Source: a virus
Virus record (IMG/VR): IMGVR_UViG_3300024255_000002
Length of the DNA: 64,000 nucleotides
Direction: 5' to 3' (one strand)
Part shown: one piece after another, positions 1-64,000 of the stretch
How the letters are laid out: every line of letters begins with the position of its first letter
Numbering within the stretch: the first letter of the stretch is position 1
Position numbers and translations under genes: made by a program
The notes under the pieces: model-generated
What the model was told of the DNA's origin: nothing
Database searches by the model: none
What the model saw: the letters and a program-made list of their open reading frames with translations, nothing else

Positions 1-408
1 AACTATACATTAGAACGACTAAAGTTAGAACAAATGATTTGTTTTTGTCTGTTATTTGAAGACGATAAAATAGTAGGGTTTAGTGGTTTACAAAAATTTG
101 AAGGCAATACAGCTAGAGTAAATAGTAGATGTTATATAACGCCTGAATACAGACAATACAAAGTAAGAAGTGAAAGAATAAGATATCCTTGGAAATATCT
201 TGCACCGTATCAAATTAAAGTTGCAGAAAAATTAGGTTATACAAAATTGTTTTGGTCTACTGAATTATATAAACGACCAGAAAAGACTATGAATTTAACT
301 ATTGAATATGCCACACAATATATACCAGAGGGATGGCAATATAAAAGATTAGGTCATAAAGATATTAACGGAGTTAAACAAGAAGTATGCGAGATATTGA
401 AATCATAG
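1..408 (+). CDS. GNAT-like acetyltransferase (5'-truncated; frame open to window start)
   Basis: Frame 1 is open from base 1 (NYTLERLKLEQMICF...); 'IVGFSGL..ARVNSRCYITPEYR...A.KLGY..LFWS' is a GNAT-like pattern. Confidence 0.5.
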   Translation, partial: NYTLERLKLEQMICFCLLFEDDKIVGFSGLQKFEGNTARVNSRCYITPEYRQYKVRSERIRYPWKYLAPYQIKVAEKLGYTKLFWSTELYKRPEKTMNLTIEYATQYIPEGWQYKRLGHKDINGVKQEVCEILKS

Positions 409-1010
409 ATGATATAAAAAGTTTAGATGACGCTAAACAATATATGACAAAGTATGGCATAGTCAAAGATATGATTGACTTACCTGAAATTACATCTAAA
501 GAAACTGAAGACATACCTAATCAACTATGGCACCAAGATGGTTTACAAACTGAAAATCAACCTAACTATCAGGCATTATATTGTAAGATGGCGTCAAGTG
601 ATTGCCCTAGCACACAATATATTTCAACTAGAATATCAGATGATCTAGGTAAAAAATATGAGGGTCTAAAATGTAAATTTAATTTTAAAAAACCTATTGA
701 TGAAGGTAGATTTTATAAGTTTGATAGTAAGTTAGATCAAAGATTATATTTAAGAAGAATTTATAAAGGTGAAAAAGACCTTATAGGTAAAGATGAACAA
801 GGTTATTTTACAAGATGGAATGAAATGGCAGTATTAGATGGAGACGTATATAAAGAATTAGAAGATGCTGTAATGTCAAATAAAATTGAAGAAGTAGAAT
901 GGAAAACAAACAGATTGGTTATTGCAAATAATTTTACATTATTACATAGAAGAACACCCTATAAAAATGCAACAGGAGAAAGAATTATATGTCGAGCTTA
1001 TGTCCAGTAA
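387..1010 (+). CDS. TauD/TfdA-like Fe(II)/2OG dioxygenase
   Basis: WHQDG (HxD), 'YQALYC', C-terminal 'W....LVIANNFTLLHRR ... R.I.R'. Confidence 0.7.
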   Translation: MRDIEIIDDIKSLDDAKQYMTKYGIVKDMIDLPEITSKETEDIPNQLWHQDGLQTENQPNYQALYCKMASSDCPSTQYISTRISDDLGKKYEGLKCKFNFKKPIDEGRFYKFDSKLDQRLYLRRIYKGEKDLIGKDEQGYFTRWNEMAVLDGDVYKELEDAVMSNKIEEVEWKTNRLVIANNFTLLHRRTPYKNATGERIICRAYVQ

Positions 1011-1507
1011 CTTTTCTTAATTTAGAACATCTTATTGATAGAGATGGATTAAGAGAAGATATGGAGTGTCAAACGTTTATTCCTTTTTCATCTTCATATG
1101 CAAATCAAGGATTTTTTAAACACGCCCCATTTTGGGAACAAGCAAGATTAGATAAGTTACCTAAACACGAAGTTCCATTTGTAAGTAAAGTAAATCAGTT
1201 GATTAAAGCAAGTCCAAGATTTTATAAACAGCACGCTAACCATAACGTGCCAGCACACAAAGATATTGATACTCTATGTTGTGTTAATATTTTAATCACA
1301 AAAGATAATGCGCCTGTTCATTTTGAAGATTGGGGAGATTACACATATCATTGTGCTTTATTAAATGTTACCCATAGACATAGAGTTGATCCTTGGCCAA
1401 AAGAAAGACATTTATTAAAGTTAAGTATATTTGATAGAACCTATGAGCAGGTAAGAGAAGAATTAAAAGATTATATTTTACCTCATCAAGGATTTGTTCA
1501 ACAATGA
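989..1507 (+). CDS. putative 2OG-Fe(II) oxygenase / cupin-fold protein
   Basis: 'PRFY...VPAHKD' HxD motif, distal 'HRV', then 'ERHLLK'. Confidence 0.55.
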   Translation: MSSLCPVTFLNLEHLIDRDGLREDMECQTFIPFSSSYANQGFFKHAPFWEQARLDKLPKHEVPFVSKVNQLIKASPRFYKQHANHNVPAHKDIDTLCCVNILITKDNAPVHFEDWGDYTYHCALLNVTHRHRVDPWPKERHLLKLSIFDRTYEQVREELKDYILPHQGFVQQ

Positions 1508-2076
1508 TAGCTCATTTAAATTATCAAGTAGATAAAGAACACTACAAAAAAATATTTTTTGATAGATACGATACTGGTGGATGGCACAAAGAAGGAGATG
1601 TTGTTTTAGATTATTGGTGGAAAGTTTTTAATATAGATAATGAAGTAATGCCAATAACTAAAGATTTAGGCATTGAAGATTTAGTAACTAAGCCTAGATT
1701 TTCATATCAGTTTCCAAACTCAACATTGCCCAGCCATATAGATCAGGATCGAATAATTGGTATTAATATTAATTTAATGCCAACATCACCAATTATTATT
1801 ATTAATAATAAATCTTATGAATATGAAAATTGTTTAGTGGATGTTGGTTCTAAAATACATTCTGTAGTTGCCGATGATAATCCTAGACTTGTTTTAAAAT
1901 ATGCTATAAGAAGCACATGGTCAGAAATCTATAATAGATTAAATACAAGAGGTCTTATAGACCATAAAAAAACAAAAAAAAATAACACAAATTATAGTAG
2001 TTACATATCTAATATTTTATTAAAAGATATTAAATATGTTAGAAATCAAGGCTCAATAGTAAAAAATAAAGTATAA
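1504..2076 (+). CDS. putative 2OG-Fe(II) oxygenase, paralogue of upstream gene
   Basis: 'PRFSY...LPSHID' HxD motif, 'IHSV....PRLVLK'. Confidence 0.55.
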   Translation: MIAHLNYQVDKEHYKKIFFDRYDTGGWHKEGDVVLDYWWKVFNIDNEVMPITKDLGIEDLVTKPRFSYQFPNSTLPSHIDQDRIIGININLMPTSPIIIINNKSYEYENCLVDVGSKIHSVVADDNPRLVLKYAIRSTWSEIYNRLNTRGLIDHKKTKKNNTNYSSYISNILLKDIKYVRNQGSIVKNKV

Positions 2077-2079
2077 ATA
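2072..2079 (+). promoter_or_regulatory. T4-type late promoter TATAAATA, 5 nt upstream of ATG 2085
   Basis: Exact gp55 -10 consensus. Confidence 0.8.
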
Positions 2080-2084
2080 ATAGT

Positions 2085-2423
2085 ATGGCAGCTACAGCAA
2101 ACTTAGTAATAGATCAAGGATCAACCTTTGTAACAGATATAGCAATTAAAGGTGCTGATGGAAATTCAGCAAATTTAACAAACTATACTACATGTGCCAA
2201 AATGGCAAAAGGTTATGCTTCGACAAGAACTAGAGTGGAAATGACCACCTCAGTTGTTAACCCAACAGGTGGTATTATTCGTATATCATTAACTGCTGAT
2301 CAAACGGCGGCTTTAGAAGCGCCTGCAAGATATGTTTTTGATATAGAGGCAACATCACCAGATAGTACAGTTTCCAGAGTTGTAGAAGGCATAATACTGG
2401 TCAGACCAAACGTTTGTATTTGA
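2085..2423 (+). CDS. virion structural protein (baseplate/tail associated)
   Basis: 'ANLVIDQGSTF...LTADQTAAL..RYVFDIE...RVVEGII.V.P' is typical of marine T4-like structural proteins; late promoter upstream. Confidence 0.6.
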   Translation: MAATANLVIDQGSTFVTDIAIKGADGNSANLTNYTTCAKMAKGYASTRTRVEMTTSVVNPTGGIIRISLTADQTAALEAPARYVFDIEATSPDSTVSRVVEGIILVRPNVCI

Positions 2424-2465
2424 TTATAAATACAACATATATTAATATATAATAAGGAGTAAATT

Positions 2466-2756
2466 ATGAGTAGTGAAACAAACAAAGTTGAACAACCAAA
2501 AGAACCAAGTATCTTTATCAATGGTAAAGAGTACAAACAAAGTGAATTATCACAAGCCTGCCTTGCTTACATCACCGTAAGACAAGATTTAGTGGGTAAC
2601 AGAAATAAACATCTATTAGAAATCGAAAAAATTGATGTTTTAACTAAACACTTTGACAGTAAAATAGAGAAAGAGTTAGAAACTCTTAACAAAACAGAAA
2701 CTACTACTGAAACTGCCGTGGAAGAAACACCTAAAGCAGACAACGTAGCATCTTAA
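2466..2756 (+). CDS. hypothetical coiled-coil protein
   Basis: ORF with SD aaggag; late promoter at 2425-2432. Confidence 0.7.
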   Translation: MSSETNKVEQPKEPSIFINGKEYKQSELSQACLAYITVRQDLVGNRNKHLLEIEKIDVLTKHFDSKIEKELETLNKTETTTETAVEETPKADNVAS

Positions 2757-2852
2757 AAATAATCTATTTTTTCTTAAAAAATCAGTAAATTAGATCCTCT
2801 CAATCATATAAATATTATAAATATAAGTATCTTATATAAGAGAGAGGATTTA

Positions 2853-3074
2853 ATGTCAGTAAACAAGTTATTTGTAACTTCCGGACTAGTAACAGTCACA
2901 ACACCTTCAATAGGTACCACATCAACTTCAGTTTCCGCTTTAGGCGATGTCGATTTATCTGAATTGGGGGATGGCGCTGTTTTACAATGGAACAATAATA
3001 CTAAAAAATGGACAAGTAGAACTGAAATAAAAACTGATACCGGCGAATTAATCCTCAACGCAGGTTTTTATTAA
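2853..3074 (+). CDS. small tail-fibre-associated protein
   Basis: 'LGDVD...GAVLQWN..TKKW' fibre motif; tandem TATAAATA at 2807 and 2816; SD gagga. Confidence 0.55.
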   Translation: MSVNKLFVTSGLVTVTTPSIGTTSTSVSALGDVDLSELGDGAVLQWNNNTKKWTSRTEIKTDTGELILNAGFY

Positions 3075-3107
3075 CAACAAAATTAATTATTTTTAGGAGA
3101 GATAGAC

Positions 3108-5120
3108 ATGTCAACAATAATTAAAATAAAACGATCAGGCTCTACGGGTTCACCTACAGCATTAGGTGCTGGGGAACTTGCCTATTCATGGAGTACAAAT
3201 AAACTCTATGTAGGTTATGGGACTGAAACAGGTGGTGCAGCTGCCAATATCGGAGAAATAGGTGGTACTTATTATACTGACTTTTTTCCAACTACGGCTG
3301 GAACTGTCGAAGCAAGTAAACTACTTTTAGTAGATTCAAACAAAAAATTAAACGAGTTATTAGTAGATAATTTAACTATAGACGGAAATACAATTACATC
3401 AACAACTGGTGACATTGTATTATCTTCAAATGGTGATATTGATGCTAATAGTAATGTAATCAAAAACGTAACTGATCCTTCAAATGATCAGGATGCTGCT
3501 ACAAAAAAATATGTAGATGATAATCTAGCAGATTTAGGTGGCGCTATGACTATCGCTGATGATAGTTCAAGTACAATTGAAATTCTATTCAATACTGAAG
3601 ACTTGACTATGGCAGGTGGAACTGGTATTAATTCTTCAGTAAGTGGTAACACAGTAACTTACTCAATTGATAACACAGTTGTTACATTAGACGACACTCA
3701 AACATTAACAAACAAAACATTAACAAGTCCTGTTATTGGAACAATTTCTAATACTGGAACGTTAACGTTACCTACTTCAACTGATACACTAGTTGGTAAA
3801 GCAACAACTGATACGTTCACAAACAAATCAATTGACTTGTCAACTAACACTGTAACAGGTACAACTGCTGAATTCAATACTGCATTGTCTGATGGTTCAT
3901 TCTCAACTTTAGATGGAACTGAAACATTAACAAACAAAACTATTGATTTAACAGACAATACATTATCTGGAACAACTGCTGAATTTAATGCAGCTTTATC
4001 TGATAATGATTTTGCTACATTGGCAGGAACAGAAACATTAACAAATAAAACTTTAACAGAAGCTAAAATTGCTGATGCTGGTTTTATTGCTGATGCTAAT
4101 GGTAACGAACAAATTATCTTTACAACAACTACAGGTGCTGTAAACTCATTAAAAGTAACAAACTCTGCTACTGGAACAGGTGTAGAAATTGCTTCTGTTG
4201 GTGATGATACAAACATTGATTTAGTATTAAATGCTAAAGGAACTGGTTCAGTTGATGTAAACGATAAGAAAATTATTAACCTTGCATTACCAACGCAAGA
4301 CCAAGACGCAGCTAGTAAAGCATACGTTGACAGTGTTGCAAATGGTTTAGATGTTAAAGATTCAGTTAGAGTTGCTACAACTTCAGCTGGTACTTTAGCT
4401 TCAAACTTTTCAAATGGTGATACTATTGATGGTATTACACTTGCAACAGGTGATAGAATCTTAATTAAAGATCAATCAACTGGTTCTGAAAATGGTATCT
4501 ATGTAGTTAACGCTTCAGGTGCTCCAACAAGAGCTGAAGATTTTGACTCAGATGCTGGTGTTAGTTCAGGTGCATTTACATTTGTTGAAGAAGGAACAGT
4601 AAACGCTGATAGTGGTTATGTATTATCAACTGATGGTGCAATCACAATTGATACAACTGCATTAGTATTTACACAGTTCTCTGGTGCTGGTTCAGTAACA
4701 GCTGGTGCTGCTTTAACAAAAACTGGAAATACTTTAGATGTTGCTGTTGATAACTCAACAATCGAAGTTACTTCGGATGCGTTAAATGTAAAAGATGCTG
4801 GTATTGGTGCTAGTCAATTAGCTACTAATGCTGTTACAACTGATAAAATTTTAGACAGTAACGTAACTAACGCAAAACTGGCTAACAGTTCAATTAGTTT
4901 TGAAGACGAAACAGCAACTGCTGGTTCAGTTTCACTTGGTGGAACTTTAGAGTTCTTAGCTGGTGAAGGTATCTCAACAACTGCTAGTGGTTCTACACTA
5001 ACAATTGCTGGTGAATTAGCAACAAACTCAAACATTGGTGTTGCTTCATTCAGTTCAGATAACTTTACTGTATCAAGTGGTGACGTAACAGTTACAGCAA
5101 TTGATGGTGGATCTTACTAA
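3108..5120 (+). CDS. tail fibre / baseplate-distal structural protein
   Basis: N-terminal 'IKIKRS..P..L..GELAY' fibre head; two 'DAA(T/S)K.YVD' motifs; TLTNKT repeats; G/T/S-rich; ends IDGGSY. Confidence 0.8.
   Translation: MSTIIKIKRSGSTGSPTALGAGELAYSWSTNKLYVGYGTETGGAAANIGEIGGTYYTDFFPTTAGTVEASKLLLVDSNKKLNELLVDNLTIDGNTITSTTGDIVLSSNGDIDANSNVIKNVTDPSNDQDAATKKYVDDNLADLGGAMTIADDSSSTIEILFNTEDLTMAGGTGINSSVSGNTVTYSIDNTVVTLDDTQTLTNKTLTSPVIGTISNTGTLTLPTSTDTLVGKATTDTFTNKSIDLSTNTVTGTTAEFNTALSDGSFSTLDGTETLTNKTIDLTDNTLSGTTAEFNAALSDNDFATLAGTETLTNKTLTEAKIADAGFIADANGNEQIIFTTTTGAVNSLKVTNSATGTGVEIASVGDDTNIDLVLNAKGTGSVDVNDKKIINLALPTQDQDAASKAYVDSVANGLDVKDSVRVATTSAGTLASNFSNGDTIDGITLATGDRILIKDQSTGSENGIYVVNASGAPTRAEDFDSDAGVSSGAFTFVEEGTVNADSGYVLSTDGAITIDTTALVFTQFSGAGSVTAGAALTKTGNTLDVAVDNSTIEVTSDALNVKDAGIGASQLATNAVTTDKILDSNVTNAKLANSSISFEDETATAGSVSLGGTLEFLAGEGISTTASGSTLTIAGELATNSNIGVASFSSDNFTVSSGDVTVTAIDGGSY
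3697..4060 (+). repeat. intragenic TLTNKT / TTAEFN.ALSD repeats
   Basis: acattaacaaa(c/t)aaaac recurs three times; acaactgctgaatt(c/t)aat recurs twice. Confidence 0.7.
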
Positions 5121-5167
5121 TAATTAATTTTATTAATAAGAACCTGTCATTATAATATAAGGAATGT

Positions 5168-7879
5168 ATGGCTACTATAATAAAACCTAAACGAAGTGAA
5201 ACGTCAAGTTCAGCCCCTACGACTGCTAATCTTGCGGTCGGCGAAATAGCAATTAATACCGCCGACCAAAAGATATATACAAGAGATAGTGGTAACAACA
5301 TAGTAACTTTGGCACAACCAGGTTTATTAAACGTTGTGGAGGATACAACTCCACAACTAGGTGGCTCTTTAGATGTAAATGGTAATTTAATTACATCAAG
5401 TGCTGATATTCAACTAGACGCTGAAACTCAAATCAAATTAGACGCTAATTCTGCAGGAAATATATGGTTACAAGATAACGGAACAACATACGGTAAATTA
5501 TATAACTTCAATGGAATGAAGATTGAAAGTTCCATTTCTGATAATGATTTTCAAATATCAGTTAATGACGGTGGTAGTTTCATTAATGCACTTACTATTG
5601 ACGCTTCAGAGGAAGGTGATGCTACATTTAACTCTAACATATTTTTAGGTGATGATAAAAAAGTAAACTTCGGTGCTGATAGTGATTTACAGATTTACCA
5701 TGATGGCACTAACAGTTATATTGATGACGCAGGAACAGGTACAATATTTTATAGATCAGGAACACAAACATTTCAAAATGCTGCTGGTTCAAAAACAATG
5801 GCAGTGTTCAATGCGGCCACTTCCGTTGATTTAAGTTACGACAACAACATAAAATTTCAAACAACAACTGATGGTACACTTACATGTGGATCATCTACAA
5901 TAACTGACGGAACAGTTTCTTGGCCTTTTGCTTCAAAATCTGATAACTTACATATAGGAACAGACGCAAGTTGTTCACTTACAACTGGTACTAACAACAT
6001 TGCCGTAGGTTGTCAATCATTAAAATTAAACGAGGATGGTGCAAATAACATTGCCATCGGACAAAATTCTTTGTGTTGTGCTACAACACCTTCATGTAAC
6101 ATAGTAATAGGTAAAAATTCTTTATGTGCTTCAGATGAATGTACATTTGTTGGTTGTTGGAATGGTTCTTCATATCCAACAATAACACGATCAACAGAAA
6201 AAAATATAGTTATAGGTAATAATCTTATTACAAATGAGACTATGGCCCACAATAACACGATTATAGGGCACGACATTGCTACTGCTTCTGCTTCATATAT
6301 CTGTACTTGGGGATGTACTTGTACTTGTAACGGACTGTCAGCAATTCCTTATGATGAAAAAACAGCAAATAATAATACATTAATTGGTAATTGTATAGCT
6401 CCTTATTCTAGTAGAGTAGATAAAAATGTTATAATTGGATCATGTATTAATACCGACACTCAAGCACTTGCTAGTGTAAGTAATTCACAAATTTTTGGTT
6501 ACAATGTATTAAATTGTTCTGCAACATCGGGTGTCTGTTGTAACAGTTATGGTGGTAAGATAGAAAATTCTTTTATTTCTGGTACTTGCTTGTTTGATGG
6601 CCATGAAGTACAAACGCTTCTGCAAAACGTTATTATTGGTAGTGAAATCGGTTCTTCATCTTGTTTTCATCAACTTGGACCAAAAGATCCAAATAGTGAA
6701 TACGATTGTTGTGTACAATATCGGGACAGTATAATACTTGGTGCCTGTGCCTCACAGTGGGCATGGTGGAACCAATGTAGTGTTACCATTGGTAGTTCTG
6801 CTGGACTGGCACACAGCGTGAGTGATTATAACACTTATGTTGGAGCTGATTCTGGTGCTGGCTCGCCTAATTCACTATATACAAAAGAAAGAAACCTTAA
6901 AGGTTATTATAACACCGCTATTGGTACAGGTGCAATGGGCAATATGGGAGGAGACTGTGATACGAATGGTGATGACTTAATTATTTGTAGCAACACTGCC
7001 GTTGGTTCTGGTACTTTAAGTTATGTTGCTGGATGTGGAAATGTTGCAATTGGTAGATCCTCGTCTATGCTTTTGCGTAACGGAGATGATAATACAACTA
7101 TTGGATTCTGCTCTGGAATTCTTTTAGGATGTAGTGGTACAGCTGCATGTGATAACGTTCTTATTGGAAAAAGTGCTGGAAGTTTACTCGTTTCAGGATC
7201 GTGTAATATTGTTATCGGAGCTGACGTTGAAGCTTCATCCAATTCAGTTTCAAATGAAACTACTATTGGTGGTGCATGTTTAAGATTTCCAGGACTTCAA
7301 TCATCTGCTACAGACGGCCAAGTTTTAACATATTGTTCAACAAATGACAATATAGTATTTAAAGATGCTGGTGGTATGTCATGGGCAATATGCACATCAA
7401 ACTTTACAGCAGTTGCTGGTGAAGGATACTTTATAGATACATCTAGTTCTACCATAACATCAACTTTACCTGCGTCAGCAACTTTAGGTGATCAAATTCA
7501 CTTTAAAGATTACAACGATACGTTTGATACAAATAATTTAACAGTAGGTAGAAACTCACACAATATTGAAGGTTCTGCAACTGATTTACCAGTCAGCACT
7601 GAAGGTGCTGGATTTACTTTAGTATATGTAGATAATACTAGAGGATGGGTACATAAACACAAAATTGATGAACAATCATTTTTTAATGATTCAACTATAA
7701 CTATAACACCTGGTTCTGAAGGTAACTTTGATTTAAGTTTTGATCCGGATCAAACTACACAGGAAACACCATTTGAATCTGGAGGTGTTGACGCTTTTGG
7801 CGTTGCTGTATCTAGCTATCAATATAGTTTGATGGATCCAGTAAATGAATTAATAAACGTAGATTTAGGAGAGTTTTAA
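5168..7879 (+). CDS. long tail fibre with Cys-rich beta-helix/YadA-like N(T/I)(A/V)IG repeats
   Basis: 'IKPKRSE..P...L..GEIAIN..D' head; DTTPQLGG motif; many NxxIG repeats; C-terminal FTAVAGEGYFIDT module. Confidence 0.75.
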   Translation: MATIIKPKRSETSSSAPTTANLAVGEIAINTADQKIYTRDSGNNIVTLAQPGLLNVVEDTTPQLGGSLDVNGNLITSSADIQLDAETQIKLDANSAGNIWLQDNGTTYGKLYNFNGMKIESSISDNDFQISVNDGGSFINALTIDASEEGDATFNSNIFLGDDKKVNFGADSDLQIYHDGTNSYIDDAGTGTIFYRSGTQTFQNAAGSKTMAVFNAATSVDLSYDNNIKFQTTTDGTLTCGSSTITDGTVSWPFASKSDNLHIGTDASCSLTTGTNNIAVGCQSLKLNEDGANNIAIGQNSLCCATTPSCNIVIGKNSLCASDECTFVGCWNGSSYPTITRSTEKNIVIGNNLITNETMAHNNTIIGHDIATASASYICTWGCTCTCNGLSAIPYDEKTANNNTLIGNCIAPYSSRVDKNVIIGSCINTDTQALASVSNSQIFGYNVLNCSATSGVCCNSYGGKIENSFISGTCLFDGHEVQTLLQNVIIGSEIGSSSCFHQLGPKDPNSEYDCCVQYRDSIILGACASQWAWWNQCSVTIGSSAGLAHSVSDYNTYVGADSGAGSPNSLYTKERNLKGYYNTAIGTGAMGNMGGDCDTNGDDLIICSNTAVGSGTLSYVAGCGNVAIGRSSSMLLRNGDDNTTIGFCSGILLGCSGTAACDNVLIGKSAGSLLVSGSCNIVIGADVEASSNSVSNETTIGGACLRFPGLQSSATDGQVLTYCSTNDNIVFKDAGGMSWAICTSNFTAVAGEGYFIDTSSSTITSTLPASATLGDQIHFKDYNDTFDTNNLTVGRNSHNIEGSATDLPVSTEGAGFTLVYVDNTRGWVHKHKIDEQSFFNDSTITITPGSEGNFDLSFDPDQTTQETPFESGGVDAFGVAVSSYQYSLMDPVNELINVDLGEF

Positions 7880-7947
7880 TCAACTATCTTAATAAAAATA
7901 TATAAATATAAAGATAGTGGTATATAAATAAGTATAGGAGATATTAA

Positions 7948-8613
7948 ATGCCAACAATTTTAAAATTTAGAAGAGGAACAACTACACAGAATAACGCCTA
8001 TACAGGTGCTGCTGGTGAGTTGTCAATAGATACTTCTTTAAACCAAATTAGAGTACATGATGGATCAACTGCAGGTGGTACCACAGTGGGTGCCGGTGGG
8101 GAAGTTATAGATGATACAACACCGCAATTAGGTGGTAATTTAGATGTAAATGGCAATTCAATTGTATCTGCATCTAATGGAAATATAGCTATTACACCAA
8201 ATGGATCAGGAAACATTGTCCTTGACGGATTAACTTTTCCAAATGCTGATGGATCAGCAGATCAAGTTTTAAAAACAGATGGATCAGGTACTTTATCTTT
8301 TACAGATGTATCTGGTGGTACTTCATGGCAAGCAGTTAAAACATCAGCTTTCACAGCAGTTGCTGGAGAAGGATATTTTATAGACACAACTAGTGCAGCT
8401 ATCACAATGACATTACCAGCTTCTCCATCACAAGGTGATGAAGTTTCGTTTATTGATTATGCTGGAACAGCAGATACAAATGCAATTACTATTGCAAGAA
8501 ATGGATCAAATATATCTGGTTCAGCGTCAGATTTAACAGTTTCAGTTGAAAGAGCTGCAAATAGTTTAGTTTATGTTGATTCAACGCAAGGATGGTTATT
8601 AACAAGTAAATAG
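7948..8613 (+). CDS. short tail fibre protein
   Basis: 'LKFRRGTT.QN..YTG..GEL.ID...VHDG.TAGG' N-terminal fibre domain; DTTPQLGG; AGEGYFIDT module; late promoters at 7901 and 7923. Confidence 0.75.
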   Translation: MPTILKFRRGTTTQNNAYTGAAGELSIDTSLNQIRVHDGSTAGGTTVGAGGEVIDDTTPQLGGNLDVNGNSIVSASNGNIAITPNGSGNIVLDGLTFPNADGSADQVLKTDGSGTLSFTDVSGGTSWQAVKTSAFTAVAGEGYFIDTTSAAITMTLPASPSQGDEVSFIDYAGTADTNAITIARNGSNISGSASDLTVSVERAANSLVYVDSTQGWLLTSK

Positions 8614-8638
8614 AATTTAAATAAGAGGGAATAATAAA

Positions 8639-8956
8639 ATGGCAAAAACATATCAATATTGTGTAGCAGAAAATTGGGGAAAAGGGTTTATAACACACGA
8701 AGACTCTAGAGCTTTTTCAATTGCAGGATTTCCAGGTAATGTTTGGAGAGTGCCAGCATTCACACCAAAAGCAAATCTTTGGATTAATAAAGTGTTAGGA
8801 ACTCCTAAAACAAAAGACGAAGCACAAACAATTGTAAGTGCAGAAATTTCAACTCAACAAACAGAGTGGGACAATGATAATGTAGAAGGTGAAACTGCTG
8901 AACAAAAAAAAGGTAGACTTGGAGAAAGACCTGCTGATATAACATTAGTAGAATAA
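8639..8956 (+). CDS. hypothetical protein (possible fibre assembly factor)
   Basis: ORF with SD gaggga, between fibre genes. Confidence 0.6.
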   Translation: MAKTYQYCVAENWGKGFITHEDSRAFSIAGFPGNVWRVPAFTPKANLWINKVLGTPKTKDEAQTIVSAEISTQQTEWDNDNVEGETAEQKKGRLGERPADITLVE

Positions 8957-8990
8957 ATCCAATTCTAAAAAACTAGATTAGGAAAAAAAT

Positions 8991-9911
8991 ATGTCAGAAT
9001 ATAAAGAAATACACGGACAAAACATACAAGTAGTATCATCTGATCCATCTAATCCTCAAAATGGGCAAGTTTGGTATAACACAACATCTAGTACACTTAA
9101 AGTATCAAGTATTCAAACTGGTGGCGCTTGGTCATCAGGCGGTAATTTAAGTCATAATGTAATGTATGGTGGTGGCGCCGGAACTCAAACAGCAGGTTTG
9201 GCTTTTGGAGGACAAAGTTATACAGCAAATAGAACTGAAGAATATGACGGTTCATCATGGACAATTGGTGGAAATTTAGGATCAGCCCTTTATGATATGG
9301 GTGATGCTGGAACTCAAACAGCAGCTTTAGCATTTATGGGAGCAACTGAAGAATATGACGGTTCATCATGGACAGCAGGTGGAAATATGTCTCACTATGA
9401 TCGTGGTTTTAGTGGTACGGGAACTCAAACAGCAGCATTAGCTGTAGGTTCTGATCAAACTAGTACTGAAGAATATAACGGTACATCATGGACTGCTGGT
9501 GGAACTTATCCAGAAATTGCTTCTTTTGTGGGTATGGCTGGTCTTCAAACTGCAGGTATAGTGACAGGAGGAGCTGCTTATGCACCTTCACAAACGTCAA
9601 CTAATCATTATGATGGTACATCATGGACTGCTGGTGGAACTATGTCCACAGGTAGATATTTACACGCAATGGCAGGAGCAGGAACACAAACAGCAAGTTT
9701 AGTGTTTGGTGGGGAACCTTCAATTGCTAATACTGAACATTATGATGGTTCATCATGGACTGCTGGTGGAAACATGTCAACAGGTAGAGGTTATTTAGCT
9801 GGAGCAGGAACATTATCTGCAGGTTTAGCTATTGCTGGGTCCTTTTATTTGAATAGTACCGAAGAATATGCAGGTCCAGGTTCTGTTGTTGAAACTATAA
9901 CATCAAGTTAA
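8991..9911 (+). CDS. Kelch-like beta-propeller protein (putative receptor-binding/virion)
   Basis: Repeated 'GTQTA.L.FGG...TEEYDGSSWTAGG'; N-terminal 'SSDPSNP..GQVWYN'. Confidence 0.75.
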   Translation: MSEYKEIHGQNIQVVSSDPSNPQNGQVWYNTTSSTLKVSSIQTGGAWSSGGNLSHNVMYGGGAGTQTAGLAFGGQSYTANRTEEYDGSSWTIGGNLGSALYDMGDAGTQTAALAFMGATEEYDGSSWTAGGNMSHYDRGFSGTGTQTAALAVGSDQTSTEEYNGTSWTAGGTYPEIASFVGMAGLQTAGIVTGGAAYAPSQTSTNHYDGTSWTAGGTMSTGRYLHAMAGAGTQTASLVFGGEPSIANTEHYDGSSWTAGGNMSTGRGYLAGAGTLSAGLAIAGSFYLNSTEEYAGPGSVVETITSS

Positions 9912-10885
9912 TATGTCAGAATATACAGAAATAAAAGGAACAAATATAGAAGTAGTAACATCCGATCCTAGTAATCCACTGGATGGACAAATTTGGTTTA
10001 ATTCTACTTCAAATAAAATTAAACTTAGTAAACTTACTGCAACAGGATCGTGGGCAACTGGTGCGGCTTTAGGAACAACTAGAAATAGGTCTGCTGGTGC
10101 TGGAACTCAAACAGCAGCATTATGCATGGGTGGAGATACAGGACCGCCTACTAAATCTGCATTAACAGAACATTATGATGGATCTTCATGGACTGCTGGT
10201 GGAAATTTATCAACAGGAAGAAATCAAACTAGAGGATGTGGAGTTCAGACAGCTGCTCTACTTGTTGCTGGTTGGAGTCCTCCCTCTACAAACGCTGTAG
10301 AGGAATATAATGGTTCATCATGGACTGCTGGAGGTGATTATCCAGGATCCTATAGAAACGTAGGTATGACTGGAACTCAAACAGCAGCATTAGGTTTTGG
10401 TGGTAGAGGATGGGTTAATACTACATTTGAATATAACGGTACATCATGGGCTGCCGGAGGTAATTATCCAGCACCAGCAGATAGACTTGGAAGTGCAGGA
10501 ACTCAAACAGCTGGATTAGGTTGGGGTGGATGGAGTCCATCATTACCTGGGAGATATGATACTAGTAATCACTATGATGGTTCTTCATGGACGTCAGGTG
10601 GTGCTTTAGTAGCTGGTTTTCACGCTATGGGTTCCGCAGGAACGCAAACATCTGCTTTATCAGCAGGAGGTTCCCATGCTGACAGTAACAATAGTAATAC
10701 TTATGTATATGATGGTTCTACTTGGACATCTGACACAAGTTTGCCGAAGGACTTTACTGATGGACAAGGTGCTCAAAATTCATCTTCAGCTGCAGCTTTA
10801 GTTTTTGGTGGAATCAGTCCTGGGGGTCTCACTGCTGAATTTACTGGTGCAGGTTCTGTTGTTGAAACTATAACATCAAGTTAAT
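9877..10885 (+). repeat. 36-bp identical direct repeat at 3' ends of the two Kelch genes (9877-9912, 10850-10885)
   Basis: caggttctgttgttgaaactataacatcaagttaat at both positions. Confidence 0.9.
9913..10884 (+). CDS. Kelch-like beta-propeller protein, tandem paralogue
   Basis: Same repeats and N-terminus; identical C-terminus GSVVETITSS. Confidence 0.75.
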   Translation: MSEYTEIKGTNIEVVTSDPSNPLDGQIWFNSTSNKIKLSKLTATGSWATGAALGTTRNRSAGAGTQTAALCMGGDTGPPTKSALTEHYDGSSWTAGGNLSTGRNQTRGCGVQTAALLVAGWSPPSTNAVEEYNGSSWTAGGDYPGSYRNVGMTGTQTAALGFGGRGWVNTTFEYNGTSWAAGGNYPAPADRLGSAGTQTAGLGWGGWSPSLPGRYDTSNHYDGSSWTSGGALVAGFHAMGSAGTQTSALSAGGSHADSNNSNTYVYDGSTWTSDTSLPKDFTDGQGAQNSSSAAALVFGGISPGGLTAEFTGAGSVVETITSS

Positions 10886-10892
10886 TATTTTA

Positions 10893-10900
10893 TATAAATA
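10893..10900 (+). promoter_or_regulatory. late promoter TATAAATA heading the sulfotransferase/oxygenase cluster
   Basis: Exact consensus in intergenic DNA. Confidence 0.75.
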
Positions 10901-10942
10901 ATACTATATCATGGCATATAATATGCTTTATAACATAAGGAA

Positions 10943-11701
10943 ATGAAAATGAGTAATGAAAATAAAAAGCGAGATATAGTTGCCGCCTCAGAAGCAAACG
11001 TTAATCACTTATCAAATATATTAGACACAAACGATTTTAAATCTATTATGGATTTAAAAGACGAGTTAAAAGATACTTGGCATAAAAAACAAGTTTTTAG
11101 AACAGAAACAGAAATGAGAATGTCTGTTTTACAAGACGCAAAATATCCAACCAAAGCCGCAAAGTATTGGCAATGTGTAAGAGAACAAAATGTGTTCTTT
11201 GAAAATTTAATGTCTCTTTCATTTGAATATAGAAAAAATGAAGTTGAAATTAAAAAACTTAAAAAGAAAATTACACAAGAAACTGATTTATTAGAAAAAG
11301 AATTATTAGAGATTGAGTTAGAAGAAAAACTATACGGTAGAGCAAATACAGAATTAGTTGCTAAAGATCGTATGAGAGAAATAAATCAATGGTCTCAATT
11401 AAAAAAAGAATATGACGATGGTTCTTTTGACACAAAAAATGTAAATACACATCAAGCTGAATCATATAAAATGATGTTGACTAACAAAGTTAAAACGTTA
11501 ACTCCAGGATCGTCTCAACCTGAGGTATTTAATGCTGTCGGACAATTACAAACATTAGAACGACTTGAAAAAGAAGGTGTACTGTTGCCTTATAGCAATG
11601 AAGGTAAATCTAAATTAGGATACAATCCAAATCCTCAAAAAAGTGAAGATTTACATCTGTCTCTGTCTAGTAATATATCGACAAAATCTACTGATAAATA
11701 A
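10943..11701 (+). CDS. conserved hypothetical coiled-coil protein
   Basis: 252-aa ORF; 'FRTETEMR...KYWQCVREQ'. Confidence 0.7.
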   Translation: MKMSNENKKRDIVAASEANVNHLSNILDTNDFKSIMDLKDELKDTWHKKQVFRTETEMRMSVLQDAKYPTKAAKYWQCVREQNVFFENLMSLSFEYRKNEVEIKKLKKKITQETDLLEKELLEIELEEKLYGRANTELVAKDRMREINQWSQLKKEYDDGSFDTKNVNTHQAESYKMMLTNKVKTLTPGSSQPEVFNAVGQLQTLERLEKEGVLLPYSNEGKSKLGYNPNPQKSEDLHLSLSSNISTKSTDK

Positions 11702-11726
11702 TTAAATAAATTTATTATTTAATATT

Positions 11727-12521
11727 ATGAAGATATATGATTTTAATAAGGAGCTTTTTTTTCTGGTAGGATTGCCACGTTCAGGCAATACATTCTTTAG
11801 TTCGTTGATGAATCAAAATCCAGATATAGGAGTTACTGCAAACTCTATTTGTTTAGAAATATATAAAGATGTTTTTTTATTAAAAGAAACAGATATATTT
11901 TGTAACTATCCAGATCATAAATCTTTAGATAATGTTTTACGAAACATTTATAAAAATTATTACGAACATTGGCCTCAAAAGTACATTATTGAAAGAGGAC
12001 CTGCATTTACAACTGGCAATCAAATGGTGATTGAAAAATATCTAAATCAACCTGTTAAATGTATTATATTATGGAGAGATTTAATGGATGTAATTGCTTC
12101 ATATATCAAATGGTTTGAAAATGAACCAACTGCATTTATTAATAGGGTTGGTTTAAAAACAGTAGAAGAAAAAATAATGCATTTAATGAGTAAAGATGGT
12201 ATGGTTGCAAAATCATTAGATTGCATACAAAATGCATTGACACCAAAAAATAGATCAAAATTTCATATAGTAAAATATAATGATTTAGTAAGTAATCCTG
12301 AAAAAGAGATTACAAAAGTTTATTCATTTTTAAATATACCATCTTTCAATCATAACTATAATCATATAGAACAATATAGTTTAAATGGTATGAGTTACAA
12401 TGATAATATTCTTGGAAACAATTTACATACAATAAAATCTCAAATTAAATTAGAAGAAAACCCTTATAAAAAAATGATACCTGATAGTATTATAAAAAAA
12501 TATGGTCATATAAAATTATGA
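11727..12521 (+). CDS. sulfotransferase (Sulfotransfer_3-like)
   Basis: PAPS-binding loop 'GLPRSGNT', 'RD..DVIASY', 'VKYNDLVSNP'. Confidence 0.8.
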   Translation: MKIYDFNKELFFLVGLPRSGNTFFSSLMNQNPDIGVTANSICLEIYKDVFLLKETDIFCNYPDHKSLDNVLRNIYKNYYEHWPQKYIIERGPAFTTGNQMVIEKYLNQPVKCIILWRDLMDVIASYIKWFENEPTAFINRVGLKTVEEKIMHLMSKDGMVAKSLDCIQNALTPKNRSKFHIVKYNDLVSNPEKEITKVYSFLNIPSFNHNYNHIEQYSLNGMSYNDNILGNNLHTIKSQIKLEENPYKKMIPDSIIKKYGHIKL

Positions 12522-13171
12522 AATTTGAAGTAAAACATTTTGGACAAACTTTAATAAAATATCAAGTACCTTACGATATTTTTTTAACAATAAATCGTAT
12601 ATATGAAGCTCGATATGATAAACTTATACCCGCTAATAAAGGATTAGCAGGAAAAATACAAAATGAGCACTCTCTTTATTATAATGGAGAAAGTATCAAA
12701 ATAGCAGAAAGACATAATTTTTTACCACAAGATATATTAAAGTGGTTTAATTCTATATTTAAACATTATTTAATATATAATAAAATAAGTAATTTTAAAC
12801 ATAGAACAAATTCCATATGGATAAATGAAATGAAACAAAACGAATATAATCCTTTACATACACATAATGGTAGTTTATTTACAGGATTGTCAAGTGTGAT
12901 GATACTAAAATTGCCTAATACTTACGGAAAAGAATATTCAGCAGAACAAAATCCTACAAACGGTAGATTACAAATAATTTCATCTGAAAATGGTCAATTT
13001 GGCAGATCAAATTATCAACCACCTATGAATCTTGGAGATTTTTATGTATTTCCTTATGATATGAAACATTGTGTATATCCTTTTAATGGTACAAATGAAA
13101 CAAGAAGAACATTAGCAGCTAACTGTGATGTAGATTATAATCCTGTAATAAATAGAGGAATAAATGAATAG
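12518..13171 (+). CDS. putative 2OG-Fe(II) oxygenase (TIGR02466-like)
   Basis: 'WINEM...YNPLHTH', 'FP..MKHCVYPF...RRT'. Confidence 0.75.
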   Translation: MKFEVKHFGQTLIKYQVPYDIFLTINRIYEARYDKLIPANKGLAGKIQNEHSLYYNGESIKIAERHNFLPQDILKWFNSIFKHYLIYNKISNFKHRTNSIWINEMKQNEYNPLHTHNGSLFTGLSSVMILKLPNTYGKEYSAEQNPTNGRLQIISSENGQFGRSNYQPPMNLGDFYVFPYDMKHCVYPFNGTNETRRTLAANCDVDYNPVINRGINE

Positions 13172-13769
13172 AAATCCTAGACTAATAACTGAACCAAGAT
13201 GGAAGTCTCATGTTGTAGAAACAAAAACTCCCATTTTTACTCCTGAACAATGTCAAACTATTATAGACATGGGTCGAACTTTACCTAGAATCTCAGCAAA
13301 AGTAGGTGCAAATGAAGGAAAGTTGGGTGATGGTAAAGAAGATAATAAAATCAGAATAAGTCATATATCTTGGATACCTTTTGAAAAATTAAAACCTATG
13401 TATGATGTACTAGAGCAAATGATTCAAAAAGTCAATGGAAACCATTTTGGGTTTGAAGGTATGCAACTAACAGAACTTGCTCAATACACAGAATATTCTG
13501 AAGGTCAATTTTATGATTGGCACATGGACAGTTCTATAGAAATGTCAAAAGAACCAACAGTAAGAAAAATATCTATGACGTGTTTATTGTCACCAGAAAA
13601 TGAATTTGAAGGTGGTGATTTAGAATTAGTTGCGCCTGGTAAAAAAGCAAAATTGACTCAAGGAAATGCTATGTTTTTTGCTTCATTTATAAATCACAGA
13701 GTTACACCTGTTACAAGAGGTAATAGAAAATCTTTAGTAGTTTGGTTTGGGGGACCACCTTTAAAATAA
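13164..13769 (+). CDS. 2OG-Fe(II) oxygenase (prolyl-hydroxylase/PKHD-like)
   Basis: 'YDWHMD...RKIS...FEGGDL...HRVTPVTRG.RKSLVVW'. Confidence 0.85.
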   Translation: MNRNPRLITEPRWKSHVVETKTPIFTPEQCQTIIDMGRTLPRISAKVGANEGKLGDGKEDNKIRISHISWIPFEKLKPMYDVLEQMIQKVNGNHFGFEGMQLTELAQYTEYSEGQFYDWHMDSSIEMSKEPTVRKISMTCLLSPENEFEGGDLELVAPGKKAKLTQGNAMFFASFINHRVTPVTRGNRKSLVVWFGGPPLK

Positions 13770-13770
13770 T

Positions 13771-14358
13771 ATGTTAATTAAAGAACAAGTTTTCCCTACA
13801 ACTATATATGGCAAAGATTTGCATTTAGACAATGAGATTTTAGCAAGTCATATTATTGAATGGTCTAAAAATGACAAAGGACTCAATAAAACAAATGTTA
13901 ATGGTTGGCATTCTACAACAGATATGCATAAAAAACCAGAATATAAATTATTGATAGACGAACTTTATAAAATGCAACATGAAATATTTAATGAAGAATT
14001 ATTAGATAGTGAACCATTTTTAGGTAATATGTGGGCAAATATAAACTATGAAGGTGGATTTAATATGCCTCATGTTCATGCTAACAGTTTGTTTAGTGGT
14101 GTATATTATGTAAAATCTAATCCCAATTCAGGTAGACTAATTTGTGACGATCCTAGACCAGGAATACAACACGTTTTGCCGATTAGAAAACAAAGTAATT
14201 TGCCGAAGCATTTATGTCGATCTATTGAAATAGAACCAATACCTGGAAGACTTATAATGTTTCCTGCTTGGTTATGGCATCATGTATCTGCTAATTTATC
14301 TAAAGATATTAGAATAAGTATAAGTTTTAATTTTCTACAAAAAGGATTAATGATATGA
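13771..14358 (+). CDS. 2OG-Fe(II) oxygenase (TIGR02466-like)
   Basis: 'WANIN...N.PHVH...SGVYY...DPR...FPAWLWHHV...RISISFN'. Confidence 0.85.
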   Translation: MLIKEQVFPTTIYGKDLHLDNEILASHIIEWSKNDKGLNKTNVNGWHSTTDMHKKPEYKLLIDELYKMQHEIFNEELLDSEPFLGNMWANINYEGGFNMPHVHANSLFSGVYYVKSNPNSGRLICDDPRPGIQHVLPIRKQSNLPKHLCRSIEIEPIPGRLIMFPAWLWHHVSANLSKDIRISISFNFLQKGLMI

Positions 14359-14948
14359 AACAAGAATTTAAACAAAAAAAATATCAAGTAATTAAAAACG
14401 CAATTTCATATGATTTAGCAAACTTTATATTTAATTATCAATTATTAAGACGAGATGCTGTTGATTATATGTATAAAAATAATATTACAGCAGATAATGG
14501 TCATTATGGAACTTGGAGTGATCAACAAGTTCCAAACGTATATTCAGAATATGGCGATCATGTAATGGAAACTTTACTTATGAAAGTTTTACCTATAATG
14601 AAAGAAGAAACAGGATTAGATTTAGTACCAACATATTCTTATACAAGAGTTTATGAAAAAGGTTCTATTTTAAAAAAACATAAAGATAGACCTAGTTGTG
14701 AAATATCAACAACATTACATCTAGGTGGTGATCCGTGGTCAATCTTTATAGATAATACTGAAATAACTCTAGGTATAGGTGATATGTTAGTTTATAGTGG
14801 TTGTGATTTAGAACATTGGAGAGAGAAATTTGAAGGAAACATTTGTGGACAAGTGTTTCTACATTATAATCATGTAAACGGACCATTTGCTGATAAGAAC
14901 ATATTTGATGGAAGACCTGTGTTAGGATTGCCCAAAGTTTTCTTATAA
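14355..14948 (+). CDS. 2OG-Fe(II) oxygenase-like protein
   Basis: 'PTYSY.RVY..G..L.KHKDRPSCEIS...EHWRE...QVFLHY'. Confidence 0.75.
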   Translation: MKQEFKQKKYQVIKNAISYDLANFIFNYQLLRRDAVDYMYKNNITADNGHYGTWSDQQVPNVYSEYGDHVMETLLMKVLPIMKEETGLDLVPTYSYTRVYEKGSILKKHKDRPSCEISTTLHLGGDPWSIFIDNTEITLGIGDMLVYSGCDLEHWREKFEGNICGQVFLHYNHVNGPFADKNIFDGRPVLGLPKVFL

Positions 14949-14974
14949 ATAGTATATAAAAAAGGAGAATAGAA

Positions 14975-15199
14975 ATGGCAACTATAGATAAATTAAACAA
15001 AGTTATTTCAACAACAACTAAAGTTTCTGAATCAAGTAAATCTGATTCTGTTAAGAAACAGAGATTTTTAAGAAAAAAGGAAAGACTTAATAGAATTAAA
15101 TCAAATGATACTAAGTTTTCTTCTTTAAGTGCTGAAGAACAAACACGTTTAAATACACACATTACTACATTAGATACTAAAATAGCAGAATTATCGTAA
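14975..15199 (+). CDS. small basic hypothetical protein (late)
   Basis: Own TATAAATA at 14944-14951; SD aaggag. Confidence 0.65.
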   Translation: MATIDKLNKVISTTTKVSESSKSDSVKKQRFLRKKERLNRIKSNDTKFSSLSAEEQTRLNTHITTLDTKIAELS

Positions 15200-15216
15200 G
15201 TATAAATTATTATATT

Positions 15217-15849
15217 ATGATTATAAGTCACTCAAAGAAGTTTATATTTTTAAGATGCCGTAAGACTGCCAGTGCTTCGGTTCAGCAATACTTTGCTGAT
15301 CATATTGATCCTGAAATAGATTTTGCTGGTCAAATGACAAGTTTAAATTTTCCAGGTATCAACGATAATAGAATAGCAAAAAATCCACATGTTGCATTAA
15401 CAACAGCATTAAGAAAAAGCAAAGAATATAATCTAATGCAAGATAAGTTAAAAGATTATTTTGTATTTTGTTTTGAAAGAAATCCATATAGAAAATGTAT
15501 ATCGCATTATTTGTATCATCATCAATATACTGAAATAGAACAACACAAATGGTTCAAAGACATGTCATTTCAAAGATATGTTTTTCATCCATCTAAACCC
15601 ACTGATAGACACATGTACACACTAGGTGCAAAAATATTAGCAAATCATGTTGCAAAATTTGAAAATATGGACCAAGAGATGGAGTTTATCTGTAAGAAAA
15701 TAGGTATACCATACACAGGATTGCCCCATTTACATAAGGGAAAATCAGATATTGTATTAGATGATTGGTATACACAAAAAGAAATGAAAGAAAGAATACA
15801 AAAGTTGTTTAAATGGGAACTTCAAACATTTAACTACAAATACGAATAA
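15217..15849 (+). CDS. sulfotransferase family 2 protein
   Basis: 'MIISH..KFIF....KTAS.S', 'F.FERNPY.K.IS.Y', 'KFEN'. Confidence 0.75.
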   Translation: MIISHSKKFIFLRCRKTASASVQQYFADHIDPEIDFAGQMTSLNFPGINDNRIAKNPHVALTTALRKSKEYNLMQDKLKDYFVFCFERNPYRKCISHYLYHHQYTEIEQHKWFKDMSFQRYVFHPSKPTDRHMYTLGAKILANHVAKFENMDQEMEFICKKIGIPYTGLPHLHKGKSDIVLDDWYTQKEMKERIQKLFKWELQTFNYKYE

Positions 15850-15891
15850 TATAGATATTTTGTCATATAAATAGTATAAAAAGGACATTTT

Positions 15892-16707
15892 ATGGCAGAA
15901 CCAGCAAGTAGAGAACAACTAAAACAGTATGCTTTAAGAACACTAGGTAAGCCTGTTATTGAGATAAATGTTGACGATGACCAACTAGAAGATAGATTGG
16001 ATGAGGCATTACAATATTTTGCTCAGTATCATTACGATGGTGTTGAAAGAGTATATCTTAAATATCAAGTAACACAAGCAGACAAAGACAGAATTTTATC
16101 ACCAAATGGTGACTCGACTATTACTGCAACTAAAGGATCAGTAACTTCAACATATAAACAGGCAAACAACTATATTATAGTTCCTGAAACAGTATTAGCT
16201 GTAACTAGATTATTCCCTCTATCAAGTAGAGGAAATCAAAATATGTTCGATGTTAGATATCAATTAAGATTAAATGACTTATATGATTTTTCTTCAACAT
16301 CTATTATTCATTACGATATGGTAATGAAACATTTAGATATGTTAGATCATATGTTAGTGGGTGAAAAACCAATTGACTTTAATATGCACAACAATAGATT
16401 GTACATTGCAATGGATTGGAAAACCGATATTCAAGTAGGCGAATATCTTGTTATCGAGTGTTATAGAAGATTAGACCCCTCTGAAAATACAGATGTGTTT
16501 AACGATATGTATTTAAAGAGATATGTAACATCTTTATTTAAAAGACAATGGGGAACTAACTTGTCTAAATTTGGTGGAGTTCAAATGATAGGTGGTGTTA
16601 CACTTAACGGATTAGAAATCTATCAACAGGCAAACCAAGAGATACAAACACTTGAAGATCAAATAAGAGGCACATTCGAATCACCTGTAACATACATGGT
16701 GGGATAG
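15892..16707 (+). CDS. gp13: neck protein gp13
   Basis: 'Y.LR.LG.PVIEINV', 'QWG.NLSKF'; T4 gene order; late promoter at 15866. Confidence 0.92.
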   Translation: MAEPASREQLKQYALRTLGKPVIEINVDDDQLEDRLDEALQYFAQYHYDGVERVYLKYQVTQADKDRILSPNGDSTITATKGSVTSTYKQANNYIIVPETVLAVTRLFPLSSRGNQNMFDVRYQLRLNDLYDFSSTSIIHYDMVMKHLDMLDHMLVGEKPIDFNMHNNRLYIAMDWKTDIQVGEYLVIECYRRLDPSENTDVFNDMYLKRYVTSLFKRQWGTNLSKFGGVQMIGGVTLNGLEIYQQANQEIQTLEDQIRGTFESPVTYMVG

Positions 16708-16717
16708 GAGAAGATAA

Positions 16718-17518
16718 GTGAGCGTCAATCATTATTTCCAACATGGTATGGGAATCGGATCAGAATCCGAACAAAACTTACACGAAGATATAATCGTAGA
16801 GTCTTTAAAGATATTTGGCCACGATGTATATTATCTGCCTAGAAAACTAGTTAACCATGATTTAGTTTTAGGAGAAGACGTTTTAAGTCGTTTTGATCAT
16901 TCATACTTAGTTGAAATGTATATGGAAACAACTGAAGGTTTCCAAGGCGAACAGGAATTAATTAGTAAGTTTGGATTAGAAATAAGAGAAGATACAACGT
17001 TTGTTGTTGCAAAAAGAAGATGGCAATGGCAAGTTGATAATCCCGCAACACAGATAACTGAAGGAAGACCTAACGAAGGTGATTTAATATTCTTTCCTTT
17101 AATGAATTCATTTTTTGAAATACAGTTTGTTGAAGATCAACAACCGTTTTTTCAATTAGGAAATCTACCTATCTATAAATTAAGATGTACTAGATTTGAA
17201 TATTCTGGTGAAAGAATACGAACTGGTAATGCCGCTATGGATCAGGCAGAAACAAAATACTCACTAGATATTTTACAATGGAAAACTTTATTAGAAGACA
17301 ATTCAGGTGCATTAGTTTTAGAAACATCATCTGCTAGTGAAAGTCATCACATTATTAGTGATGAGTATCAGTATGAAGAACAAACAAGACAATATGCTGA
17401 CAATGAAACATTTGAGGCAGACGCTGGTTTTGGAACTGAAACTACAACAGATGATATAATAGACTTTAGCGAACTTAACCCATTTGGGGATCCTAAGGAT
17501 CCAGAAGGATTTTTATAA
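16718..17518 (+). CDS. gp14: neck protein gp14 (GTG start)
   Basis: 'YYLPR', 'SKFGLE', 'RPNEGDLI', 'PFFQLG', 'DFSE.NPFG'. Confidence 0.92.
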   Translation: MSVNHYFQHGMGIGSESEQNLHEDIIVESLKIFGHDVYYLPRKLVNHDLVLGEDVLSRFDHSYLVEMYMETTEGFQGEQELISKFGLEIREDTTFVVAKRRWQWQVDNPATQITEGRPNEGDLIFFPLMNSFFEIQFVEDQQPFFQLGNLPIYKLRCTRFEYSGERIRTGNAAMDQAETKYSLDILQWKTLLEDNSGALVLETSSASESHHIISDEYQYEEQTRQYADNETFEADAGFGTETTTDDIIDFSELNPFGDPKDPEGFL

Positions 17519-18321
17519 TGTTTAATAGTCCATATTTCTACCATGAAACACTAAGAAACACTGTTGTTGCTTTTGGAACAATATTTAATAATATTCATAT
17601 TCATAGAACAGATAGTGACAACAAGGTTATTCAAAAAATAAAAGTGCCATTATCATATGCACCTAAAGAAAAGTTTTTAACAAGATTAGAACAACAACCT
17701 AATTTAGAAGATAGAGAGTTTGCTGTAACATTGCCTAGAATGGGATTTGAGATTACAGGTATTAACTATGACTCAGCTAGAAAGTTAAATAAATTATCTT
17801 CAATAAGAACACCAGGTTCAACAAATTCTACAGTAAATGTTGTTTATAATCCTGTACCATATAATATAAGTTTTAATCTTTATGCCTTTACAGCAACTGC
17901 TGAAGGTGGTTTACAAATTGTTGAACAGATTATGCCGTACTTTGCACCTGATTATACTATTACAGTTAATCTAATTAGAAGTATGAATATTAAAAGAGAT
18001 GTACCTATTGTATTAAACAATGTAACTTATGATGATACCTACGATGGTTCATACACACAAAGAAGAGCAATCAACTGGACAATGTCATTTACTGCTAAGA
18101 CATATCTATTTGGTCCTGTAAATGAAGGTGGTAAAGTTATCAAAAAAACTATTGTCGATTTATATACAGACACAGATACATCAAGCACTAGAGAGGAAAG
18201 AATTATTACTGTTCCTAATCCTACATCGGCAAATGCTGATGATGATTTTGGATTTACAACAACTATACAAAACTTTAGTGACAGTAAGAATTTTGATCCT
18301 GGCGACGGCACAGATAAATAA
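17518..18321 (+). CDS. gp15: tail sheath stabiliser/terminator gp15
   Basis: 'FGT.FNNI', 'VPL.Y.PKEKF', 'LPRM.FE', 'QIVEQI.PYF.P'. Confidence 0.92.
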   Translation: MFNSPYFYHETLRNTVVAFGTIFNNIHIHRTDSDNKVIQKIKVPLSYAPKEKFLTRLEQQPNLEDREFAVTLPRMGFEITGINYDSARKLNKLSSIRTPGSTNSTVNVVYNPVPYNISFNLYAFTATAEGGLQIVEQIMPYFAPDYTITVNLIRSMNIKRDVPIVLNNVTYDDTYDGSYTQRRAINWTMSFTAKTYLFGPVNEGGKVIKKTIVDLYTDTDTSSTREERIITVPNPTSANADDDFGFTTTIQNFSDSKNFDPGDGTDK

Positions 18322-18335
18322 ATTAAGGAAATATT

Positions 18336-18812
18336 ATGAGTATAGATGAAAAAATAAATGAAGCACTTGGTATCTCTAACGATAAACCAGTTACAAAGGC
18401 TGTAGTTAAACAAGAATACACTCCGCCAGTTCCTAGAGTTGAAGATAAGGAAAAAGATGATGTTGATAATGACTACAAATATAGTAGAGAAAACTATTAC
18501 AATCTTATAGAACGAGGCCAAGACGCAATACAAGGCATACTTGATATTGCAAATCAAAGTCAACATCCTAGAGCATATGAAGTTGCAGGAAATTTAATTA
18601 AACAAGTTGCAGATACAGTTGATAAGTTACAAGACTTACAAGGCAAACTAAAGAGTCTTAAAGAAGTTCCAAAGAACACAAATAATACAAATATTAAACA
18701 GGCACTTTTTGTAGGTTCTAGTTCGGAACTTCATAAGTTATTAAAGAATAAAAATAAAAATGTAACTGCTGATGAAGATAAAGATTTTACGGAAATAAAA
18801 GATGGCAACTAA
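18336..18812 (+). CDS. gp16: terminase small subunit gp16
   Basis: 'DY.YSR', 'HPRAYEV', 'FVGS..EL'. Confidence 0.9.
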   Translation: MSIDEKINEALGISNDKPVTKAVVKQEYTPPVPRVEDKEKDDVDNDYKYSRENYYNLIERGQDAIQGILDIANQSQHPRAYEVAGNLIKQVADTVDKLQDLQGKLKSLKEVPKNTNNTNIKQALFVGSSSELHKLLKNKNKNVTADEDKDFTEIKDGN

Positions 18813-20445
18813 TCAAAATCAATATTTAGGAAACCCAAATTTACATAAGGCAAATACTCCTATAGAGTACTCTGAACATGAAGTTAGAGAACTTGCAAAG
18901 TGTATGGAAGATCCTATATATTTTATTTCTAACTATATTCGTATTGTAAGTATTGATGAAGGTTTAGTTCCTTTTGAATTATACAAGTTCCAAGAAAGAA
19001 TGGTCGATACATTTCATAATAATAGATTTACAATATGTAAGTTACCTAGGCAGTCTGGTAAATCAACAACTATCATTGCATACTTATTACATCAAGTTAT
19101 CTTTAATGATAACTTTAATGTTGCCATACTTGCCAACAAAAGTTCAACTGCTAGAGACTTATTAGGAAGATTACAACTTGCATATGAAAACTTACCTAAG
19201 TTTCTTCAGCAAGGTGTATTAAACTGGAACAAAGGTTCTTTAGAATTAGAAAATAATTCAAAGATTATGGCCGCCTCAACTTCTTCAAGTGCAATTCGAG
19301 GTGGATCATTTAATATAATCTTCCTTGATGAGTTTGCGTTTATACCTGCCAATATAGCAGATCAGTTTTTTAGTTCAGTTTATCCTACAATATCATCTGG
19401 TAAAAAATCTAAAATGATGATTGTATCTACTCCTCATGGAATGAATATGTTTTATAAACTATGGAATGATGCTGTAAATAAAAACAATGATTATGTTCCT
19501 ATCGATGTTCATTGGTCAGAGGTTCCTGGTAGAGATGAAAAATGGAAAGAACAAACAATTAGAAATACAAGTGAGGCACAGTTTTCACAAGAGTTTGATT
19601 GTGAGTTTGTTGGATCAATTGATACATTATTAAATCCGTCTAAGTTAAGAACACTATCTCACAGTACACCGATTATATCAAGTGGTGGATTAGATATGTA
19701 TGAAAGACCACAAAAAGGTAAAGACTATGTTATAACTGTTGACGTTGCAAGAGGAACTATGAAAGACTATTCAGCGTTTGTAGTTATGGATGTTTCAAAA
19801 ATGCCATATAGAATGGTTGCAAAATTTAGAGACAACGAAATTAAACCTATTTTATTTCCTCACACAATTGAAAAAGTTGCAAGACAATATAACAAAGCAT
19901 ATGTTTGTGTTGAAGTGAACGATATAGGACATCAAGTGGCAGACGCATTACAATTTGAATTAGAGTATGACAACTTAATGATGTGTATGATGAAAGGCCG
20001 TGCAGGTCAAATACTAGGTGGTGGATTTTCTAAAAAAGGTTCTCAAATGGGTGTTAAGATGACAAAACAAGTAAAGAGAGTTGGATGCACAAACTTAAAA
20101 TCTTTGATTGAAGCAGACAAGTTACTTGTTAATGATTTTAACATTATTGAAGAACTTTCAACATTTATTAGAAAGGGTCATAGTTTTCAGGCTGAAGAAG
20201 GTAACACAGATGATTTAGTTATGTGTTTAGTTATATTTGCATGGATATCAAATCAAAGATATTTTAAAGAACTTACAAACCAAGACGTTAGAGCAAGAAT
20301 GTACGAAGAACAGGCAAACGCAATAGAACAAGATATGGCACCATTTGGATTTATGAATGACGGAATTAATGATATGGAATCAATAGTCGATGATCAAGGA
20401 GAAGTTTGGACTCCTGTTACTATACGAAAAGGTGATCTTCTCTAA
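18802..20445 (+). CDS. gp17: terminase large subunit gp17
   Basis: Walker A PRQSGKST; Walker B IIFLDEFAF; 'STPHG'; nuclease 'VDVARG' and 'DDLVM'. Confidence 0.97.
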   Translation: MATNQNQYLGNPNLHKANTPIEYSEHEVRELAKCMEDPIYFISNYIRIVSIDEGLVPFELYKFQERMVDTFHNNRFTICKLPRQSGKSTTIIAYLLHQVIFNDNFNVAILANKSSTARDLLGRLQLAYENLPKFLQQGVLNWNKGSLELENNSKIMAASTSSSAIRGGSFNIIFLDEFAFIPANIADQFFSSVYPTISSGKKSKMMIVSTPHGMNMFYKLWNDAVNKNNDYVPIDVHWSEVPGRDEKWKEQTIRNTSEAQFSQEFDCEFVGSIDTLLNPSKLRTLSHSTPIISSGGLDMYERPQKGKDYVITVDVARGTMKDYSAFVVMDVSKMPYRMVAKFRDNEIKPILFPHTIEKVARQYNKAYVCVEVNDIGHQVADALQFELEYDNLMMCMMKGRAGQILGGGFSKKGSQMGVKMTKQVKRVGCTNLKSLIEADKLLVNDFNIIEELSTFIRKGHSFQAEEGNTDDLVMCLVIFAWISNQRYFKELTNQDVRARMYEEQANAIEQDMAPFGFMNDGINDMESIVDDQGEVWTPVTIRKGDLL

Positions 20446-20511
20446 AATCTCATTTACATAAATAGAAGTGAGAATTAATGATACTTTATTAGCTAATAAG
20501 GAGAACAACAT

Positions 20512-22419
20512 ATGGCATTTCAAGTTTCACCAGGTGTTCTTGTAAAAGAAAAAGATTTGACAAATGTTATACCGGCAGTAGCAACATCTATTGGTGCTTA
20601 CGCAGGTGATTTCACAAAGGGTCCCGTTGATGAAATCGTTACTATTACTTCAGAGAAGCAACTAGTAGCAACATTTGGAAAACCTAACTCGGATAACTTT
20701 GAGCACTTTTTTAGTGCTGCTAGTTTCCTAAGTTACTCAAATAATCTTAGAATTGTACGAGCAACAAATACTGGTCTATTAAACGCAACTGCTGAGACAG
20801 GTGGTTTACTAGTAAAAAACACAGATGATTACCAAACAAACTTCCAAGATGGTCAAGGTTCAGTAGGACTTTGGGCTGCAAGAACTGGTGGTGCATGGGG
20901 TAATGGTCTAAAAATTTCAATGTGTCCAAGTGCTTCAGTATATGAAGAACTTGCTAAAACAACAGTAGCAAGTTCAGACTTAGCTGTTGCTGACACTACA
21001 ATAACATTAGCAGACGCTACAGGATTTAATGTAGGCGATATAGTTAATTTTGGTGAAGACGGTGGTTACGAATACAGAGTAACTTCTATTTCAACAAATG
21101 ATATTACTATCGTTAGACATCCATCAGGCGTTGGTGGACTACACACAGTAGTTGCTAACGGCGCTTCAGTAAGAAGAAGATGGAGATACTATGACCTAGT
21201 AAGTGCTGCTCCAGGAACATCAGCGTATGCTTCAGAGAGAAATGGATCAAATGATGAAATTCACATCGTAGTTATAGACGAAGATGGGGATATTTCAGGT
21301 GCATTAGGTTCAGTATTAGAAGTGTATGATGCTGTTTCAGTTGCTTCAGACGCAAAAACTCCACAAGGAGATACTAACTATTATAGAGATGTAATATTCG
21401 CTAGATCAGAATATATCTATTGGATGGATCATCACGCTAGTGGTACTAATTGGGGTTCTGCTGTTTTAAATACAACTTTCACAAGTGTAACAACATTATC
21501 AGATATTAGTTTGACTAACGGTGCTGATGGCACAACTGCTACTATCGGACAAATGAAAACTGCTTATGAGAAGTTCCAAGATACAGAATCAGTTGATGTA
21601 AATTTAATCATCGCTGGTCCTTGTTCATCTGCTCATATTGATAACTTAATCACAGTTGCTGAAGAAAGAAAAGACGCTATGGTTTTTGCTTCTCCAGAAA
21701 GAAGTGATGTTGTCAATGTTACTAACACTAACACAGCAACTTCAAATATTGTTTCATTCTTTAACAATATCAGATCATCATCTTATGTAGTTTTCGATAG
21801 TGGTTACAAATACACTTACGACAAATACAATGATGTATTCAGATATGTTCCATTAAACGGAGACATCGCTGGATTATGTGCTAGAACTGATCTAGTGGCA
21901 GATTCATGGTTCTCTCCTGCTGGATTAAACAGAGGAAATATTAGAGGCGCTGTAAAACTTGCTTTCAATCCTAATAAAATTGAAAGAGATCAGTTATACA
22001 GAGCAAGAATAAATCCCGTTGTTTCATTCCCAGGACAAGGAACAGTATTGTTTGGAGACAAAACAGGACTATCAAAAGCTAGTGCATTTGACAGAATCAA
22101 TGTAAGAAGATTGTTTATCGTATTAGAGAAGGCAATCTCAACTGCTTCTAAATTTCAATTATTTGAGTTTAACGATGAGTTTACTAGAGCACAATTTAGA
22201 AACATCGCTGAACCATTCCTAAGAGACGTACAAGGTCGAAGAGGAATTACAGACTTCTTGGTTGTTTGTGACGAAACAAATAACACAGGAGATGTAATTG
22301 ATAGAAATGAGTTTAGAGCAGACATTTATGTCAAACCAGCTAGATCAATCAACTTTATAACACTAACTTTCGTTGCGACTAGAACAGGCGTTGCTTTCGA
22401 AGAAGTGGTAGGAGCTTAG
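20512..22419 (+). CDS. gp18: tail sheath protein gp18
   Basis: 'SPGV..KE.D', 'WFSPAG..RG', 'FDRINVRRLF'. Confidence 0.97.
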   Translation: MAFQVSPGVLVKEKDLTNVIPAVATSIGAYAGDFTKGPVDEIVTITSEKQLVATFGKPNSDNFEHFFSAASFLSYSNNLRIVRATNTGLLNATAETGGLLVKNTDDYQTNFQDGQGSVGLWAARTGGAWGNGLKISMCPSASVYEELAKTTVASSDLAVADTTITLADATGFNVGDIVNFGEDGGYEYRVTSISTNDITIVRHPSGVGGLHTVVANGASVRRRWRYYDLVSAAPGTSAYASERNGSNDEIHIVVIDEDGDISGALGSVLEVYDAVSVASDAKTPQGDTNYYRDVIFARSEYIYWMDHHASGTNWGSAVLNTTFTSVTTLSDISLTNGADGTTATIGQMKTAYEKFQDTESVDVNLIIAGPCSSAHIDNLITVAEERKDAMVFASPERSDVVNVTNTNTATSNIVSFFNNIRSSSYVVFDSGYKYTYDKYNDVFRYVPLNGDIAGLCARTDLVADSWFSPAGLNRGNIRGAVKLAFNPNKIERDQLYRARINPVVSFPGQGTVLFGDKTGLSKASAFDRINVRRLFIVLEKAISTASKFQLFEFNDEFTRAQFRNIAEPFLRDVQGRRGITDFLVVCDETNNTGDVIDRNEFRADIYVKPARSINFITLTFVATRTGVAFEEVVGA

Positions 22420-22429
22420 GAGGATAATT

Positions 22430-22957
22430 ATGCCAAGTATTAATGATTTTAAAGCTAGATTAAAAGGTGGCGGAGCTCGTCCTAATCAGTTTAGAGTTAC
22501 TCTACCATTTCCTGGATTTGCAGCTATCGGTGCTGAGACAGAGACTATGTCTTATCTTTGTACTTCAACTAGTTTGCCAGGGATGACTATTGGAGAAATT
22601 GCTGTTCCATTTAGAGGAAGAGAGTTATATGTTGCAGGTGAAAGAACATTTGCTACATGGACTACTACAATTCTAAACGATAGTGATTTCTTAGTAAGAA
22701 ACGCTTACGAAAGATGGATGAATGGTATCAACAACATGTCAGATAACGAAGGATTAACAAATCCATCTGACTACCAAGTTGACGCTTTCATTGATCAATT
22801 AGATAGAAGTGGAAATGTTATTAAGTCATACACGTTTAGAGGTATGTTCCCAACATCAATAGATGATATTGGATTGGGATATGATCAAAACAATGCTATC
22901 GAGGAGTTCACAGCAACTCATAGATATCAATATTTTGAAACAAATACTACAACTTAA
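22430..22957 (+). CDS. gp19: tail tube protein gp19
   Basis: 'GGARPNQF', 'FRGR', 'W...I.ND', 'FPT'. Confidence 0.95.
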   Translation: MPSINDFKARLKGGGARPNQFRVTLPFPGFAAIGAETETMSYLCTSTSLPGMTIGEIAVPFRGRELYVAGERTFATWTTTILNDSDFLVRNAYERWMNGINNMSDNEGLTNPSDYQVDAFIDQLDRSGNVIKSYTFRGMFPTSIDDIGLGYDQNNAIEEFTATHRYQYFETNTTT

Positions 22958-22977
22958 TACAGATTAAGTGATTATGG

Positions 22978-23003
22978 GGGCGCTTTTAGCGCCCTTATAA
23001 ATA
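22978..23003 (+). terminator. GC hairpin after gp19 abutting the late promoter for gp20
   Basis: gggcgct-ttt-agcgccc, then TATAAATA at 22996-23003. Confidence 0.6.
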
Positions 23004-23035
23004 AAAGTATATATAATGTTAAAAAGGAGTATTAA

Positions 23036-24550
23036 ATGGCTGAATTATTTGGATTCAAAATAGAACGATTAGGTAGTAAAGAAACTGATCCAAGACAAAA
23101 TATAGTACCACCTCAAGCAGACGATGGCACACAAGTTGTTCCTGCTGGTGGTTTTTTTGCGTCTTATGGCGGATTTGAACAAGGTACAAGAAACGAATTA
23201 GATTTAATAAGAAGATACAGAGAAGTTGCTCTACATCCTGAATGTGATAGTGCTGTTGAGGATATAGTATCAGAGTCAATTGTATCTAATGAGAATCAAC
23301 AATCAGTTCAACTTGATTTATCAAAAGTTGAATATACAGACGCAATCAAAAAGAAAATAAGAGAATCGTTTAAAGATGTTTTAAATCTTTTAAACTTTGA
23401 TATTAAAGGGCATGACATCTTTAGAAGATGGTATGTTGATGGAAGAGTTTACTTTCATAAAATTATAGACAAAGATTCTCCAAGATTGGGTATAACAGAA
23501 TTAAGATATATTGATCCTAGAAAGATCAAAAAGATAAGAGAAGTAAGAAAACAAAGAACAGATGGCGTTCCAAGTTCATTTGCATTTGAAAATAAGTTCC
23601 AAGAGTATTATATCTTTAACGAAAAAGGAATACATCCAACTTCAACAACTAACACAGGTGGGTTGAGAATTGCCACAGATGCCATTTCATATTGTCCATC
23701 TGGATTAGTAGATCAATCACAAAATCAAGTTTTATCTTACTTGCATAAAGCAATTAAACCAGTTAATCAATTAAGAATGATTGAAGACGCTGTTGTTATT
23801 TACAGAATTGCAAGAGCACCTGAAAGAAGAATATTTTATATTGATGTAGGTAACTTACCTAAAATCAAGGCCGAACAATATCTAAGAGATGTTATGGCAA
23901 GATATAGAAATAAAATGGTTTATGATGCTTCTACTGGAGAAATCAGAGATGATAGAAATCAGATGAGTATGTTAGAAGATTTTTGGTTACCTCGTAGAGA
24001 AGGTGGTAGAGGAACTGAAATTACTACATTACCTGGTGGTCAAAACTTAGGACAAATAGAAGATATAGAATATTTCCAAAAGAAATTATATAGATCATTA
24101 AATGTTCCAATTAGTAGATTAGAAAGTGGATCAGGATTTAATTTAGGAAGAGCTGCTGAAATTAGTAGAGATGAAGTTAAGTTTACTAAATTCATTGGCA
24201 GACTAAGAAAAAAATTCTGTATGTTATTCCATGATTTATTAAAAACACAATTAATTCTAAAAGGTGTTATTGCACCTGAGGAATGGGATGTGTTACAAGG
24301 TAACATTACATACAATTTCTTACAAGATGGATATTTTGCTGAACTAAAAAATTCAGAAATGTTAGCTGCTAGATTAAATCTAGTTAGAGACGTAGAACAA
24401 TATGTTGGTAAATATTTCTCACATGAGTATATTAGAACTAAGATATTAAAACAAAACGAACTAGAACAAGCAGAAATAGATCAACAAATTAAATCTGAGG
24501 CACCAGAACAACCACAACAAGAAGTGCCACAGGATAATAAAGGAGAATAA
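23036..24550 (+). CDS. gp20: portal protein gp20
   Basis: 'WYVDGR', 'RAPERRIFYIDVGNLP', 'EDFWLPRREGGRGTEI'. Confidence 0.97.
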   Translation: MAELFGFKIERLGSKETDPRQNIVPPQADDGTQVVPAGGFFASYGGFEQGTRNELDLIRRYREVALHPECDSAVEDIVSESIVSNENQQSVQLDLSKVEYTDAIKKKIRESFKDVLNLLNFDIKGHDIFRRWYVDGRVYFHKIIDKDSPRLGITELRYIDPRKIKKIREVRKQRTDGVPSSFAFENKFQEYYIFNEKGIHPTSTTNTGGLRIATDAISYCPSGLVDQSQNQVLSYLHKAIKPVNQLRMIEDAVVIYRIARAPERRIFYIDVGNLPKIKAEQYLRDVMARYRNKMVYDASTGEIRDDRNQMSMLEDFWLPRREGGRGTEITTLPGGQNLGQIEDIEYFQKKLYRSLNVPISRLESGSGFNLGRAAEISRDEVKFTKFIGRLRKKFCMLFHDLLKTQLILKGVIAPEEWDVLQGNITYNFLQDGYFAELKNSEMLAARLNLVRDVEQYVGKYFSHEYIRTKILKQNELEQAEIDQQIKSEAPEQPQQEVPQDNKGE

Positions 24551-24552
24551 TT

Positions 24553-24777
24553 ATGAGTAAAGATGATATTAAAAAATTTGTAAATTCAGTCGTAGATAAC
24601 GATAACATACAAGCACAAAAAGACTTTGCAGCTGCTGTATCAGATAAGATCGGATCAGCAATCGATGCCCAAAAACAAGAAGTCGGTAGATCAATGTTTA
24701 CAGGACAACAAGGTGTTGGCGCTCCAGAAGCAAATGTTTTTAGTGGAGGTAATATAGAAGGATCAACAGATGGTTAA
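24553..24777 (+). CDS. prohead core protein (gp67-like by position)
   Basis: Small ORF directly after portal, as in T4-like phages. Confidence 0.55.
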   Translation: MSKDDIKKFVNSVVDNDNIQAQKDFAAAVSDKIGSAIDAQKQEVGRSMFTGQQGVGAPEANVFSGGNIEGSTDG

Positions 24778-25027
24778 GACGTTCAGTAAATTTAAAGATG
24801 ATATTATAACTGAAACAAATGACTATAAGAGAACTAGGCAATATAACAAATTGAATCCTAGATTAAAACAAGCAGTAGATATGGTGTTTAAAGCCGCTGA
24901 TAAAGGTGGTGACGTTATTTCAAACTTTGAAAAAAATGTTAATACTGCTTCTAAGAAATTCAATGTTAAAGTAGATGACTTGATGGATTATTTTGATAAA
25001 GAAACACTAACCATTTTAAGGAGATAG
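24770..25027 (+). CDS. small head-associated/internal protein
   Basis: In head operon; N-terminus 'MVKTFSKFKDDIITE' resembles a capsid-targeting peptide with an IxE cleavage site. Confidence 0.5.
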   Translation: MVKTFSKFKDDIITETNDYKRTRQYNKLNPRLKQAVDMVFKAADKGGDVISNFEKNVNTASKKFNVKVDDLMDYFDKETLTILRR

Positions 25028-25028
25028 T

Positions 25029-26204
25029 ATGGCGTTCACAAGAGTTCCTGGATCGGGAGTACCTCCTGCTGTAGCTTATTATAATGATAGCGATAGTTTT
25101 ACTATTGCAGGTTCAAATTTAAATCCTCCTACTACTCAATCTGTTTTTAATGCTTTACTTTTTAATCCCGATGGAACAAAAATGTACACATTAGGATATA
25201 CTCATGGATATGGAGGAGATAAAGACCTCTTTCAATACACATTGTCAACTCCTTTTGATGTATCAACTGCTTCAGCTTCAGTTAATGATTATATTGAAGT
25301 TGGAGAATGGTCCAAAGATAACGTGGATGTGAGATTTAATAACGATGGAACAAAGCTTTTTGTTCTTTATGAAGCTAGTACTCAAAATCATCGAAGTAGA
25401 GTGTATCAATACACTTTAAGTGTTCCTTACGATATTACCAGCACTGTAACAGCAGGTTCCTCTTTAATAATAGGGGATCAGTATGATGAATTTTCAGCAA
25501 TTCTATTTAATCCTGATGGTACAAAGATGTTTGCTAGTAGGTATGGGTATATATACAAATATACTTTAAATACTCCTTTTGTTCCTACAACTGTTACAAA
25601 TACAGACAAAAGTTTTTTTCTACCCACTACAATCACTGGTATGCAATTTAATAATGATGGTACAAAGTTATTTACAGTTTATCAAGCAAGAACAATTGGT
25701 ACTAAAGCAACAATAACAGAGTGGGCATTGTCAACTGCTTATGATCCTACAACTGCAATACAACCTGCAACTGCTACCTTTATAACTGATGAAACTACAA
25801 ATGCTAATGGTGAAGTTCCTCTTCAATTTATGACTTTTAACAATAATGGAACAAAATTCTTTAGTTTTAACGGTACTAATGGAGATATTAATGGTGGATT
25901 AGCAAAAATTAAAGAATGGAATCTAGCTTCAGCTTTTAGTATGTCAAGTTCTTCTTCAGGATCATCAGGATCAGCTTCTGGTCCTTGGGAATACGATGAT
26001 ACTGCTACAGAATCAGATACTTATCCTGGATCAACTAGAGGTGCAAATATAACTATTTCTGGTGGTGTAAAAACGTATATAAAACCAGTGTCAGGAACAG
26101 CAGAACAAGTTTATATTAGTACAAGAAAACTTGGTGAAACTAAAAATCGTGGCGAATTATCTAAAACTTTTTATGATGCTCAAAACGCTAAAGGAAGACC
26201 ATAA
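25029..26204 (+). CDS. head-operon protein with beta-propeller repeats and Ser/Gly linker
   Basis: Five FN(P/N)(D/N)GTK(M/L/F) repeats, followed by (Y/W)xL motifs; SSSSSGSSGSASG linker. Confidence 0.65.
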   Translation: MAFTRVPGSGVPPAVAYYNDSDSFTIAGSNLNPPTTQSVFNALLFNPDGTKMYTLGYTHGYGGDKDLFQYTLSTPFDVSTASASVNDYIEVGEWSKDNVDVRFNNDGTKLFVLYEASTQNHRSRVYQYTLSVPYDITSTVTAGSSLIIGDQYDEFSAILFNPDGTKMFASRYGYIYKYTLNTPFVPTTVTNTDKSFFLPTTITGMQFNNDGTKLFTVYQARTIGTKATITEWALSTAYDPTTAIQPATATFITDETTNANGEVPLQFMTFNNNGTKFFSFNGTNGDINGGLAKIKEWNLASAFSMSSSSSGSSGSASGPWEYDDTATESDTYPGSTRGANITISGGVKTYIKPVSGTAEQVYISTRKLGETKNRGELSKTFYDAQNAKGRP

Positions 26205-26274
26205 AACACACTTTTTTGCATTTTAAAGATAAAAAATGTATAAATAGTATTAAGAGAAAAGAGAGATAGGATAC

Positions 26275-26925
26275 ATGAAACTTATTACTGAAGAAATAGA
26301 AAACGCCGAGTACATTATTGAAGAATCAGGTAACGGCAAAAAAAATTACTCTATAAAGGGTGTCTTCATGCAAGCGGACATCAAAAATAAAAACGGTAGA
26401 GTTTATCCTAGAGAGACTCTTCAAAAAGAAATCGCTCGATATACAAGAGAGTTTATCGACAAAAGTAGAGCATTTGGCGAACTAGGTCATCCTGACGGTC
26501 CCACTGTCAACCTAGAAAGAGTATCGCACATGATCAAATCTTTAACTCCAGAAGGAAATAACTTTATAGGAGAGGCGAAAGTCTTAGATACCCCATATGG
26601 AAAAATTGTGAAGTCTTTAATTGATGAGGGTGCAAAACTAGGAGTTTCATCTCGTGGAATGGGAACATTAAAATCATCTAATGGAATGAATGTTGTCAAT
26701 GACGATTTTTATCTTGCTACAGCAGCTGATATAGTTGCAGACCCCAGCGCTCCAGACGCTTTCGTAGAAGGCATTATGGAAGGAAAAGAATGGGTATGGA
26801 ATAATGGAATATTGAGAGAGCAAGAAATGAAAGAATTAAAATTACAGGCAGATAAGAAAATACTAAGAGAAGAACGAGCAAATAAAAATGCTCAAATCTT
26901 TGAGAATTTTCTTAAAAAACTGTAA
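26275..26925 (+). CDS. gp21: prohead protease gp21
   Basis: 'MKLITE', 'NGRVY', 'GELGHP', 'GVSSRG.G', 'D.VADPSAPDA'; late promoter at 26239. Confidence 0.96.
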   Translation: MKLITEEIENAEYIIEESGNGKKNYSIKGVFMQADIKNKNGRVYPRETLQKEIARYTREFIDKSRAFGELGHPDGPTVNLERVSHMIKSLTPEGNNFIGEAKVLDTPYGKIVKSLIDEGAKLGVSSRGMGTLKSSNGMNVVNDDFYLATAADIVADPSAPDAFVEGIMEGKEWVWNNGILREQEMKELKLQADKKILREERANKNAQIFENFLKKL

Positions 26926-26928
26926 TTT

Positions 26929-26965
26929 TATAAATAATAACTGACTCATTCAATTAGAGTGAGTC
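26929..26965 (+). promoter_or_regulatory. late promoter plus 5' leader hairpin of gp22
   Basis: TATAAATA at 26929-36; gactcattc-aatta-gagtgagtc at 26943-65. Confidence 0.65.
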
Positions 26966-27009
26966 TATTATTGCAATAATATAAAGTTAAAATAGAGGAG
27001 ATAAAACCA

Positions 27010-28524
27010 ATGGAAAACGGTAAAAATGAGATCAATGCTCAAGCTGATCTACCTAGAAAACATGCCGCTCCAGCTGAAGCACCTAAATCATTAGCTGCAA
27101 CTGTTCAACAAGTAATGACAAAAGCAATTACTTCACCAACAGATGCTAAACCAGATTTTGCACAAGGCGTTAAACCTGTATCAGGTGACGCACAACAAAA
27201 AAGTGCAGGTGCTGCTGATGCTATGAAGTCACTTCAAGCACAAGCGGATGCTGAAATCAAAAAAGAAACTTCTTACGAGTCTGAAGACAAAGAGAAAAAA
27301 CACGAAGGCAAAGAAGAAGTTAAAGAAACAGAAGCTGAAACTAAAGACAAAGAAGACGTTAAAAAAGAAGAAAAAGAGGAGAAAAAAGAAGAATTATCTC
27401 CTGCTCAGAAAAAACTTCCTGACGCTTTACAAAAGGCAATCGCTAAAAAAGACGAATCTGCTGACGAGAAAAAAGATGTAAAAGAAGAAGAAGAAAAAGA
27501 GAAAAAAGAAGAAGACGAAAAGAAAAAAGAAGTTTCGGAATCTGAAGAAGATAAAGAAAAAAAAGAAGAAGACGAAAAGAAAAAAGATGAAATCAAAGAA
27601 GAAGATGAGAAAAAAGTAATTCAGGCTGCTAAAGAATATATGAAAGACTCAAGTTGTTCATATAAAGAAGCTGCTGAGAAATACGGTTGCTCTGAATCTG
27701 AAGTTAAAAAACAAGTAGAGTCTATGGAAAAAGAAATGGACGAAGCAGATGAAAAAGAAGTTAAAAAAGAAACTGCACAGGACAAAGTAAAAGACATGGA
27801 TATGAAAGAAGATGTAGCTGCTCTAACTGATGGTGAAAACCTATCGGAAGAGTTCAAACAAAAAGCTGCAACTATTTTCGAATCTGCTGTTAAAGCAAAA
27901 CTTGTAGATGAAATCGAAAAATTAGAAGCAGACTACGATAAAAAAGTCGAAAAGAAAAAAGACGAAGTCAAAGAAGAAATCGTTGACAAAGTAGATGCTT
28001 ATCTAAATTACGTTGTTGAATCTTGGATGAAAGACAACGAACTGGCTATCGAAAAAGGTCTTAGAAATGAAATTACTGAGGAATTTATCGGTGGACTTAA
28101 AAACCTATTTGAAACTCATTACATCAACGTACCGCAAGAGAAGTATGATGTATTAGAGAATCAATCTGCTGAAATTAATTCATTAAAAGATAAACTTAAT
28201 GAATCAATTGAAAAGAACGTTGAGTTAAATCAGAAAATAAATGAATTTGCTAGAGAAGACATCATTAATGATGTTGCTTCTGACTTGGCAGAAACTGAAT
28301 CTGAAAAACTTAAAGGTTTAGCAGAAAGTATTGAGTATAAAGACGCTGGTAGTTTTAGAAAAAGTGTTGAGACATTAAAAAACTCATACTACCCTAAAGC
28401 AAAAGCGAAAGATACTGAATCTAATGTCGTAGCAGAAAACAATCAGACTGTTGATTTATCTGAATCAATGGCTGCCTACACTGCTGCTATTAGTAAACAA
28501 AGAAAGAATCCTTACGATAAGTAA
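27010..28524 (+). CDS. gp22: prohead scaffolding protein gp22 with long E/K-rich N-terminal extension
   Basis: 'LSEEFK.KA.TIFE.AV', 'YL.YVVE.WM..N.LA', 'M.AY..AI'; between gp21 and gp23. Confidence 0.93.
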   Translation: MENGKNEINAQADLPRKHAAPAEAPKSLAATVQQVMTKAITSPTDAKPDFAQGVKPVSGDAQQKSAGAADAMKSLQAQADAEIKKETSYESEDKEKKHEGKEEVKETEAETKDKEDVKKEEKEEKKEELSPAQKKLPDALQKAIAKKDESADEKKDVKEEEEKEKKEEDEKKKEVSESEEDKEKKEEDEKKKDEIKEEDEKKVIQAAKEYMKDSSCSYKEAAEKYGCSESEVKKQVESMEKEMDEADEKEVKKETAQDKVKDMDMKEDVAALTDGENLSEEFKQKAATIFESAVKAKLVDEIEKLEADYDKKVEKKKDEVKEEIVDKVDAYLNYVVESWMKDNELAIEKGLRNEITEEFIGGLKNLFETHYINVPQEKYDVLENQSAEINSLKDKLNESIEKNVELNQKINEFAREDIINDVASDLAETESEKLKGLAESIEYKDAGSFRKSVETLKNSYYPKAKAKDTESNVVAENNQTVDLSESMAAYTAAISKQRKNPYDK

Positions 28525-28527
28525 GGG

Positions 28528-28545
28528 TTTAGTTAATTAACTAAA
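28528..28545 (+). promoter_or_regulatory. perfect 18-bp palindrome immediately 5' of the gp23 SD
   Basis: tttagttaattaactaaa followed by aggaga. Confidence 0.45.
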
Positions 28546-28561
28546 AAGGAGAGATAGAAAA

Positions 28562-29911
28562 ATGTTTTTATCTGAATCAATACAACAGAAGTGGCAGCCC
28601 GTTTTGGACCATCCTGATCTTCCAGAAGTGAAGAACAGTTACAAAAGAGCCGTAACTTCAGTTATTTTAGAAAACCAAGAAAAGTCGTTAAAAGAAGACG
28701 CTGCTTTCTTATCAGAGTCAGCACCTACTAACGCTACTGGTTCTTCTATTCAAAATTGGAATCCTATCTTAATTAGTCTAGTAAGAAGAGCAATGCCTAA
28801 CCTTATCGCTTACGATATCGCTGGTGTTCAACCTATGTCAGGACCAACTGGTTTGATATTTGCTATGAGAAGCAGATACAACAGCCAATCTGGCGGTGAA
28901 GCTCTTTTTGACGAAGCTGATTCTGATTTTTCTGGCAGAAACAAAGCCGGTTCATCAGTAGATGGATTTTCATCAACAGACCACAGTGGAACTAATCCAT
29001 CTGTACTTAACGACTCATCACCAGGAACTTACACACAAGGTACTGGTATGACTACAGCTGCTGCTGAAGCTCTAGGAGATGCCGCTGGTAACTCTTTTGC
29101 TGAAATGGCATTCTCAATTGAGAAATCAACTGTAACTGCTAAAAGCAGAGCGTTAAAAGCAGAATACACAATGGAACTTGCTCAAGACTTAAAAGCAATC
29201 CATGGTTTAGACGCTGAAACAGAATTATCAAACATCTTATCTGCTGAAATCTTAGCTGAAATCAACAGAGAAGTAGTAAGATCAGTTTATATTACTGCTG
29301 AAAAAGGTGCTTCTGATAACAATGGTAACGCTGTAAACACTACTTCGGAAGGTATCTTTGATTTAGATACTGACTCAAACGGTAGATGGTCAGTTGAGAG
29401 ATTCAAAGGTCTTATGTTCCAATTGGAAAGAGACGCTAATGCAATCGCTCAAAGAACAAGAAGAGGAAAAGGTAATATAATCATTTGCTCATCTGATGTT
29501 GCTTCTGCACTTCAAATGGCTGGTGTTTTAGATTACACTCCTGCTCTTAACAACAACTTAAACGTTGATGATACTGGAAACACTTTCGCTGGTGTATTAA
29601 ATGGTAAATATAAAGTTTACATTGATCCATACAGTGCAAACCAATCTGGTAAACAATTCTACGTTGTGGGTTACAAAGGAACTTCACCATACGATGCTGG
29701 TATGTTCTATTGCCCATATGTACCACTTCAGATGGTAAGAGCTGTTGGCCAAGACACTTTCCAACCAAAAATTGGTTTCAAAACTAGATACGGTTTAGTT
29801 GCGAACCCATTTGCTGGTGCAGCTGCTGACGGTAATATTACTGTTGACGGTATTGGAAATGCTAACGCTAACAGATACTACAGACGTGTTCAAGTTGCGA
29901 ACATTATGTAA
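28562..29911 (+). CDS. gp23: major capsid protein gp23
   Basis: 'LVRR.MPNLIAYD..GVQPM.GPTG.IFA', 'AKSRALKAEYT.ELAQDLKAIHG', 'FQPKIGFKTRYG'. Confidence 0.98.
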   Translation: MFLSESIQQKWQPVLDHPDLPEVKNSYKRAVTSVILENQEKSLKEDAAFLSESAPTNATGSSIQNWNPILISLVRRAMPNLIAYDIAGVQPMSGPTGLIFAMRSRYNSQSGGEALFDEADSDFSGRNKAGSSVDGFSSTDHSGTNPSVLNDSSPGTYTQGTGMTTAAAEALGDAAGNSFAEMAFSIEKSTVTAKSRALKAEYTMELAQDLKAIHGLDAETELSNILSAEILAEINREVVRSVYITAEKGASDNNGNAVNTTSEGIFDLDTDSNGRWSVERFKGLMFQLERDANAIAQRTRRGKGNIIICSSDVASALQMAGVLDYTPALNNNLNVDDTGNTFAGVLNGKYKVYIDPYSANQSGKQFYVVGYKGTSPYDAGMFYCPYVPLQMVRAVGQDTFQPKIGFKTRYGLVANPFAGAAADGNITVDGIGNANANRYYRRVQVANIM

Positions 29912-29936
29912 TATTTGTTAAATACAAATTTAAAAG

Positions 29937-29965
29937 AGGGCGATGTAAAAGTCGCCCTTTTTTTT
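29937..29965 (+). terminator. Rho-independent terminator after gp23
   Basis: agggcga-tgtaaaag-tcgccct followed by a T run. Confidence 0.85.
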
Positions 29966-29983
29966 GGCCTTATAAATAAAAGT

Positions 29984-30217
29984 ATGAAAACACCATTTAA
30001 AGAACTTTTAGGCATACTCGTAGTAGGTGCCTTTCTTACGTTAGTTGCACATGGATTAAAATACTTAAATCCAGAACCTAATATATTAGAAGAATTAGAA
30101 GAAAAAATAGAAAAAGTACAACAAAAAGAAATCATATTAACTGAATCTGAAAAAGAACTTGAAAAGAAATCTGCTGAAAAAGAGTGGCAAGAAGTAGATA
30201 AAGAAACAGATAAATAG
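29984..30217 (+). CDS. small membrane-anchored coiled-coil protein (start revised to 29984)
   Basis: The track start at 29915 runs through the terminator; TATAAATA 29971-78 lies 5 nt before ATG 29984; hydrophobic N-terminal helix. Confidence 0.65.
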   Translation: MKTPFKELLGILVVGAFLTLVAHGLKYLNPEPNILEELEEKIEKVQQKEIILTESEKELEKKSAEKEWQEVDKETDK

Positions 30218-30221
30218 TAGT

Positions 30222-30818
30222 ATGACAAAACTAAACGCATTTGCTAGACAGCCATCGACTTACGACTTTGCAAGTCCTATACAATTTAAGTTTTCAATTG
30301 TTAAAATGCCATTGCTTAACTTTTTTTGTACATCGGTAAACTTGCCAGGTATATCAATAACACCACCTGAACAATCAACATCTTTAAAGGATATTCCCAT
30401 TCCTGGTGATAAGGTTGTTTTTGCTGAACTAAATTTGACTTTTATGGTCGATGAAAAATATGAAAACTATAGACAACTGCAAGACTGGATAACTGGTAAA
30501 GGTTTTCCTAAAGAACACGCACAGTTCAGAAATTATGCAAAAAGTAATGCTGATTTATTTCCTACTAGTGCTGATGCTGGATATAGTACTGAGGTTGGTA
30601 AAGTTTCAAAACCTGTACAAGATATAGGATTTTTATATTCTGATGCTGAATTAACTTTTACTACTAGTAAAAACAATCCCACTGTAAGGGCAAAATTTAC
30701 AGATTTATTTCCTACATCTTTGAGTGGATTAAACTACACAACCCAGGCAACTGATGTGGACTATTTGTCGTGTGATGCTACATTTCAATACGGCATATAC
30801 GAATTAGAAACATTATAA
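30222..30818 (+). CDS. gp3: tail completion / tube terminator gp3
   Basis: 'F.F.I...P...FFC..VNLPGI', 'L...F.VDE..ENY', 'FPTSLSG', 'ATF.Y'. Confidence 0.85.
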   Translation: MTKLNAFARQPSTYDFASPIQFKFSIVKMPLLNFFCTSVNLPGISITPPEQSTSLKDIPIPGDKVVFAELNLTFMVDEKYENYRQLQDWITGKGFPKEHAQFRNYAKSNADLFPTSADAGYSTEVGKVSKPVQDIGFLYSDAELTFTTSKNNPTVRAKFTDLFPTSLSGLNYTTQATDVDYLSCDATFQYGIYELETL

Positions 30819-30843
30819 ATATTTTATATTATAGGAGTATATT

Positions 30844-31272
30844 ATGACATTTGACGAGCTTCAGCTAATGGCTGAAAAAGATTTAAAAATAAACGATATT
30901 GAATTAGACATTGAGTCGCTTAAAACACCAGCACTCCATAACAAATATTCAAAATTTCACAATCAATACATTAATCTATTAAAAAAGGCCGAACAAGAGT
31001 TGGCAAGAGAGACAAGAGATAAGTGGGAATATTATACAGGCAAATCGGATCCGTCTGTGTATCAATTAAAACCTTTTAATCTAAAAGTACTAAAACAAGA
31101 TGTTGATAAGTATCTTAAATCAGACGAAGAAATAAATAAGTTAGAAGCAAAAGTAACTTATATTCAAAGTGTGGTTGATTACTTAGATAAGACAATTCGT
31201 ATTATTACAAATAGAACATTTCAAATTAAAAACGCAATCGACTGGAAAAAGTTTACATCTGGTGTTATCTAA
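30844..31272 (+). CDS. uvsY: recombination mediator UvsY
   Basis: 'LD.ESL..P.LH.KY', 'YY.GK', 'R.FQIKNAIDW.KF..G'. Confidence 0.92.
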   Translation: MTFDELQLMAEKDLKINDIELDIESLKTPALHNKYSKFHNQYINLLKKAEQELARETRDKWEYYTGKSDPSVYQLKPFNLKVLKQDVDKYLKSDEEINKLEAKVTYIQSVVDYLDKTIRIITNRTFQIKNAIDWKKFTSGVI

Positions 31273-32738
31273 TGTCAGAAATATTAGTTGATAAAATAGA
31301 TGATGTTTATTTGAGAGTAGATGCTGATGCTGATATTCGTAGAGAACTTTCACAGTATTTCTCGTTTGATGTTCCAGGTGCAAAATTCTCTCCACAGTTT
31401 AGAAATAGAGTTTGGGATGGTAAGATTAGACTCTATTCATATGCCACAGGACGTCTCTATGTTGGGTTGTTTCCATATCTTAAACACTGGTGTTCAGAAA
31501 AAGGTATAAAAATAACTGAACTTAACGAGATTCTTACACATAGGTCTCTCTCAGCCGCCTCTATACAAGAGTTGATCGAGGAGTATGGCATATCTATTAA
31601 ACCAAGAGATTATCAACTAGAGGCGTTTAAATTTGCATTAGAGAATGAAAGAGGTCTTATACTCTCTCCTACGGCATCGGGTAAGTCTTTAATTGCATAT
31701 ATGCTTACGAGGCATTATTTGAATTCAATAAACGACAAAGTCTTAATCATAGTACCCACTACATCACTTGTTGAACAACTATACAAAGACTTTAAAGATT
31801 ATGGTTATGATGTAGAAAATAATATTAGTAGAAAATATCACGGTTATGATATTGAAGATGATAAGAGAGTTGTCATATCAACTTGGCAATCTCTATACAA
31901 ATTACCTAAAAGTTTCTTTAATGGATTTGGTGCTGTAATAGGTGATGAAGCACACTTGTTCAAGGCAGTTTCATTAACAAAGATAATGACTAAATTAACT
32001 GATTGCAAATACAGAATAGGTATGACAGGAACTTTAGATGATAGTAAAACTCACAAACTTGTATTGCAAGGATTGTTTGGTCATGTAAACAAAGTTGTAT
32101 CAACAAAAGAATTAATAGATAGAAAACAATTATCAAATCTTAAAATTGTCGCACTCATTCTAAAACATAAAGAAGAAGATTGCAAAAAAGTTCACGGTGT
32201 AAAATACCATGAAGAATTAGAATTTATTGCTCAAAGTTCTGCTCGTAATAAATACATACGAAATTTAACCTTAGGACTAAATGGGAATACTTTATGTTTG
32301 TTTCAGTTAGTTGAAAAACATGGTGAGATTTTATATAATTTAATAAAAGAAAAAGCAGATCCAAATCGAAAAATATTTTTCGTTTATGGTGGAACAGAAA
32401 CAGATGATAGAGAAAAAATTAGAGCAATCACAGAAAAGTCGGACAACGCAATTATTGTCGCTTCTTTCGGGACCTTCAGCACTGGTATCAATATTCGTAA
32501 TTTACACAACATTGTTTTTAGTAGCCCTAGTAAAAGCCCTATAAGAATATTACAAAGTATCGGTAGAGGTTTAAGAAAAGGTGATAACAAAGATAGTGCC
32601 ACACTTTACGATATTGCTGATGATCTAAAGTTTAAAGACAAAGAGAACTTTACGCTGAACCATTTTAGAGAGCGGATAAATATTTACAGTAGGGAAGACT
32701 TTACTTATGAAATTCACAATATAGGTTTAGATAAATAA
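31272..32738 (+). CDS. uvsW: SF2 helicase UvsW
   Basis: 'WDGKIRL', SPTASGKS, DEAH, 'GTFSTGINI', 'QSIGRGLR'. Confidence 0.96.
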   Translation: MSEILVDKIDDVYLRVDADADIRRELSQYFSFDVPGAKFSPQFRNRVWDGKIRLYSYATGRLYVGLFPYLKHWCSEKGIKITELNEILTHRSLSAASIQELIEEYGISIKPRDYQLEAFKFALENERGLILSPTASGKSLIAYMLTRHYLNSINDKVLIIVPTTSLVEQLYKDFKDYGYDVENNISRKYHGYDIEDDKRVVISTWQSLYKLPKSFFNGFGAVIGDEAHLFKAVSLTKIMTKLTDCKYRIGMTGTLDDSKTHKLVLQGLFGHVNKVVSTKELIDRKQLSNLKIVALILKHKEEDCKKVHGVKYHEELEFIAQSSARNKYIRNLTLGLNGNTLCLFQLVEKHGEILYNLIKEKADPNRKIFFVYGGTETDDREKIRAITEKSDNAIIVASFGTFSTGINIRNLHNIVFSSPSKSPIRILQSIGRGLRKGDNKDSATLYDIADDLKFKDKENFTLNHFRERINIYSREDFTYEIHNIGLDK

Positions 32739-32742
32739 TTAT

Positions 32743-33207
32743 ATGACAAAAGAAACTCAAAAAGCAAAACCTCTTCAAGTTAAAATACTAAGATTGGTTA
32801 CAGGTGAAGAACTATGCTGTGTCATTCCAGATAAACAACTTTCGGTAAAATCTAATCTAGTTAGATTATTAGAACCAATGTTAATTAAATATATTCCTCA
32901 TATGACGGAACTAGGAGTTTCTGATTATATTGCGTTAGTTAAATGGGTTGGTTTTACTGATGACAAAATCATATCTATTCCAAAAGATAAAATTATTACT
33001 ATTGCAAATGCCACGGCGCCGTTTTCATTAAGGTATAAAAAACTAGTAGATACTGTTAACTCTAAGGAACAACAACTACCTGATTATGTTGAAAGGAATC
33101 TATCTGCTGATGAATATAAAAAGATGGATGCTAAAGAAGAACTACAAAAGGCACTTGATGATTTACATGAATCAGATACTTTAATGCCAAGTAAGAAGGT
33201 TCATTAG
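32743..33207 (+). CDS. conserved T4-like hypothetical protein (Sm-like 'RLVTGEEL' domain)
   Basis: Motif and position between uvsW and gp55. Confidence 0.65.
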   Translation: MTKETQKAKPLQVKILRLVTGEELCCVIPDKQLSVKSNLVRLLEPMLIKYIPHMTELGVSDYIALVKWVGFTDDKIISIPKDKIITIANATAPFSLRYKKLVDTVNSKEQQLPDYVERNLSADEYKKMDAKEELQKALDDLHESDTLMPSKKVH

Positions 33208-33242
33208 CTTTAAAGCATTCCCTGGTGAAACTGGACACCAGT

Positions 33243-33271
33243 ATTATAACACTAAGAATCGCATATGTCAA
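33243..33271 (-). promoter_or_regulatory. perfect sigma70 promoter on the minus strand
   Basis: Reverse complement reads TTGACA-tatgcgattcttagtgt(17)-TATAAT, with extended -10 TG. Confidence 0.75.
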
Positions 33272-33277
33272 GTACCT

Positions 33278-33457
33278 ATGGAAGAATTCTATAAACTAAC
33301 AATAACAAGAAATAATAAGGAAGAAGAAATGTACTATGGATATCTCTCTTATGACCAGATAATCTGTGATGTTGATATACTCTATGAAGATGGCGCTGAT
33401 GCCGTTGAAATGGAAATGATAACAGAGAAAGAGTTTGAAAAAGAGTTAGCTTATTGA
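33278..33457 (+). CDS. small acidic hypothetical protein (59 aa, absent from ORF track)
   Basis: MEEFYKLTITRNNKEEEMYYGYLSYDQIICDVDILYEDGADAVEMEMITEKEFEKELAY*; fills the gap before gp55. Confidence 0.55.
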   Translation: MEEFYKLTITRNNKEEEMYYGYLSYDQIICDVDILYEDGADAVEMEMITEKEFEKELAY

Positions 33458-33481
33458 CAAATACACAAAATAGTATATAAT
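33454..33481 (+). promoter_or_regulatory. sigma70-type promoter for gp55
   Basis: TTGACA 33454-59, 16 nt, TATAAT 33476-81; in-frame ATG at 33489. Confidence 0.6.
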
Positions 33482-33488
33482 GTATAAT

Positions 33489-34040
33489 ATGACTAGAACG
33501 AAAAAAAAACCAGAACATTATGTAGATAATAAATTATTTCTACAGGCAATGATCGAATATAAAGATAAATGCGATAAGGCAGATAAGTCAAAAAGAAAAC
33601 ATCCACCTGTAACTAATTATATTGGTGAATGTTTTTTAAAAATTGCTAATCATTTATCTTATAGACCAAATTTCATTAACTATACTTTTAGAGACGATAT
33701 GATATCTGATGGTATAGAGAACTGTTTACAATACCTTAGTAATTTCAATCCACAAAAATCAAATAACCCATTTGCTTATTTTACACAAATAATATATTAC
33801 GCTTTTATTAGAAGAATACAGAAAGAGAAAAAACAAGCAAGTATCAAATACAAGATGATTGAACAAGCAGGTATTGATGAATATGATACTCTACCAGGTG
33901 ATACTAATACTGAATACAAGAATCAGTTTTTAGAGTTTCTAAGAAAAAATAGGCCTAGTGAAGAACAACCTAAACCAAAAGAAATCAAAATCAGAAAAAG
34001 AAAAAGAAAAACTGCCGATATTAATTTAGAAGAAATTTAA
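33489..34040 (+). CDS. gp55: late-transcription sigma factor gp55
   Basis: 'HYVDNK.F', 'IGECF.KIA..LS.RPNF..Y', 'NPFAYFTQI...AF.RRI.KEK'; alternative start at 33480. Confidence 0.96.
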   Translation: MTRTKKKPEHYVDNKLFLQAMIEYKDKCDKADKSKRKHPPVTNYIGECFLKIANHLSYRPNFINYTFRDDMISDGIENCLQYLSNFNPQKSNNPFAYFTQIIYYAFIRRIQKEKKQASIKYKMIEQAGIDEYDTLPGDTNTEYKNQFLEFLRKNRPSEEQPKPKEIKIRKRKRKTADINLEEI

Positions 34041-34042
34041 TT

Positions 34043-35104
34043 ATGAAAATTGCAATGCTAAATGACACGCATTTTGGTGTCAGAAACGATAGTGAAGCGT
34101 TTAGAGAATATCAATTAAGATTTTACAATGAAATCTTTTTCCCATACCTACAAGAACATAAGATTAAAACACTTGTTCATTTAGGTGACGTAGTTGATAG
34201 AAGAAAGTTTATCAACTTTAATACTGCTTCTGTTTTTAGAAAACAGTTTTGGGATAGACTATATGAAGAACAAATTGATACGCATATTATAATAGGTAAC
34301 CACGATACTTATTATAAGAACACTAACGAAGTAAATGCAATTGAAAATCTTTATACTTCATTTGATAAAAAACACGAACCTTGGATATATACAAGACCAT
34401 CAGTTGTAGATTTTGATGGCACTAGTATATTGTTTATGCCTTGGATATGTGATGATACAAGAGAAGAGTCTATGAAGATGATAAATTCTGCCAAAGCAGA
34501 AATTGTAATGGGACACTTAGAGATCAAAGGTGTTGAAATGCAAAATGGCGTGATTAATGATCATGGTTTAAACAAATCAGATTTTAAAAGATTTGACAAA
34601 GTTATCTCTGGTCACTTTCATAAACATACAGATGATGGACAAATATATTACAATGGTGCTCAATATGAAATGACATGGTCAGATTATAAAGATCAAAAGG
34701 CATTTAATATATTTGATACAGAAACAAGAGAAATAACAAGAGTAAGCAATCCATTAACTATTCATAATAAAATAATCTATGATGATAAAAAAAATAACTA
34801 TGATAAGTTTGATTTAAATCCTTATCACAAACACTTTGTTAAACTTATTATACTTAATAAGACAGATGAGGAACAATTTGATAGACTTGTTAATAGATTA
34901 TATAAAGAAATACAAATACATGATTTAACAATACTAGAAGACTTTTCCGATATTAAAGCAAGTGTTAAAGATGAGGCACTAGATATGGGTGAAGACACCA
35001 TTACTTTTTTAAATAACTATGTAGATCAACTTGAAACAGATGTTGATAAACAAAAACTAAAAGAATATTTAAAATCTTTTTATGTAGAGGCAAACGATAG
35101 ATGA
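34043..35104 (+). CDS. gp47: recombination endonuclease subunit gp47 (Mre11/SbcD-like)
   Basis: DTHFG, LGD..DRR, GNHD, GH.H phosphoesterase motifs. Confidence 0.95.
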   Translation: MKIAMLNDTHFGVRNDSEAFREYQLRFYNEIFFPYLQEHKIKTLVHLGDVVDRRKFINFNTASVFRKQFWDRLYEEQIDTHIIIGNHDTYYKNTNEVNAIENLYTSFDKKHEPWIYTRPSVVDFDGTSILFMPWICDDTREESMKMINSAKAEIVMGHLEIKGVEMQNGVINDHGLNKSDFKRFDKVISGHFHKHTDDGQIYYNGAQYEMTWSDYKDQKAFNIFDTETREITRVSNPLTIHNKIIYDDKKNNYDKFDLNPYHKHFVKLIILNKTDEEQFDRLVNRLYKEIQIHDLTILEDFSDIKASVKDEALDMGEDTITFLNNYVDQLETDVDKQKLKEYLKSFYVEANDR

Positions 35105-36810
35105 TACAATTTCAAAAGATAAGATGGAAAAACTTTCTATCAACAGGTAATAATTTTATTGAAGTAGATTTAGAGAAATCAAAATCAACTTTGATTATAG
35201 GTGCCAATGGTTCTGGTAAGTCAACTTTATTAGACGCCTTATGTTATGTTTTATTTAATAGACCATACAGAAATATTAAAAAAGAACAACTTGTTAATAG
35301 CATAAATGACAATGATTGTGAAATAGAAATTGAGTTTATTGTTAATAGAAAGCAATACAAAGTTGTTAGGGGTATTAAACCAAACAAGTTTGAGATTTAT
35401 TGCAATGGTGATTTAATAGACCAAGACGCTTCTGCTGTAGATTATCAAAAGTCTTTAGAAGAAAATATATTAAAATGTAACTATCGTGCTTTTTCTCAAA
35501 CAGTAATACTTGGCTCTTCTTCTTATGAACCATTTATGAAAATGAGAGCTCGATATAGACGAGAAGTTGTTGAAGAAATATTAGACATAAGAGTCTTTAG
35601 TCACATGGATCTTTTAATTAGACAAAAACAAACCGAACTAACAAAAGCTGTTGTTGATGTAAAACATAGATATGAATTGTTAGGTGAAAAATATGAATTA
35701 CAGAAAAAACATTTTGAGCAAATACAAAATAGAGATAATACAGATATAGAAGATAAAAAGAAACAGTTAAAAGAAAATGAAGTTAGTAACTATGAGTATA
35801 ACCAGAAATTACAGTTACTCAATGAAAAAATTATATCAACAAAATCTGAAATATGGGGTGGTGAGAAACATACTCAAAAATCAAATGAACTGGCAAAACT
35901 AGAAGCAAAGATTGAAACAAATTTATCAAATCACAAAAGAACTTTAGACTTTTTTCAAAACAATGATACATGCAACACATGTACACAACCAATAGATAAA
36001 AATTTTAAATTAAAAAAGATAAATGAAGAGGCACAGAAAATATCAGACTTAGAAACAGGCCTACAAGATTTAGAAAAAGAGATCAATAAAACAGATGAGA
36101 GAATAACTGAATACAAAGAAATAGAAAAAAGACTTAATAAGTTAAATCTATCTGTTGCTAAAATCAATACTTCTATTTCAGAAATCAATAGACACTCAAA
36201 TAGATTAGATATAGAGATTGCAAAACTAAATGGTGAAACAGATTCAACAAATAATGTTGCTGAACAAATAGAACAACTTAGAGTAGATTTAGAACAAGTA
36301 GGTGTTGAAAAGGATAAAATGATAGAGAAGAAGAAATACATTGATATTGCCAGAGAAATATTAAATGATACAGGAGTTAAGGCAAATATTATTAAAAAAT
36401 ATATACCTATAATGAATGGCCTTATTAATAAATTTTTAAGATCAATGGACTTCTTTGTGAATTTTCATTTAAACGAAGAATTTGAAGAAACAATCAAAAG
36501 TAGATTTAGAGATACCTTTGCATATAATAGTTTTAGTGAAGGTGAAAAACTAAGAATAGACTTGTCACTTTTATTTACTTGGCGTGAGATTGCCAAAATG
36601 AAAAACAGTACAAATACTAACCTATTAATATTAGATGAGATATTTGATTCTAGTTTAGATGGTCAAGGAACAGATGATTTTTTTAGAATATTAAAAAGTA
36701 TAACAGATCAAAATGCCTTTATTATATCGCATAAGGGGGATATACTATTTGATAAGTTTACAAATATAATGAAATTCGAAAAGGTGAACAATTTTTCAAC
36801 AATGAGTTAG
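35101..36810 (+). CDS. gp46: recombination ATPase gp46 (Rad50/SbcC-like)
   Basis: GANGSGKST; CNTC zinc hook; FSEGEK; LILDE. Confidence 0.96.
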   Translation: MIQFQKIRWKNFLSTGNNFIEVDLEKSKSTLIIGANGSGKSTLLDALCYVLFNRPYRNIKKEQLVNSINDNDCEIEIEFIVNRKQYKVVRGIKPNKFEIYCNGDLIDQDASAVDYQKSLEENILKCNYRAFSQTVILGSSSYEPFMKMRARYRREVVEEILDIRVFSHMDLLIRQKQTELTKAVVDVKHRYELLGEKYELQKKHFEQIQNRDNTDIEDKKKQLKENEVSNYEYNQKLQLLNEKIISTKSEIWGGEKHTQKSNELAKLEAKIETNLSNHKRTLDFFQNNDTCNTCTQPIDKNFKLKKINEEAQKISDLETGLQDLEKEINKTDERITEYKEIEKRLNKLNLSVAKINTSISEINRHSNRLDIEIAKLNGETDSTNNVAEQIEQLRVDLEQVGVEKDKMIEKKKYIDIAREILNDTGVKANIIKKYIPIMNGLINKFLRSMDFFVNFHLNEEFEETIKSRFRDTFAYNSFSEGEKLRIDLSLLFTWREIAKMKNSTNTNLLILDEIFDSSLDGQGTDDFFRILKSITDQNAFIISHKGDILFDKFTNIMKFEKVNNFSTMS

Positions 36811-36820
36811 GAGATAAAAT

Positions 36821-37369
36821 ATGATATATGAATTATTACCACCAACTGATCCAAGAGTGCTTTCAAGTGTTGCACTTTTTGATATAGAGGTATTTAAAAA
36901 AGAAGAAAAGGTAGAACTAAAAGAGTTTATAGATAATATGTTTTCCACTATGAAGAACTACGGTGGTATAGGCCTATCAGCAAATCAAGTTGGTAAACCA
37001 TATCGTATGTTTGTTATGGGTGGCCATGCAGATATATCAAAAGGTAAAAAGTGGACTTGTATCAATCCTGAAGTTGTTGAGTTTAGTAAAGAGACAGTTA
37101 GATACAAAGAAGGATGCTTAACTTTTCCATTTCTATTCTTAGATATAGAAAGACCTAGATTAATAAAAGTAAAATATCTAAATGAAAAACTAGAAACAGT
37201 TGAAGAAACATTTGATGGTTTAGTTAGTAGATGTTATCAACATGAATTAGATCATATGCATGGATCAGTTTTTACAGAAAAAGTTACTAAGTTTAAATTA
37301 GATAGAGCAATAGCAAAAAGAACTAAAGAAATAAAAAGAGTAGAAAAATTATGGCAACAAAAGTCTTAA
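36821..37369 (+). CDS. def: peptide deformylase
   Basis: GIGLSANQVG, EGCLTFP, QHELDH. Confidence 0.93.
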   Translation: MIYELLPPTDPRVLSSVALFDIEVFKKEEKVELKEFIDNMFSTMKNYGGIGLSANQVGKPYRMFVMGGHADISKGKKWTCINPEVVEFSKETVRYKEGCLTFPFLFLDIERPRLIKVKYLNEKLETVEETFDGLVSRCYQHELDHMHGSVFTEKVTKFKLDRAIAKRTKEIKRVEKLWQQKS

Positions 37370-37962
37370 AAGAACTAGATTTACCTGAATATAAACAGCC
37401 ATTAGATAAAGCTATAAAATTTTTAGATAATCTATCATATTCGGCAGTAAAAACAAAATATAATGCAAAGGGTGATTGGGATGCTGTATCTATAAAAGGA
37501 TATAGTGATGACATAGGTAACATCTTAAAACCAGGTGTGCTAAAGTCAGATGTAGAGTCAGCAGAATTAAGATGGACAAGTCTATATGAAGAATCTGATC
37601 TATTACCTTTAAAGGAAATACTATCTCATATACCAGCAGAGTTTGAACGTGTAAGAGTTATGAGATTAAAAGCAGGTACAACTATAAAGAAACATACAGA
37701 CAAAATAGATAAAGAAATAAAACAAGGCAAGATTGTTAGATTACATGTGCCTTTAAGAACAAATAACAACGTGCATTTTTATCTATGGGAAGGCAAAGAT
37801 CAATATCACTTTAATTTAGAAGTTGGTAAATATTATTATGTAGATGTATCAAAGGCACATGCTGTACACAATAAGGCAGATATGGATAGACTACATTTAG
37901 TTATAGATTGTTATAATAATGATAAATTAAAAAACTTAATGAAACAGGTAGATGAACAATGA
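37351..37962 (+). CDS. aspartyl/asparaginyl beta-hydroxylase-like 2OG-Fe(II) oxygenase
   Basis: 'R.RVM.L..G..I..HTD', 'RLHVPL', 'HAVHN....RLHLVID'. Confidence 0.8.
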   Translation: MATKVLKELDLPEYKQPLDKAIKFLDNLSYSAVKTKYNAKGDWDAVSIKGYSDDIGNILKPGVLKSDVESAELRWTSLYEESDLLPLKEILSHIPAEFERVRVMRLKAGTTIKKHTDKIDKEIKQGKIVRLHVPLRTNNNVHFYLWEGKDQYHFNLEVGKYYYVDVSKAHAVHNKADMDRLHLVIDCYNNDKLKNLMKQVDEQ

Positions 37963-38393
37963 TTTTTGCAGAGCAATCAGATTTTGATAAAATAAAGTCA
38001 ATTTTCTATAAACATAGAAAGTGGTTTCCTCATGTTAGGACAGATTACATGATGAGAATGATTGGTAAAAAACAACTTATATTAGAAGACGGTGTGCTTA
38101 TAACCTTTCATCATTGTAAAAGAAGACAAAAGATAGGTGATGTACAATTAACAGTAGGTGATACTGTATTACATCAAATTGCAAGTGATTCGCCTGGTTC
38201 TGGTAATGCTCAATCTGTTCTTAATAACTTTTTTGAACACTGCCCAAAAGACGTGTTTTTATCAGTAAGAGCTGACAACTTGACAGCCAACGCATTTTAT
38301 GTTAAAATGAATATGAATTTAATCGGTACCACAAGTTGGTCAAAAGGTACAATACCTGGGAATGTATATGTCAAACACAAAAGAAGTAATTAA
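37959..38393 (+). CDS. GNAT-family acetyltransferase-like protein
   Basis: 'LHQIA....GSG.A', 'LSVRADN..AN.FY.KM.M'. Confidence 0.7.
   Translation: MIFAEQSDFDKIKSIFYKHRKWFPHVRTDYMMRMIGKKQLILEDGVLITFHHCKRRQKIGDVQLTVGDTVLHQIASDSPGSGNAQSVLNNFFEHCPKDVFLSVRADNLTANAFYVKMNMNLIGTTSWSKGTIPGNVYVKHKRSN
38280..38308 (+). promoter_or_regulatory. sigma70 promoter embedded in the GNAT gene, upstream of the methyltransferase
   Basis: TTGACA-17-TAAAAT with extended TG. Confidence 0.55.
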
Positions 38394-39447
38394 AGACTGG
38401 AAAGAAAATAAAGGATTTCCTTATTACCCAACAGATAAGAAATGGAGGGATGATAAGTATAAACAACTTTTATCTTTTAAAAGAGATACCATATTAGATA
38501 GACAACATAAAGTCATAGGTCAATCAGCTCATGGTTTAAATCTTGCATGGTCTTTTATGAAACATTCCTGGGGCATTCAATGTGGCAAAATGAAAACACC
38601 TATGCAAGTATGGAATGACGAAGAACATTTAGAAAAAGGTATAAACAAAATACTTACAGGAACATTCTTTAAACAAAAGAAACCACACGAAATAACAGAC
38701 TCAGATATGAGATCAATGTTAAGAAGATATAGTGGCACTCAAATGGTTTCTAATTTTAGACCCACAGCGGCCGCAACTTTATATGATATATTTGTTGATA
38801 AAGATTCACCATTAGAGGGTACAACTGCTGGTACTGTATGGGATCCTAGTATGGGTTATGGTGGTCGTTTATTAGGTGCAATTGCAGCTGGTGTAAATTA
38901 TATAGGAACTGATCCGTGTGTTCCTACTTATGAGGGGTTAGAACAAATAAGAGACGCATATGCTCATACTGATAAATCATATACCTTATTAAGACAAGGT
39001 AGTGAAACTTATAATCCCGAAGAAGAAAGTTTAGATTTTGTATTTACAAGTCCACCATACTTTGGTTGGGAAGCATATGGTGATGAACCAGAACAATCAA
39101 GTATTAAATTCAGTAATAGTGATTTGTGGAAAGAAGGATTTTTAAGACAGACTATTAAAAATGCATATAAGGGATTAAAGAAAGGTAAAAAACTTGCTTT
39201 AAACGTTGCAAATACAAAACAATATAAAACATTTGAAGAAGATACACACGATCTAATGGTTGATGAAGGATTTAAAGATATGCAAATATGGTGGTTATCA
39301 TTATCAACACAACAAGGTGCCTCAATACAATCTACACTAGAAGGCACAGAAACAGAAAAAAAACAATCACAGAAATACATAGGGCGATTCGCAAGACCTG
39401 ACATTTCAGGTAGAAAATTCGAACCAATATTCATAGGAACCAAGTAA
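38362..39447 (+). CDS. amino (N6A/N4C) DNA methyltransferase
   Basis: SAM motif 'VWDPSMGYGGRL.G', catalytic 'FTSPPY'. Confidence 0.8.
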   Translation: MYMSNTKEVIKDWKENKGFPYYPTDKKWRDDKYKQLLSFKRDTILDRQHKVIGQSAHGLNLAWSFMKHSWGIQCGKMKTPMQVWNDEEHLEKGINKILTGTFFKQKKPHEITDSDMRSMLRRYSGTQMVSNFRPTAAATLYDIFVDKDSPLEGTTAGTVWDPSMGYGGRLLGAIAAGVNYIGTDPCVPTYEGLEQIRDAYAHTDKSYTLLRQGSETYNPEEESLDFVFTSPPYFGWEAYGDEPEQSSIKFSNSDLWKEGFLRQTIKNAYKGLKKGKKLALNVANTKQYKTFEEDTHDLMVDEGFKDMQIWWLSLSTQQGASIQSTLEGTETEKKQSQKYIGRFARPDISGRKFEPIFIGTK

Positions 39448-39457
39448 AAAATCAAGT

Positions 39458-39472
39458 GTTCTTGTTTTGTTC
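39458..39472 (+). promoter_or_regulatory. alphaproteobacterial LexA (SOS) box GTTC-N7-GTTC
   Basis: gttc-ttgtttt-gttc in intergenic DNA, 36 nt upstream of a -35 box. Confidence 0.65.
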
Positions 39473-39496
39473 TTATTAAAACCCAATAAAATCAAC

Positions 39497-39537
39497 AAAA
39501 ATAAGTGCTTGACTTTTACATCAAAATACGGTAGCAT
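39497..39537 (+). promoter_or_regulatory. early sigma70 promoter of the cobT-like gene
   Basis: aaaataagtgc-TTGACT-17-TAGCAT; 19-bp core shared with the promoter at ~41710-41749. Confidence 0.7.
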
Positions 39538-39546
39538 ATACAGTAT

Positions 39547-41658
39547 ATGAAAACAAACACTATGAATATGAAAAACACTATGGAAAATAAAAGTACACTT
39601 GCTAAACTACTTGCTACTGAAAATATTGAAGTACAAGAAAATGCTACACAAACTGCTTCATTTGATGTTGTGAATAGAATATTAACTATCCCAATATTTA
39701 AAGAAGAACACAAATCAAAACATGTTTATGATATGTTGATCGGCCATGAGGTATCTCATGCTTTACATACACCATCTGAATCATGGAAATCTATGTCTGA
39801 TAGATCAAACGAATTTAGATCATTTGTTAATGTTATTGAAGATGCTAGAATTGATAAACTTATTCAAAGTAAATATCCAGGTTTAACTGTTGATTATATT
39901 GAAGGTTTTAAAAAGTTATATGCTGATAACTTCTTCGGTACTAAAGACAAAGATATTAACAAAGACTATACATTAATTGATAAAATCAATCTATGGTTTA
40001 AATCATCTAAAAAACTAGATGTTAAATTTTCATCTAAAGAAAACAAATTCGTTGAGGCAGTTGACAACTGTAAATCATTTGATGATGTTTTAAAACTTGC
40101 TGAAGAAATCTTAGGTCACTGTAAAGAAGAATTGAAAAAACAACCTGAACTGACTAAGTCATTTGAAATATCAAAAGAAAAATCTAAAGGTGATAAATCT
40201 GAAACCGAACAAGACTCTATGTCTGCTGATCAAAAATTAGATAAGTGGGTAGAAAAACAAGAGGGTGAAAGTGATGAAGAAGTTAAAAAAGAAAAAGATC
40301 AATCATTTTCAAATAATGCTGGTGGTGATTTTGAAATTAGATCATTGACTAATGAGGCATACGATAATGCTAGAAAGGATATGTCTGATGATGAACAAGA
40401 GGATAGAGTATATTCAACTCTTCCATCTGTTAATCTTAAAAATATTATCATTCCTTATTCTAAGTATATTAGAGATCATTACATACATGACTCTAAGTTA
40501 GATTCTTATGATAAGGCTTTATTGGCAGAGGCAAGAGAAGAAACTAAAAAATTTATGAAAGAATCTAGTTCGGCTGTAAATTATCTAGTTAAAGAATTTG
40601 AAATGAAAAAAAATGCTAAGTTATATGCTCGTGCTTCACAGGATAAAACAGGTATTATTGATCCTTTGAAATTACATACTTATAAATTTGCTGAAGATAT
40701 TTTCAAAAAAATTACTACTGTTCCTAATCAAAAAAATCATGGTATGATTTTATTACTTGATTGGTCTGGTTCTATGGCAAAAAACTTATTGCCAACTGTT
40801 GAACAGTTGTTAAACTTAGTTATGTTTTGTAAAAAGATTAACATACCTTTTTCAGTATATTCATTTATGAATCCTGATAAAACAGATGGTAGTAAACCTT
40901 TTAAAACTACGAAGAAAACTTTACAGGCAGATCAAACTACAAGATTAGTACAGTTATTCTCACATAAACAAAGTAAAACTGATTTTACTAGAGTATGTGA
41001 ATTGTTACACCGATCTGCTAAGTATTTTTCTGGATACAGATCATATAACAACCGTGATAGAGTACCATCTATTCCACATGAATATTACCTATCATCAACT
41101 CCTCTAAACGAGTCGTTAGTTGCTATGGATACAATCATTAAAAAGTTTAAGAATGATTATAAAGTAGAAAAACTTGCTCTTGTTACACTTACAGATGGTG
41201 CTTCTAATTCACTTAGAGGTAATGGTGATGGTATATATGGTAAAACTTATCTTAAATTGCATAACAAATATGTTCCTGTAACTGATTATAGTAGAGACAA
41301 AGAATGTATAACCAATGTTTTGATTAGTTACTTAAAGAAAAAATATGATTTACAAACTGTTGGTTTCTTTTTGGCAGATAAGTTTAGAGAGTTACAGTGG
41401 AACTTGCCATTAAATCTTAACTATAAACAAACTGAAACATTTAAAAAAATGTTTATTAAAGATAAATTTGTGCCAGACTATACAACTGCTTATGATGTTT
41501 ATTTTTATGTTAAGGCAGATACTAGAGTTGAAAATACCGATATGTCTGATGTTGAGACAACTAATAAGAGAACATTGAAAAAAATGTTTATGTCTGGTAT
41601 GAAAAAAAGATTGACGAGTCGAATCTTATTACAGAATTTTATAAAGAGAATCGCTTAA
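39547..41658 (+). CDS. 'CobT-like' HExxH metallopeptidase-like + VWA domain protein
   Basis: HEVSH; 'NVIEDARI'; MIDAS DWSGS, STPL, LTDG. Confidence 0.85.
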   Translation: MKTNTMNMKNTMENKSTLAKLLATENIEVQENATQTASFDVVNRILTIPIFKEEHKSKHVYDMLIGHEVSHALHTPSESWKSMSDRSNEFRSFVNVIEDARIDKLIQSKYPGLTVDYIEGFKKLYADNFFGTKDKDINKDYTLIDKINLWFKSSKKLDVKFSSKENKFVEAVDNCKSFDDVLKLAEEILGHCKEELKKQPELTKSFEISKEKSKGDKSETEQDSMSADQKLDKWVEKQEGESDEEVKKEKDQSFSNNAGGDFEIRSLTNEAYDNARKDMSDDEQEDRVYSTLPSVNLKNIIIPYSKYIRDHYIHDSKLDSYDKALLAEAREETKKFMKESSSAVNYLVKEFEMKKNAKLYARASQDKTGIIDPLKLHTYKFAEDIFKKITTVPNQKNHGMILLLDWSGSMAKNLLPTVEQLLNLVMFCKKINIPFSVYSFMNPDKTDGSKPFKTTKKTLQADQTTRLVQLFSHKQSKTDFTRVCELLHRSAKYFSGYRSYNNRDRVPSIPHEYYLSSTPLNESLVAMDTIIKKFKNDYKVEKLALVTLTDGASNSLRGNGDGIYGKTYLKLHNKYVPVTDYSRDKECITNVLISYLKKKYDLQTVGFFLADKFRELQWNLPLNLNYKQTETFKKMFIKDKFVPDYTTAYDVYFYVKADTRVENTDMSDVETTNKRTLKKMFMSGMKKRLTSRILLQNFIKRIA

Positions 41659-41709
41659 AAAACATGAGTGTTGCAAATATGTCACACTATTTATTAAGTA
41701 TATCAATAT

Positions 41710-41749
41710 AAAATAAGTGCTTGACTTTCATATGATTTTATGATAGGAT
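41710..41749 (+). promoter_or_regulatory. early sigma70 promoter of the cobS-like gene
   Basis: aaataagtgc-TTGACT(41721-26)-17-TAGGAT with extended TG. Confidence 0.7.
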
Positions 41750-41788
41750 AGCACTATAAACAAATAAAAAAAAATAGGAAAAAACACT

Positions 41789-43021
41789 ATGAAAAATGTT
41801 GAACTAAATGATAAACAAAAAACAGTAATTGACGTTTTATATAAAACATATAAATCTGATACTGTTACAAGGGCTCAAATTAATGACCTTGTAAAATCTA
41901 AAAAGATTTCAAATCCATCGTGGTTAAAATCTGATACTTACAAAGTTGGTAGAGGTGTCTATAAATTACCTTTATCTAATGACGGCAAAGAATTTGCTGA
42001 ACCAACATGTCAAGGTTCTATGGAACATCATGTAAAGAGTAAAAAGGTTGAATCTAAACCTGATACTAAGGCTGCTTACATTGTTAGCTCCCTAACAGAC
42101 AATGTAGTTCCTCAAAAAGATAATGACTTTGTTACCTTTGGTAACTTTGGTGATGTAAAAAACATTATCAAATCTAAAAAGTTTTATCCAGTATTCATTA
42201 CAGGATTATCTGGTAATGGTAAAACACTTGCTGTAACACAGGCATGTGCTGAGGCAAAACGTGAAATGATCAGAGTCAATATTACTATTGAAACTGATGA
42301 GGATGATTTACTTGGTGGATACAGACTAAGAGACGGTGCAACTGTTTGGCAAAATGGTCCTGTTATTGAGGCAATGGAAAGAGGTGCTGTTTTATTATTA
42401 GATGAAATCGACCTTGCTTCAAATAAGATTATGTGTTTACAACCAATCTTAGAAGGTTCTGGTGTCTATGTTAAAAAGATTAACAAGTTTGTTAAACCTA
42501 AACTTGGTTTCAATGTTCTTGCAACTGCTAACACTAAAGGTCAAGGTAGTGATGATGGTAAATTCATCGGTACTAATGTTCTTAACGAGGCATTCCTTGA
42601 GAGATTTCCAGTTACATTTGAACAACAATATCCTTCTGCTAAAATAGAAGAAAAAATTGTATCAAACAAACTAAAATCATTTGGTAAATCTGATGACAAG
42701 TTTGCTCATAACTTAGTTACTTGGGCAGATGTTATTAGAAAAACATATACCGATGGTGGTGTTGATGAAATTATATCAACTAGAAGACTAGTACATATTG
42801 CTGAGGCATATGGCATCTTTAGAAATAAGATGAAGGCTATTTCAGTATGTACAAATAGATTCAATGATGATACTAAAAAATCATTTGTTGATTTATATTC
42901 AAAAGTTGATAGTGGCGTTTCTGCTGAACAGATCATGGATGATCAAAAGAAGGCTGAAGACGCTGCTATATTACAAGATTCCAACGATAGTGAGGATGGC
43001 GAAGAGGACATAACTGTCTAA
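41789..43021 (+). CDS. cobS: 'CobS-like' MoxR-family AAA+ ATPase
   Basis: GLSGNGKT, LLLDEID, ATANTKG, LNEAFLERF, ISTRRL. Confidence 0.88.
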   Translation: MKNVELNDKQKTVIDVLYKTYKSDTVTRAQINDLVKSKKISNPSWLKSDTYKVGRGVYKLPLSNDGKEFAEPTCQGSMEHHVKSKKVESKPDTKAAYIVSSLTDNVVPQKDNDFVTFGNFGDVKNIIKSKKFYPVFITGLSGNGKTLAVTQACAEAKREMIRVNITIETDEDDLLGGYRLRDGATVWQNGPVIEAMERGAVLLLDEIDLASNKIMCLQPILEGSGVYVKKINKFVKPKLGFNVLATANTKGQGSDDGKFIGTNVLNEAFLERFPVTFEQQYPSAKIEEKIVSNKLKSFGKSDDKFAHNLVTWADVIRKTYTDGGVDEIISTRRLVHIAEAYGIFRNKMKAISVCTNRFNDDTKKSFVDLYSKVDSGVSAEQIMDDQKKAEDAAILQDSNDSEDGEEDITV

Positions 43022-43045
43022 TCAGTAACCAAAAATCTATCATTC

Positions 43046-43099
43046 ATAGTGTAAGTCCACCTGTGGAGTTCAACGCTCCACAGGTTTTAATTACACTAT
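43046..43099 (+). terminator. long two-tier hairpin / terminator after cobS
   Basis: Inner acctgtggag/ctccacaggt (10 bp) plus ttt; outer atagtgtaa/ttacactat (9 bp). Confidence 0.65.
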
Positions 43100-43115
43100 A
43101 ACAAAAGGAATAAAT

Positions 43116-43277
43116 ATGAAGGACAATAGAGATAAACATTTTTATATATCAATGACCAAAAGTATGTTAAGATTTGGTGGTTGTTATGGGTTATTTTTAA
43201 CCGAAGATAAATTATTAATGGGCGTTGCAATTATATTTGCTCTTGCTGAAGTATTAGGAATTGCTGAGGAGTTTTAA
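43116..43277 (+). CDS. small membrane protein (53 aa, absent from ORF track)
   Basis: SD aagga; MKDNRDKHFYISMTKSMLRFGGCYGLFLTEDKLLMGVAIIFALAEVLGIAEEF*; stop abuts next ATG. Confidence 0.65.
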   Translation: MKDNRDKHFYISMTKSMLRFGGCYGLFLTEDKLLMGVAIIFALAEVLGIAEEF

Positions 43278-43589
43278 ATGGGAATATACGACTATGACAG
43301 ATACGCTAAACCTAAAATGACACAGGAAGAGCGTGACGAGAAGATGAAAAAGTTTTTAGAAAAAGGTGGTAAGATTCAAAAACTTAGACCAGGTGCTGCC
43401 TATAACTTAGGTTCAGTAGAGAAATCTAATCTACCTCATTATACAAATGAAGATATTAAAAAGGGTGTTACTGGTAAGACACCTATGCCGGATTATGATA
43501 ATCATAAACCAAATACATACCACGATTTTGATTTAGGTGGAGACAACAAACCAGTGTTTCATCCTAACTCATTAAAAACAAACAAATAA
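43278..43589 (+). CDS. hypothetical protein
   Basis: SD gagga; 'FLEKGGKIQKL.PG' motif. Confidence 0.7.
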   Translation: MGIYDYDRYAKPKMTQEERDEKMKKFLEKGGKIQKLRPGAAYNLGSVEKSNLPHYTNEDIKKGVTGKTPMPDYDNHKPNTYHDFDLGGDNKPVFHPNSLKTNK

Positions 43590-43601
43590 TAGGAGAATAA
43601 G

Positions 43602-43844
43602 TTGAGTATAAATGTTGAAGTAAGAGGCGGAAACTTAGAGAAGGCTCTAAGAGTTCTAAAACGTAAAGTTCAAAAAGAAGGTATAGTAAATACACTAAGA
43701 GATAAACAGTATTTCCAAAAACCATCAGAAAAAAAACGAGTAAAAGCAAAAGAACGTGCTAAAGTTTTAAAAAAAAAACAACATCAAAATGATGAAATGC
43801 TCGGATATCGTATGGTTAAGGGTGTTAAGGTAAGAAAAATTTAA
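43602..43844 (+). CDS. rpsU: 30S ribosomal protein bS21 (TTG start)
   Basis: 'V.VR.GNLEKALRVLKRK.QKEGI....R..QYF.KPSEK.R'; SD aggaga. Confidence 0.9.
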   Translation: MSINVEVRGGNLEKALRVLKRKVQKEGIVNTLRDKQYFQKPSEKKRVKAKERAKVLKKKQHQNDEMLGYRMVKGVKVRKI

Positions 43845-43883
43845 AGAATTTCTACGCCGTTTGTGTTTTGTATATATATTATT

Positions 43884-43996
43884 ACTACAAGGCGGTCCAT
43901 AAGTCCTTGTAGAGGTGTAGGAAAAGGTGCTTAGGCACCTTGAAAATCGGTGATGTTTGCCAGTTTAACTCCGTGAAAAAATGAAACTGGCGATTT
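43884..43996 (+). ncRNA. candidate structured non-coding RNA (three hairpins)
   Basis: ctacaagg/ccttgtag, aaggtgc/gcacctt, gccagttt/aaactggc; locally GC-rich; TATATATA 5 nt upstream. Confidence 0.4.
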
Positions 43997-45085
43997 ACCC
44001 ATATTAAAGTTTTGTTACAATCGGTTTTTCTATGCTAAATACTTATGATAGTTTTAAACTATCAATCTCTAAAGTAAAACACAGGAAACCTAAATGAGAA
44101 AATTATTATTCAGTTTAATTATGATTTTGATGACAACTACATTATATGCAAGGGATCAAATATCAATTGTTGGTTCTTCAACCGTATATCCATTTTCAAC
44201 CGTAGTAGCAGAAAAAGTTGGTAAACAAGGCATTAAAACGCCTGTAATTGAATCAACTGGTACTGGTGGTGGTATGAAATTGTTTTGTAAAGGTATCGGT
44301 GTCAATACACCTGATATGACAAATGCTAGTCGTGCCATTAAAACAAAAGAAAGAGATATGTGTTTTAACAATGGTGTTACAGACATATCACAAGTCATTA
44401 TTGGTTTAGATGGTATTGCAATTATTCATAGTGCAAGTAACAATACAGTAAACTTTACAGTAGAACAATTATGGCAGGCCTTATCAGTAAAAGGTTCTTT
44501 ACCTGAAAAATGGTCTGACATAGATTCAAGTTTACCCAATGTTAAAATTGGTGTACTTGTTCCACCACCAACTTCAGGTACAAGGGATGCTTTTAATGAA
44601 TTAGTAATGGCAAAAGGCTGTGCTAAAGAAGTTAAAGAGGCAAACAAAAAAGATTGTACTTTATTAAGAGAAGATGGTGCCGCTATTGAAGCCGGTGAAA
44701 ATGATACTTTGATTATTAACAAGATTGTGACCGAACCTAATAACTTTGGTATATTAGGTTATTCTTACTATGACGCAAATAAAGACAAAGTAAGAGCAGT
44801 TACAATTAATGGTAAGTCAATATCAAAACAATCTATACAAGATGGTTCTTATCCAATAAGTCGACCATTATACTTTTATGTAAAAAATCAACACAAAGGT
44901 GTCATACCTGGTATTGATGAATACATTAAAGAGTTTACTTCAAAAAGAGCAATTAGTAATAGAGGTTACTTAACTGATTTAGGTTTAGTGCCTTTGGCTA
45001 ATCCACAAGAAGCAATTACACAAGTAAAATAAAATAAAAACCTCGAGGTTTGCCAGTTTAACTCCGTGAAAAAATGAAACTGGCG
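43955..45085 (+). repeat. 38-bp identical direct repeats flanking pstS (43955-43992, 45048-45085)
   Basis: gtttgccagtttaactccgtgaaaaaatgaaactggcg at both sites. Confidence 0.95.
44094..45032 (+). CDS. pstS: phosphate ABC transporter periplasmic binding protein
   Basis: Signal peptide; 'GSSTVYPF', 'STGTGGG.K.FC.G', 'NASR', 'PP..SGTRD.F', 'YP.SRPL'. Confidence 0.93.
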   Translation: MRKLLFSLIMILMTTTLYARDQISIVGSSTVYPFSTVVAEKVGKQGIKTPVIESTGTGGGMKLFCKGIGVNTPDMTNASRAIKTKERDMCFNNGVTDISQVIIGLDGIAIIHSASNNTVNFTVEQLWQALSVKGSLPEKWSDIDSSLPNVKIGVLVPPPTSGTRDAFNELVMAKGCAKEVKEANKKDCTLLREDGAAIEAGENDTLIINKIVTEPNNFGILGYSYYDANKDKVRAVTINGKSISKQSIQDGSYPISRPLYFYVKNQHKGVIPGIDEYIKEFTSKRAISNRGYLTDLGLVPLANPQEAITQVK

Positions 45086-45142
45086 CTTGAAATTATATAA
45101 ATAATTATTATATAATAATAGACAACGCCTTATAGGGTTGTC
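45086..45142 (+). promoter_or_regulatory. hsp20 promoter region and leader hairpin
   Basis: CTTGAAA...TATAAT (45111-16) with an internal TATAAATA at 45096; gacaac...gttgtc hairpin at 45121-42. Confidence 0.5.
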
Positions 45143-45175
45143 GAAAATAAACTTTGCTTAACAAAAGGAGGTTAT

Positions 45176-45628
45176 ATGACCAATACAAAAGCACTATCTA
45201 TTTTCAATCAATTAAGACCATTATCAGTAGGATTTGACGACATGTTCGATCATTTCGAATCTATGTTTGACCACCCTACGGTTAATTATCCACCATACAA
45301 TCTAGTTAAGACAGGTACTCATAAATTCGATATTGAGCTCGCTCTTGCAGGTTTCAATAAAAAAGATATTGAAATCACTAGTGAGAACAATATATTAACT
45401 ATCGAATCAAAAGTTAAATCTGTTGTTGACGATTCAGTAGGTGTTGATAAACCAAAAGATCAGGCAATGATTCATAAAGGTATTTCAAAAAGATACTTTA
45501 AAAGATCGTTCACTATTGCTGATGATGTTGAAGTTAAAGGTGCCGAGTTAAAAGACGGCCTGTTAAAAGTATCAATGGAGAAAATTATTCCAGATGCTAA
45601 AAAACTAAAAACCATTAACATTAAATAA
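45176..45628 (+). CDS. hsp20: small heat-shock protein (Hsp20/IbpA)
   Basis: 'NYPPYNL', 'ELALAGF', 'HKGIS.R.F.RSF', 'A.LKDGLL'. Confidence 0.95.
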   Translation: MTNTKALSIFNQLRPLSVGFDDMFDHFESMFDHPTVNYPPYNLVKTGTHKFDIELALAGFNKKDIEITSENNILTIESKVKSVVDDSVGVDKPKDQAMIHKGISKRYFKRSFTIADDVEVKGAELKDGLLKVSMEKIIPDAKKLKTINIK

Positions 45629-45638
45629 AAACCTAGAT

Positions 45639-45660
45639 AGGGCGGCCATTTGGCCGCTCT
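45639..45660 (+). terminator. GC-rich hairpin after hsp20
   Basis: agggcggcca-tt-tggccgctct. Confidence 0.55.
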
Positions 45661-45679
45661 ACACAACAATGTTGAGTTG

Positions 45680-45708
45680 TTGACAAAATTCAAATTTTAG
45701 TGTATAAT
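45680..45708 (+). promoter_or_regulatory. consensus sigma70 promoter for rubrerythrin
   Basis: TTGACA-17-TATAAT. Confidence 0.8.
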
Positions 45709-45743
45709 AATAAACAACTATTCTACAATAGGAGAAATAAATT

Positions 45744-46169
45744 ATGAGTGATTTAAAAGACACAAAAACAGCACAAAATTTAAGAGCTGCTTTTCAAGGC
45801 GAAAGTGAGGCAAATAGAAGATACCTTTACTTTGCACAAAAGGCAGATATTGAAGGTGCGAATGAGGTTGCTTCTGTATTCAGATCAACCGCTGAAGGTG
45901 AAACTGGCCATGCTCATGGTCATTTAGAATACCTTGAAGAAGTTGGCGATCCTGCAACAGGAGAACCAATGGGTAACACAGAGCAAAATCTTCAATCAGC
46001 AATCAAAGGTGAAATACACGAATACACAGATATGTATCCAGGTATGGCTAGAACTGCTAGAGAAGAAGGTTTTGATGAAATTGCAGATTGGTTTGAGACA
46101 CTTGCAAAAGCAGAAAAATCTCATGCTGGTAAATTTCAAAAAACATTAGACGCCTACAAAGGTGAATAG
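45744..46169 (+). CDS. rubrerythrin (short diiron ferritin-like form)
   Basis: 'GES.ANRRY..FA..AD.EG', E..HA twice, 'EY.DMYP..A..AREEG'. Confidence 0.92.
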
Positions 46170-46173
46170 TTAT

Positions 46174-46224
46174 ATGGGTGGCACTTTGTCACCCATTGAC
46201 AAATTAAAAAAAATGTGATATAAT
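46174..46224 (+). promoter_or_regulatory. hairpin followed by sigma70 promoter (leaderless start at 46231)
   Basis: atgggtg...cacccat; TTGACA 46196-201, 17 nt, TATAAT 46219-24. Confidence 0.75.
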
Positions 46225-46230
46225 AATATT

Positions 46231-46494
46231 ATGAAATTCAGTGAAGATAAAATTTTAAAAGAAGTCCAAGACTATATTAAATCAACATACGGTCAACATT
46301 ACTCATCTGGTAAAGAGGGTATTCAGACATTAGATTTATTAAAGTCTATTGGAATTAAAAGTGATTTTTGTTTAGGTAACGCTATAAAATATCTTAGTCG
46401 TTATGGCAAAAAAAATGGTAAAAATCGTAAAGACTTGCTTAAGGCAATTCATTACGTTGTGCTATTATTAAATAATGAAGGAGAAAATAAATAA
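46231..46494 (+). CDS. DUF3310-like protein
   Basis: 'HY', 'FC.GNAIKYL.RYGKKNG....DL.KA.HY'. Confidence 0.7.
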   Translation: MKFSEDKILKEVQDYIKSTYGQHYSSGKEGIQTLDLLKSIGIKSDFCLGNAIKYLSRYGKKNGKNRKDLLKAIHYVVLLLNNEGENK

Positions 46495-47159
46495 TGAAAA
46501 TAAGTGATAATACAGTTAGTATCTTAAAAAACTTTTCAGATATTAATAACAATATACTGTTCAAACCAGGTAACAGTATTTCAACAATGTCAACTATGAA
46601 AAACATCATGGCAAAAGCAGATGTTGAGGAAGAGTTCGAACAAGAATTTGGCGTATATGATTTGCCAGAATTTCTAAGAGCAATCGACTCATTCAAAAAA
46701 CCAGTTCTTAAATTTAACGGTGCTGCTAATCTAAAAATAAATGATGAAGGTACTTCTTTGTCAGCTAGATATGCATTTGCTGATAAATCAACTTTGGTTA
46801 CACCACAAAAAGAAATTAACATGCCAGACAAAACAGTATCGTTCACTTTAAAAGATAGTGACTACGAATCTGTAAAAAGATTATATACTAATCTAAGTCT
46901 ACCTGATATTGCTTTTATAGGTGAAAAAGGTAAAATCAAACTAGTTGCGTTAGATAAAAAGAACAATAACTCAAATGAATCATCAATTACAGTTGGTGAA
47001 TCAGATGTTGACTTTACTGCTTACATCAAGGCAGAGAATATGAAAATTATTCCTGGTGAATATGATGTTGCATTATCGAAGGCTAAGATTGCACATTTCA
47101 TAAACAAAAAGGTAAAAGTCCAATATTGGATTGCATTAGAAGCAGACTCAACATTTTAA
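46494..47159 (+). CDS. gp45: sliding clamp gp45
   Basis: 'MK.S..T...LKNFS.IN', 'FG.YDL.EFL', 'YWIALE'. Confidence 0.93.
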   Translation: MKISDNTVSILKNFSDINNNILFKPGNSISTMSTMKNIMAKADVEEEFEQEFGVYDLPEFLRAIDSFKKPVLKFNGAANLKINDEGTSLSARYAFADKSTLVTPQKEINMPDKTVSFTLKDSDYESVKRLYTNLSLPDIAFIGEKGKIKLVALDKKNNNSNESSITVGESDVDFTAYIKAENMKIIPGEYDVALSKAKIAHFINKKVKVQYWIALEADSTF

Positions 47160-47169
47160 GGAGGTCTAA

Positions 47170-48114
47170 ATGTCAGATTTCCTATGGGTGGAAAAGTATC
47201 GTCCGAAGCAAATATCGGATTGTATTTTAAGTGAGGACTTAAAAAATACCTTTACAAAGTTCTTAGACAATAAAGAATTACCAAATCTTCTCCTTTCAGG
47301 CACAGCGGGTACGGGCAAGACAACAGTTGCTCGTGCCTTATGTGAAGAATTAGGTTGTGATTATATCATAATCAATGGTTCAGATGAGGGTAGGCATATT
47401 GATACACTAAGAACCACAATTAAAAACTTTGCATCCACAGTATCTTTAGACGATACAAAAAATCATAAAGTTGTAATAATTGACGAGGCGGATTATATGA
47501 ATCCTGACTCAGTTCAACCTGCATTAAGAAACTTTATGGAATCGTTTCATAAGAATTGTAGATTTATTTTTACTTGTAACTTTAAAAACAAAATCATACC
47601 TGCGTTACATAGTCGTTGCACAGTTATTGATTTTCGTATTACAAATGGTCAAAAAGTAAAAACAGCACAGGCATTGCTTAAAAGACTTGGTAATATACTT
47701 GACGATGAAAGTATCGAGTATGATAAACGAGTACTTGCTGAGTTGATACAAAGACACTATCCAGACTTTAGAAGAACAATCAATGAATTACAAAGATATT
47801 CTGTAAGAGGTAAGATTGATAGTGGCATACTTGTATCATTGTCTGAAATTAACAATAAAGAGTTAGTGAAGATGTTAAAAGAAAAACGATTTACCGATAT
47901 GAGAAAATGGGTTATTCAAAACCTAGATCAGGATCCGTCTTCTTTGTTTACAAGTATCTATGATATTCTTTACAAATCATTACATCCACAATCGATACCA
48001 GCTGCTGTATTAACAATTGCTGACTATCAATATAAATCTGCTTTTGTGGCAGACCATGAGATCAATATGGTCGCATGTTTAACCCAAATTATGGCCGAGT
48101 GTAAGTTCAAATAA
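47170..48114 (+). CDS. gp44: clamp loader large subunit gp44
   Basis: LWVEKYRP, GTAGTGKT, IIDEAD, LHSRC. Confidence 0.96.
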   Translation: MSDFLWVEKYRPKQISDCILSEDLKNTFTKFLDNKELPNLLLSGTAGTGKTTVARALCEELGCDYIIINGSDEGRHIDTLRTTIKNFASTVSLDDTKNHKVVIIDEADYMNPDSVQPALRNFMESFHKNCRFIFTCNFKNKIIPALHSRCTVIDFRITNGQKVKTAQALLKRLGNILDDESIEYDKRVLAELIQRHYPDFRRTINELQRYSVRGKIDSGILVSLSEINNKELVKMLKEKRFTDMRKWVIQNLDQDPSSLFTSIYDILYKSLHPQSIPAAVLTIADYQYKSAFVADHEINMVACLTQIMAECKFK

Positions 48115-48122
48115 AACTCAAA

Positions 48123-48266
48123 ATGACTAGTAAGAAAAAGCACAATCCATTCGCTCGTGAATTAAGACAAACTAAATACAAACAAAGAGTTGTAAAACCT
48201 AAAAAAGGTAAACGTTCTTTCAAAAGAAAAACAAAAGAAGATGAAGATTGGAGCGGAATAGTATAA
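48123..48266 (+). CDS. ArfA-like alternative ribosome-rescue factor (47 aa, absent from ORF track)
   Basis: MTSKKKHNPFARELRQTKYKQRVVKPKKGKRSFKRKTKEDEDWSGIV*; matches the ArfA core QRVxKxKKGKxSxxRK. Confidence 0.6.
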   Translation: MTSKKKHNPFARELRQTKYKQRVVKPKKGKRSFKRKTKEDEDWSGIV

Positions 48267-48418
48267 TGGCACGAAGAACATTTTGGAGAAAACTCATCGT
48301 AAGATGTAGAATGTTTTGGGCTGACGTGAGAGGTCATCATGGTAAAGTTTGGGATTATGAACCAGGCGATTACTATATGGGTTCACATAAAGGACATAAA
48401 AAACACGAAAAACATTAA
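48266..48418 (+). CDS. small basic/His-rich hypothetical protein (50 aa, absent from ORF track)
   Basis: TAATG overlap with previous ORF; MARRTFWRKLIVRCRMFWADVRGHHGKVWDYEPGDYYMGSHKGHKKHEKH*; ends 2 nt before gp62. Confidence 0.6.
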   Translation: MARRTFWRKLIVRCRMFWADVRGHHGKVWDYEPGDYYMGSHKGHKKHEKH

Positions 48419-48420
48419 TA

Positions 48421-48819
48421 ATGATTGAATATAAACTAGGTGATTACTTAAATGCCATCAATTGGTCTAAGATAAACTTACTTGATGGTGATGATATAAC
48501 ATGGGAAAAGAAGTTTGCCCCATTTATTATTAATCGTTGCTTATCGCAACACGTTGATACAATAATGATGGCAAATGAAATGAATCAAAGACACGGCCTT
48601 TCTAAAAGGTCACAGTTTCATTTTTTACTAAATAGTATTCGTAAGAGAAAAAGATTTGGTGGTAAATGGATATCTACCTCTAAATCTAAAAACTTAGAGT
48701 ATGTAAAAGAATATTATGGTTATAGTAACATCAAAGCTAAACAGGCCTTAGACATACTTGATAATAAACAATTGAAACTTATCAAAGAAAAACTTGATAA
48801 GGGTGGGAGAAGAAAATGA
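48421..48819 (+). CDS. gp62: clamp loader small subunit gp62
   Basis: 'PFIINRCLS...DT...ANEMN', 'YYGYS..KA..AL.IL'. Confidence 0.9.
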   Translation: MIEYKLGDYLNAINWSKINLLDGDDITWEKKFAPFIINRCLSQHVDTIMMANEMNQRHGLSKRSQFHFLLNSIRKRKRFGGKWISTSKSKNLEYVKEYYGYSNIKAKQALDILDNKQLKLIKEKLDKGGRRK

Positions 48820-49244
48820 GTGAAGGACTTAAATGGTCGCCTGACAGTATGTTAGAGGTTACCCTTAAACAACCCGATGATTTTCTAAAAGTAAGAGAGA
48901 CACTTTCCAGAATAGGTGTGGCAAGTCGTAAAGATAAAACTTTATTTCAAAGTTGTCATATACTACACAAACAAGGAAAGTATTACATAGTTCATTTCAA
49001 AGAATTATTTGCTTTAGACGGCAAACAAGCAACATTAGCTGAAAACGATATACAAAGAAGAAACACAATATCAATCTTATTACAAGATTGGAGTTTGATC
49101 TCTATCGTTAAACCTAATGAGGCAGAAAACAAAGCACCATTATCTCAAATAAAGATAATTGCTTTTAAAGAGAAGAGCGAATGGAACTTACAGGCGAAAT
49201 ATAACATCGGTAAGAAAATAAATAAAGACGAAACAACTGAATAA
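48816..49244 (+). CDS. regA: translational repressor RegA
   Basis: 'DDFLKVRETL.RIG', 'QSCHILHKQG.YYIVHFKELF.LDG'. Confidence 0.96.
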   Translation: MSEGLKWSPDSMLEVTLKQPDDFLKVRETLSRIGVASRKDKTLFQSCHILHKQGKYYIVHFKELFALDGKQATLAENDIQRRNTISILLQDWSLISIVKPNEAENKAPLSQIKIIAFKEKSEWNLQAKYNIGKKINKDETTE

Positions 49245-49252
49245 AGGATATT

Positions 49253-49546
49253 ATGATTAAATTATATAGACTCACAACAGGTGAGGACGTGATAGGAACA
49301 TTTGAAGAAGAAACAGATTTATTTGAACACATAAAGAAACCTTATGTATTGATTCCAATGCAAGGGCAACCAGGACAACCTATGCAAATAGGATTTCATC
49401 CTTATTTACCATATTCAAAAGATGAAATAGTGAAAATTAAAAAGGTAAATATTGTTTGTGATTCAACTCCAACAGAAAACATAGTTGAAGCATATCAAAA
49501 AAATACTGGTGCAATAGTAACACCTAAAAAATCAATTATTACATAG
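49253..49546 (+). CDS. hypothetical protein (Sm-like 'RLTTGEDVI' domain)
   Basis: Motif resembles that of 32743..33207. Confidence 0.65.
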   Translation: MIKLYRLTTGEDVIGTFEEETDLFEHIKKPYVLIPMQGQPGQPMQIGFHPYLPYSKDEIVKIKKVNIVCDSTPTENIVEAYQKNTGAIVTPKKSIIT

Positions 49547-49575
49547 TTGACTTTTTCACATTTTTGTGTTATAAT
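49547..49575 (+). promoter_or_regulatory. sigma70 promoter for gp43 (leaderless)
   Basis: TTGACT-17-TATAAT, then 5 nt to ATG 49581. Confidence 0.8.
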
Positions 49576-49580
49576 ATAGT

Positions 49581-52082
49581 ATGAATCTAGCGAGCCATTT
49601 CTATACAAGTGTTTTAGAGCATAAAGGTAAACTTCTTATAAGAGGTGTTGCCAACGGAGAGTCGTATCTAAGTAGGATCAATTATAGACCAACTTTGTTT
49701 ATGCCTAGTAAAACACAAACGGCATACAAGTCACTAGACAATATACAATTGGCACCTAAAAGATTTGATTCTATTTCAAAGGCAAAACATTTTTATGACG
49801 AGTATAAATCTATTCCAGAATATAAAATCTATGGAATGAATCGTTATCAATATCAATATATTGCTGACGAATATAAAGACGACATAAGATGGAACAAAGA
49901 TTATATTAAGATATTCACACTTGACATAGAAACCGAGTGTGAGAACGGCTTTCCCGATCCTGATACTGCAAAAGAAACTATTATTTGTATAACAGTTAAG
50001 AACCATAGTAACAAACAAATTCTTACATGGGGAACTGGTGACTTTATTGCTAAAAAAGCAAATGTAACTTATATCAAATGTCAAAATGAAAAACATCTTC
50101 TATTAGAGTTTCTAAAATTCTGGTGTAAAAATCATCCTGATATATTGACTGGTTGGAATGTTAGATTTTTTGACATGCCATATTTGATGAATAGAATGAG
50201 ATACCTTTTTGATAATGATACTATTAACAAAATGTCACCTTGGAATTATGTTAATGCTGATCGTGTTCAAATGGGTCAAAACAATAAACAGTATTGGAAT
50301 ATATTAGGTGTTTCTATATTAGATTACTTTGAACTGTATAGAAAATTTACCTATGTAAGGCAAGAGTCTTATAAACTAGATTACATTGGTAAAGTAGAAC
50401 TAGGCGAACAGAAATTAGAAAATCCTTACGATACATTTAAAGAGTTTTATACAAAAGATTATCAAAAGTTTGTAGAATATAATATCCAAGACGTTGAACT
50501 TGTTGATAAACTAGAAGATAAAATGCGTTTGATTGAGTTATGTTTAACTATGGCATACGATTACAAAGTAAACTATAACGATGTGTATTCGCAAGTAAGA
50601 TGTTGGGATACATTAATCTATAATCATCTAAGAAAAAAGAATATAGTAATACCACCAAGAGAAGACCATGAGAAGTCAACTCAATACGAAGGTGCGTATG
50701 TAAAAGACCCACAACCAGGATTGCATGAATGGATTTGTTCGTTTGATTTGAACTCACTATATCCACACTTGATTATGGAATATAATATAAGTCCTGAAAT
50801 GTTCGCTGGTGTAGAACCTAGATCAGTAGGTGTAGAAAACTTCTTAGCAGAAAAACTAAATCTTAATTTTGCAAAAGATAAGAATGTTACCATTGCACCA
50901 AACGGCGCCATGTTTAAAAAAGATAAACAAGGTTTCTTGCCTGAACTAATGGAAAAAATGTATACCGATCGTGTTGTTTATAAAAAGAAAATGATCGAAG
51001 CAAAAAAAGAATTTCAAAAGACAAAGGATCCTATCTATTCAAATGAGATTGCAAGATGTAATAATATTCAAATGGCAAAAAAGATTTCTCTAAACTCTGC
51101 TTATGGTGCCATTGGTAATCAATACTTTAGATACTTTGATGTTAAACAGGCAGAAGCAATCACACTTGGTGGTCAGTTGGCAATTCGTTGGGTAGAACGT
51201 GATGTAAATGCATTTATGAATAAGATATTACAAACAACCAATGTAAATTATGTTGTTGCGTCTGATACAGATTCTATCTACTTAAAACTAGATAAGTTAG
51301 TTGAAAAAGTTTGTAAAGATAAATCAATTGATCAAGTTGTAGATTTTATTAACAAGGCCGCTGAAGAAAAAATACAAAAAGTAATTGATAAGAGTTATGA
51401 AAAACTTGCCGAATATATTAATGCGTATGATCAAAAAATGATTATGAAACGAGAGGCAATTGCAAACAAAGGTATATGGGTTGCTAAAAAACGTTACATG
51501 ATGAACGTATTTGATGAAGAAGGTATTAGATTTGAATCACCTAAGTTAAAGATTATGGGTGTTGAGGCAGTTAAGTCATCAACTCCAGAGGTTTGCCGAG
51601 GTAAAATTAAAGACGCAATTAAAATTATTATGAACTCAACGCAAGATGATTTGATTAAGTTTGTTGCAGATTTCAAAAAAGATTTCTTTAAATTAAAACC
51701 TGAAGAAATTGCCTTTCCTAGATCGTGTAATAATATTGACAAGTATATAGATTCTTCAAATCTGTATATAAAAGGAACTCCAATACATGTAAAAGGTTCT
51801 TTAATATACAATCATTATCTAAGAACTCATAAATTAGAATCTAAATATCCATTAATTAAAGATGGTGAAAAAATAAAATTCTTAATGTTGAAGTTGCCTA
51901 ATCCTGTAAAAGATACTGTGATTGCATTTTCAACTAAAATACCAAAAGAGTTTAACCTACACAAGTATGTTGACTATGATGTTCAATTTGAAAAAACATT
52001 TTCTGATCCATTGAGGTTTATCTTAAATGCTATCAACTGGAAACTTGAAGAAGAAGCAACACTAGAGGCATTTTTCGAATGA
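49581..52082 (+). CDS. gp43: family B DNA polymerase gp43
   Basis: Exo DIET, FD.PY, YN..D; pol SFDLNSLYP, K..LNSAYG, SDTDS. Confidence 0.98.
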   Translation: MNLASHFYTSVLEHKGKLLIRGVANGESYLSRINYRPTLFMPSKTQTAYKSLDNIQLAPKRFDSISKAKHFYDEYKSIPEYKIYGMNRYQYQYIADEYKDDIRWNKDYIKIFTLDIETECENGFPDPDTAKETIICITVKNHSNKQILTWGTGDFIAKKANVTYIKCQNEKHLLLEFLKFWCKNHPDILTGWNVRFFDMPYLMNRMRYLFDNDTINKMSPWNYVNADRVQMGQNNKQYWNILGVSILDYFELYRKFTYVRQESYKLDYIGKVELGEQKLENPYDTFKEFYTKDYQKFVEYNIQDVELVDKLEDKMRLIELCLTMAYDYKVNYNDVYSQVRCWDTLIYNHLRKKNIVIPPREDHEKSTQYEGAYVKDPQPGLHEWICSFDLNSLYPHLIMEYNISPEMFAGVEPRSVGVENFLAEKLNLNFAKDKNVTIAPNGAMFKKDKQGFLPELMEKMYTDRVVYKKKMIEAKKEFQKTKDPIYSNEIARCNNIQMAKKISLNSAYGAIGNQYFRYFDVKQAEAITLGGQLAIRWVERDVNAFMNKILQTTNVNYVVASDTDSIYLKLDKLVEKVCKDKSIDQVVDFINKAAEEKIQKVIDKSYEKLAEYINAYDQKMIMKREAIANKGIWVAKKRYMMNVFDEEGIRFESPKLKIMGVEAVKSSTPEVCRGKIKDAIKIIMNSTQDDLIKFVADFKKDFFKLKPEEIAFPRSCNNIDKYIDSSNLYIKGTPIHVKGSLIYNHYLRTHKLESKYPLIKDGEKIKFLMLKLPNPVKDTVIAFSTKIPKEFNLHKYVDYDVQFEKTFSDPLRFILNAINWKLEEEATLEAFFE

Positions 52083-52231
52083 CAAATGCCATAATACTAT
52101 TAATGCTATTTTATATGAGTATCTGGTTATTTTTTCATTGGGGTGAAAGGCTTGCAATGACAAGAATAGATACTAAAGCATTTTTAATTATAATATTGAC
52201 AATATGGATATCGATAAAAAGTATAACGTAA
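52079..52231 (+). CDS. small two-TM membrane protein (50 aa, absent from ORF track)
   Basis: ATGA overlap with the gp43 stop; MTNAIILLMLFYMSIWLFFHWGERLAMTRIDTKAFLIIILTIWISIKSIT*. Confidence 0.5.
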   Translation: MTNAIILLMLFYMSIWLFFHWGERLAMTRIDTKAFLIIILTIWISIKSIT

Positions 52232-52746
52232 TATATGCCGACCCACCATGGTCGTTTAAAACTTATTCTGACAAGGGCAAAGATAGAAGTCCTGAAAATC
52301 ATTATAACGTTATGTCTTTACAGGACATAAAAGATTTGCCAGTAAATAAGATTGCAAATGATGATTCAGTTTTATTAATGTGGGTCATTGATCCTTTATT
52401 AGATAAAGCATTTGAAGTAATAAACGCATGGGGTTTTAAATATAAAACTGTTGCCTTTACATGGGCAAAGACAAATAAAACTAAACCAGGATTCTTTACA
52501 GGATTAGGATATTGGACTAGAGGTAATCCTGAAATGTGTTTACTTGCCACAAAAGGTAAACCTAAAAGACTAAGTAAGTCTGTGCCACAACTAGTTGTAG
52601 AACAACGGAGAGAACATAGCAGAAAACCAGATATAATGTACAACCATATAGAGAATTTACTAGAGGGACCTTATATTGAAATGTTTGCTAGAACACAAAA
52701 ACCTGGTTGGGATGCATGGGGTAATCAACTTGACAAATTTAAATAA
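52204..52746 (+). CDS. MT-A70 family adenine methyltransferase
   Basis: IYADPPW, 'HY..M', 'G.GYWTR.N.E..L', HSRKP, E.FAR, WGNQ. Confidence 0.9.
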   Translation: MDIDKKYNVIYADPPWSFKTYSDKGKDRSPENHYNVMSLQDIKDLPVNKIANDDSVLLMWVIDPLLDKAFEVINAWGFKYKTVAFTWAKTNKTKPGFFTGLGYWTRGNPEMCLLATKGKPKRLSKSVPQLVVEQRREHSRKPDIMYNHIENLLEGPYIEMFARTQKPGWDAWGNQLDKFK

Positions 52747-52757
52747 TGTGTTATAAT
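52730..52757 (+). promoter_or_regulatory. sigma70 promoter (leaderless) for the methyltransferase
   Basis: TTGACA-16-TATAAT; 22 bp (tgtgttataatatagtatgaat) identical to the gp43 start region. Confidence 0.7.
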
Positions 52758-52762
52758 ATAGT

Positions 52763-54028
52763 ATGAATTATCTGAAAAAATATGCAAATGAAAACAAGTT
52801 GCCTATAATGGATCAACAGACATTTGAGTCCATTACAAACGAAATAGGCAAAGAAAAATTTAGAGAAGACCTAGCAGAATATATTTCTGTTGTTAGGCCT
52901 GTATATCCTTTAAAACAAATCTCATATGATATAATGAGACAATCATTTAAGAGTTTACAAAAACAAGATGTTTGGGAATATATTAAACCATTAGAACAAT
53001 TAGAAAAAAGTGTTAAAGAAAAATATGATGATTTAAAATATAACTTCAAAGACCATGGTCTAGGTGTTATAGACGCACCATCTATTTACAATGACGTTTC
53101 AAATCATTTTCACCAAGAGTTGAGATTAAATTGCTCAAGTTATAGTTTCAAAGGACCTTTAGATGTATGGTATAAAGGAACTGCAAAAGATATATGGCGA
53201 TGTTTAGGACCTATATGGCGTGGTATCAATAATATGAAACCTGCTATGATAGATGGCAAACAAGAACTAAGAGGTGGTAACTTATCAGAATCAAGTTACA
53301 TGAGTGCATTTAGATTAGGAACTTATATTGCAACACAATTTAAACCTAATGTTGCAAAAGCAATATATCAAATGACAGACGCAAAAAGAGTATTAGATAC
53401 TTCATGTGGTTGGGGTGATAGACTTGCTGGTTTCTTTACTAGTGACGCTGAAGAATATATCGGTTGCGATCCTAATCCTAACACTTACAAACTATACATG
53501 AAACAGATAGAAGTTTACAATAGTTTTTTACCAGAAGAAAAACAGAAAAAAGTTACTATCTATAATTGTGGTGCTGAAGATTTGCCATGGGATGAAATAA
53601 AAGATATTGATTGTGCCTTTACAAGTCCACCTTATTTCTCAACTGAAAGATATAATGAAGGTGGTGAAAAAGAAGAAAATCAATCATGGTTTAAATTTGA
53701 TGAATATGCTAAATGGCGTGATGACTTTTATTTACCAGTTGCACAAAAAAGTTTTGAGAGATCAAAACATATGTTTGTAAACATTATGGATCCAACAATT
53801 AAAGGTAAGAGATATTTTAGTTGTGATGAATTAGTTGATAGTTTAAAAGATAACTTTGTAGGACAAATCGGTATGAGAATAATGCAAAGACCTAAGTCAG
53901 ATAAACTATTTGAAAGTGAAGAAGCAAAAGCAGAATTTATGAATCGTATTTTTATTGAAAACGTTTGGTGTTTTTCAAAAGAAAAATTAGATTACTTTAG
54001 ACACAGTAGAAAAGCAACCTTGTTTTAA
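52763..54028 (+). CDS. amino DNA methyltransferase, same family as 38362..39447
   Basis: 'QFKP..AK.IY', 'VLDTSCGWGDRL.G', 'FTSPPY'. Confidence 0.8.
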   Translation: MNYLKKYANENKLPIMDQQTFESITNEIGKEKFREDLAEYISVVRPVYPLKQISYDIMRQSFKSLQKQDVWEYIKPLEQLEKSVKEKYDDLKYNFKDHGLGVIDAPSIYNDVSNHFHQELRLNCSSYSFKGPLDVWYKGTAKDIWRCLGPIWRGINNMKPAMIDGKQELRGGNLSESSYMSAFRLGTYIATQFKPNVAKAIYQMTDAKRVLDTSCGWGDRLAGFFTSDAEEYIGCDPNPNTYKLYMKQIEVYNSFLPEEKQKKVTIYNCGAEDLPWDEIKDIDCAFTSPPYFSTERYNEGGEKEENQSWFKFDEYAKWRDDFYLPVAQKSFERSKHMFVNIMDPTIKGKRYFSCDELVDSLKDNFVGQIGMRIMQRPKSDKLFESEEAKAEFMNRIFIENVWCFSKEKLDYFRHSRKATLF

Positions 54029-54033
54029 TAAAT

Positions 54034-54366
54034 ATGACCATGTCAATAACAAAAATAGATTACGAAGATAAAAAAGAATATTGGGATTACCAAAGACTTT
54101 TAGAATATAATAGAGAACTATTACAAAAAAGATTAAATAGAGTTGATGGTAAAATATTTGGTCCTTTAGGTAGAGTTGACGCAGATGAATTTTTTGATAG
54201 TATATGGGCAACTGTTTCAAATGATGATTTAGAAGAAGCACCTGAAGAATGGATACCAAGTGATCCTAAATTGAGATTTGAATGGGAAAAAGCACCTAAA
54301 AAGATTAAAAAAAAAATAGTGAAGTCAGGTAAAAGCGTTTCAGGAAACGTATTTAAAGAGTATTGA
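54034..54366 (+). CDS. hypothetical protein (start possibly 54040)
   Basis: ORF; AATAAATA lies 5 nt before the second ATG (54040). Confidence 0.6.
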   Translation: MTMSITKIDYEDKKEYWDYQRLLEYNRELLQKRLNRVDGKIFGPLGRVDADEFFDSIWATVSNDDLEEAPEEWIPSDPKLRFEWEKAPKKIKKKIVKSGKSVSGNVFKEY

Positions 54367-54391
54367 CAAAATAAAGAAAATGTGTTATACT
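54363..54391 (+). promoter_or_regulatory. sigma70 promoter for uvsX
   Basis: TTGACA-17-TATACT with extended TG. Confidence 0.75.
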
Positions 54392-54427
54392 AGAAGTATA
54401 AAATGTTTGTTATAAAAGGAGAACAAG

Positions 54428-55447
54428 ATGAGTGATTTTTTAAAAGATATAATAAAAGAAACAGGTAATGAATACGCTACACTGATTAGTGAGGGTATTG
54501 AAGCAGGTGATGTAGATAGTTTTATTGATACAGGTTCTCACGCCTTAAATGCTTTATTATCAGGTTCTATATATGGTGGTATGCCATCAAACAAAATAAC
54601 AGCGATTGCTGGTGAAGCTGCAACAGGTAAAACTTTCTTTGCATTAGGAATTGTAAAAGCATTTTTAGATAAAAATAAAGAGGCAGGTGTAATTTACTTT
54701 GAATCAGAAAGTGCATTAACAAAAGATTTAGTTGAGGCAAGAGGTATCGATAGTAAAAGAATGGTAGTTGTGCCAGTTGCAACAGTACAAGAATTTAGAC
54801 ATCAATCAATAAAGGTTGTTGACAAATATTTAGAACAGGATGCTTCTAAAAGAAAACCTTTAATGTTTGTATTAGATAGTTTAGGTATGCTATCTACAAC
54901 AAAAGAAATGGAAGACACAGCAGAGGGTAAAGAAACTAGAGACATGACAAGATCACAAATTGTCAAGGCCGCATTTAGAGTATTAACATTGAAACTAGGT
55001 AAAGCAAAAGTTCCTATGATTATGACAAACCATACTTATGATGTTATTGGTTCAATGTTTCCACAAAAAGAAATGGGTGGTGGTTCTGGTTTAAAGTATG
55101 CTGCTTCTAATATTGTTTATCTTTCAAAACGTAAAGAAAAAGATGGCAAAGAAGTTGTGGGTAATATTATTCACTGTAAGAATTACAAGTCAAGGTTAAC
55201 AAAAGAAAATGCTTTAATAGATGTTAGATTAACATATAAAGATGGCCTTGATAAGTATTATGGGTTGCTTGATCTTGCATTGAAACATGAAATATTTAAA
55301 TCTGTTTCAACAAGAATTGAGTTACCAGATGGTACAAAACAATATGCTAAGACAATTAATAACGAACCCGAAAAGTTTTTTACTAAAGACATTCTTAAGC
55401 AGATTGATGAAGTAGCTAAAAAAGAGTTTCTATATGGACAAGACTAA
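54428..55447 (+). CDS. uvsX: RecA-like recombinase UvsX
   Basis: GEAATGKT, 'DSLG.L', 'MGGG.G..Y.AS'. Confidence 0.95.
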
Positions 55448-55727
55448 GAAAAAATATCATTATGCTCAACGTGACGTTGACGATTATTCGTGTATCAAAA
55501 TCAGCGAAGGAAAATATGAAGGTGTTATTTACACTTATGGTAAGGTTATGTTTGCTTCTGAAGCAAATCAACAAGACAAGTTACCATTAAAGTTTGAATA
55601 TACTGTTAAGAAAAATCCTAAAGGTGTTGATACCGAATCTGAGGAATTTAGAACGTTGATCGGTGATATATTAGTCGATGAAATAGAGGGACAATTAAAA
55701 GATGGAAAGCTACAACTCAACAAGTAA
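55434..55727 (+). CDS. hypothetical protein at the T4 gp40 position
   Basis: Between uvsX and gp41, overlapping both. Confidence 0.55.
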
Positions 55728-57108
55728 ATTTGAACAAACAATTTTAACCAATCTTATTCATAACGAAGAATTTGCCAGAAAGGCAGTTCCTTTTTTAAAA
55801 GATGAATACTTTAAAGATAGTGTTGAGATTACGTTATTCAATATTATAAATAACTTTATAGGAAAATATAATAATCTTCCTACTAAAGAGGCGATCGGTA
55901 TTGAATTATCAAATTTAAAAACAATTACCGAAGAAGAACATAATCAAGCAAAATCATTATTAAACACTTTGAATTATGAAGAAGTGGATCCAAATTGGCT
56001 GATCGATACAACTGAAAAGTTTTGTAAAGATCGTGCTGTATATAATGCTGTATTATCAGGTATAAGGATTATAGATGGTAAAGATAAAAAACACACTCCC
56101 GAGGCGATACCGAGCATCCTTAGTGAGGCTCTTGCTGTTTCTTTTGATCAGCATATTGGCCATGATTATCTAAAACAACCAGATGTTAGATTTGATTATT
56201 ATCACAAAGTTGAACAACGTCTAAGATTTGATTTAAACTATTTCAATCGTATTACAAAAGGTGGATTACCACCTAAGACACTTAATGTTGCTCTTGCAGG
56301 AACAGGTGTTGGTAAGTCGTTGTTTATGTGTCATGTTGCTTCTTCAATGTTAGCACAAGGCAGAAACGTCTTATATATCACTTTAGAAATGGCAGAGGAG
56401 AGAATAGCCGAGAGGATTGATGCTAATCTATTAGATGTGACTATTGATGATCTATATCAAATGCCAAGAGACCTATATGACAATAAGATCAACAAAATGC
56501 AATCTAAGATAAATGGTCAATTAATCATCAAAGAATATCCAACTGCGTCTGCTCATAGTGGTCACTTTAAATCATTATTTGATGAACTGTCTTTAAAGAA
56601 ATCTTTTAAACCAGATATTGTATTCATAGATTATTTGAATATATGTACAAGTGCAAGATTTAAAGGTGGTAATATTAATTCATATACAATGATTAAATCT
56701 ATTGCTGAAGAACTTAGAGGACTTGCTGTTCAATACAATGTTCCTATTGTGTCTGCTACACAAACAACTAGAACTGGTTTTATGTCAAGTGATGTAGGAC
56801 TAGAAGATACATCAGAAAGTTTTGGTCTACCTGCAACTGCTGACTTTATGTTTGCCTTAATCTCAAATGAAGAACTTGAAGAACTAGGACAAATGAAAGT
56901 TAAACAATTAAAAAATCGTTACAATGATCCTGGTATTAATCGTGCCTTTATCATTGGTGTTGATAGATCAAAAATGAGATTGTATGATGTAGAAAACAAT
57001 GCTCAACAAATAGTAGATAGTAACCAAGAGTCACAGGAGAAGATAGATACACCATCTGGTCCTCAACCTGTTGACCCTTACGATAAATTTTCAGGATTTA
57101 AAGTATGA
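55702..57108 (+). CDS. gp41: replicative DnaB-like helicase gp41
   Basis: AGTGVGKS, 'TLEMAEE.I..RIDAN', IDYL, 'SESFGLP.TAD', 'KNRY'. Confidence 0.96.
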   Translation: MESYNSTSKFEQTILTNLIHNEEFARKAVPFLKDEYFKDSVEITLFNIINNFIGKYNNLPTKEAIGIELSNLKTITEEEHNQAKSLLNTLNYEEVDPNWLIDTTEKFCKDRAVYNAVLSGIRIIDGKDKKHTPEAIPSILSEALAVSFDQHIGHDYLKQPDVRFDYYHKVEQRLRFDLNYFNRITKGGLPPKTLNVALAGTGVGKSLFMCHVASSMLAQGRNVLYITLEMAEERIAERIDANLLDVTIDDLYQMPRDLYDNKINKMQSKINGQLIIKEYPTASAHSGHFKSLFDELSLKKSFKPDIVFIDYLNICTSARFKGGNINSYTMIKSIAEELRGLAVQYNVPIVSATQTTRTGFMSSDVGLEDTSESFGLPATADFMFALISNEELEELGQMKVKQLKNRYNDPGINRAFIIGVDRSKMRLYDVENNAQQIVDSNQESQEKIDTPSGPQPVDPYDKFSGFKV

Positions 57109-57389
57109 TAAAAAAGAAACCATCAATATATTATAAGGCACAAATGGTAAAATTAAAAGGTAAGATTATCTGGCGTGCCGTAGAAATGCCTAGTAAACTT
57201 GTTTTCAAAGAGTCTTTTTTTGAAGAAGATATAAAAGAGATTGTCAAATTTCAAAATCAAAATAAGACATTTGGAGCATTTGGGCTTCCACCATTTTTTG
57301 ATCTAAGAAATAGTAATGAAAAACTATCAGATAATGGTAAAAGCAAATACAACTCCCCACCAAGAACTAGAGGTAGAAGTCGTGCATAA
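57105..57389 (+). CDS. basic hypothetical protein
   Basis: ATGA overlap with the gp41 stop. Confidence 0.6.
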   Translation: MIKKKPSIYYKAQMVKLKGKIIWRAVEMPSKLVFKESFFEEDIKEIVKFQNQNKTFGAFGLPPFFDLRNSNEKLSDNGKSKYNSPPRTRGRSRA

Positions 57390-57397
57390 ATATATGC

Positions 57398-58642
57398 ATG
57401 CCAAACTTAAATAATATAAGCGTTAAAGAAGGAGAATTTACTGCTATGCAGGAAAAGGCAACTGCCTTTATATTCAAACGTTCTTATTTACCACCTAAAA
57501 AAAGATTTAAATCAGCGGAAGATATTGTTAAAGATAAAGACACTGTAAAAGGTTTAAAAGAAATATTTGTGTTTAACAATAAACAACTGTTTAACTACAC
57601 ACTCCCCTGGTCTCAAAACCAAGAAAAAGTTTGGTTTGAAACTTTTTATAAACAACATGAAAAGATATTAGATGTTTTTCCTAATGCTAAATTTACTATT
57701 TTTGATAGAGACGATAAAAATGGTTTTATGGAATGGTTTCAAAAACTCATAAAAGATTACTTCAGAATATCAAAGAAAGATAGTTATAATCCTGCTGATA
57801 TTTGGTTAATAGATAAAAAAGAAGTTAATAGAAAAACCATAATAAAAGAATTAAACCAAGATTCTGCTACAAGAACCCTTACAGAATTAAATCAAGTAAT
57901 GAGATCACTATACAATGAAAAAAAAGTTGTGGGACTTTCTTTAAAATTAGTATCAGGACAAACAGCAAAGTATGAAAGAGTAAACCTTGATGATAAGTTT
58001 TTTAAAGATTTAGAAGCTAAAAAAGGTGTATATGATTATAAACTTAGTGATATAAAAATGGACTTAACTACCATTGGATCAGGAAAAAGAGCCAATTGGA
58101 AAACACAGGACACAGTTATTTCTCTAAGTCTTAACAATTCGATAAAAGTAAAATTTCAAGTTAAAGGAAACGGAACTTCTAAATTTGAAAATTTAAAAAT
58201 TGAAGGAACGGGTGTTGGGGAAAAGGCAAGACTTGGTAAAGCACCTCTACTACTTATTTCTAAATTAACAAGTGGTAAACCATATAAGAAAACATTTCAA
58301 AACAGATTTGCTGATTTTCCAAAAGATACAAAAGAGTTTATAAAACAATCTAAAAAATATAATAATATGTTTAGTGAACTAGTAGCAAATTGTAAAAAAA
58401 ATAATATAAGATTAGTAACTAATATATTACCTAAAGATTTTACAAAGCAGATGAAGATTGCTTTTGACGGAGAGAAACCTTGGATTGCAAATTCTAAATT
58501 AATGCAATTAACCTTTGTTCATACGATTTGTTCAATGGTAAACAAAGATATGATGGATGAATATGTTACTGATATTTTATTCTTGTCTAAAAAAGAAGGA
58601 AGAAATATCTTTCAATTTGGCCCTTTTGGTAAACTATATTAG
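57398..58642 (+). CDS. putative PD-(D/E)xK-like nuclease
   Basis: N-terminal 'QE', 'YNPADIWL' and 'VVGLSLK' resemble a PD..(S/E)xK core. Confidence 0.45.
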   Translation: MPNLNNISVKEGEFTAMQEKATAFIFKRSYLPPKKRFKSAEDIVKDKDTVKGLKEIFVFNNKQLFNYTLPWSQNQEKVWFETFYKQHEKILDVFPNAKFTIFDRDDKNGFMEWFQKLIKDYFRISKKDSYNPADIWLIDKKEVNRKTIIKELNQDSATRTLTELNQVMRSLYNEKKVVGLSLKLVSGQTAKYERVNLDDKFFKDLEAKKGVYDYKLSDIKMDLTTIGSGKRANWKTQDTVISLSLNNSIKVKFQVKGNGTSKFENLKIEGTGVGEKARLGKAPLLLISKLTSGKPYKKTFQNRFADFPKDTKEFIKQSKKYNNMFSELVANCKKNNIRLVTNILPKDFTKQMKIAFDGEKPWIANSKLMQLTFVHTICSMVNKDMMDEYVTDILFLSKKEGRNIFQFGPFGKLY

Positions 58643-58716
58643 TATAAATAGTCATAAAAAAGATTGTATTTGTTTATGGAATAGTGCTTGACAAATAGCA
58701 CTAAATTTGATATAAT
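58643..58716 (+). promoter_or_regulatory. tandem late (TATAAATA 58643-50) and sigma70 (TTGACA 58688-93, 17 nt, TATAAT 58711-16) promoters with an inverted repeat over the -35
   Basis: tagtgct(58682-88)...agcacta(58697-703). Confidence 0.75.
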
Positions 58717-58743
58717 ATATTATATGGATAACGTGGGAGAAAC

Positions 58744-59967
58744 ATGCAAAGTTTTAAACAATATTTAAGTGAGGCTAAAAATACTCATTTAGAACATTTA
58801 GAAGATTCTATCATTAATGATGGATATGAAGGTGGTGTTAATGCCATTACATTTCTTAAATCATTAAGAGATATGCTTATCGGATCGTCAAGTAGAGGAT
58901 TAAACGTTTCAGTAAAATGGGACGGTGCTCCTGCTGTGATCTGTGGTATCAATCCTGAAAACGGCAAATTCTTTGTTGGATCAAAATCAGTATTCAACGT
59001 AACTCCCAAAATAAATTATACATCTGCTGATATTAGAAGAAATCACACAGGCGGACTTGCTGAAAAATTACAAGTTGCATTAGTAGAATTAAAGAAATTA
59101 GGAATCAAAGGCGTTGTTCAAGGTGACTTTTTATACACTAACAATGAATTAAAAAGTGCCAACATAAGAGGTGAAAGTGTTTTAACTTTTACACCTAATA
59201 CAATCACATATGCTGTGCCTGTAGATAGTACAATAGGTAAAAGAATTGCCTCTGCTAAAATGGGTATCATATTTCACACAACATACACTGGTAGAAAAAT
59301 GGCAGACTTAAAAGCAAACTTTGGTGTGAACGTAAGTTCATTTAGAAAAACATCATCTGTATTTTTTGATGACGCAGGATACAAAGACGCTTCAGGTGTT
59401 GCTACATTTACAACTGCTGAAAGTGAAAGATATGACGCAATGTTAAGAATGGCATTTGGTTCTGTAAGTAAAGGCAGACCAATATTAAACTTATTAAGTA
59501 AACAACAAAATTTATATTCTGTTGGTGCTAGACTTAAAATATTTTTCAATGACTTTATTAGAAGAGGTCAATCAATAGAAAATGTAAGTAAGTTAGTATC
59601 ACAATTTAGAACATATTATATTAGTGTTTTAGACAAAGAAATATCGGCAAGAAAAACACAAAATGCAAAAGATAAATTTGAAGCAATCAAAAATGAAGGA
59701 CTAAAATTTATGGAAAAAAATGAAGTCGGTATATATTTTGCCATTGCTAGTTATGTGACATTACAAAGAGTAAAAGATTTCTTAATAAACAAAATGAATC
59801 AAATAAAAAGTATAGGAACATTTTTACAAAAAGACAATGGGTTTGAAGTTACAAATCCAGAAGGATATGTTGCCGTAGATAGAATGGGCAACGCTGTAAA
59901 ACTAGTTGATAGATTAGAGTTTAGTACTGCTAACTTTAATATTTCTAAGAACTGGATAAAAGGATAA
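58744..59967 (+). CDS. ATP-dependent ligase-like nucleotidyltransferase (RNA-ligase-like) with capsid-targeting-like N-terminus
   Basis: Motif I VKWDG, Ia FVGSKS, III VVQGD, IV PEGYV, V VKLVDR; starts MQSFKQYLSE-A. Confidence 0.6.
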   Translation: MQSFKQYLSEAKNTHLEHLEDSIINDGYEGGVNAITFLKSLRDMLIGSSSRGLNVSVKWDGAPAVICGINPENGKFFVGSKSVFNVTPKINYTSADIRRNHTGGLAEKLQVALVELKKLGIKGVVQGDFLYTNNELKSANIRGESVLTFTPNTITYAVPVDSTIGKRIASAKMGIIFHTTYTGRKMADLKANFGVNVSSFRKTSSVFFDDAGYKDASGVATFTTAESERYDAMLRMAFGSVSKGRPILNLLSKQQNLYSVGARLKIFFNDFIRRGQSIENVSKLVSQFRTYYISVLDKEISARKTQNAKDKFEAIKNEGLKFMEKNEVGIYFAIASYVTLQRVKDFLINKMNQIKSIGTFLQKDNGFEVTNPEGYVAVDRMGNAVKLVDRLEFSTANFNISKNWIKG

Positions 59968-59970
59968 GAT

Positions 59971-61329
59971 ATGGCAAATTTTAGAAAAGACTCACAGGCA
60001 TTTTTAAACGATAGTAAAACTATCTTTGAAGTACCAATGATAGCAACAAAAGATGGTAATGTTGTATCACAAACAAATCCGTTTCCAGTCACAATATCAA
60101 ATACTGGAACCAGTCAAACAATTTCAACAGAAACAAATGTGGATGCTTTTGGTAGAAGTAGAATATCATCACCACTAACACTATTTGATTCCTCACATAG
60201 ATTTGCTGATAATGATTTATGGAATGAAGATATTACAGGTGACGCTTCATCAACCTTTCAAATAAATGAGGGTCTAATAGATTTAACAGTTGGTGATAAT
60301 GCTAATGATGAAATTATTAGAGAAACAAATAAAGTAATGGCTTATCAACCTGGTAAATCATTGTTAATTTTAAATTCTTTTATATTTAATGCTGCTAAAA
60401 CTGGATTAAGACAAAGAATAGGATATTTTGGAACAGACAATGGTATCTATTTTGAACAAGATGGTACAGATGTTTATATAGTAGAAAGAAGTAAAATAAC
60501 AGGTTCAGTTGTAGAAAGTAGAATTGCTCAAGCAGATTGGAATATAGATAAATTAGATGGCACAGGTATAACAGGTTATACTTTAGATTTAACAAAAGCA
60601 CAAATTCAATATATAGATTTAGAATGGTTAGGTGTAGGAACCGTAAGAGCAGGTTTTGTTATTAATGGTAGATTTGTAGTTGCTCACGCATTTCATCACG
60701 CTAATTTAGTATCTGGAACATATATCACTACAGGTTCTTTACCTTTAAGATGTGAAATTAAACAACAAACGGAAGTTGGAGATGGTTCTACCGCTACATT
60801 AAAACAAGTTTGTTCTAGTGTTATGAGTGAAGGTGGTTATGAATTAAGAGGAAGGCAACAAGCTATTGGAACAGTGATTACTTCTCCTTATAGATTAACA
60901 ACTGCTGGAACTTATTATCCTGTAGCTTCTATAAGACTAAAAGCTGCAAGACTAGATGCAATTGTTATTCTTACTGCTTTATCTTTATTGGGAACTGGAA
61001 ATGGAAAATTTTATAATTGGCAAGTGGTTGCTGGTGGAAGTATTGCGGGTGGAACTTGGGTGTCTGGTGGAGCAAACTCATCTGTTGAATATAATATTAC
61101 AGGCACTGATCACACATTAGGGACAGGAAGAATATTGGCTAGTGGTTTTACTTCTTCTTCCAAACAAATAAGTGAATCTATTAATATATTAAAAGAAGCT
61201 TTATTTAAGTTTCAATTAGAGAGAAATACATTTACTAGTACACCTGAAATTTTAACATTGAGATTGGCTTGTGATAGTAATACAGAAGATGTTTTTGGTT
61301 CCATGGACTGGGAGGAGGTTACTAGATAA
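59971..61329 (+). CDS. hypothetical beta-rich protein, probably virion structural
   Basis: 'NPFPV', 'DAFGR.R.S.P.TLF', 'YQPGKS', 'EWLGVG.VR.GF'; G/T-rich. Confidence 0.55.
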   Translation: MANFRKDSQAFLNDSKTIFEVPMIATKDGNVVSQTNPFPVTISNTGTSQTISTETNVDAFGRSRISSPLTLFDSSHRFADNDLWNEDITGDASSTFQINEGLIDLTVGDNANDEIIRETNKVMAYQPGKSLLILNSFIFNAAKTGLRQRIGYFGTDNGIYFEQDGTDVYIVERSKITGSVVESRIAQADWNIDKLDGTGITGYTLDLTKAQIQYIDLEWLGVGTVRAGFVINGRFVVAHAFHHANLVSGTYITTGSLPLRCEIKQQTEVGDGSTATLKQVCSSVMSEGGYELRGRQQAIGTVITSPYRLTTAGTYYPVASIRLKAARLDAIVILTALSLLGTGNGKFYNWQVVAGGSIAGGTWVSGGANSSVEYNITGTDHTLGTGRILASGFTSSSKQISESINILKEALFKFQLERNTFTSTPEILTLRLACDSNTEDVFGSMDWEEVTR

Positions 61330-61913
61330 TGAAAACATTTAGAACATATATTAAAGAGGCACAACAAAGACGAATAGTTATGTTAGGTGGTCCTGGTTCA
61401 GGTAAATCAACATACACTAAGTATTTGATGGATAGATACGGCATACCTCACATATATCCAGGTGGCATGTTAAGAAAAGAAGTTGAGAAAAATACAGAAA
61501 TAGGAAAACAAATTAAAGATTTAATTACAAAAGGTAAGTTTGCACCTAGTGAAATGGTTTTAAAACTTATTAAAGACAGAATTGCAGAAAGTCCAGACGG
61601 ATATGTATTAGACGGATGGCCTAGATATATGAAACAAGTAAGAGAAATGGAACGAGAAAATATCGGACATGATGTTGCTGTGTTTTTAGATGTAAGTAAA
61701 GAAGAAGTAATGAAACGATTACTTGCAAGAGGTAGAGTTGATGATACCGAAGAAGTTATCAACGATAGAATTAAACTATACAAAGAAGAAACTGGTCCTG
61801 TTGTAGAATACTTTAGAAATAAACCTGGTTTTATAAGTATTAAAGCAGAGGGTGATACACCAGAAAACATTAGTAAAAAAATTATTAGAGAAATAGAAAA
61901 TGAAAAGCTTTAA
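61329..61913 (+). CDS. adk: adenylate kinase (short-LID type) with capsid-targeting-like N-terminus
   Basis: GGPGSGKST, 'G.MLR', 'VLDGWPR', 'RGR.DD...I..R...Y...T.PV'; starts MKTFRTYIKE-A. Confidence 0.88.
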   Translation: MKTFRTYIKEAQQRRIVMLGGPGSGKSTYTKYLMDRYGIPHIYPGGMLRKEVEKNTEIGKQIKDLITKGKFAPSEMVLKLIKDRIAESPDGYVLDGWPRYMKQVREMERENIGHDVAVFLDVSKEEVMKRLLARGRVDDTEEVINDRIKLYKEETGPVVEYFRNKPGFISIKAEGDTPENISKKIIREIENEKL

Positions 61914-64000
61914 ACAATTTAACGAGTCTATTATAGACATACCAAGAAAAACGTATGCAAAGGCAGTATTTGATAAACCAGATACACCTAATCCAGAGTT
62001 AAAAGCTTCAGTTAAAAAACAAGTATTAGACGGAATTAAGTCATTTGAAAAATTTGGAAAAGTAGTTAAGTATGGTCTTATTGGATCAATACTAACAAAA
62101 CAATATAGAGGTGACGCTGACCTTGATGTTAATATTTTATTTGATATACCTGGTTCAAAAGAAGAACAAGAAAAGGTACATGAAAAAATAAAAGAACATC
62201 AATATGAAATAAATGGTAAAACAATACCAGGCAGTGAACATCCTATAAACTATTTTTCTATCATAGATCCTGCTATATTTGATAAGGCAAATAAGATGGC
62301 AGATGGTATTTTTGATATCGATAAGAACAAATGGATCAAAAAACCAGAACCAGGCAAATTTGAACCTGAAAAATATATGGCGGATTTTCAGAAACGAGTA
62401 TCTGAAATAGATGTTGTTAAGGGTGAATTGGCAAGAGACATGATTGATTATGAAGAACTAAAAGAACTAGGCAAAGACGATATAGAAAACCTAGAAGGAT
62501 TAGTTTCTAAAAAGTTAGCTGAAATTAAAGATTCCATTAACACATTATTTGATATTGGTGCTAAAACTGTTAAAGATCGAAAAGACGCTTTCTTAGCAGA
62601 TATGTCACCAGACGAAGTAAGAAAATTTGGAGTAAAAAACCGACTTCCTAAAAACGTGATTTATAAAATGTTAGAAAAGTATCATTATCTCAAATTCTTT
62701 AAAACTTTGGAAGAGATTATGTTGGATGGTAAAATAACACCAGATGAACTTAAATCGTTATCTAAGATTAAAGAAGCCAAAGGTAGACATATAGCGTTTA
62801 CCTTTGGCCGATTTAATCCACCTACAATAGGACATGGAAAATTATTACAAAAATTATTTACAGTTAGAGCAGACAACCACTTTATATTTTTAAGTAGATC
62901 GGAAGACTCAGATAAGAACCCATTATCATTTAGAGAGAAGTCAAAAGTTATGAAACAAATGTTTCCTAGATATGCTTCAAACATAATAGTAAGTGGTTCA
63001 AATAGAGTATTTGATATAGTCACTGATCTTTACAATAAAGGTGCTACAGAATTATCAATGGTTGTCGGTTCAGATAGAGTAAGAGAATTTGACACCACTA
63101 TTAAAAAATATAATGGTGTAAAAAGCAGACATGGTTATTATAACTTTGATAACATTAATATAGTTTCTGCTGGAGAAAGAGATCCAGATGCTGACGGCGC
63201 TACAGGAATGTCAGCAAGTAAAATGAGAGCGGCCGCTAAGGCAAATGATTTAGATGCATTTAAAAAAGGATTGCCAAGTGGATTTAGAGACGCCGAAGAA
63301 TTAATAAAAAGATTAAGACAAGGCATGAGATTGGCTGCTTCAAACGATCCAGAAATAGAAGAAGGAACATTAAAGTTTAAACCATTTATAACTGCTTCTA
63401 CAAAAGAGGAGTTAGAAAATATGATTATAAGAGACAAGTATTTAACAGAGCATTTATATGATGTAGGAGACATTGTTGATGATGTTGAGAATAAAGTTAC
63501 AGGTGTTATCGTAAGACGAGGAACAAACTATGTAACACTTGAAGACGTTGATAATAAACTACATAAGTCATGGTTATTTAATATTATTGAATCGCCTGTT
63601 TATCCTAGAGAATTAGACGAGTCGGCAAAAAAATTAAAATACGACAAAGAGACAGATCAACCTAAAAAATATGTTGCTGGTTTATCAGACAAAGAGAAGA
63701 AGTCACACGACAAACATTTAGAAAAACAAGGCAAAAAATCTGACGATGATAAAAGTGCTTACACACAATCGCCAGCAGATAAAGTTGCTAAAACTAAACC
63801 AAGTGTTCATACAAAGAAATTCAAACAAATGTATGGTGAACTTAAAACTGAAAAAGAGCCACAAAAAAGAGGTGATGAATTTGTAGATACTGGATTGCCT
63901 GAAAGTTCAAATAGAAAGGCAGATGAGTTAGAACATGCTAAATTAATGAATAAGGCACTTAGAACTATGCCACAATCTATTAAACAAAAAGAAATTATAA
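61900..64000 (+). CDS. large multidomain protein, 3'-truncated: Pol-beta-type nucleotidyltransferase + HxGH cytidylyltransferase-like domain + further domains (absent from ORF track because it runs off the window)
   Basis: Manual translation open from ATG 61900 to the window end: MKSFKQFNES...LIGSILTKQYRGDADLDV (GS..DxD)...TFGRFNPPTIGHGKL...VGSDR...SAGERDPD..MSASKMR. Confidence 0.8.
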   Translation, partial: MKSFKQFNESIIDIPRKTYAKAVFDKPDTPNPELKASVKKQVLDGIKSFEKFGKVVKYGLIGSILTKQYRGDADLDVNILFDIPGSKEEQEKVHEKIKEHQYEINGKTIPGSEHPINYFSIIDPAIFDKANKMADGIFDIDKNKWIKKPEPGKFEPEKYMADFQKRVSEIDVVKGELARDMIDYEELKELGKDDIENLEGLVSKKLAEIKDSINTLFDIGAKTVKDRKDAFLADMSPDEVRKFGVKNRLPKNVIYKMLEKYHYLKFFKTLEEIMLDGKITPDELKSLSKIKEAKGRHIAFTFGRFNPPTIGHGKLLQKLFTVRADNHFIFLSRSEDSDKNPLSFREKSKVMKQMFPRYASNIIVSGSNRVFDIVTDLYNKGATELSMVVGSDRVREFDTTIKKYNGVKSRHGYYNFDNINIVSAGERDPDADGATGMSASKMRAAAKANDLDAFKKGLPSGFRDAEELIKRLRQGMRLAASNDPEIEEGTLKFKPFITASTKEELENMIIRDKYLTEHLYDVGDIVDDVENKVTGVIVRRGTNYVTLEDVDNKLHKSWLFNIIESPVYPRELDESAKKLKYDKETDQPKKYVAGLSDKEKKSHDKHLEKQGKKSDDDKSAYTQSPADKVAKTKPSVHTKKFKQMYGELKTEKEPQKRGDEFVDTGLPESSNRKADELEHAKLMNKALRTMPQSIKQKEII

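Follow-up and report, generated by a model that had tools for sequence, protein, structure and literature searches.

The stretch of DNA analysed here, referred to as the window, comprises 64,000 nt of the virus record IMGVR_UViG_3300024255_000002 (IMG/VR). The genome is that of a pelagimyophage-like, T4-like phage, and its nearest cultured phages at the DNA level are the Pelagibacter phages Mosig EXVC030M and HTVC008M. The T4-type replication module of the window starts with a DUF3310 ORF at 46231, followed by gp45 (46494..47159), the genes for the large (gp44, 47170..48114) and small (gp62, 48421..48819) subunits of the clamp loader, both on the + strand, regA (48816..49244), a 97-aa ORF lying between regA and gp43, and gp43 (49581..52082). 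Two small ORFs occupy the gap between gp44 and gp62. The first of these (48123..48266, + strand, TAA stop included) begins 8 nt after the end of gp44 at 48114 and encodes a 47-aa product, MTSKKKHNPFARELRQTKYKQRVVKPKKGKRSFKRKTKEDEDWSGIV, which we term ArfA-like on the basis of its matches to Pfam and to a PDB profile, and of a frame kept in related contigs. Its TAA stop (48264-48266) overlaps the ATG at 48266 of the next ORF, forming a TAATG junction. This coupled ORF, designated ORF2 (48266..48418, + strand), encodes 50 aa and belongs to a separate conserved small-protein family. An earlier note on this DNA had described a 47-aa ORF between gp44 and gp62, coupled to its downstream neighbour. 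The coordinates and the peptide that it quoted were correct, the flagged ORF is the first of the two in the gap, and the coupling is present, the partner being the 50-aa ORF and not gp62.

Upstream of the replication module, the window encodes peptide deformylase (36821..37369), ribosomal protein bS21 (43602..43844), a PstS-like protein (44094..45032), Hsp20 (45176..45628) and rubrerythrin (45744..46169), and no tRNA or tmRNA was detected in the window by ARAGORN. Peptide deformylase and S21 have been reported as core genes of pelagimyophages, in an account that does not mention a rescue factor (PMC7029224). A perfect match to the sigma-70-type promoter consensus (TTGACA-17-TATAAT, 12/12), assigned by consensus only, is present at 46196..46224 on the + strand. 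The DUF3310 ORF, gp45, gp44, the ArfA-like gene, ORF2, gp62, regA and the 97-aa ORF all run downstream of it, and the next comparable match on the + strand (11/12) is found at 49547, ahead of gp43. No terminator-like site was found between gp44 and gp62, or inside the ArfA-like ORF. These consensus matches suggest that the gene may be co-transcribed early with the clamp and clamp-loader genes. A further perfect sigma-70-type hexamer pair is present at 45680.

The same start, the 8-nt spacer after gp44 and the TAATG junction were present in five related contigs, one from TARA (L003) and four from IMG/VR (L004-L007). Comparison of the six copies revealed 13 variable codon sites that were synonymous only and 6 that were amino-acid-changing. 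Five of these 6 fall within residues 2-16, while in residues 17-47 the sole amino-acid change, beside 6 synonymous sites, is the G31R of the window. This codon pattern indicates a translated, constrained gene under purifying selection. The product ends in an acidic and hydrophobic tail, EDEDWSGIV (48237..48263, + strand), which occurs in myophage-context and metagenomic copies and is invariant in the six copies, with synonymous changes.

We determined the likeness of the product to ArfA by profile searches. The assignment made in the earlier note held as far as homology is concerned, since Pfam ArfA (PF03889) matched residues 18-39 of the window copy with an E value of 6.5e-5, but the score of 22.8 bits did not reach the gathering score of the family (25.5 bits). 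Three KGKGS-bearing relatives, 77-89% identical (P0001, P0002 and P0003), scored 33.5-34 bits, over the cut-off, and the nearest virus record (G001/L055) scored 32.9 bits. The sub-threshold score of the window copy thus tracks G31R, as near-identical copies with Gly pass. A profile (A3) built from 31 family members gave significant matches in the PDB to ArfA chains only (E 3e-7), and aligned without gaps to K12-K44 of E. coli ArfA; the E. coli core quoted in the earlier note, FRQRVEKNKKGKGSYMRK, is as found in the ArfA chains of this alignment. The first non-ArfA chain was uS14, at E 0.18. The resemblance to the uS14 N-terminus (3j9w_AN, 5njt_N) is confined to a KKNPIAK..R.PKYK segment, with non-significant E values of 0.18-0.51. 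When control genomes were searched with the family at E 0.001, a match was obtained in E. coli only. The NCBIfam scan of the ORF gave no match, and the PHROGs scan gave just two weak matches, both to families of unknown function. The 47-aa peptide found no match in the phage collection by tblastn, probably because the complexity filter was on, and tblastn with a longer, N-extended relative recovered HTVC027P from that collection. Judged from the profiles, the ArfA homology appears sound for the orthologous group, with the window copy one substitution short of the cut-off.

E. coli ArfA (YhdL; PF03889; PDB 5MGP, 5MDV, 5U4I, 5H5U) is homologous to the phage product over its residues 12-44, with no gaps. 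The two have in common a conserved Asn, an aromatic residue (F25/Y19), a QRV(E/V) strand and a KKGK-x-S-(Y/F)-x-RK basic segment, and the phage product is close in length to the mature form of E. coli ArfA (52-55 aa). In E. coli, F25 of ArfA packs on V198, F217 and W319 of RF2 and the Q27-E30 strand extends the RF2 beta-sheet, the two together recruiting RF2 (PMC8012679; PMC5378476). The codons for Y19-K20-Q21-R22-V23-V24 (48177..48194, + strand) align with F25-E30, which provide this aromatic contact and docking strand; Y19 corresponds to F25 and QRVV to Q27-E30 in the ungapped alignment, a correspondence of sequence only. The basic segment K25-K38 (KPKKGKRSFKRKTK; 48195..48236, + strand) aligns with the segment of E. 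coli ArfA that lies in the empty mRNA channel. When RF2 of one SAR11 genome was aligned to E. coli RF2, V198, F217 and W319 were all found to be kept.

Other parts of E. coli ArfA have no counterpart in the phage ORF. Its hydrophobic N-terminal minidomain (I11, A18, L19, L24), which orders on RF2 opening and activates RF2 (PMC5378476), is not kept, the corresponding positions being charged in the phage ORF (K5, R12, E13 and K18), and residue 12 differs between close relatives (R, C or S). Unlike E. coli ArfA, the phage ORF has six fewer residues ahead of the conserved Asn, KE (K38-E39) in place of the KH motif (K44-H45), R for the second Gly of KGKGS, a normal stop, an acidic WSGIV end, and neither a hydrophobic C-terminal extension nor an intragenic hairpin. 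The earlier note had rightly described a stop-terminated copy with no long hydrophobic tail: an in-frame TAA is present and the product ends in the acidic ...WSGIV. Folding of the phage ORF was no better than that of shuffled controls (z +0.54 and -0.14). With an in-frame TAA and no hairpin above shuffled sequences, the E. coli device, a non-stop mRNA under tmRNA control, is absent. ArfA/RF2 pairs are species-specific (PMC8012679). Complex prediction with SAR11 RF2 (alignment A4) and the ArfA-like peptide (A3) gave a score of 0.02, against a mark of 0.32, and speaks neither for nor against such a complex. ArfT of Francisella tularensis, compared here by its published description, is also very small (40 aa) and stop-terminated, with a basic KKGGS-type C-terminal segment; it recruits RF1 or RF2 and is confined to Francisella (PMC6299226). 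Since the 40-aa, stop-terminated ArfT works, so small a factor is workable (PMC6299226).

The closest cellular relatives of the phage product were found in SAR11. A word-seeded search with E values up to 10 yielded 7,815 proteins, nearly all from marine metagenomes, many of which carry the JGI label 'alternative ribosome-rescue factor'. A scan in which each prokaryotic species was represented by a single genome yielded at least 466 relatives, of which the best 80 were all from Pelagibacteraceae. PF03889 matched once per genome in 111 of the 151 Pelagibacteraceae genomes searched (110 of 150 without the unpublished genome G153, which this tally includes), and 75 of the matches were over the cut-off. 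Among 301 genomes sampled evenly from the class that includes Pelagibacteraceae, 8 gave a match, 3 of them from SAR11. A 2024 survey had reported no arfA in 2,376 Alphaproteobacteria (PMC11633108). Contrary to that survey, SAR11 does carry genes that are, by their predicted products, of the ArfA type.

The chromosomal mini-ArfA of SAR11 is 53-77% identical to the phage product over ~30-43 residues, and has the same core, NP(I/F)A..L...KYK.R(V/I)VKPKKGKGSFKRK. Like the phage ORF, the SAR11 ORFs, of 33-44 aa, are stop-terminated and have no significant hairpin; none was found beyond shuffled controls in five SAR11 ORFs (z +0.54 to -0.76 for phage and SAR11 ORFs taken together). Unlike the phage ORF, the SAR11 copies stop soon after KRKKK and lie in a chromosomal context, and the EDEDWSGIV tail was not seen in any of the SAR11 chromosomal copies examined. 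In the 1.2-Mb SAR11 genome G002, arfA has a photolyase-related gene before it and a sodium:solute symporter gene after it, an ordinary chromosomal context. Of 79 distinct genome-locus copies from SAR11 and a few other alphaproteobacteria, only 2 lack KKGKGS. The earlier note had set the phage copy against a host ArfA made from a non-stop mRNA. This contrast fails for the likely host, in which ArfA is short, stop-terminated and free of a significant hairpin. As the SAR11 copies are stop-terminated too, the stop-terminated design was inherited and not invented by the phage. The phage gene is best placed in a lineage common to its probable host, and SAR11 is the likely host, given the identity of the nearest phages and the occurrence of relatives of the ArfA-like gene in SAR11. 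In a tree of 186 distinct core sequences (35 columns), which has one well-supported branch and no root, phage/WSGIV copies and SAR11 copies clustered apart (0 of 500 label shuffles as low). Since the tree is unrooted and poorly supported, the direction and number of phage-host transfers are not readable from it.

The complete-looking SAR11 genome G002 (L149/L151, L057) encodes SmpB, RF1 and RF2, and an RF-1-domain search of it returned RF1 and RF2 only, with no ArfB-type protein. Therefore, mini-ArfA may be the sole alternative rescue factor of this genome. In prfB of G002, a stop codon lies in frame shortly ahead of the main reading frame, as is usual for genes that use programmed +1 frameshifting. 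A GC-rich element, …CAGGGGCGGCU(A/U)AGCCUGAGAUG…, was observed shortly downstream of SAR11 arfA in two genomes (L056:3160-3195, L057:3120-3150); the same element lies upstream of the sodium:solute symporter gene and may be a riboswitch-like leader.

Among phages, the EDEDWSGIV tail or variants ending in WSGIV were found in T4-like myophage contigs, and also in 37 distinct metagenomic core sequences. In the myophage contigs, the WSGIV-tailed gene is found at other genome positions, near RNase H, gp59, Cpn10 and 2OG-Fe(II) oxygenases. The gene was called hidden in the earlier note, a description that no longer suits it, as the same family has already been annotated as ArfA in the pelagiphage HTVC027P, gp30 of which is published as an ArfA-domain protein transcribed both early and late in infection (PMC12753301). 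HTVC027P gp30 is likewise phage-borne, stop-terminated and from a phage of SAR11 (61% identity over 28 aa). It differs from the window gene in its length of 58 aa, an N-terminal WDGRSR...RIF extension, KKGRGS, the lack of a WSGIV tail and its place in a podovirus beside the small terminase gene. Gene g10 of Citromicrobium phage RXM is also published as ArfA, and is likened to the window gene by this published annotation alone (PMC8953757). Phage ArfA-like genes are thus already known, and the window adds the setting in a pelagimyophage clamp-loader operon, the WSGIV tail and G31R. Many relatives in IMG/VR (L008-L054) have NP(I/M)A(K/R)(D/E)LRTPKYKQRVV without the GKG turn (KSKK-x-Y-x-RK). Other viral forms carry an N-terminal WDG(K/R)SR...RIF extension or a tandem duplication (P0005, P0007, P0066).

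The slot between gp44 and gp62 carries other genes in related phages, namely a 2OG-Fe(II) oxygenase in Mosig and HTVC008M (L001:2585-3154; L002:2877-3437) and Dam in cyanophages. In a myophage of another lineage (L144:6001-6827), the first 4 nt of a 2OG-Fe(II) oxygenase gene (PF13759) are shared with the ArfA-like gene. A 938-bp metagenomic contig (L181:270-515) has a single 81-aa ORF between a gp44-like end and gp62. In the product of this ORF, P0123, an N-extended ArfA-like protein is represented by its N-terminal part, which runs to ...TPKFKP and is joined to the ORF2 core (SIVKARMFWADIRGHHG...). Seen on one contig from one sample, P0123 represents a natural deletion-fusion or else a chimera created in assembly.

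The CGT codon of R31 (48213..48215, + strand) is GGT or GGA, encoding Gly, in all relatives, and turns KGKGS into KGKRS. Concern over this change, already voiced in the earlier note, proved justified. It arises from a single GGT to CGT substitution, the five close relatives carry KGKGS, and of the 213 distinct family sequences that were aligned to the profile, the window copy alone has Arg at site 31. KKGKGS was present in 176 of 184 distinct host-genome and metagenomic sequences, none of which has R at site 31, and of 28 distinct viral-context relatives, 20 lack the GKG turn. In E. coli ArfA, activity is reduced but not abolished by single substitutions within the KGKGS region (PMC6299226). 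HTVC027P has KKGRGS, which indicates that the motif tolerates some change. G31R is possibly a sequencing or assembly error, a neutral variant or the mark of a weakened copy; the window copy may be weakened by this substitution in an otherwise invariant GKG turn.

Taken together, we assign a probability of about 0.55 to the reading that the ORF encodes an RF2-dependent ribosome rescue factor made early in infection. It would be a phage copy of the SAR11 miniature ArfA, placed within an early transcription unit of clamp, clamp-loader and regA genes. Given such an early unit and a normal stop, the product would be expected from the start of infection, without tmRNA control. On a ribosome halted at the 3' end of a broken message, the K/R-rich segment of the product (residues 25-38) would occupy the vacant mRNA channel, and Y19 and the QRVV strand would engage the beta-sheet of host RF2, which would then hydrolyse the peptidyl-tRNA and allow the ribosome to be recycled. 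The phage would gain extra rescue capacity, with no tagging for proteolysis, in a small cell of few ribosomes during message degradation. We infer ribosome binding, recruitment and activation of RF2, and the benefit to the phage, from homology with E. coli ArfA. A link to the cleavage of host mRNA during takeover, proposed in the earlier note, is likewise hypothetical. Against the rescue-factor reading stand the sub-cut-off Pfam score, G31R, the lost minidomain, KE for KH, the viral relatives without GKG and the species specificity of ArfA/RF2 pairs. The fusion on L181 also counts against it, as only the N-terminal ArfA-like part is kept there, so that the channel-binding half can be lost.

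The loss of the N-terminal residues responsible for RF2 activation in E. coli ArfA, set beside a channel segment that is the best-conserved part of the product, would also fit a protein that binds the channel and does something other than RF2-dependent release, a possible though somewhat unlikely alternative. Such a protein could compete with tmRNA-SmpB, or its tail could recruit a different partner. Competition with tmRNA-SmpB could keep truncated phage products untagged or blunt a tmRNA-dependent host response, and an SmpB-tail peptide has been reported to block tmRNA-SmpB binding (PMC8012679). The tail, invariant in the phage clade and not seen in SAR11 copies, is in keeping with a different role. 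However, the RF2-docking strand and the aromatic residue are as strongly conserved as the tail, host RF2 retains the contact residues, and the presence of the same core in host chromosomal copies argues for an ordinary cellular function. A more far-reaching version, which we regard as speculative and rather improbable, is that the whole myophage clade, with its WSGIV tail and diverged N-terminus, represents a retooled channel-binder and not simply an extra dose of ArfA. It might, for example, block tmRNA-SmpB or bring a phage or host partner to stalled ribosomes, possibly in concert with the 50-aa product of ORF2; one related phage carries the two as a fusion.

The variable cargo of the gp44-gp62 slot and the L181 deletion-fusion, which loses the C-terminal half of ArfA in that same slot, raise the question of whether the window copy is a dispensable or decaying passenger, weakened by G31R and with little role in infection. 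G31R, at a site where all other motif-bearing sequences examined have Gly, would agree with decay. We consider this unlikely: apart from G31R, the window copy retains its reading frame, start, stop overlap and residues 17-47, and the six copies bear the mark of purifying selection. Moreover, E. coli ArfA stays active, though less so, after single changes within the KGKGS region (PMC6299226), and some change in the motif is tolerated in HTVC027P. That the product is an unrelated lysine-rich nucleic-acid-binding peptide, resembling ArfA by chance of composition, is highly improbable. Its very basic, low-complexity sequence, the empty result of the complexity-filtered tblastn in the phage collection and the weak resemblance to uS14 would be expected of such a peptide, but the profile matches are specific to ArfA in both Pfam and the PDB, E. 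coli was the only control genome with a match, and the ungapped 33-residue alignment covers non-basic sites (N, P, aromatic, Q, V, G, G, S, aromatic) as well.

If the rescue factor is active, a phage of the most abundant marine bacterium would top up the back-up ribosome-rescue pathway of its host, with peptide deformylase and ribosomal protein bS21 encoded elsewhere in the window. As such genes are already annotated in other phages, the gain is incremental. The phage-specific tail and the natural G31R substitution provide ready-made constructs for probing the tail and the KGKGS turn.

The 50-aa ORF2, coupled to the ArfA-like gene, did not match Pfam or PHROGs. AlphaFold2 modelling from 41 sequences gave a mean pLDDT of 64 and one N-terminal helix, too weak for a fold search. 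A candidate origin of ORF2 as a diverged paralogue of the ArfA-like gene was ruled out by hhalign (probability 0.1%). Its family comprises 107 clusters at 50% identity (E up to 0.001), with the core motif (L/I)IV(K/R)LRMWYADIRGHHGKRW(D/N)YEPGDWYMGR followed by a basic tail, and ORF2 is more conserved than the ArfA-like ORF at the DNA level.

Follow-up and report, generated by a model that had tools for sequence, protein, structure and literature searches.

Three enzyme genes at the end of a 64,000-nucleotide stretch of DNA from a T4-like phage of the marine bacterium SAR11 (IMG/VR record IMGVR_UViG_3300024255_000002; the whole stretch is called the window below) begin with a shared peptide of about ten residues. 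We consider it likely that this peptide is a T4-type capsid-targeting sequence (CTS), by which the enzymes would be packaged into the head, cleaved by a gp21-type protease and injected in active form. Packaging is well supported by motif similarity and by cyanophage homologues, and injection with the DNA is probable because tagged proteins are present in the virions of two related cyanophages. The capsid-targeting reading was proposed in the first-pass annotation of the window and is supported by the T4 determinants in the tag, by its detachable nature, by a gp21-type protease together with a capsid protein site, and by cyanophage proteomes. The features are listed in Table 1.

Table 1. Features of the window; a slash marks a predicted cut.
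Feature	Positions	Strand	Remarks
Small basic head-operon protein, 85 aa, shifted tag MVKTFSKFKDDIITE/T	24770..25027	+	Candidate internal protein
gp21-type prohead protease (Peptidase_S77)	26275..26925	+	Pfam E 1.3e-33; PHROG 207 E 2.8e-82
Predicted maturation site of gp23 (major capsid protein), F-L-S-E52/S	28706..28717	+	HMMER alignment
T4-type late promoter TATAAATA at the head of the cluster	58643..58650	+	Conserved 5' of DUF6267 in every relative examined
Sigma-70 (early-type) promoter TTGACA-17-TATAAT with TG extension	58688..58716	+	12/12 consensus
DUF6267 protein, RNA-ligase-like covalent nucleotidyltransferase (K58-x-D60-G61)	58744..59967	+	Pfam DUF6267 E 5e-123
CTS-like tag MQSFKQYLSE	58744..58773	+	Predicted cut after E10
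Untagged 452-aa protein, PHROG 1645 ('virion structural protein')	59971..61329	+	Variable insert
Short-type adenylate kinase with 13-residue N-terminal extension	61329..61913	+	Pfam ADK E 6e-38
CTS-like tag MKTFRTYIKE	61329..61358	+	Predicted cut after E10
Fusion of Pol-beta-type nucleotidyltransferase, HIGH-motif (cytidylyltransferase/NMNAT-like) nucleotidyltransferase and DUF5824	61900..64000	+	Cut by window end
CTS-like tag MKSFKQFNE	61900..61926	+	Predicted cut after E9
Internal I-K-E/A site (E292/A293) just 5' of second transferase domain	62767..62775	+

A shared N-terminal peptide in the gp41–gp61 cluster

The near-identical start peptides noticed earlier on three of the last four genes were recovered with the same N-termini in the ORF calls: MQSFKQYLSE/A on ORF 58744 (407 aa), MKTFRTYIKE/A on ORF 61329 (194 aa) and MKSFKQFNE/S on ORF 61900, which is open at the window end. 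The calls likewise reproduced the start MVKTFSKFKDDIITE given for the head-operon ORF at 24770; the fourth gene of the cluster, ORF 59971 (452 aa), begins without the peptide. [quoted passage not shown] Residues 4 and 7 of this sequence determine targeting, and residues 8 and 10 processing (PMC9026906). All three window peptides have F4 and Y/F7, and the first two also have L/I8 and E10. The ends YLSE/A and YIKE/A fit a hydrophobic P3, Glu at P1 and a small residue after the cut, and the third tag, FNE/S, is one residue shorter and has Phe at P3, giving F-N-E instead of L/I-x-E. At the level of sequence, a match to the T4-type CTS at the T4-relevant residues (aromatic 4 and 7, hydrophobic 8, Glu 10) is confirmed, and the resemblance is not chance.

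A six-frame regex scan of the window (about 67 plus-strand ORFs) found the pattern at the starts of ORFs 58744, 61329, 61900 and 24770 only. Among 264 ORFs of a relative with a complete genome of 165.7 kb (G002), only four start with the strict or shift-tolerant motif, and each of them belongs to the orthologous cluster. On a contig 97–98% identical to the window (G001), the cluster runs on past the window end with two further tagged ORFs, MKTFRQHIKE/G and MKSFKNWFE/S.

The tagged genes form one operon, flanked by the genes for helicase (gp41) and primase (gp61); the untagged gene at 59971 is absent from G001, L015 and L020. The late promoter reported at the head of the cluster was found there as TATAAATA, a sequence present in 17 copies in the window, 17/17 on the plus strand and nearly all just 5' of a start codon. 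The sigma-70 promoter, absent from the first-pass annotation, lies downstream of the late promoter and ahead of the start codon at 58744. Its −35 box sits within an inverted repeat (58682–58703) and, unlike TATAAATA, the site is kept only in closer relatives. With a perfect early-type promoter ahead of it as well, the cluster would not be transcribed purely late. The tagged enzymes may also be made early, and such early synthesis would weaken the need for injection.

The N-terminus of the prohead protease itself holds LITE/E and IIE/E sites. The predicted gp23 site FLSE/S aligns by HMMER to FLTE65/A66 of T4 gp23, the mature form of which comprises 456 of 521 residues. This site resembles the tag ends, suggesting the same protease specificity. 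The protein encoded at 24770 has a pI of 9.6 after the predicted cut, and showed no detectable similarity to T4 gp67 or gp68.

Conservation of the tag and its occurrence in cyanophage virions

A filter requiring F/Y at position 4 and one of F/Y/H/L/I at position 7 was first applied to the orthologues; it kept 34 of 39 N-terminally aligned adenylate kinases and 76 of 79 aligned DUF6267 proteins. In these filtered sets, position 4 of the kinase tag was F in 34/34 and position 7 F/Y in 34/34, with synonymous codon changes, and both positions were aromatic throughout the DUF6267 set (n=76). In both sets the aromatic residues are preserved despite switching between TTT, TTC, TAT and TAC codons, and Ser at position 3 is encoded by both the AGY and the TCN families; the Ser codons and the synonymous and F/Y changes at positions 4 and 7 therefore point to selection at the protein level. 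Across 35 orthologues of the fusion, E9 never varies and F4 hardly does. Orthologues as distant as about 40% identity still have the tag, which spans phages of SAR11, OM43 and cyanobacteria.

Presence of the tag is variable. Out of 150 DUF6267 representatives, 14 begin directly at the domain and 55 carry an extension of 5–20 residues, 32 of which fit the strict motif; the DUF6267 proteins of P-HM2 and S-SM1 are without a tag. The expectation that cellular adenylate kinases lack the extension was borne out, the phage enzyme being 13 residues longer at its N-terminus, with residue 15 aligned to residue 2 of E. coli Adk (1ake). The tag is predicted to be disordered in both AlphaFold models, with pLDDT 41 for residues 1–10 of DUF6267 (92.8 for the whole model) and 32 for residues 1–12 of the fusion. 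These comparisons support the view of the tag as a detachable, optional N-terminal module. In one DUF6267 clade the aromatic residues are present and Glu is absent (MFSFKGFVTKGT), and hence cleavage would not be universal.

Published virion proteomes of two cyanophages were compared with the motif. In S-CREM2, every start codon was scanned and the strict motif marked four true N-termini (ORF6, ORF14, ORF136 and ORF154; a fifth match was internal to a long ORF), 4/4 of them virion-detected (p=0.003), and the relaxed motif gave 6/7 (p=0.0009); the sole strict match in S-SM1 is the virion-detected cytidylyltransferase T4-GC190 (25 counts), so that the statistics are based on few proteins, 4–7 in S-CREM2 and 1–2 in S-SM1. 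The tag is thus not equally frequent in non-virion proteins, the outcome that had been named as counting against the proposal; in S-CREM2 and S-SM1 the strict motif is confined to virion-detected proteins. In S-CREM2 (48% GC), three separate loci carry it on unrelated proteins, each of them detected in the virion, and 3 of the 12 TATAAATA copies in that genome head tag-gene operons.

The virion association of T4-GC190 was reported by Sullivan et al. (2010, PMC3037559), and S-CREM2 ORF6, 12–15 and 154 were described as virion-associated 'non-structural' proteins (PMC10665884). Neither proteome paper mentions the tag or a CTS (PMC3037559, PMC10665884), and the terms 'internal' and 'capsid targeting' are absent from the S-CREM2 text (PMC10665884). 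The S-CREM2 authors allowed for co-purification of abundant late proteins with the particles (PMC10665884). Contamination versus true virion content of such enzymes was left open by the authors of the cyanophage proteomes.

The predicted cargo enzymes

The product of 58744, described at first as ligase-like, belongs to DUF6267, a domain of unknown function in Pfam with more than 2,700 representative clusters. Across 100 sequences with 37–50% identity to the query, K58, D60, G374 and K386 are invariant, and G61 and E373 are conserved in at least 90%. The best 13 matches of the model in VIA-align are all ligases, 10 of them RNA/tRNA ligases (Z 8.3–5.9), with Foldseek E values above 0.1. The invariant KxDG lysine and these structural neighbours uphold the ligase-like description. 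A common adenylyltransferase fold is indicated with the ATP-dependent RNA ligases (Naegleria NgrRnl 5cot, the fungal Trl1 ligase domain, T4 Rnl1/Rnl2 and trypanosome REL1), at Z 8.3–7.0 over about 180–200 aligned residues with just 10–15% identity. KxDG, the EG motif and a downstream Lys are common to both; unlike the RNA ligases, DUF6267 has a helical insertion of about 130 residues (224–354) splitting the domain. DUF6267 therefore likely folds like an RNA ligase, with middling Z scores and a putative activity. The family was never seen in a virion, and the untagged S-SM1 copy is missing from the S-SM1 virion proteome.

The identity of the 61329 product as adenylate kinase is supported by a Pfam ADK score of 130.8 bits (cutoff 26.8) and a GGPGSGKS P-loop. 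The NCBIfam adk models gave 151 bits against their cutoff of 168, which makes its specificity among NMP substrates tentative.

Both nucleotidyltransferase domains assigned to 61900, which encodes a fusion of 984 aa at full length in G001, are supported by invariant GS/DxD residues and by a HIGH motif with Pfam and PHROG matches. The Pol-beta signature residues G62, S63, D72 and D74 are invariant; the putative Pol-beta domain scores 20.9 bits with Pfam NTP_transf_2, just below the cutoff of 21, and has MNT/CD-NTase neighbours in Foldseek (E 0.02). The second domain contains the HIGH-type motif FGRFNPPTIGH (Pfam CTP_transf_like 21.4 versus 21) and matches PHROG 3041/395 (E 1e-63 to 1e-68), with remote similarity only to PPAT/NMNAT. 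Fusion residues 298–564 are 39.6% identical to the virion-detected S-SM1 protein T4-GC190. In most orthologues Glu followed by Ala or Gly occurs a few residues ahead of FGRFNPP, with a hydrophobic P3 in many, and in phage Melnitz the equivalent of E292/A293 is the end of the N-terminal tag. The IKE/A site is a probable prohead-protease cut parting the two enzymes.

Packaging model, alternatives and known systems

According to the model, transcription of the cluster would be driven late in infection by the TATAAATA promoter, and the tag would dock each protein on the scaffolding core of the assembling prohead. The cargo would consist of the DUF6267 enzyme, the adenylate kinase and the two-transferase fusion, in G001 also of a 144-aa and a 221-aa protein, with the small basic head-operon protein as a further candidate. 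The gp21-type protease would then cleave behind the tag Glu, and probably at the internal IKE/A site of the fusion too. The mature enzymes would remain inside the capsid and, together with the DNA, reach the next host cell ahead of phage gene expression.

The tag could instead bring proteins into the prohead to act or be degraded there, for example as accessory scaffold or core or as DNA-condensing counter-ions, rather than being delivered active. Most T4 core proteins are indeed degraded by gp21 and then leave the head, the tagged proteins contain several more (L/I)xE sites, and with an early promoter catalysis could come from early synthesis in the cell. We nevertheless hold this to be unlikely: the cargo keeps its catalytic motifs (KxDG, P-loop, GS..DxD, HIGH), tryptic peptides of homologues were obtained from mature virions at 11–27% coverage, so that these are not fully degraded, and CTS-fused foreign enzymes are delivered into cells by T4 (PMC9026906).

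A shared N-terminus unrelated to the capsid (a docking helix for a cytoplasmic complex, a regulatory or degron signal, or an AT-rich translation-initiation feature) would suit the A/T-rich tag codons (ATG AAA ACN TTT AAA ...) and the adjoining genes, the products of which could simply cooperate; the non-virion protein UvsX begins with a loose look-alike. However, UvsX does not follow the aromatic-7 rule, the tag is conserved as amino acids and not as nucleotides, it agrees, residue for residue, with a signal that experiments have shown to suffice for packaging, and it recurs in S-CREM2, at 48% GC, on unrelated virion-detected proteins at three loci, all of which renders this explanation quite improbable. 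The first 30 bases are pairwise identical at 14–24 of 30 positions, compatible with a common origin, but chance likeness, or a gene start of 30 bp that was recently duplicated locally and has no function, is very hard to reconcile with tag retention to about 40% identity across SAR11, OM43 and cyanobacterial phages, with its absence from the other roughly 260 ORFs of G002 and with its enrichment in virion proteomes.

Returning to packaged and injected enzymes, their most plausible role would be mending cut RNA or resetting nucleotide and cofactor pools against host defences; the proposed 'RNA-repair/nucleotide kit' (RNA repair, NAD, AMP recycling) is speculative. A wider scheme is put forward tentatively, as doubtful in its full extent: T4-like phages of SAR11, OM43 and cyanobacteria might share one capsid-address tag loading operon-encoded enzymes (nucleotide kinases, transferases of the Pol-beta and NMNAT-like types, and DUF6267 as a new family of RNA ligases), with the cargo cut apart at tag-derived internal sites and injected at time zero for RNA repair or nucleotide/NAD restoration; what is left of the cluster in T4 would be gene 61.1.

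Few viruses in the sea outnumber pelagimyophages and T4-like cyanophages. Should the tag function as it does in T4, it would explain the recurrence of cytidylyltransferases, kinases and SAM hydrolase in cyanophage virion proteomes and provide a sequence rule predicting injected cargo from genomes or metagenomes alone. The large DUF6267 family would gain a likely fold and a testable activity, and an enzyme set would be active in the host before phage gene expression, just as defences that cut RNA or deplete NAD are triggered.

As with the T4 internal proteins, a tag of about ten residues (aromatic 4/7, hydrophobic 8, Glu 10, then Ala/Ser) stands on otherwise unrelated proteins, with a gp21-type protease encoded and a late promoter. 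Unlike those small basic proteins, the predicted cargo here consists of enzymes of 21–111 kDa encoded in one gp41–gp61 operon with an added early promoter, and one tag is a residue shorter. Precedent for active enzymes, even of beta-galactosidase size, being packaged in the head, processed by gp21 and delivered is given by T4 Alt and CTS-fusion vectors (PMC9026906); Alt is a host-takeover ADP-ribosyltransferase without homology to the window enzymes. The S-SM1 locus of T4-GC190 also lies at gp41–gp61, the third tagged gene of the window holds the orthologous transferase domain, and the cyanophage tags (MKKFSAFLNE, MKNFSSFLTE, MKDFDSFLEE) are alike. Unlike S-SM1 and S-CREM2, the pelagiphage adds the adenylate kinase and a tagged DUF6267 protein, and fuses a Pol-beta transferase ahead of the cytidylyltransferase-like domain.

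Tagged N-termini and their conservation

All long ORFs of the window lie on the + strand, and they include replication genes and a T4-type structural module with sheath, tube, portal, gp21-type protease, scaffold protein and gp23. Among named phages, Pelagibacter phage HTVC008M comes closest; the OM43 phage Melnitz and T4-like cyanophages rank next. The ORF calls reproduced all four N-termini quoted in the first-pass annotation, three in the enzyme cluster and one in the head operon, and the tags are real.

Tagged genes and associated features of the window (a slash marks the predicted cut)
Feature	Position	Strand	Remark
MVKTFSKFKDDIITE	24770	+	ORF start of small head-operon protein
gp21-type protease	26275	+	T4-type structural module
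Major capsid protein gp23	28562	+	T4-type structural module
Late promoter TATAAATA	58643	+	Upstream of DUF6267
Sigma-70 promoter, 12/12 consensus, TG extension	58688-58716	+	Promoter match
Tag MQSFKQYLSE/A	58744	+	DUF6267 ORF start
PHROG 1645 'virion structural protein', 452 aa, untagged	59971-61329	+	Between the first two tagged genes
Tag MKTFRTYIKE/A	61329	+	Adk ORF start
Tag MKSFKQFNE/S	61900	+	Transferase-fusion ORF start
Internal site IKE292/A	62767-62775	+	Just before second transferase domain (FGRFNPP)

The cluster was followed past the window end in a near-identical IMG/VR contig, G001 (97-98% identity across the cluster), where two further ORFs begin with MKTFRQHIKE/G and MKSFKNWFE/S. 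In the complete relative G002 (165.7 kb; ~73% protein-level identity to the window) the motif was found at 4 of 264 ORF starts, every one in this cluster, and chance is therefore excluded. No strict-motif match was found in HTVC008M; looser variants begin its gp126 (MLSFTGYSNLSE/A) and gp127 (MYNDLLVE/D). UvsX of the window (54428-55447) also has a loosely tag-like N-terminus, without the second aromatic residue, which cautions against relaxed motif definitions. In most relatives (L008 13153-13842, L015, L020; HTVC008M gp129) a second P-loop kinase, also tagged and with a weak PSTK/polynucleotide-kinase-like match, is encoded between Adk and the transferase fusion; it is absent from the window and from G001.

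Across 80 related loci, in which the orthologues of DUF6267, Adk, the second P-loop kinase, the transferase fusion and a 143-aa protein were compared, nearly all keep an aromatic-x-x-aromatic-[LIVF]-x-E N-terminus. Within orthologue sets preselected for F/Y at position 4 and F/Y/H/L/I at position 7 (34 of 39 Adk, 76 of 79 DUF6267), both positions remain aromatic despite TTT/TTC/TAT/TAC changes, and Ser3 draws on codons of either serine family, which shows selection on the protein and not on the DNA. Among 150 DUF6267 representatives with pairwise identities of at most 50%, 14 start at the domain itself (MxKNTHLEHL) and 55 have an extension of 5-20 residues, which fits the strict motif in 32; the DUF6267 proteins of cyanophages P-HM2 and S-SM1 are untagged. 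Cellular Adk likewise proved to lack the extension, residue 15 of the phage enzyme aligning to residue 2 of E. coli Adk, a 13-residue N-terminal addition. In AlphaFold models the tag is the sole low-confidence stretch at the N-terminal end, with a pLDDT of 41 at residues 1-10 of DUF6267 (92.8 for the whole model) and 32 at residues 1-12 of the transferase domain.

Two neighbouring ORFs deserve mention. The small tagged head-operon protein was considered as a gp68 homologue and rejected, as no similarity to T4 gp67, gp68 or gp22 was detectable. Between it and gp21 lies a 391-aa ORF (25029-26204) with five copies of FN(N/P)DGTK(L/M)F spaced ~45-60 residues apart, propeller-like, and with no match in Pfam or PHROG.

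Tags in cyanophage virion proteomes

In the T4-like cyanophages S-SM1 and S-CREM2, the tag was not as common among non-virion proteins as among those of the virion. Purified S-SM1 virions contained 41 proteins (Sullivan et al. 2010, PMC3037559), including the 'cytidylyltransferase' T4-GC190 (25 counts) and, from the same gp41-gp61 interval, GC1453, GC1454, GC1455, GC425 and GC426 (PMC3037559). The S-SM1 genome as a whole gave a single strict match, the N-terminus of GC190 (MKKFSAFLNE/A), and this protein shares 39.6% identity with residues 298-564 of the third tagged gene of the cluster. DUF6267 (T4-GC71), untagged in S-SM1, is not among the 41 proteins. The untagged ORF 59971 was tried as a counterpart of the S-SM1 virion protein T4-GC344 and discarded, BLASTP showing no similarity.

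For S-CREM2, with 52 virion proteins (PMC10665884), every possible start codon was scanned. Four of the five strict matches mark the N-termini of virion-detected proteins, namely ORF6 (SAM hydrolase), ORF14 (kinase), ORF136 and ORF154 (cytidylyltransferase), and the fifth is internal to a long ORF; all four true N-termini thus belong to virion-detected proteins (hypergeometric p=0.003). The relaxed motif gave 6 of 7 (p=0.0009). The S-CREM1 proteome, with only 14 proteins, was too shallow to be used. The authors of the S-CREM2 study remarked that cyanophage virions repeatedly contain kinases and cytidyltransferases and that co-purification could not be excluded, and their paper does not mention the tag (PMC10665884). 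Taken together, S-SM1 and S-CREM2 are two independent data sets in which the tag is predictive of association with the virion. Our literature search found no paper linking the tag to these published proteomes, nor any that ties the capsid-targeting sequence to cyanophages or pelagiphages or that mentions DUF6267; the link between tag and virion proteomes is what is new here.

S-CREM2 also has an operon, ORF15-14-13-12 (OR473000, 7704-13331; locus L099), of four virion-detected proteins that are all tagged, annotated respectively as unknown, APH-like kinase, unknown and 'Cas9-like' nuclease. The tag of ORF12 lies at residues 17-25, following a CTG codon, so the annotated start may be wrong.

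Enzymes and promoters of the cluster

DUF6267 had been described as a ligase-like KxDG enzyme, and its conservation agrees with this. K58, D60, G374 and K386 are invariant, G61 and E373 occur in at least 90% of sequences, and these residues fit ligase motifs I, IV and V. Foldseek against the PDB gave no significant match; a coherent ligase series came from the full VIA-align search only, where the best 13 matches were all ligases, ten of them RNA or tRNA ligases (Z of 8.3 for NgrRnl, 7.8 for Trl1, 7.5 for REL1, 7.4 for T4 Rnl2 and 7.0 for Rnl1). A helical insertion spans residues 224-354. On these motifs and models, an RNA-ligase-like assignment is reasonable. The proposed adenylate kinase is a short-type Adk.

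The two nucleotidyltransferase domains ascribed to the third tagged gene, 984 aa at full length in G001, are supported. Domain 1 is a probable Pol-beta-type transferase in which GS...DxD is invariant; MNT antitoxins and CD-NTases are the nearest folds, weakly, and Foldseek against the PDB returned no significant match. Domain 2, a HIGH-motif transferase, is akin to the cyanophage 'cytidylyltransferase'; its relationship to PPAT/NMNAT is no more than remote. Sequence searches (PDB, NCBIfam) gave only marginal PPAT/NMNAT matches, so it is given no substrate. DUF5824 follows. In most orthologues (L003-L079) an E precedes A or G a few residues before FGRFNPP, the P3 residue being hydrophobic in many cases, and in the stand-alone enzyme of Melnitz the N-terminal tag ends at the position equivalent to the internal site. 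This suggests that the prohead protease cuts the fusion into two enzymes, for which it probably retains a site that would be processed inside the head.

ORF 59971 is a variable insert in the cargo operon: L008 and L012 have it, while G001 and the relatives L015 and L020 precisely lack it.

The late promoter said to head the cluster is there; a sigma-70 promoter had been missed. The window contains 17 copies of the motif TATAAATA, all of them on the + strand and almost every one shortly upstream of a start codon, and the copy before DUF6267 is kept in all relatives examined. In S-CREM2 (48% GC) 3 of 12 genome-wide copies lie immediately upstream of tag-gene operons; the only two minus-strand copies in that genome both head such operons. 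The sigma-70 promoter is kept in closer relatives only. Its -35 hexamer lies inside an inverted repeat, TAGTGC...GCACTA (within the region 58682-58716), possibly an operator, and the block GTGCTTGAC of this region recurs exactly at 39505 and 41717. With both promoters before it, the cluster is thus probably expressed early and late, which is compatible with packaging yet makes injection less obligatory.

Probable capsid targeting and comparison with T4

We consider it likely, and well supported, that the tag is a capsid-targeting sequence, which predicts packaging, cleavage and injection of the tagged proteins in pelagiphages. A ligase-like enzyme, one or more NMP kinases, two nucleotidyltransferases and a HAD-type nucleotidase encoded further on would fit either the healing and sealing of RNA ends or a resupply of nucleotides/NAD. 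The specific role of an RNA-repair and AMP-recycling kit is a tentative proposal that we regard as rather less probable than not.

T4 gene 61.1 (NC_000866, 18966-19130, locus L131; 54 aa, unknown function) has the near-perfect targeting sequence MKTFKEFIKE at its N-terminus and sits between genes 41 and 61, the interval of the tagged cluster in marine phages. The gene may encode a packaged peptide that has escaped recognition, or be what is left of the tagged cluster.

In the T4 record, ipII and ipIII both carry the T4 sequence itself, MKTYQEFIAE, followed by Ala. Mutational studies assign residues 4 and 7 to targeting and residues 8 and 10 to processing (reviewed in PMC9026906). The window tags share these determinants (F4, Y/F7, L/I8, E10), except that the third ends one residue shorter (F-N-E). 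Like T4 with gp21, the window encodes a Peptidase_S77 protease, and FLSE52/S of its gp23 aligned onto the known T4 gp23 cut FLTE65/A; this tetrapeptide, FLSE/S, almost repeats the YLSE/A end of the DUF6267 tag. On the capsid-targeting reading, a mechanism known from T4 would also serve new cargo, in marine phages of very high abundance.

Follow-up and report, generated by a model that had tools for sequence, protein, structure and literature searches.

Background

Do the T4-like myoviruses of the ocean encode a ligase that has escaped annotation? Cyanomyoviruses lack both the DNA ligase gp30 and the RNase H rnh, a point that a review of these phages left open (PMC2984593). A gene that bears on this question carries the annotation 'hypothetical' or DUF (it is T4-GC 71 in P-HM2). 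We analysed a copy from a SAR11-type T4-like phage, within a window of 64,000 nucleotides that comprises the whole stretch of viral DNA under study. An earlier note on this DNA had ascribed to the product the full motif set of ligases and capping enzymes, and had proposed an RNA ligase-like, anti-defence enzyme.

A conserved family in T4-like phages

58744..59967, + strand: DUF6267 protein (P0001), 407 aa, with a predicted ligase-type nucleotidyltransferase fold (HMM match and model)

The reading frame is open from its ATG start, is preceded by a Shine-Dalgarno sequence (GGGAG, 58735-58739) and lies opposite an antisense strand crowded with stops. The protein matches the Pfam family DUF6267 (PF19782) over its full length, with an expect value of 5e-123 and a score of 411.6 bits (cut-off 27); profile positions 1-376 correspond to its residues 13-402. 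NCBIfam gave no match. Clustered at 50% identity, the family falls into about 2,700 metagenomic clusters; our alignment contained 101 sequences that are 36-98% identical. It is core in T4-like cyanophages, being found in about 97% of genome records (368 Synechococcus and 61 'Cyanophage' records, compared to 382 and 62 for the T4-like portal protein). The family went unmentioned in the literature that we searched, a search that did not extend to the RNA-repair survey of Burroughs & Aravind (2016).

Catalytic motifs

58777..58806, + strand: KNTHLEHLED, the conserved segment that opens the domain (H15 in 99 of 101 sequences, H18 invariant, E20, D21)
58909..58932, + strand: motif I, SVKWDGAP, residues 56-63; K58 is the predicted nucleotidyl-accepting lysine
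58969..58989, + strand: motif Ia, FFVGSKS, with K81 (conservation and hhalign)
59113..59130, + strand: candidate motif III, VVQGDF, residues 124-129 (register against known ligases inferred)
59194..59214, + strand: PNTITYA, with Y156 as candidate aromatic residue of motif IIIa (a tentative assignment)
59413..59805, + strand: helical insert, residues 224-354; five helices in the model, before motif IV
59854..59874, + strand: motif IV, NPEGYVA, residues 371-377 (E373, G374)
59893..59913, + strand: motif V, AVKLVDR, residues 384-390 (K386, D389, R390)

Every motif string that had been picked out from the sequence is present in the reading frame. All five of these motifs fall on invariant or near-invariant columns of the 101-sequence alignment, indicating that they are under selection and are not chance strings. 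In motif I, K58 and D60 are invariant and G61 is present in 100 of the 101 sequences; in the AlphaFold2 model, strand 54-58 ends with K58 and leads into a loop. F77, which opens the FVGSKS string of motif Ia (residues 77-82), is invariant, and K81 is conserved in at least 90% of sequences. The candidate motif III (Q126, 96/101; G127 and D128, 99/101 each) is modelled on strand 124-132, and the invariant Y156 on strand 155-159. E373 (100/101) and the invariant G374 of motif IV stand at the start of strand 374-378. Motif V places its invariant K386 on strand 384-388, and D389 and R390 are conserved in at least 90% of sequences; this lysine is the only one in the motif, the second motif V lysine being absent. 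Judged by its position in the secondary structure and by a weak profile alignment, K58 is predicted to be the equivalent of the ligase lysine.

Other conserved residues are peculiar to the family. The KNTHLEHLED segment possibly contacts metal or nucleotide, and five family-specific invariant residues (H15, H18, Y156, H178 and N397) have no assignable counterpart in ligases. Conversely, the upstream residues that we take to be essential in T4 Rnl1 (R54, K75 and F77) have no visible counterparts in the DUF6267 protein.

Predicted fold

The AlphaFold2 model (pLDDT 91, pTM 0.86) places motifs I, IV and V, and tentatively the candidate motif III, on strands equivalent to those that carry them in ligases. 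When the model was compared exhaustively with 48,161 chains by VIA-align, the best 19 matches were ligases without exception (Z 5.7-8.6). The highest score, 8.6 for NgrRnl (Rnl5, 5cot; 183 aa, 3.8 A), does no more than reach the upper end of what counts as 'middling' with this method. Trypanosoma brucei REL1 (TbREL1, 1xdn), T4 Rnl2 (2hvq) and Trl1 followed at 7.7, and T4 Rnl1 and Rnl3 at 7.0. RNA ligases outscored DNA ligases, for which Z was 5.0-6.5 (5.5-5.9 for the T4 gp30 and Chlorella virus type), and a capping enzyme scored 4.8. In BFVD, the first named matches outside the family were mostly viral RNA ligases, and ESM-Atlas fold and feature searches returned only DUF6267 itself and unnamed viral clusters. 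In the structure comparison that had been suggested as a check on the motif reading, AlphaFold2 and VIA-align gave a ligase fold; Foldseek against the PDB found nothing at 1e-3 or below, its weak best match being the DNA ligase 3gde. Taken with the conservation of the catalytic residues, the fold supports the earlier assignment to the ligase/capping superfamily, with RNA-ligase-like character. Model and alignment together support DUF6267 as a probable new branch of the ligase superfamily, to which RNA ligases are most similar.

The long helical insert before motif IV, which had been predicted from the sequence, appears in the model as about 130 residues forming five helices. It appears to pack with the N-terminal helix (residues 19-46) as an accessory domain that replaces the usual one, and structural matches to helical bundles cover model residues 24 to about 353. 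The insert looks shorter in some cyanophages; in S-RIM8 the match to query residues 13-404 occupies 888 nt. The protein ends 17 residues past motif V, leaving no room for an OB domain, and the OB model (PF04679) found no match in it; the earlier note had likewise seen no obvious C-terminal OB domain.

Relation to characterised ligases

Sequence tools alone provide no statistically solid tie to any characterised ligase. The Rnl1 family model PF09511 (RNA_lig_T4_1; cut-off 28.3 bits) did not match the protein at expect values up to 10, though 3 of the 101 aligned family members had sub-threshold matches, the best at 6e-4. Neither PF09414 nor PF01068 matched. Searches of solved structures by sequence, with the single protein and with the alignment profile, found no ligase, and the alignment HMM gave no signal in any ORF of a 44-kb stretch of T4 that includes rnlA and gene 30. 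Full-length hhalign comparisons with T4 Rnl1, gp30 and a 12-sequence Rnl1 profile reached probabilities of about 2% or less. This failure is due to the insert, which misleads the alignment; when the N and C parts were aligned separately, the motif register was restored. Against the 12-sequence Rnl1 profile, the C part then paired E373-G374 with E227-G228 and K386 with K240 of T4 Rnl1 (E 8e-4), and the N part paired K58 with K99 and K81 with K119 (E 0.065). The string EGYVAV is identical to residues 227-232 of T4 Rnl1.

The closest known systems resemble the DUF6267 protein in fold and motifs, and differ in how the domains are arranged. T4 Rnl1 (gp63) and fungal Trl1 share the nucleotidyltransferase fold, the KxDG lysine, the motif Ia lysine, the lack of an OB domain and an EGYVAV...K block of motifs IV-V with equal spacing. 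Unlike them, the present protein lacks a significant HMM match, carries its helical domain between motifs IIIa and IV whereas theirs is C-terminal, has one lysine in motif V, and begins with a different N-terminal segment, KNTHLEHLED. The nick-sealing RNA ligases NgrRnl, Rnl2 and REL1, of which 177-199 residues align with the model at 3.8-5.0 A, likewise combine a nucleotidyltransferase domain with a non-OB or helical accessory module. However, they are only 10-14% identical to the DUF6267 protein, which lacks their PF09414 signature and their C-terminal domain and differs in accessory topology (insert plus N-terminal helix). DNA ligases of the gp30 and Chlorella virus type (PF01068 plus OB) have the fold of the superfamily in common with it, as well as motifs I, IV and V and, tentatively, III, whereas their OB domain, motif VI, DNA-binding domain and latch have no place in DUF6267.

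Gene neighbourhood and promoters

57398..58642, + strand: phrog_1462 protein with a PD-(D/E)xK-like residue pattern (conserved synteny)
58643..58650, + strand: T4 late-promoter-like TATAAATA, directly past the stop codon of the preceding gene
58688..58716, + strand: sigma-70 promoter TTGACA-N17-TATAAT with extended -10 TG, 12 of 12 consensus positions
59971..61329, + strand: phrog_1645 'virion structural protein', counterpart of SSZBM1_139 (assigned by position and size)
61329..61913, + strand: adenylate kinase whose N-terminus, MKTFRTYIKE, resembles a capsid-targeting peptide (from sequence)
61900..63999, + strand: P0272, Pol-beta nucleotidyltransferase plus HIGH-type NMNAT-like protein, N-terminus MKSFKQFNES, running off the window

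The gene order gp43 - UvsX - gp41 - phrog_1462 neighbour - DUF6267 forms a replication block, and the primase gp61 lies near DUF6267 in S-CAM1 and S-SZBM1. The idea of an Okazaki nuclease paired with a ligase was dropped after folding of the phrog_1462 neighbour gave no decisive match. On the downstream side, SSZBM1_139 of S-SZBM1, the counterpart of the phrog_1645 protein, was detected in virions by mass spectrometry (PMC9146016).

Two kinds of promoter precede the gene. The late-promoter-like sequence occurs 17 times in the window, always on the coding (+) strand and mostly before structural genes, although that total is not above chance (13.5 expected). Perfect sigma-70 sites number six, compared to 0.19 expected from shuffles.

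The conserved partner of DUF6267 is an NMNAT-like nucleotidyltransferase, not Pnkp. Many relatives are fused to a CTP_transf_like (NMNAT-like) domain, on either side (in S-PM2, for instance, the protein joins DUF6267 to a cytidylyltransferase), and the NMNAT-like partner is present in the virions of four cyanophages. RlaP was considered as an identity for the partly sequenced downstream protein and rejected: its Pol-beta domain matches NTP_transf_2 weakly and PF10127 not at all. The window encodes no Pnkp and contains no tRNA genes.

A leader resembling the T4 capsid-targeting sequence

58744..58773, + strand: N-terminal decapeptide MQSFKQYLSE; putative cleavage by the prohead protease after E10 (T4 CTS likeness)

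The model leaves the first eleven residues disordered, with pLDDT values under 50. The decapeptide can be compared with the T4 CTS MKTYQEFIAE; across the family F4, F/Y7, L/I8 and E10 are conserved, and positions 4, 7, 8 and 10 are those important in the T4 CTS. A [LIVM]xE site stands 4-7 residues ahead of the domain in 71 of 84 forms with a leader and in 23 of 26 that are fused at the N-terminus; the background rate is 7.9%. The resemblance to T4 internal proteins and Alt extends to positions 4 and 7 (aromatic), 8 (L/I) and 10 (E), and the setting is also similar, with a gp21-like prohead protease encoded in the window (26275-26925) and a late promoter before the gene. Unlike those injected proteins, the putative cargo would be a ligase-fold enzyme, and several orthologues lack the peptide, among them those of HTVC008M, S-CAM1 and S-SZBM1. 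The S-SZBM1 orthologue is not named in the main text, virion mass spectrometry table included, of PMC9146016. Since the leader has both a targeting and a processing peptide of T4 type, the protein of the present phage probably enters the head, loses its leader to the prohead protease by a cut after E10 and is injected with the DNA.

Proposed function

We favour the reading that DUF6267 is an active, divergent, RNA-ligase-like nucleotidyltransferase that has an NMNAT-like partner, is expressed early and late, and is packaged in the capsid; taken as a whole, we give it a probability of about 0.6. The analysis itself shows the fold (as a model), the conservation of the motifs, the phyletic pattern, the fusions, the promoter motifs and the pattern of processing sites; adenylylation, end joining, substrate and packaging we infer. 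DUF6267 is the sole ligase-like protein in the five Kyanoviridae genomes that we scanned. The enzyme would consist of a nucleotidyltransferase domain and an all-helical accessory domain, the latter made of the N-terminal helix and the 130 residues inserted ahead of motif IV and past motif IIIa, with no OB domain. K58 would attack the alpha-phosphate of ATP to form an enzyme-Lys-AMP, while D60, K81, D128, E373 and K386 would hold nucleotide and metal. The AMP would then be handed to a 5'-phosphate end, and attack by a 3'-OH would seal the break. As the substrate, RNA or a nick whose 3'-OH strand is RNA is somewhat favoured over DNA. The protein would work jointly with the HIGH-type NMNAT-like nucleotidyltransferase, and would be expressed from both the early sigma-70 and the late promoter.

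A bolder version is speculative, and we consider it unlikely in full: DUF6267 might be the long-sought ligase of the dominant ocean myoviruses, delivered by the capsid to repair nicks and, with its partners, restore NAD+ and adenylates before phage transcription. A precursor, sometimes a polyprotein with the NMNAT-like enzyme, would be sent to the prohead by the T4-like CTS; cleavage by the prohead protease at phi-x-E would expose the KNTHLEHLED N-terminus, and the product would be injected with the genome.

Alternative explanations

DUF6267 could instead be the missing replicative DNA ligase, taking the place of T4 gp30 and sealing nicks between Okazaki fragments or from recombination. This is an unlikely reading. 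In its favour, the gene belongs to the gp43-UvsX-gp41 block, with gp61 nearby in two phages, and is core in T4-like cyanophages. Five Kyanoviridae genomes that we scanned (T4-like cyanophage, pelagiphage and methylophage) lack PF01068 and PF01653 ligases, and the four of them that were also checked for PF09414 and PF09511 lack those as well; the absence pertains to these related complete genomes. Enterobacterial T4-like phages have abundant homologues of gp30 and Rnl1, so the distributions of gp30-type ligases and DUF6267 among T4-like phages are complementary. DNA ligases are among the fold matches (Z 5-6.5), and the review leaves room for distant, unrecognised gp30 homologues in cyanomyoviruses, but it also notes that host LigA can serve in place of a phage ligase (PMC2984593). 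RNA ligases nevertheless score above DNA ligases in the fold search. In known ATP-dependent DNA ligases the OB domain and motif VI serve adenylylation and nick clamping, and DUF6267 has neither. Pseudoalteromonas phage vB_Psh_XG4 carries DUF6267 together with a gp30-type DNA ligase, and a replisome enzyme needs neither a capsid-targeting peptide nor an early sigma-70 promoter.

The specific reading of the earlier note, a tRNA repair ligase that reverses anticodon-nuclease damage in the manner of T4 Rnl1, is less probable. Its attraction lies in the motif IV-V segment, which is nearly that of T4 Rnl1 (EGYVAV...G..K), in the sub-threshold PF09511 matches and in the presence of Trl1 and Rnl1 among the top fold matches. 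Yet the Rnl1 family model failed, the domain architecture differs, and the C-terminal helical domain that gives Rnl1 its tRNA specificity is absent. XG4 encodes a true Rnl1 and Rnl2 in addition to its DNA ligase and DUF6267, the conserved partner is NMNAT-like, and the window has no Pnkp gene. A PNK/zeta-like kinase and an NT5C/HAD phosphatase are encoded near the HTVC008M orthologue, a setting that favours tRNA repair in particular and makes a role in RNA repair possible in general.

Still less probable, in our estimation, is that the lysyl-AMP chemistry serves small molecules and that DUF6267, with the NMNAT-like protein, adenylate kinase and Pol-beta nucleotidyltransferase, is no polynucleotide ligase at all. 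Such an enzyme might, for example, make NAD+ reversibly from E-AMP and NMN, or synthesize dinucleoside polyphosphates, as part of a virion-delivered kit that would replenish NAD+ and adenylates as infection begins. The recurrent fusion or adjacency to the NMNAT-like HIGH nucleotidyltransferase is consistent with this, as are the adenylate kinase of the same unit, which has the same kind of N-terminal peptide, the NMNAT-like proteins of cyanophage virions, and the invariant residues that have no assignable counterpart in ligases. To our knowledge, however, there is no precedent for a ligase-fold enzyme with a small molecule as its physiological product, and a helical accessory domain is the means by which RNA ligases hold nucleic acid. 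In XG4 the gene adjoins a 3'-5' exoribonuclease and has no NMNAT-like gene adjacent, and the kinase and phosphatase near the HTVC008M orthologue suggest nucleic-acid ends.

A catalytically dead ligase-fold protein serving only as capsid cargo or scaffold would suit the capsid-targeting-like peptide, the late promoter and the virion-protein neighbours, but is very improbable, given that the strictly invariant residues are the catalytic K58, D60, G374 and K386, across sequences 36-50% identical.

Conclusion

T4-like cyanophages and pelagiphages rank among the most abundant marine viruses. A core protein with a predicted ligase fold, encoded behind their replicative helicase, makes the question of the missing gp30 directly testable. 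With DUF6267 the ligase superfamily would gain a branch of distinct structure, one with its accessory domain inside the adenylation domain. The recurrent NMNAT-like fusion and the conserved leader, with its protease site or capsid-targeting features, suggest that marine phages have a class of enzymes that are injected as cargo.

The gene and its phage

The open reading frame singled out in the earlier note is real: it starts at an ATG four bases behind a GGGAG Shine-Dalgarno sequence, the reverse strand is closed, and the 407-aa product, P0001, contains all five motif strings quoted there. The Pfam family DUF6267 covers P0001 end to end (E = 5e-123), and P0001 matches the N-terminal half of phrog_455; searches against solved structures, with the single sequence and with the profile of A1 (an alignment of 101 sequences, P0001 and its relatives), found no match. 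The closest isolate relative is in Pelagibacter phage HTVC008M (52% identity). The window comes from a T4-like, SAR11-phage-type myophage, with a GC content of about 31% and genes on the plus strand throughout, and encodes a T4-type portal, prohead protease, scaffold, capsid, gp43, UvsX and gp41.

Features discussed in the text
52204-52746 and 52763-54028 (+), two genes between gp43 and UvsX, one for an MT-A70-type methyltransferase, the other for a protein with a weak likeness to N6/N4 methylases (in HTVC008M the counterpart position holds a "putative cytoplasmic protein")
57398-58642 (+), phrog_1462, upstream neighbour, no Pfam match
58643-58650 (+), T4 late-type TATAAATA
58688-58716 (+), perfect TTGACA-N17-TG-TATAAT
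58744-59967 (+), P0001
61329-61913 (+), adenylate kinase
61900-63999 (+), P0272, Pol-beta nucleotidyltransferase joined to an NMNAT-like domain

Both promoter-like elements lie in the 100-nt spacer ahead of the P0001 gene. The 17 copies of TATAAATA in the window, a total not above chance, are all on the plus (coding) strand, most of them ahead of structural genes (e.g. 22996, 26239, 26929, 58643), and this placement is what T4-type late promoters of a pelagimyophage would show. Perfect TTGACA-N16-18-TATAAT promoters number six against 0.19 expected: 33243-33271 (-), which faces a divergent 80-aa ORF (33276-33518), and 33454, 45680, 46196, 52730 and 58688 (+). These signals suggest that the P0001 gene heads a unit of its own, transcribed in two phases: early, with the host's RNA polymerase, and late.

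Conserved residues and fold

DUF6267 comprises 2,736 clusters at 50% identity (E up to 1e-3). Across A1 (36-98% identity), H18, K58, D60, G68, P71, F77, Y156, G174, H178, G374, K386 and N397 are invariant and H15, E20, G61, K81, Q126, G127, D128, E373, D389 and R390 are kept at 90% or more; the motifs named in the earlier note therefore fall on the most strongly selected columns. Split-profile hhalign pairs E373-G374 and K386 with E227-G228 and K240 of T4 Rnl1 (E = 8e-4), and K58, G61 and K81 with K99, G102 and K119 (E = 0.065); the string EGYVAV is identical in the two proteins, and 3 of the 101 A1 relatives touch the Rnl1 family PF09511 (best E = 6e-4). This tie is weak but puts the motifs in the correct register. 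The aligned T4 Rnl1 residues are reportedly essential, according to mutagenesis by the Shuman laboratory. Full-length profile and HMM comparisons of DUF6267 with T4 Rnl1, gp30 and the Rnl1 profile found no link, in part because accessory helices sit inside the adenylation domain.

AlphaFold2 model of P0001, built from A1 (pLDDT 91, pTM 0.86)
1-11, disordered N-terminus
19-46, long helix
54-210, beta core, K58 at a strand end followed by the WDGAP loop
224-354, five helices
358-388, four strands bearing EGYVA and AVKLV
C-terminal to these strands, terminal helix

Foldseek matches of the model to the PDB were weak, the top one a DNA ligase. In an exhaustive VIA-align comparison with 48,161 chains, the best 19 were polynucleotide ligases without exception. 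Z scores were 8.6 for NgrRnl, 7.7 for REL1, Rnl2 and Trl1, 7.0 for Rnl1 and Rnl3, 5.0-6.5 for DNA ligases and 4.8 for capping enzyme; such values are middling for VIA-align, and an unbroken run of one superfamily atop the list is not expected by chance. In BFVD, with family members set aside, the first named matches were mostly viral RNA ligases. (H8ZNG8, a 728-aa "NrdB ribonucleotide reductase" of Synechococcus phage metaG-MbCM1, aligned structurally with DUF6267 there over ~410 columns; its label is probably a mis-annotation or reflects a fusion.) The structural comparison thus bears out the predicted ligase fold, with Rnl1, Rnl2 and Rnl3 among the matches, and the C-terminal OB domain is indeed absent. 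Helical-bundle matches cover model residues 24 to ~353, and the N-terminal helix and helical insert appear to form a separate bundle, whose role is analogous to that of the helical domains in Rnl1 and Rnl2 and whose topology is different. P0001 looks RNA-ligase-like because of the missing OB domain, the separate bundle and the ranking of fold matches. Even so, none of the family models for Rnl1, Rnl2 or DNA ligases recognises it, and we class DUF6267 as a new superfamily branch.

We regard the assignment to this fold and superfamily as strong. P0001 is likely to be an active enzyme that nucleotidylates a lysine and joins ends (probability about 0.6), with RNA or an RNA-containing nick somewhat favoured as the predicted substrate. 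Superfamily membership and RNA-ligase likeness, as first proposed, thus stand; the tRNA-repair or anti-defence role proposed with them is possible, but backed by nothing specific.

Distribution and the missing ligases

Among the phage records searched, 368 Synechococcus records and 61 "Cyanophage" records have DUF6267, compared with 382 and 62 for the T4-type portal; by these numbers it belongs to the core genes of T4-like cyanophages (T4-GC 71 in P-HM2). Pelagibacter and Methylophilales phages have it as well. Enterobacterial, Aeromonas and Acinetobacter T4-like phages, which carry gp30 (2,390 records) and Rnl1 (1,863 records), are absent from the organisms listed for DUF6267 matches. Profile scans for PF01068 and PF01653 in five complete Kyanoviridae genomes (HTVC008M, S-CAM1, Melnitz-3, P-HM2, S-SZBM1), and for PF09414 and PF09511 in the first four, gave no match, and a cyanomyovirus review expressly left distant, unrecognised gp30 and rnh homologues possible (PMC2984593). 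P0001 could on this showing be a replicative DNA ligase. Pseudoalteromonas phage vB_Psh_XG4, a T4-like non-cyanophage, has DUF6267 alongside a gp30-type ligase, Rnl1 and Rnl2, four ligase-fold proteins in all, which counts against a simple gp30 replacement; we consider the replicative role unlikely. At 5374-7080 of that genome, DUF6267 directly follows an Rv2179c-like 3'-5' exoribonuclease.

Partner enzymes and leader peptides

Gene order is conserved as gp43 - UvsX - gp41 - phrog_1462 - DUF6267 - cytidylyltransferase-like. In many relatives, S-PM2 included, DUF6267 is fused to the last of these, a CTP_transf_like (HIGH-type) domain that stands N- or C-terminal and weakly resembles NMN/NaMN adenylyltransferases. 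We consider small-molecule chemistry with this partner improbable, more so than the replicative role. A DUF5824 domain is often C-terminal in the partner (P0218; HTVC008M 10407-12197). The window carries this domain apart from P0001, as part of P0272, two genes further downstream; between them come a member of a "virion structural protein" family and the adenylate kinase. Near DUF6267, HTVC008M encodes a PNK-like kinase (Zeta/AAA_33) and a phosphatase of the NT5C/HAD type.

Studies of purified virions have found the partner in S-SZBM1, S-CREM2, S-SCSM1 and S-CBWM1 (PMC9146016, PMC10665884, PMC9602691). P0001 begins MQSFKQYLSE, then A. For comparison, T4 targets proteins to the capsid with MKTYQEFIAE (PMC8442874), in which positions 4 and 7 govern targeting and 8 and 10 prohead protease cleavage (PMC9026906). 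A1 conserves exactly these positions (F4, F/Y7, L/I8, E10). Similar starts occur in the adenylate kinase (MKTFRTYIKE, then A) and P0272 (MKSFKQFNES). In P0272, IKE and then A also stand directly ahead of the FGRFNPPTIGH domain, which hints at a polyprotein cut by a protease. We surveyed 129 family representatives with a locatable His motif, scoring [LIVM]xE 4-7 residues ahead of the first conserved His.

Occurrence of [LIVM]xE (sequences are related, so counts are not independent)
Starting directly at (A)KNTHLEHLED, 2 of 19
Short leader, 71 of 84
Large N-terminal fusion, 23 of 26
Random 9-residue windows (background), 7.9%

Against this background the site marks the domain boundary, whatever stands N-terminal, as would be expected of a prohead-protease processing site and of polyprotein cargo. 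The HTVC008M, S-CAM1 and S-SZBM1 orthologues are without a leader; that of S-SZBM1 is unnamed in the main text and virion MS table of its paper, a table that does include the leader-bearing cytidylyltransferase (PMC9146016). For the window's phage, packaging and injection of P0001 is plausible, at roughly even odds.

The upstream neighbour, phrog_1462, has invariant D128, P132-A133-D134 and S181-L182-K183, a PD-(D/E)xK-nuclease-like pattern, and Atlas features link it weakly to HpaII/HaeIII-type restriction enzymes; a fold search with its AF2 model (pLDDT 85) gave no decisive match. If phrog_1462 is a nuclease, it and DUF6267 could form an end-processing and sealing module behind gp41.

Follow-up and report, generated by a model that had tools for sequence, protein, structure and literature searches.

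Predicted capsid-targeting leader and leader remnants in a nucleotidyltransferase fusion of a marine T4-like phage

Introduction

Few marine viruses are as numerous as the T4-like phages that infect SAR11 and cyanobacteria. The closest described cargoes to the protein considered here are IPI, IPII, IPIII and Alt of T4, which share with it a short leader whose fourth and seventh residues are aromatic and a hydrophobic-x-Glu site followed by Ala or Ser, placed ahead of unrelated cargoes. The T4 leaders (NC_000866) read MKTYQEFIAE↓A in IPII and IPIII and MKTFKEF...ITE↓A in IPI, where the arrow, here and below, marks the known or putative cut. According to the accessible part of PMC9026906, residues 4 and 7 of the T4 capsid targeting sequence (CTS) serve targeting and residues 8 and 10 serve processing; with Asp as the final leader residue, T4 cargo is still targeted and is no longer processed. 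A second comparison is offered by head and ejection proteins of the giant phages phiKZ, 201phi2-1 and SPN3US, which are cut after Glu at several sites by a gp21-related protease that has few other requirements, one propeptide region sometimes holding several sites; unlike the protein described here, most of these have structural or inner-body roles, and their phage group is a different one, and the same part of PMC9026906 describes no T4-type tag on them. A full-text literature search found no paper discussing such a leader on the phage enzymes treated below, and the literature joining capsid targeting with cyanophages came down to a T4 review that cites a cyanophage title.

We analysed a window of 64 000 nucleotides (the whole stretch of IMG/VR record IMGVR_UViG_3300024255_000002) from a marine, pelagimyophage-like relative of T4. 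Like T4, it encodes gp23 together with a scaffold of gp22 type and a protease of gp21 type. Unlike the single small cargo proteins of T4, the candidate cargo is a multi-enzyme chain of about 1035 residues with leader remnants inside it, and its own predicted leader has nine residues with Phe at P3.

Results

The locus and its neighbourhood

The following features of the window bear on the fusion.

26275..26925, + strand: T4 gp21-type prohead protease (Pfam Peptidase_S77, E 1.3e-33), the presumed processing enzyme
28709..28720, + strand: major capsid protein site LSE↓S, ten residues ahead of the start of the Gp23 domain
58643..58650, + strand: TATAAATA, late-promoter-like, upstream of the gene string that holds the fusion
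58744..59967, + strand: DUF6267 protein (Pfam E 5e-123), leader MQSFKQYLSE↓A, at the head of the gene string
59971..61329, + strand: virion structural protein gene, phrog_1645 (PHROG E 6.9e-151), between the DUF6267 and adenylate kinase genes
61329-61913, + strand: adenylate kinase (Adk; Pfam ADK, E 6e-38), leader MKTFRTYIKE↓AQQ
61900 to beyond 64000, + strand: the fusion, 700 aa inside the window (61900..63999), open at its 3' end

The 3' end of the Adk gene overlaps the start of the fusion. A relative, P0003, is 94% identical and has 1036 residues, and the full length of the fusion is thus judged to be about 1035 residues; residues 634-703 of P0003 match the tail of the window at 84% identity. 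The comparisons drew on the nearest genome record and on relatives from metagenomes. A T4-type (gp22-type) scaffold (T4_CASP, E 4e-68) and Gp23 (E 7e-151) are also encoded in the window. The LSE↓S site lies at the expected propeptide cut of the capsid protein, and the specificity of the protease therefore looks T4-like.

TATAAATA resembles the late-promoter motif of T4. All of its matches in the window lie on the + strand (17/17), and their total is not above chance (17 versus 13.5 ± 3.5 expected), strand bias and position being its sole suggestive features. The gene string that follows the motif includes the virion structural gene, an observation on the side of packaging. A perfect TTGACA-N17-TATAAT is found at 58688-58716, downstream of TATAAATA and ahead of the gene string.

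The N-terminal leader

61900..61926, + strand: leader MKSFKQFNE (aa 1-9) with a putative cut at E9↓S10; it follows the T4 CTS pattern and ends in Glu

Judged by its residues, the N-terminus of the fusion is a putative T4-type capsid-targeting leader. Together with the match between the joints and such leaders (below), this is the strongest point of the analysis, and it was absent from the original prediction made on this DNA. The aromatic residues F4 and F7 occupy the CTS targeting positions, and the consensus leader of the family reads MRFKDFIKE↓S. Conservation of cut sites was scored, as Glu at P1 and a small residue at P1', over a set of 39 further fused relatives, all of them unique and full-length. 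At the leader both frequencies are 1.00, E9 and S10 being invariant. The P3 residue of the fusion is Phe (FNE↓S) and not Ile or Leu; the column reads IKE↓S in most relatives, and P3 is hydrophobic in 54% of them. Residues 1-11 have pLDDT values below 50 in the AF2 model.

A strict leader pattern was scored over 983 N-termini and 252,788 internal positions. It was matched at 59 of the N-termini (21 of the fusion family, 27 Adk, three DUF6267 and eight others) and at 14 of the internal positions. Twelve of these 14 fall within the first 14 residues and hence look like start miscalls; one other is the joint ahead of the final module in a 1034-residue fusion, with the Met retained. Adk enzymes with a CTS-like leader come from 27 sources.

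Modules of the chain

61927..62775, + strand: module 1 (aa 10-292), an MNT/ANT-type Pol-beta core (aa ~14-155) followed by a helical region
62776..63591, + strand: module 2 (aa 293-564), an HxGH domain, a disordered stretch (480-518) and a small beta domain (519-564)
63592..63903, + strand: module 3 (aa 565-668), basic (pI 9.1) and DUF5824-like, PKKYVAGLS...KTKPSVHT

The chain reads as a Pol-beta nucleotidyltransferase, then an HxGH enzyme with its small beta domain, then the basic module resembling DUF5824, and more C-terminal modules. Modules 1, 2 and 3 would have masses of about 32.5, 30.8 and 11.9 kDa, and the full chain about 115 kDa. The AF2 domains of the fusion span residues 12-155, 295-478 and 519-580, in models of middling quality (mean pLDDT 66; pTM 0.34 and 0.49). 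The original prediction had called a long nucleotidyltransferase-fusion ORF containing a Pol-beta-like domain (GS and DxD) and an HxGH domain. The reading frame is present, with 700 residues and open at the end of the window, and each sequence feature that had been listed for it was found in its place; the two domain calls are likewise borne out, the former by its motifs, a near-cut-off Pfam score and a fold match, the latter by Pfam, PHROG, invariant motifs and Foldseek, as follows.

The motifs of module 1 are G62-S63 (nt 62083-62088) and D74-x-D76 (nt 62119-62127). All four named residues are invariant in the close alignment; in the alignment with stand-alone forms S63 varies, whereas G62, D74 and D76 do not. 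Pfam NTP_transf_2 (PF01909) just missed its cut-off of 21 bits, with 20.9 bits over aa 47-102; for relatives, PF01909 is among the precomputed assignments. The model of module 1 superimposes on 1ylq_B with a Z-score of 7.9 and an r.m.s.d. of 2.8 Å for 90 residues. The core fold with its GS and DxD motifs is shared with MNTs (1ylq, 2rff and the HEPN-MNT antitoxin 8xeh; Z-scores of 7.9, 7.2 and 6.3, respectively) and resembles that of the aminoglycoside nucleotidyltransferases (Foldseek AAD(9), E 3.5e-3), no Foldseek match to the model being found at E ≤ 0.001. The scores are modest, and the helical C-terminal half of module 1 gave no specific match.

Stand-alone module 1 enzymes have 290-310 residues and occur on contigs of up to 152 kb. 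Searches of cultured phages with tblastn found no module 1, all 549 matching records matching the HxGH part only. The virion-detected protein gp156 of S-CREM2 gave a BLASTP match to module 1 of only 14 residues (E 0.016), and single-sequence comparisons in hhalign gave probabilities of 0.4% and 1.7%; a profile–profile comparison gave E 3.7e-4 and a probability of 36% over 203 collinear columns. With this moderate support, gp156 is probably a distant relative of module 1.

Module 2 carries TFGRFNPPTIGH at residues 301-312 (nt 62800-62835). Its motifs are T309-I-G-H312 and S438-A-S-K-M-R443, of which T309, G311, H312 and the S438-R443 motif are invariant. Pfam CTP_transf_like (PF01467) scored 21.4 bits over aa 301-400 (cut-off 21), and PHROG cytidyltransferase families matched with E 7e-68 and 1e-63. 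Foldseek returned 66 matches at E ≤ 0.001 (PPAT/NaMNAT/NMNAT; best 3.6e-5), and the Rossmann-type HxGH fold, the (T/H)xGH motif and the SxxxxR-like motif are those of CoaD, NadD, NadM and NadR; in a PDB sequence search the best match had an E value of just 0.13. Assignment as NMNAT or PPAT was rejected at the level of the family, no equivalog model scoring near its cut-off (TIGR01526, 17.8 bits versus 341; NF006479, 16 versus 164).

The cyanophage core cytidylyltransferase (T4-GC190) is homologous to module 2. Its S-CREM2 member, gp154, is 31% identical over 271 columns (E 1e-29), which cover the HxGH and beta domains, and stops at the C-terminal boundary of the module. The cyanophage enzymes stand alone, with 286-382 residues, whereas the domain described here forms part of a fusion and follows a Pol-beta nucleotidyltransferase, the position of their leader corresponding to an internal joint.

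In module 3, PKKYVAGLS occupies residues 588-596 and KTKPSVHT residues 631-638. Pfam DUF5824 scored 19.6 bits against a cut-off of 25, and the relatives P0080 and P0075 scored 25.5-26.8 bits.

Joints between the modules

62761-62787, + strand: joint 2, SKIKE↓AKGR (aa 288-296), with Ile at P3, Glu at P1 and Ala at P1'
63580..63594, + strand: joint 3, NIIE↓S (aa 561-565), invariant in close-clade alignment A1 only
63892..63906, + strand: joint 4, GLPE↓S (aa 665-669), Glu at P1 in 0.85 and a small P1' in 0.85 of relatives

Protease-type sites had been predicted at the module joints, and their conservation in homologues had been named beforehand as a test. The prediction holds for IKE↓A, which has Glu at P1 and a small P1' in 39/39 relatives (both 1.00, down to 47% identity; P3 is hydrophobic in 72%), and for GLPE↓S (85%). 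It holds in the close clade only for NIIE↓S, which has Glu at P1 in 0.28 (28%) and a small P1' in 0.33 of the wider set and does not lie within a low-confidence linker; distant relatives read WIWDCIP... there, and NIIE↓S was rejected as a general joint. It fails for ELDE↓S (aa 571-575; 0.26 and 0.03, or 3%, respectively), which was rejected as a joint, most relatives reading LEER↓A. Two further claims were confirmed: SKIKE-AKGR stands just ahead of the HxGH domain, TFGRFNPPTIGH following it, and its IKE-A also ends the leader of Adk. The pattern [IL]xE[AS] occurs four times in the fusion versus 0.93 ± 0.95 in 5000 shuffles, of which 1.3% reach at least four, a mild excess.

Joint 2 lies in a predicted disordered linker (residues 276-294, pLDDT below 50). 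It retains the processing positions of a leader, the aromatic targeting positions being gone, and aligns with the N-terminus of the stand-alone Melnitz enzyme. At the corresponding position, Glu followed by a small residue is found in about 5/12 tails of stand-alone nucleotidyltransferases. An insert of about 50 residues begins at GLPE↓S; its P0003 counterpart closes on another such site, PLSE↓S.

The modules of the fusion exist as independent genes in relatives, one of the marks by which a polyprotein is recognized. The stand-alone HxGH enzyme of Melnitz reads MKKFSEIIE↓ARGD..FTFGRFNPPT, cyanophage counterparts begin MKKFSAFLSE↓A and MKRYTNFLSE↓A, and the final module of the fusion, where it is a gene of its own, begins MKTFKEYE↓N or MKKFKQYIDE↓G. 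In variants extended by PAP2 the leader is a new one, and ..LRKSFSE↓SIIDIPR is still present internally. By alignment, the fusion joints are remnants of leaders whose genes stand apart in related phages. Some relatives finish with a remnant (..KSFKEFWAQSE..) and no module behind it, and leader remnants can thus persist without use. Among cultured phages no fused form was found, 0/549 matching phage-collection records covering at least 80% of the query. Multi-module forms from cultured relatives are HTVC008M gp130 and Melnitz gene 18.

Homologues in virions

Homologues of module 2 have been reported from purified virions: the cytidylyltransferase T4-GC190 of S-SM1 (in the accessible part of PMC3037559), gp154 of S-CREM2 (PMC10665884, Table 3) and S-SZBM1_140 of S-SZBM1 (PMC9146016). 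The S-CREM2 protein begins MKNFSSFLTE↓A and that of S-SZBM1 MRFRQFIIE↓A. The detections amount to 2-3 peptides, and abundant proteins may, by the authors' own account, have been carried over. The supplement of PMC10665884, checked for peptides of a cut leader, holds no peptide lists.

In a whole-genome test on S-CREM2, 51 of the 217 called genes were virion-listed. A strict, pre-defined leader pattern was matched by two genes, both virion-listed (p 0.054), and the count becomes 3/3 with the annotated GTG start of gp14; a relaxed pattern, written after the list had been seen, gave 5/6 (Fisher p 0.003). Leader-bearing proteins are enriched among the S-CREM2 virion proteins. For the fusion itself, we infer virion association through these homologues.

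Discussion

The T4-type leader at its start and the cut-site remnants between its modules make packing of the fusion into the capsid probable and cutting possible. From the leader and its analogy with T4, the homologues in virions and the enrichment of leader-bearing proteins there, the fusion is likely to be packed through this leader, and its predicted internal cutting by the prohead protease is plausible. In the reading that we tentatively prefer, which we rate somewhat short of probable, a chain of modules is loaded by one leader, the leader is removed, one or more joints are cut and the enzymes are ejected with the DNA. The nine-residue leader would act like the T4 CTS and bind the scaffolding core of the prohead; the gp21-type protease would clip it behind Glu9 and would also cut at least the disordered SKIKE↓AKGR, and probably GLPE↓S. 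The enzymes freed inside the capsid would then enter the host along with the DNA and with the adenylate kinase encoded next door, which has a leader too. The sequences themselves show the domains, the leader pattern, the match of joints to leaders and the degree to which each site is kept; cutting, ejection and substrates are points that we purely infer.

It is unlikely that the protein is packaged and loses residues 1-9 only, as does IPIII of T4, remaining one multi-domain enzyme with joints that are scars of fusion. Such a reading agrees with the leader remnants that survive at C-termini with no module downstream, with the poor conservation of NIIE↓S and ELDE↓S and with the missing aromatic positions of joint 2, which decay predicts, and linked nucleotidyltransferases could serve substrate channelling. 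Against it, the Glu-Ala pair of joint 2 is kept in all fused relatives while the tails of stand-alone enzymes mostly lack the site, and disorder is predicted at this joint. The accessible part of PMC9026906 gives gp21 very few determinants besides Glu, so an exposed IKE↓A inside the prohead would be hard to protect. Less likely still is a cytoplasmic multi-domain enzyme of auxiliary metabolism that is not packaged, its N-terminal motif serving translation initiation, stability or the like. Adk and 'cytidylyltransferase' are indeed counted as auxiliary metabolic genes (PMC9146016 and the accessible part of PMC7029224), the perfect sigma70-type promoter on the gene string would allow early expression, and virion peptide counts are low. 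However, the motif reproduces the positions of the T4 CTS determinants and survives as protein sequence inside fusions, where it can play no part in starting translation; the virion list of S-CREM2 is enriched in proteins with a leader, and the enzyme appears in three virion proteomes from separate papers.

The preferred reading, a leader-loaded chain that is cut in the capsid, can be extended to a 'cargo train', which we regard as a possibility open to rather more doubt: a single leader would load a polyprotein of at least five modules, and the protease would cut at remnants that have kept the processing residues alone, freeing a Pol-beta nucleotidyltransferase, an HxGH adenylyltransferase-like enzyme and small basic proteins for injection alongside the DNA. 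With the same leader on every cargo gene, in-frame fusion or fission of neighbours would always give a working joint, and the variety of architectures in ocean metagenomes would be accounted for. Packaging is directly testable, since relatives are in culture (HTVC008M, Melnitz and cyanophages in number) and a CTS-GFP assay is established for T4.

If such phages do load finished nucleotide-metabolism enzymes into the capsid by a T4-type tag, this would explain the recurrent 'cytidylyltransferase' of purified cyanophage particles. It would move adenylate kinase and cytidylyltransferase from auxiliary metabolic genes to early effectors injected with the genome, and the fusion would be a case of a DNA phage making use of a polyprotein.

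Fusion gene and family extent

The virus is a T4-like marine myovirus with every large gene on the + strand, among them those for terminase, sheath, portal, scaffold, capsid protein, gp43-type polymerase and UvsX. The gene string considered here has the order DUF6267, structural protein (phrog_1645), adenylate kinase (Adk), target. A slash marks a putative cut by the gp21-type prohead protease.

58744–59967, +, DUF6267 protein, leader MQSFKQYLSE/A
59971–61329, +, 452-aa virion structural protein (phrog_1645)
61329–61913, +, adenylate kinase, leader MKTFRTYIKE/A
61900–64000, +, target ORF, leader MKSFKQFNE/S

The target ORF overlaps the last codons of the Adk gene and has no stop through 700 codons, to the window's end; the original prediction of a fusion with nucleotidyltransferase domains was borne out. 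The version in the nearest record (G001) has 984 aa and is 97% identical across residues 1–672. A metagenome protein (P0003; 1036 aa) is 94% identical and shares the window's last 32 residues, which are part of an insert of about 50 aa that is missing from G001. At E ≤ 0.001, 3454 of 7999 scored candidates belong to the family, the best 120 of these having lengths of 634–1153 aa, and 572 of 601 candidate stretches in a viral contig collection were confirmed as relatives. The target is a real, widespread multi-module fusion.

Domain assignment and modelling

Module 1 matches Pfam NTP_transf_2 (aa 47–102; 20.9 bits, cut-off 21), with G62, S63, D74 and D76 unchanged throughout an alignment of 27 relatives. 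The quality of the AlphaFold models of the target is middling (pTM 0.34 and 0.49, mean pLDDT 66.1 and 66.9), with a confident module-1 core at aa 12–155 followed by a weaker helical region. The modelled core resembles the minimal nucleotidyltransferases 1ylq_B (Z 7.9, r.m.s.d. 2.8 Å for 90 residues) and 2rff (Z 7.2) and the MNT antitoxin 8xeh (Z 6.3). For module 1 no Foldseek match reached E ≤ 0.001; the aminoglycoside nucleotidyltransferase AAD(9) came closest (3.5e-3).

Module 2 matches Pfam CTP_transf_like (aa 301–400; 21.4 bits, cut-off 21), and PHROG cytidyltransferase families cover aa 283–617 (E 7e-68 and 1e-63). In the TIGH motif, T309, G311 and H312 do not vary among those 27 relatives, and neither does S438-A-S-K-M-R443. 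The models place a confident domain at aa 295–478 and a small β domain at aa 519–580. In fold the HxGH domain is similar to PPAT and NMN/NaMN adenylyltransferases, Foldseek giving 66 matches at E ≤ 0.001 (best 3.6e-5); enzyme-family models and a PDB sequence search gave no fit to any specific enzyme family. Further on, a weak Pfam DUF5824 match covers aa 588–653, and for the C-terminal modules all family matches are to domains of unknown function (DUF5824, DUF5754 and DUF7417).

N-terminal leader

The N-termini of all window ORFs were compared by reading. Those of DUF6267, Adk and the target, three genes of one string, are alike and resemble the capsid targeting sequence (CTS) of T4, as in IPII and IPIII (MKTYQEFIAE/A) and IPI (MKTFKEFTSTTTPVSTITE/A; from the T4 record). 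In the T4 CTS, residues 4 and 7 are described, in a review on T4 heads, as serving loading and residues 8 and 10 gp21 cutting (PMC9026906). All three window leaders have an aromatic residue at positions 4 and 7. In Adk and DUF6267, position 8 is I/L and position 10 is E as well, whereas the leader of the target is one residue shorter, with Phe at P3.

A leader pattern fixed beforehand (M[KRQ]x[FY]xx[FY][ILVM]xE or a 9-residue form) was scanned on 80 related loci together with the window. Of 983 N-termini, 59 fit the pattern; of 252,788 internal positions, 14 did. The N-terminal matches comprise 21 target-family proteins, 27 adenylate kinases, three DUF6267 proteins and eight others. Twelve of the 14 internal matches fall in the first 14 residues, a position suggesting that the start codon was called too far upstream. 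Another, at residue 919 of a 1034-aa target fusion (locus L053), stands immediately before the last module with its Met retained. This fusion (...RSMKNFTEYLAE/V) and a 182-aa ORF (L087:14227; ...KEKEMKSFKQHIKE/A) both keep the whole leader of the second module, Met included.

Genes for a Peptidase_S77 protease, a T4-type scaffold and Gp23 also lie in the window. Its capsid protein has LSE/S ten residues ahead of the Gp23 domain, which makes a T4-like protease specificity plausible.

Promoter-like motifs and neighbouring genes

Upstream of the string, at 58643–58650, lies TATAAATA, which we take to be a T4-type late motif. All 17 window matches are on the coding (+) strand, their total not above chance, and most stand a short distance upstream of a structural gene. 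A perfect σ70 consensus (TTGACA-N17-TATAAT; 58688–58716) directly behind this motif suggests that the cargo string may be expressed both early and late.

The phrog_1645 gene separates DUF6267 from Adk in the window and in locus L028; in G001 it is missing there and DUF6267 adjoins Adk. In 11 of 13 relatives examined (L014, L023, L028, L031–L033, L036, L038, L045, L053 and L089), Adk is followed, ahead of the target, by a second P-loop kinase-like gene (228–231 aa), the start of which resembles a leader (for example MKVNSFIQHLAE/GVYDPGIFKAFFLAGGPGSGKT); this gene is absent from the window and from G001. The next conserved gene downstream of the target (L001, L014, L031, L036, L089; HTVC008M gp132 and Melnitz gene 20 in cultured relatives) shares the N-terminus M[ST][KR]Y[KR]x[TS][WMF]x[ED].., which is distinct from the leader and may represent another leader class.

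Published virion proteomes

Homologous enzymes are reported from purified particles of S-SM1 (as T4-GC190; PMC3037559), S-CREM2 (gp154, three peptides; PMC10665884, Table 3) and S-SZBM1 (S-SZBM1_140, two peptides; PMC9146016); the S-CREM2 paper additionally cites S-CBWM1 and S-SCSM1, and its authors allow for carry-over of such proteins from lysates (PMC10665884). The N-terminus of S-SZBM1_140 is MRFRQFIIE/A.

The whole S-CREM2 genome was checked for leaders; 51 of its 217 called genes are on the virion list. 'Non-structural' virion proteins with a leader are gp6 (SAM hydrolase; MKDFDSFLEE), gp14 (kinase; VKRFDAFLTE, GTG start), gp15 (MNFSEFNE/S), gp13, gp136 and gp154; in gp12 the motif lies near the N-terminus rather than at the start. 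The strict pattern found two genes, both virion-listed (p 0.054), or three of three if gp14 is read from its annotated start. A looser pattern, drafted once the virion list was known, found six, five of them listed (Fisher p 0.003). The leader-bearing virion proteins include a SAM hydrolase, an APH/ChoK-like kinase, a Cas9-like nuclease, a cytidylyltransferase and small unknowns. Module 1 probably has a distant relative in the virion-listed gp156 (203 columns aligned by hhalign, E 3.7e-4, probability 36%; other tests gave weaker results).

Joints between modules

Judged by sequence, the fusion joints appear to be former leaders, the modules occurring as separate leader-bearing genes in related phages. 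Stand-alone module-1 proteins, from a search in which 324 of 1028 candidates reached E ≤ 0.001, have 290–310 aa, lie on contigs of up to 152 kb and begin M[KR]xF[KR][DQ]..E/SIIDIPR; in variants extended at the N-terminus by a PAP2 phosphatase, a new leader stands in front and ...LRKSFSE/SIIDIPR is retained inside. The HxGH enzyme of Melnitz begins MKKFSEIIE/ARGDTAVFTFGRFNPPT, which aligns residue by residue with ...LSKIKE/AKGRHIAFTFGRFNPPT of the fusion. Cyanophage enzymes begin MKKFSAFLSE/A or MKRYTNFLSE/A; S-CREM2 gp154 begins MKNFSSFLTE/A, and its C-terminus falls where the window protein has NIIE/S. In phage C48C1 and several loci a separate gene encodes the last module and begins MKTFKEYE/N or MKKFKQYIDE/G. 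Some members (P0099, P0100, P0102; L031–L033) stop directly behind the remnant of a leader (..KSFKEFWAQSE..NEQV); the last module that the L031 protein lacks is encoded by its own 100-aa gene, relocated upstream of Adk.

Target ORFs passing the filter were present in 53 of 81 sources and missing from 28; 45 were complete, giving 39 unique sequences besides the window's own. In these relatives, three of the 16 [ILVMF]xE sites of the window protein retain Glu and a small next residue.

Conservation of candidate cut sites in 39 relatives (Glu; small next residue)
Leader site: 1.00; 1.00
IKE/A: 1.00; 1.00 (hydrophobic P3, 0.72)
GLPE/S: 0.85; 0.85

The original prediction had placed protease-type sites at four positions: IKE/A and GLPE/S stood, NIIE/S (0.28) stood in the close clade only, and ELDE/S (0.03) did not.

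Probable capsid loading and possible internal cutting

The target is likely to be loaded into the capsid through its T4-type leader, taking together the readings with and without internal cuts. The IKE/A joint retains the processing positions and no longer has the aromatic targeting positions, and it lies in a segment with pLDDT < 50 (residues 276–294). Its aligned Glu and small residue occur in all 39 fused proteins versus about 5 of 12 stand-alone module-1 proteins, a contrast that selection for cutting would give, short of proof. Cutting at IKE/A, and probably at GLPE/S too, is plausible. Leader-based loading combined with internal cutting is our best explanation, at a little under an even chance.

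The literature treats Adk as an auxiliary metabolic gene of pelagimyophages (PMC7029224); it may likewise be capsid cargo because its T4-CTS-like leader is kept in 27 related sources. A full-text literature search (capsid targeting with cyanophage or cytidyl-) found no paper discussing a link between leader and enzyme. T4 provides the precedent for the mechanism; what is new is the clade, the enzyme cargo and the proposed polyprotein form.
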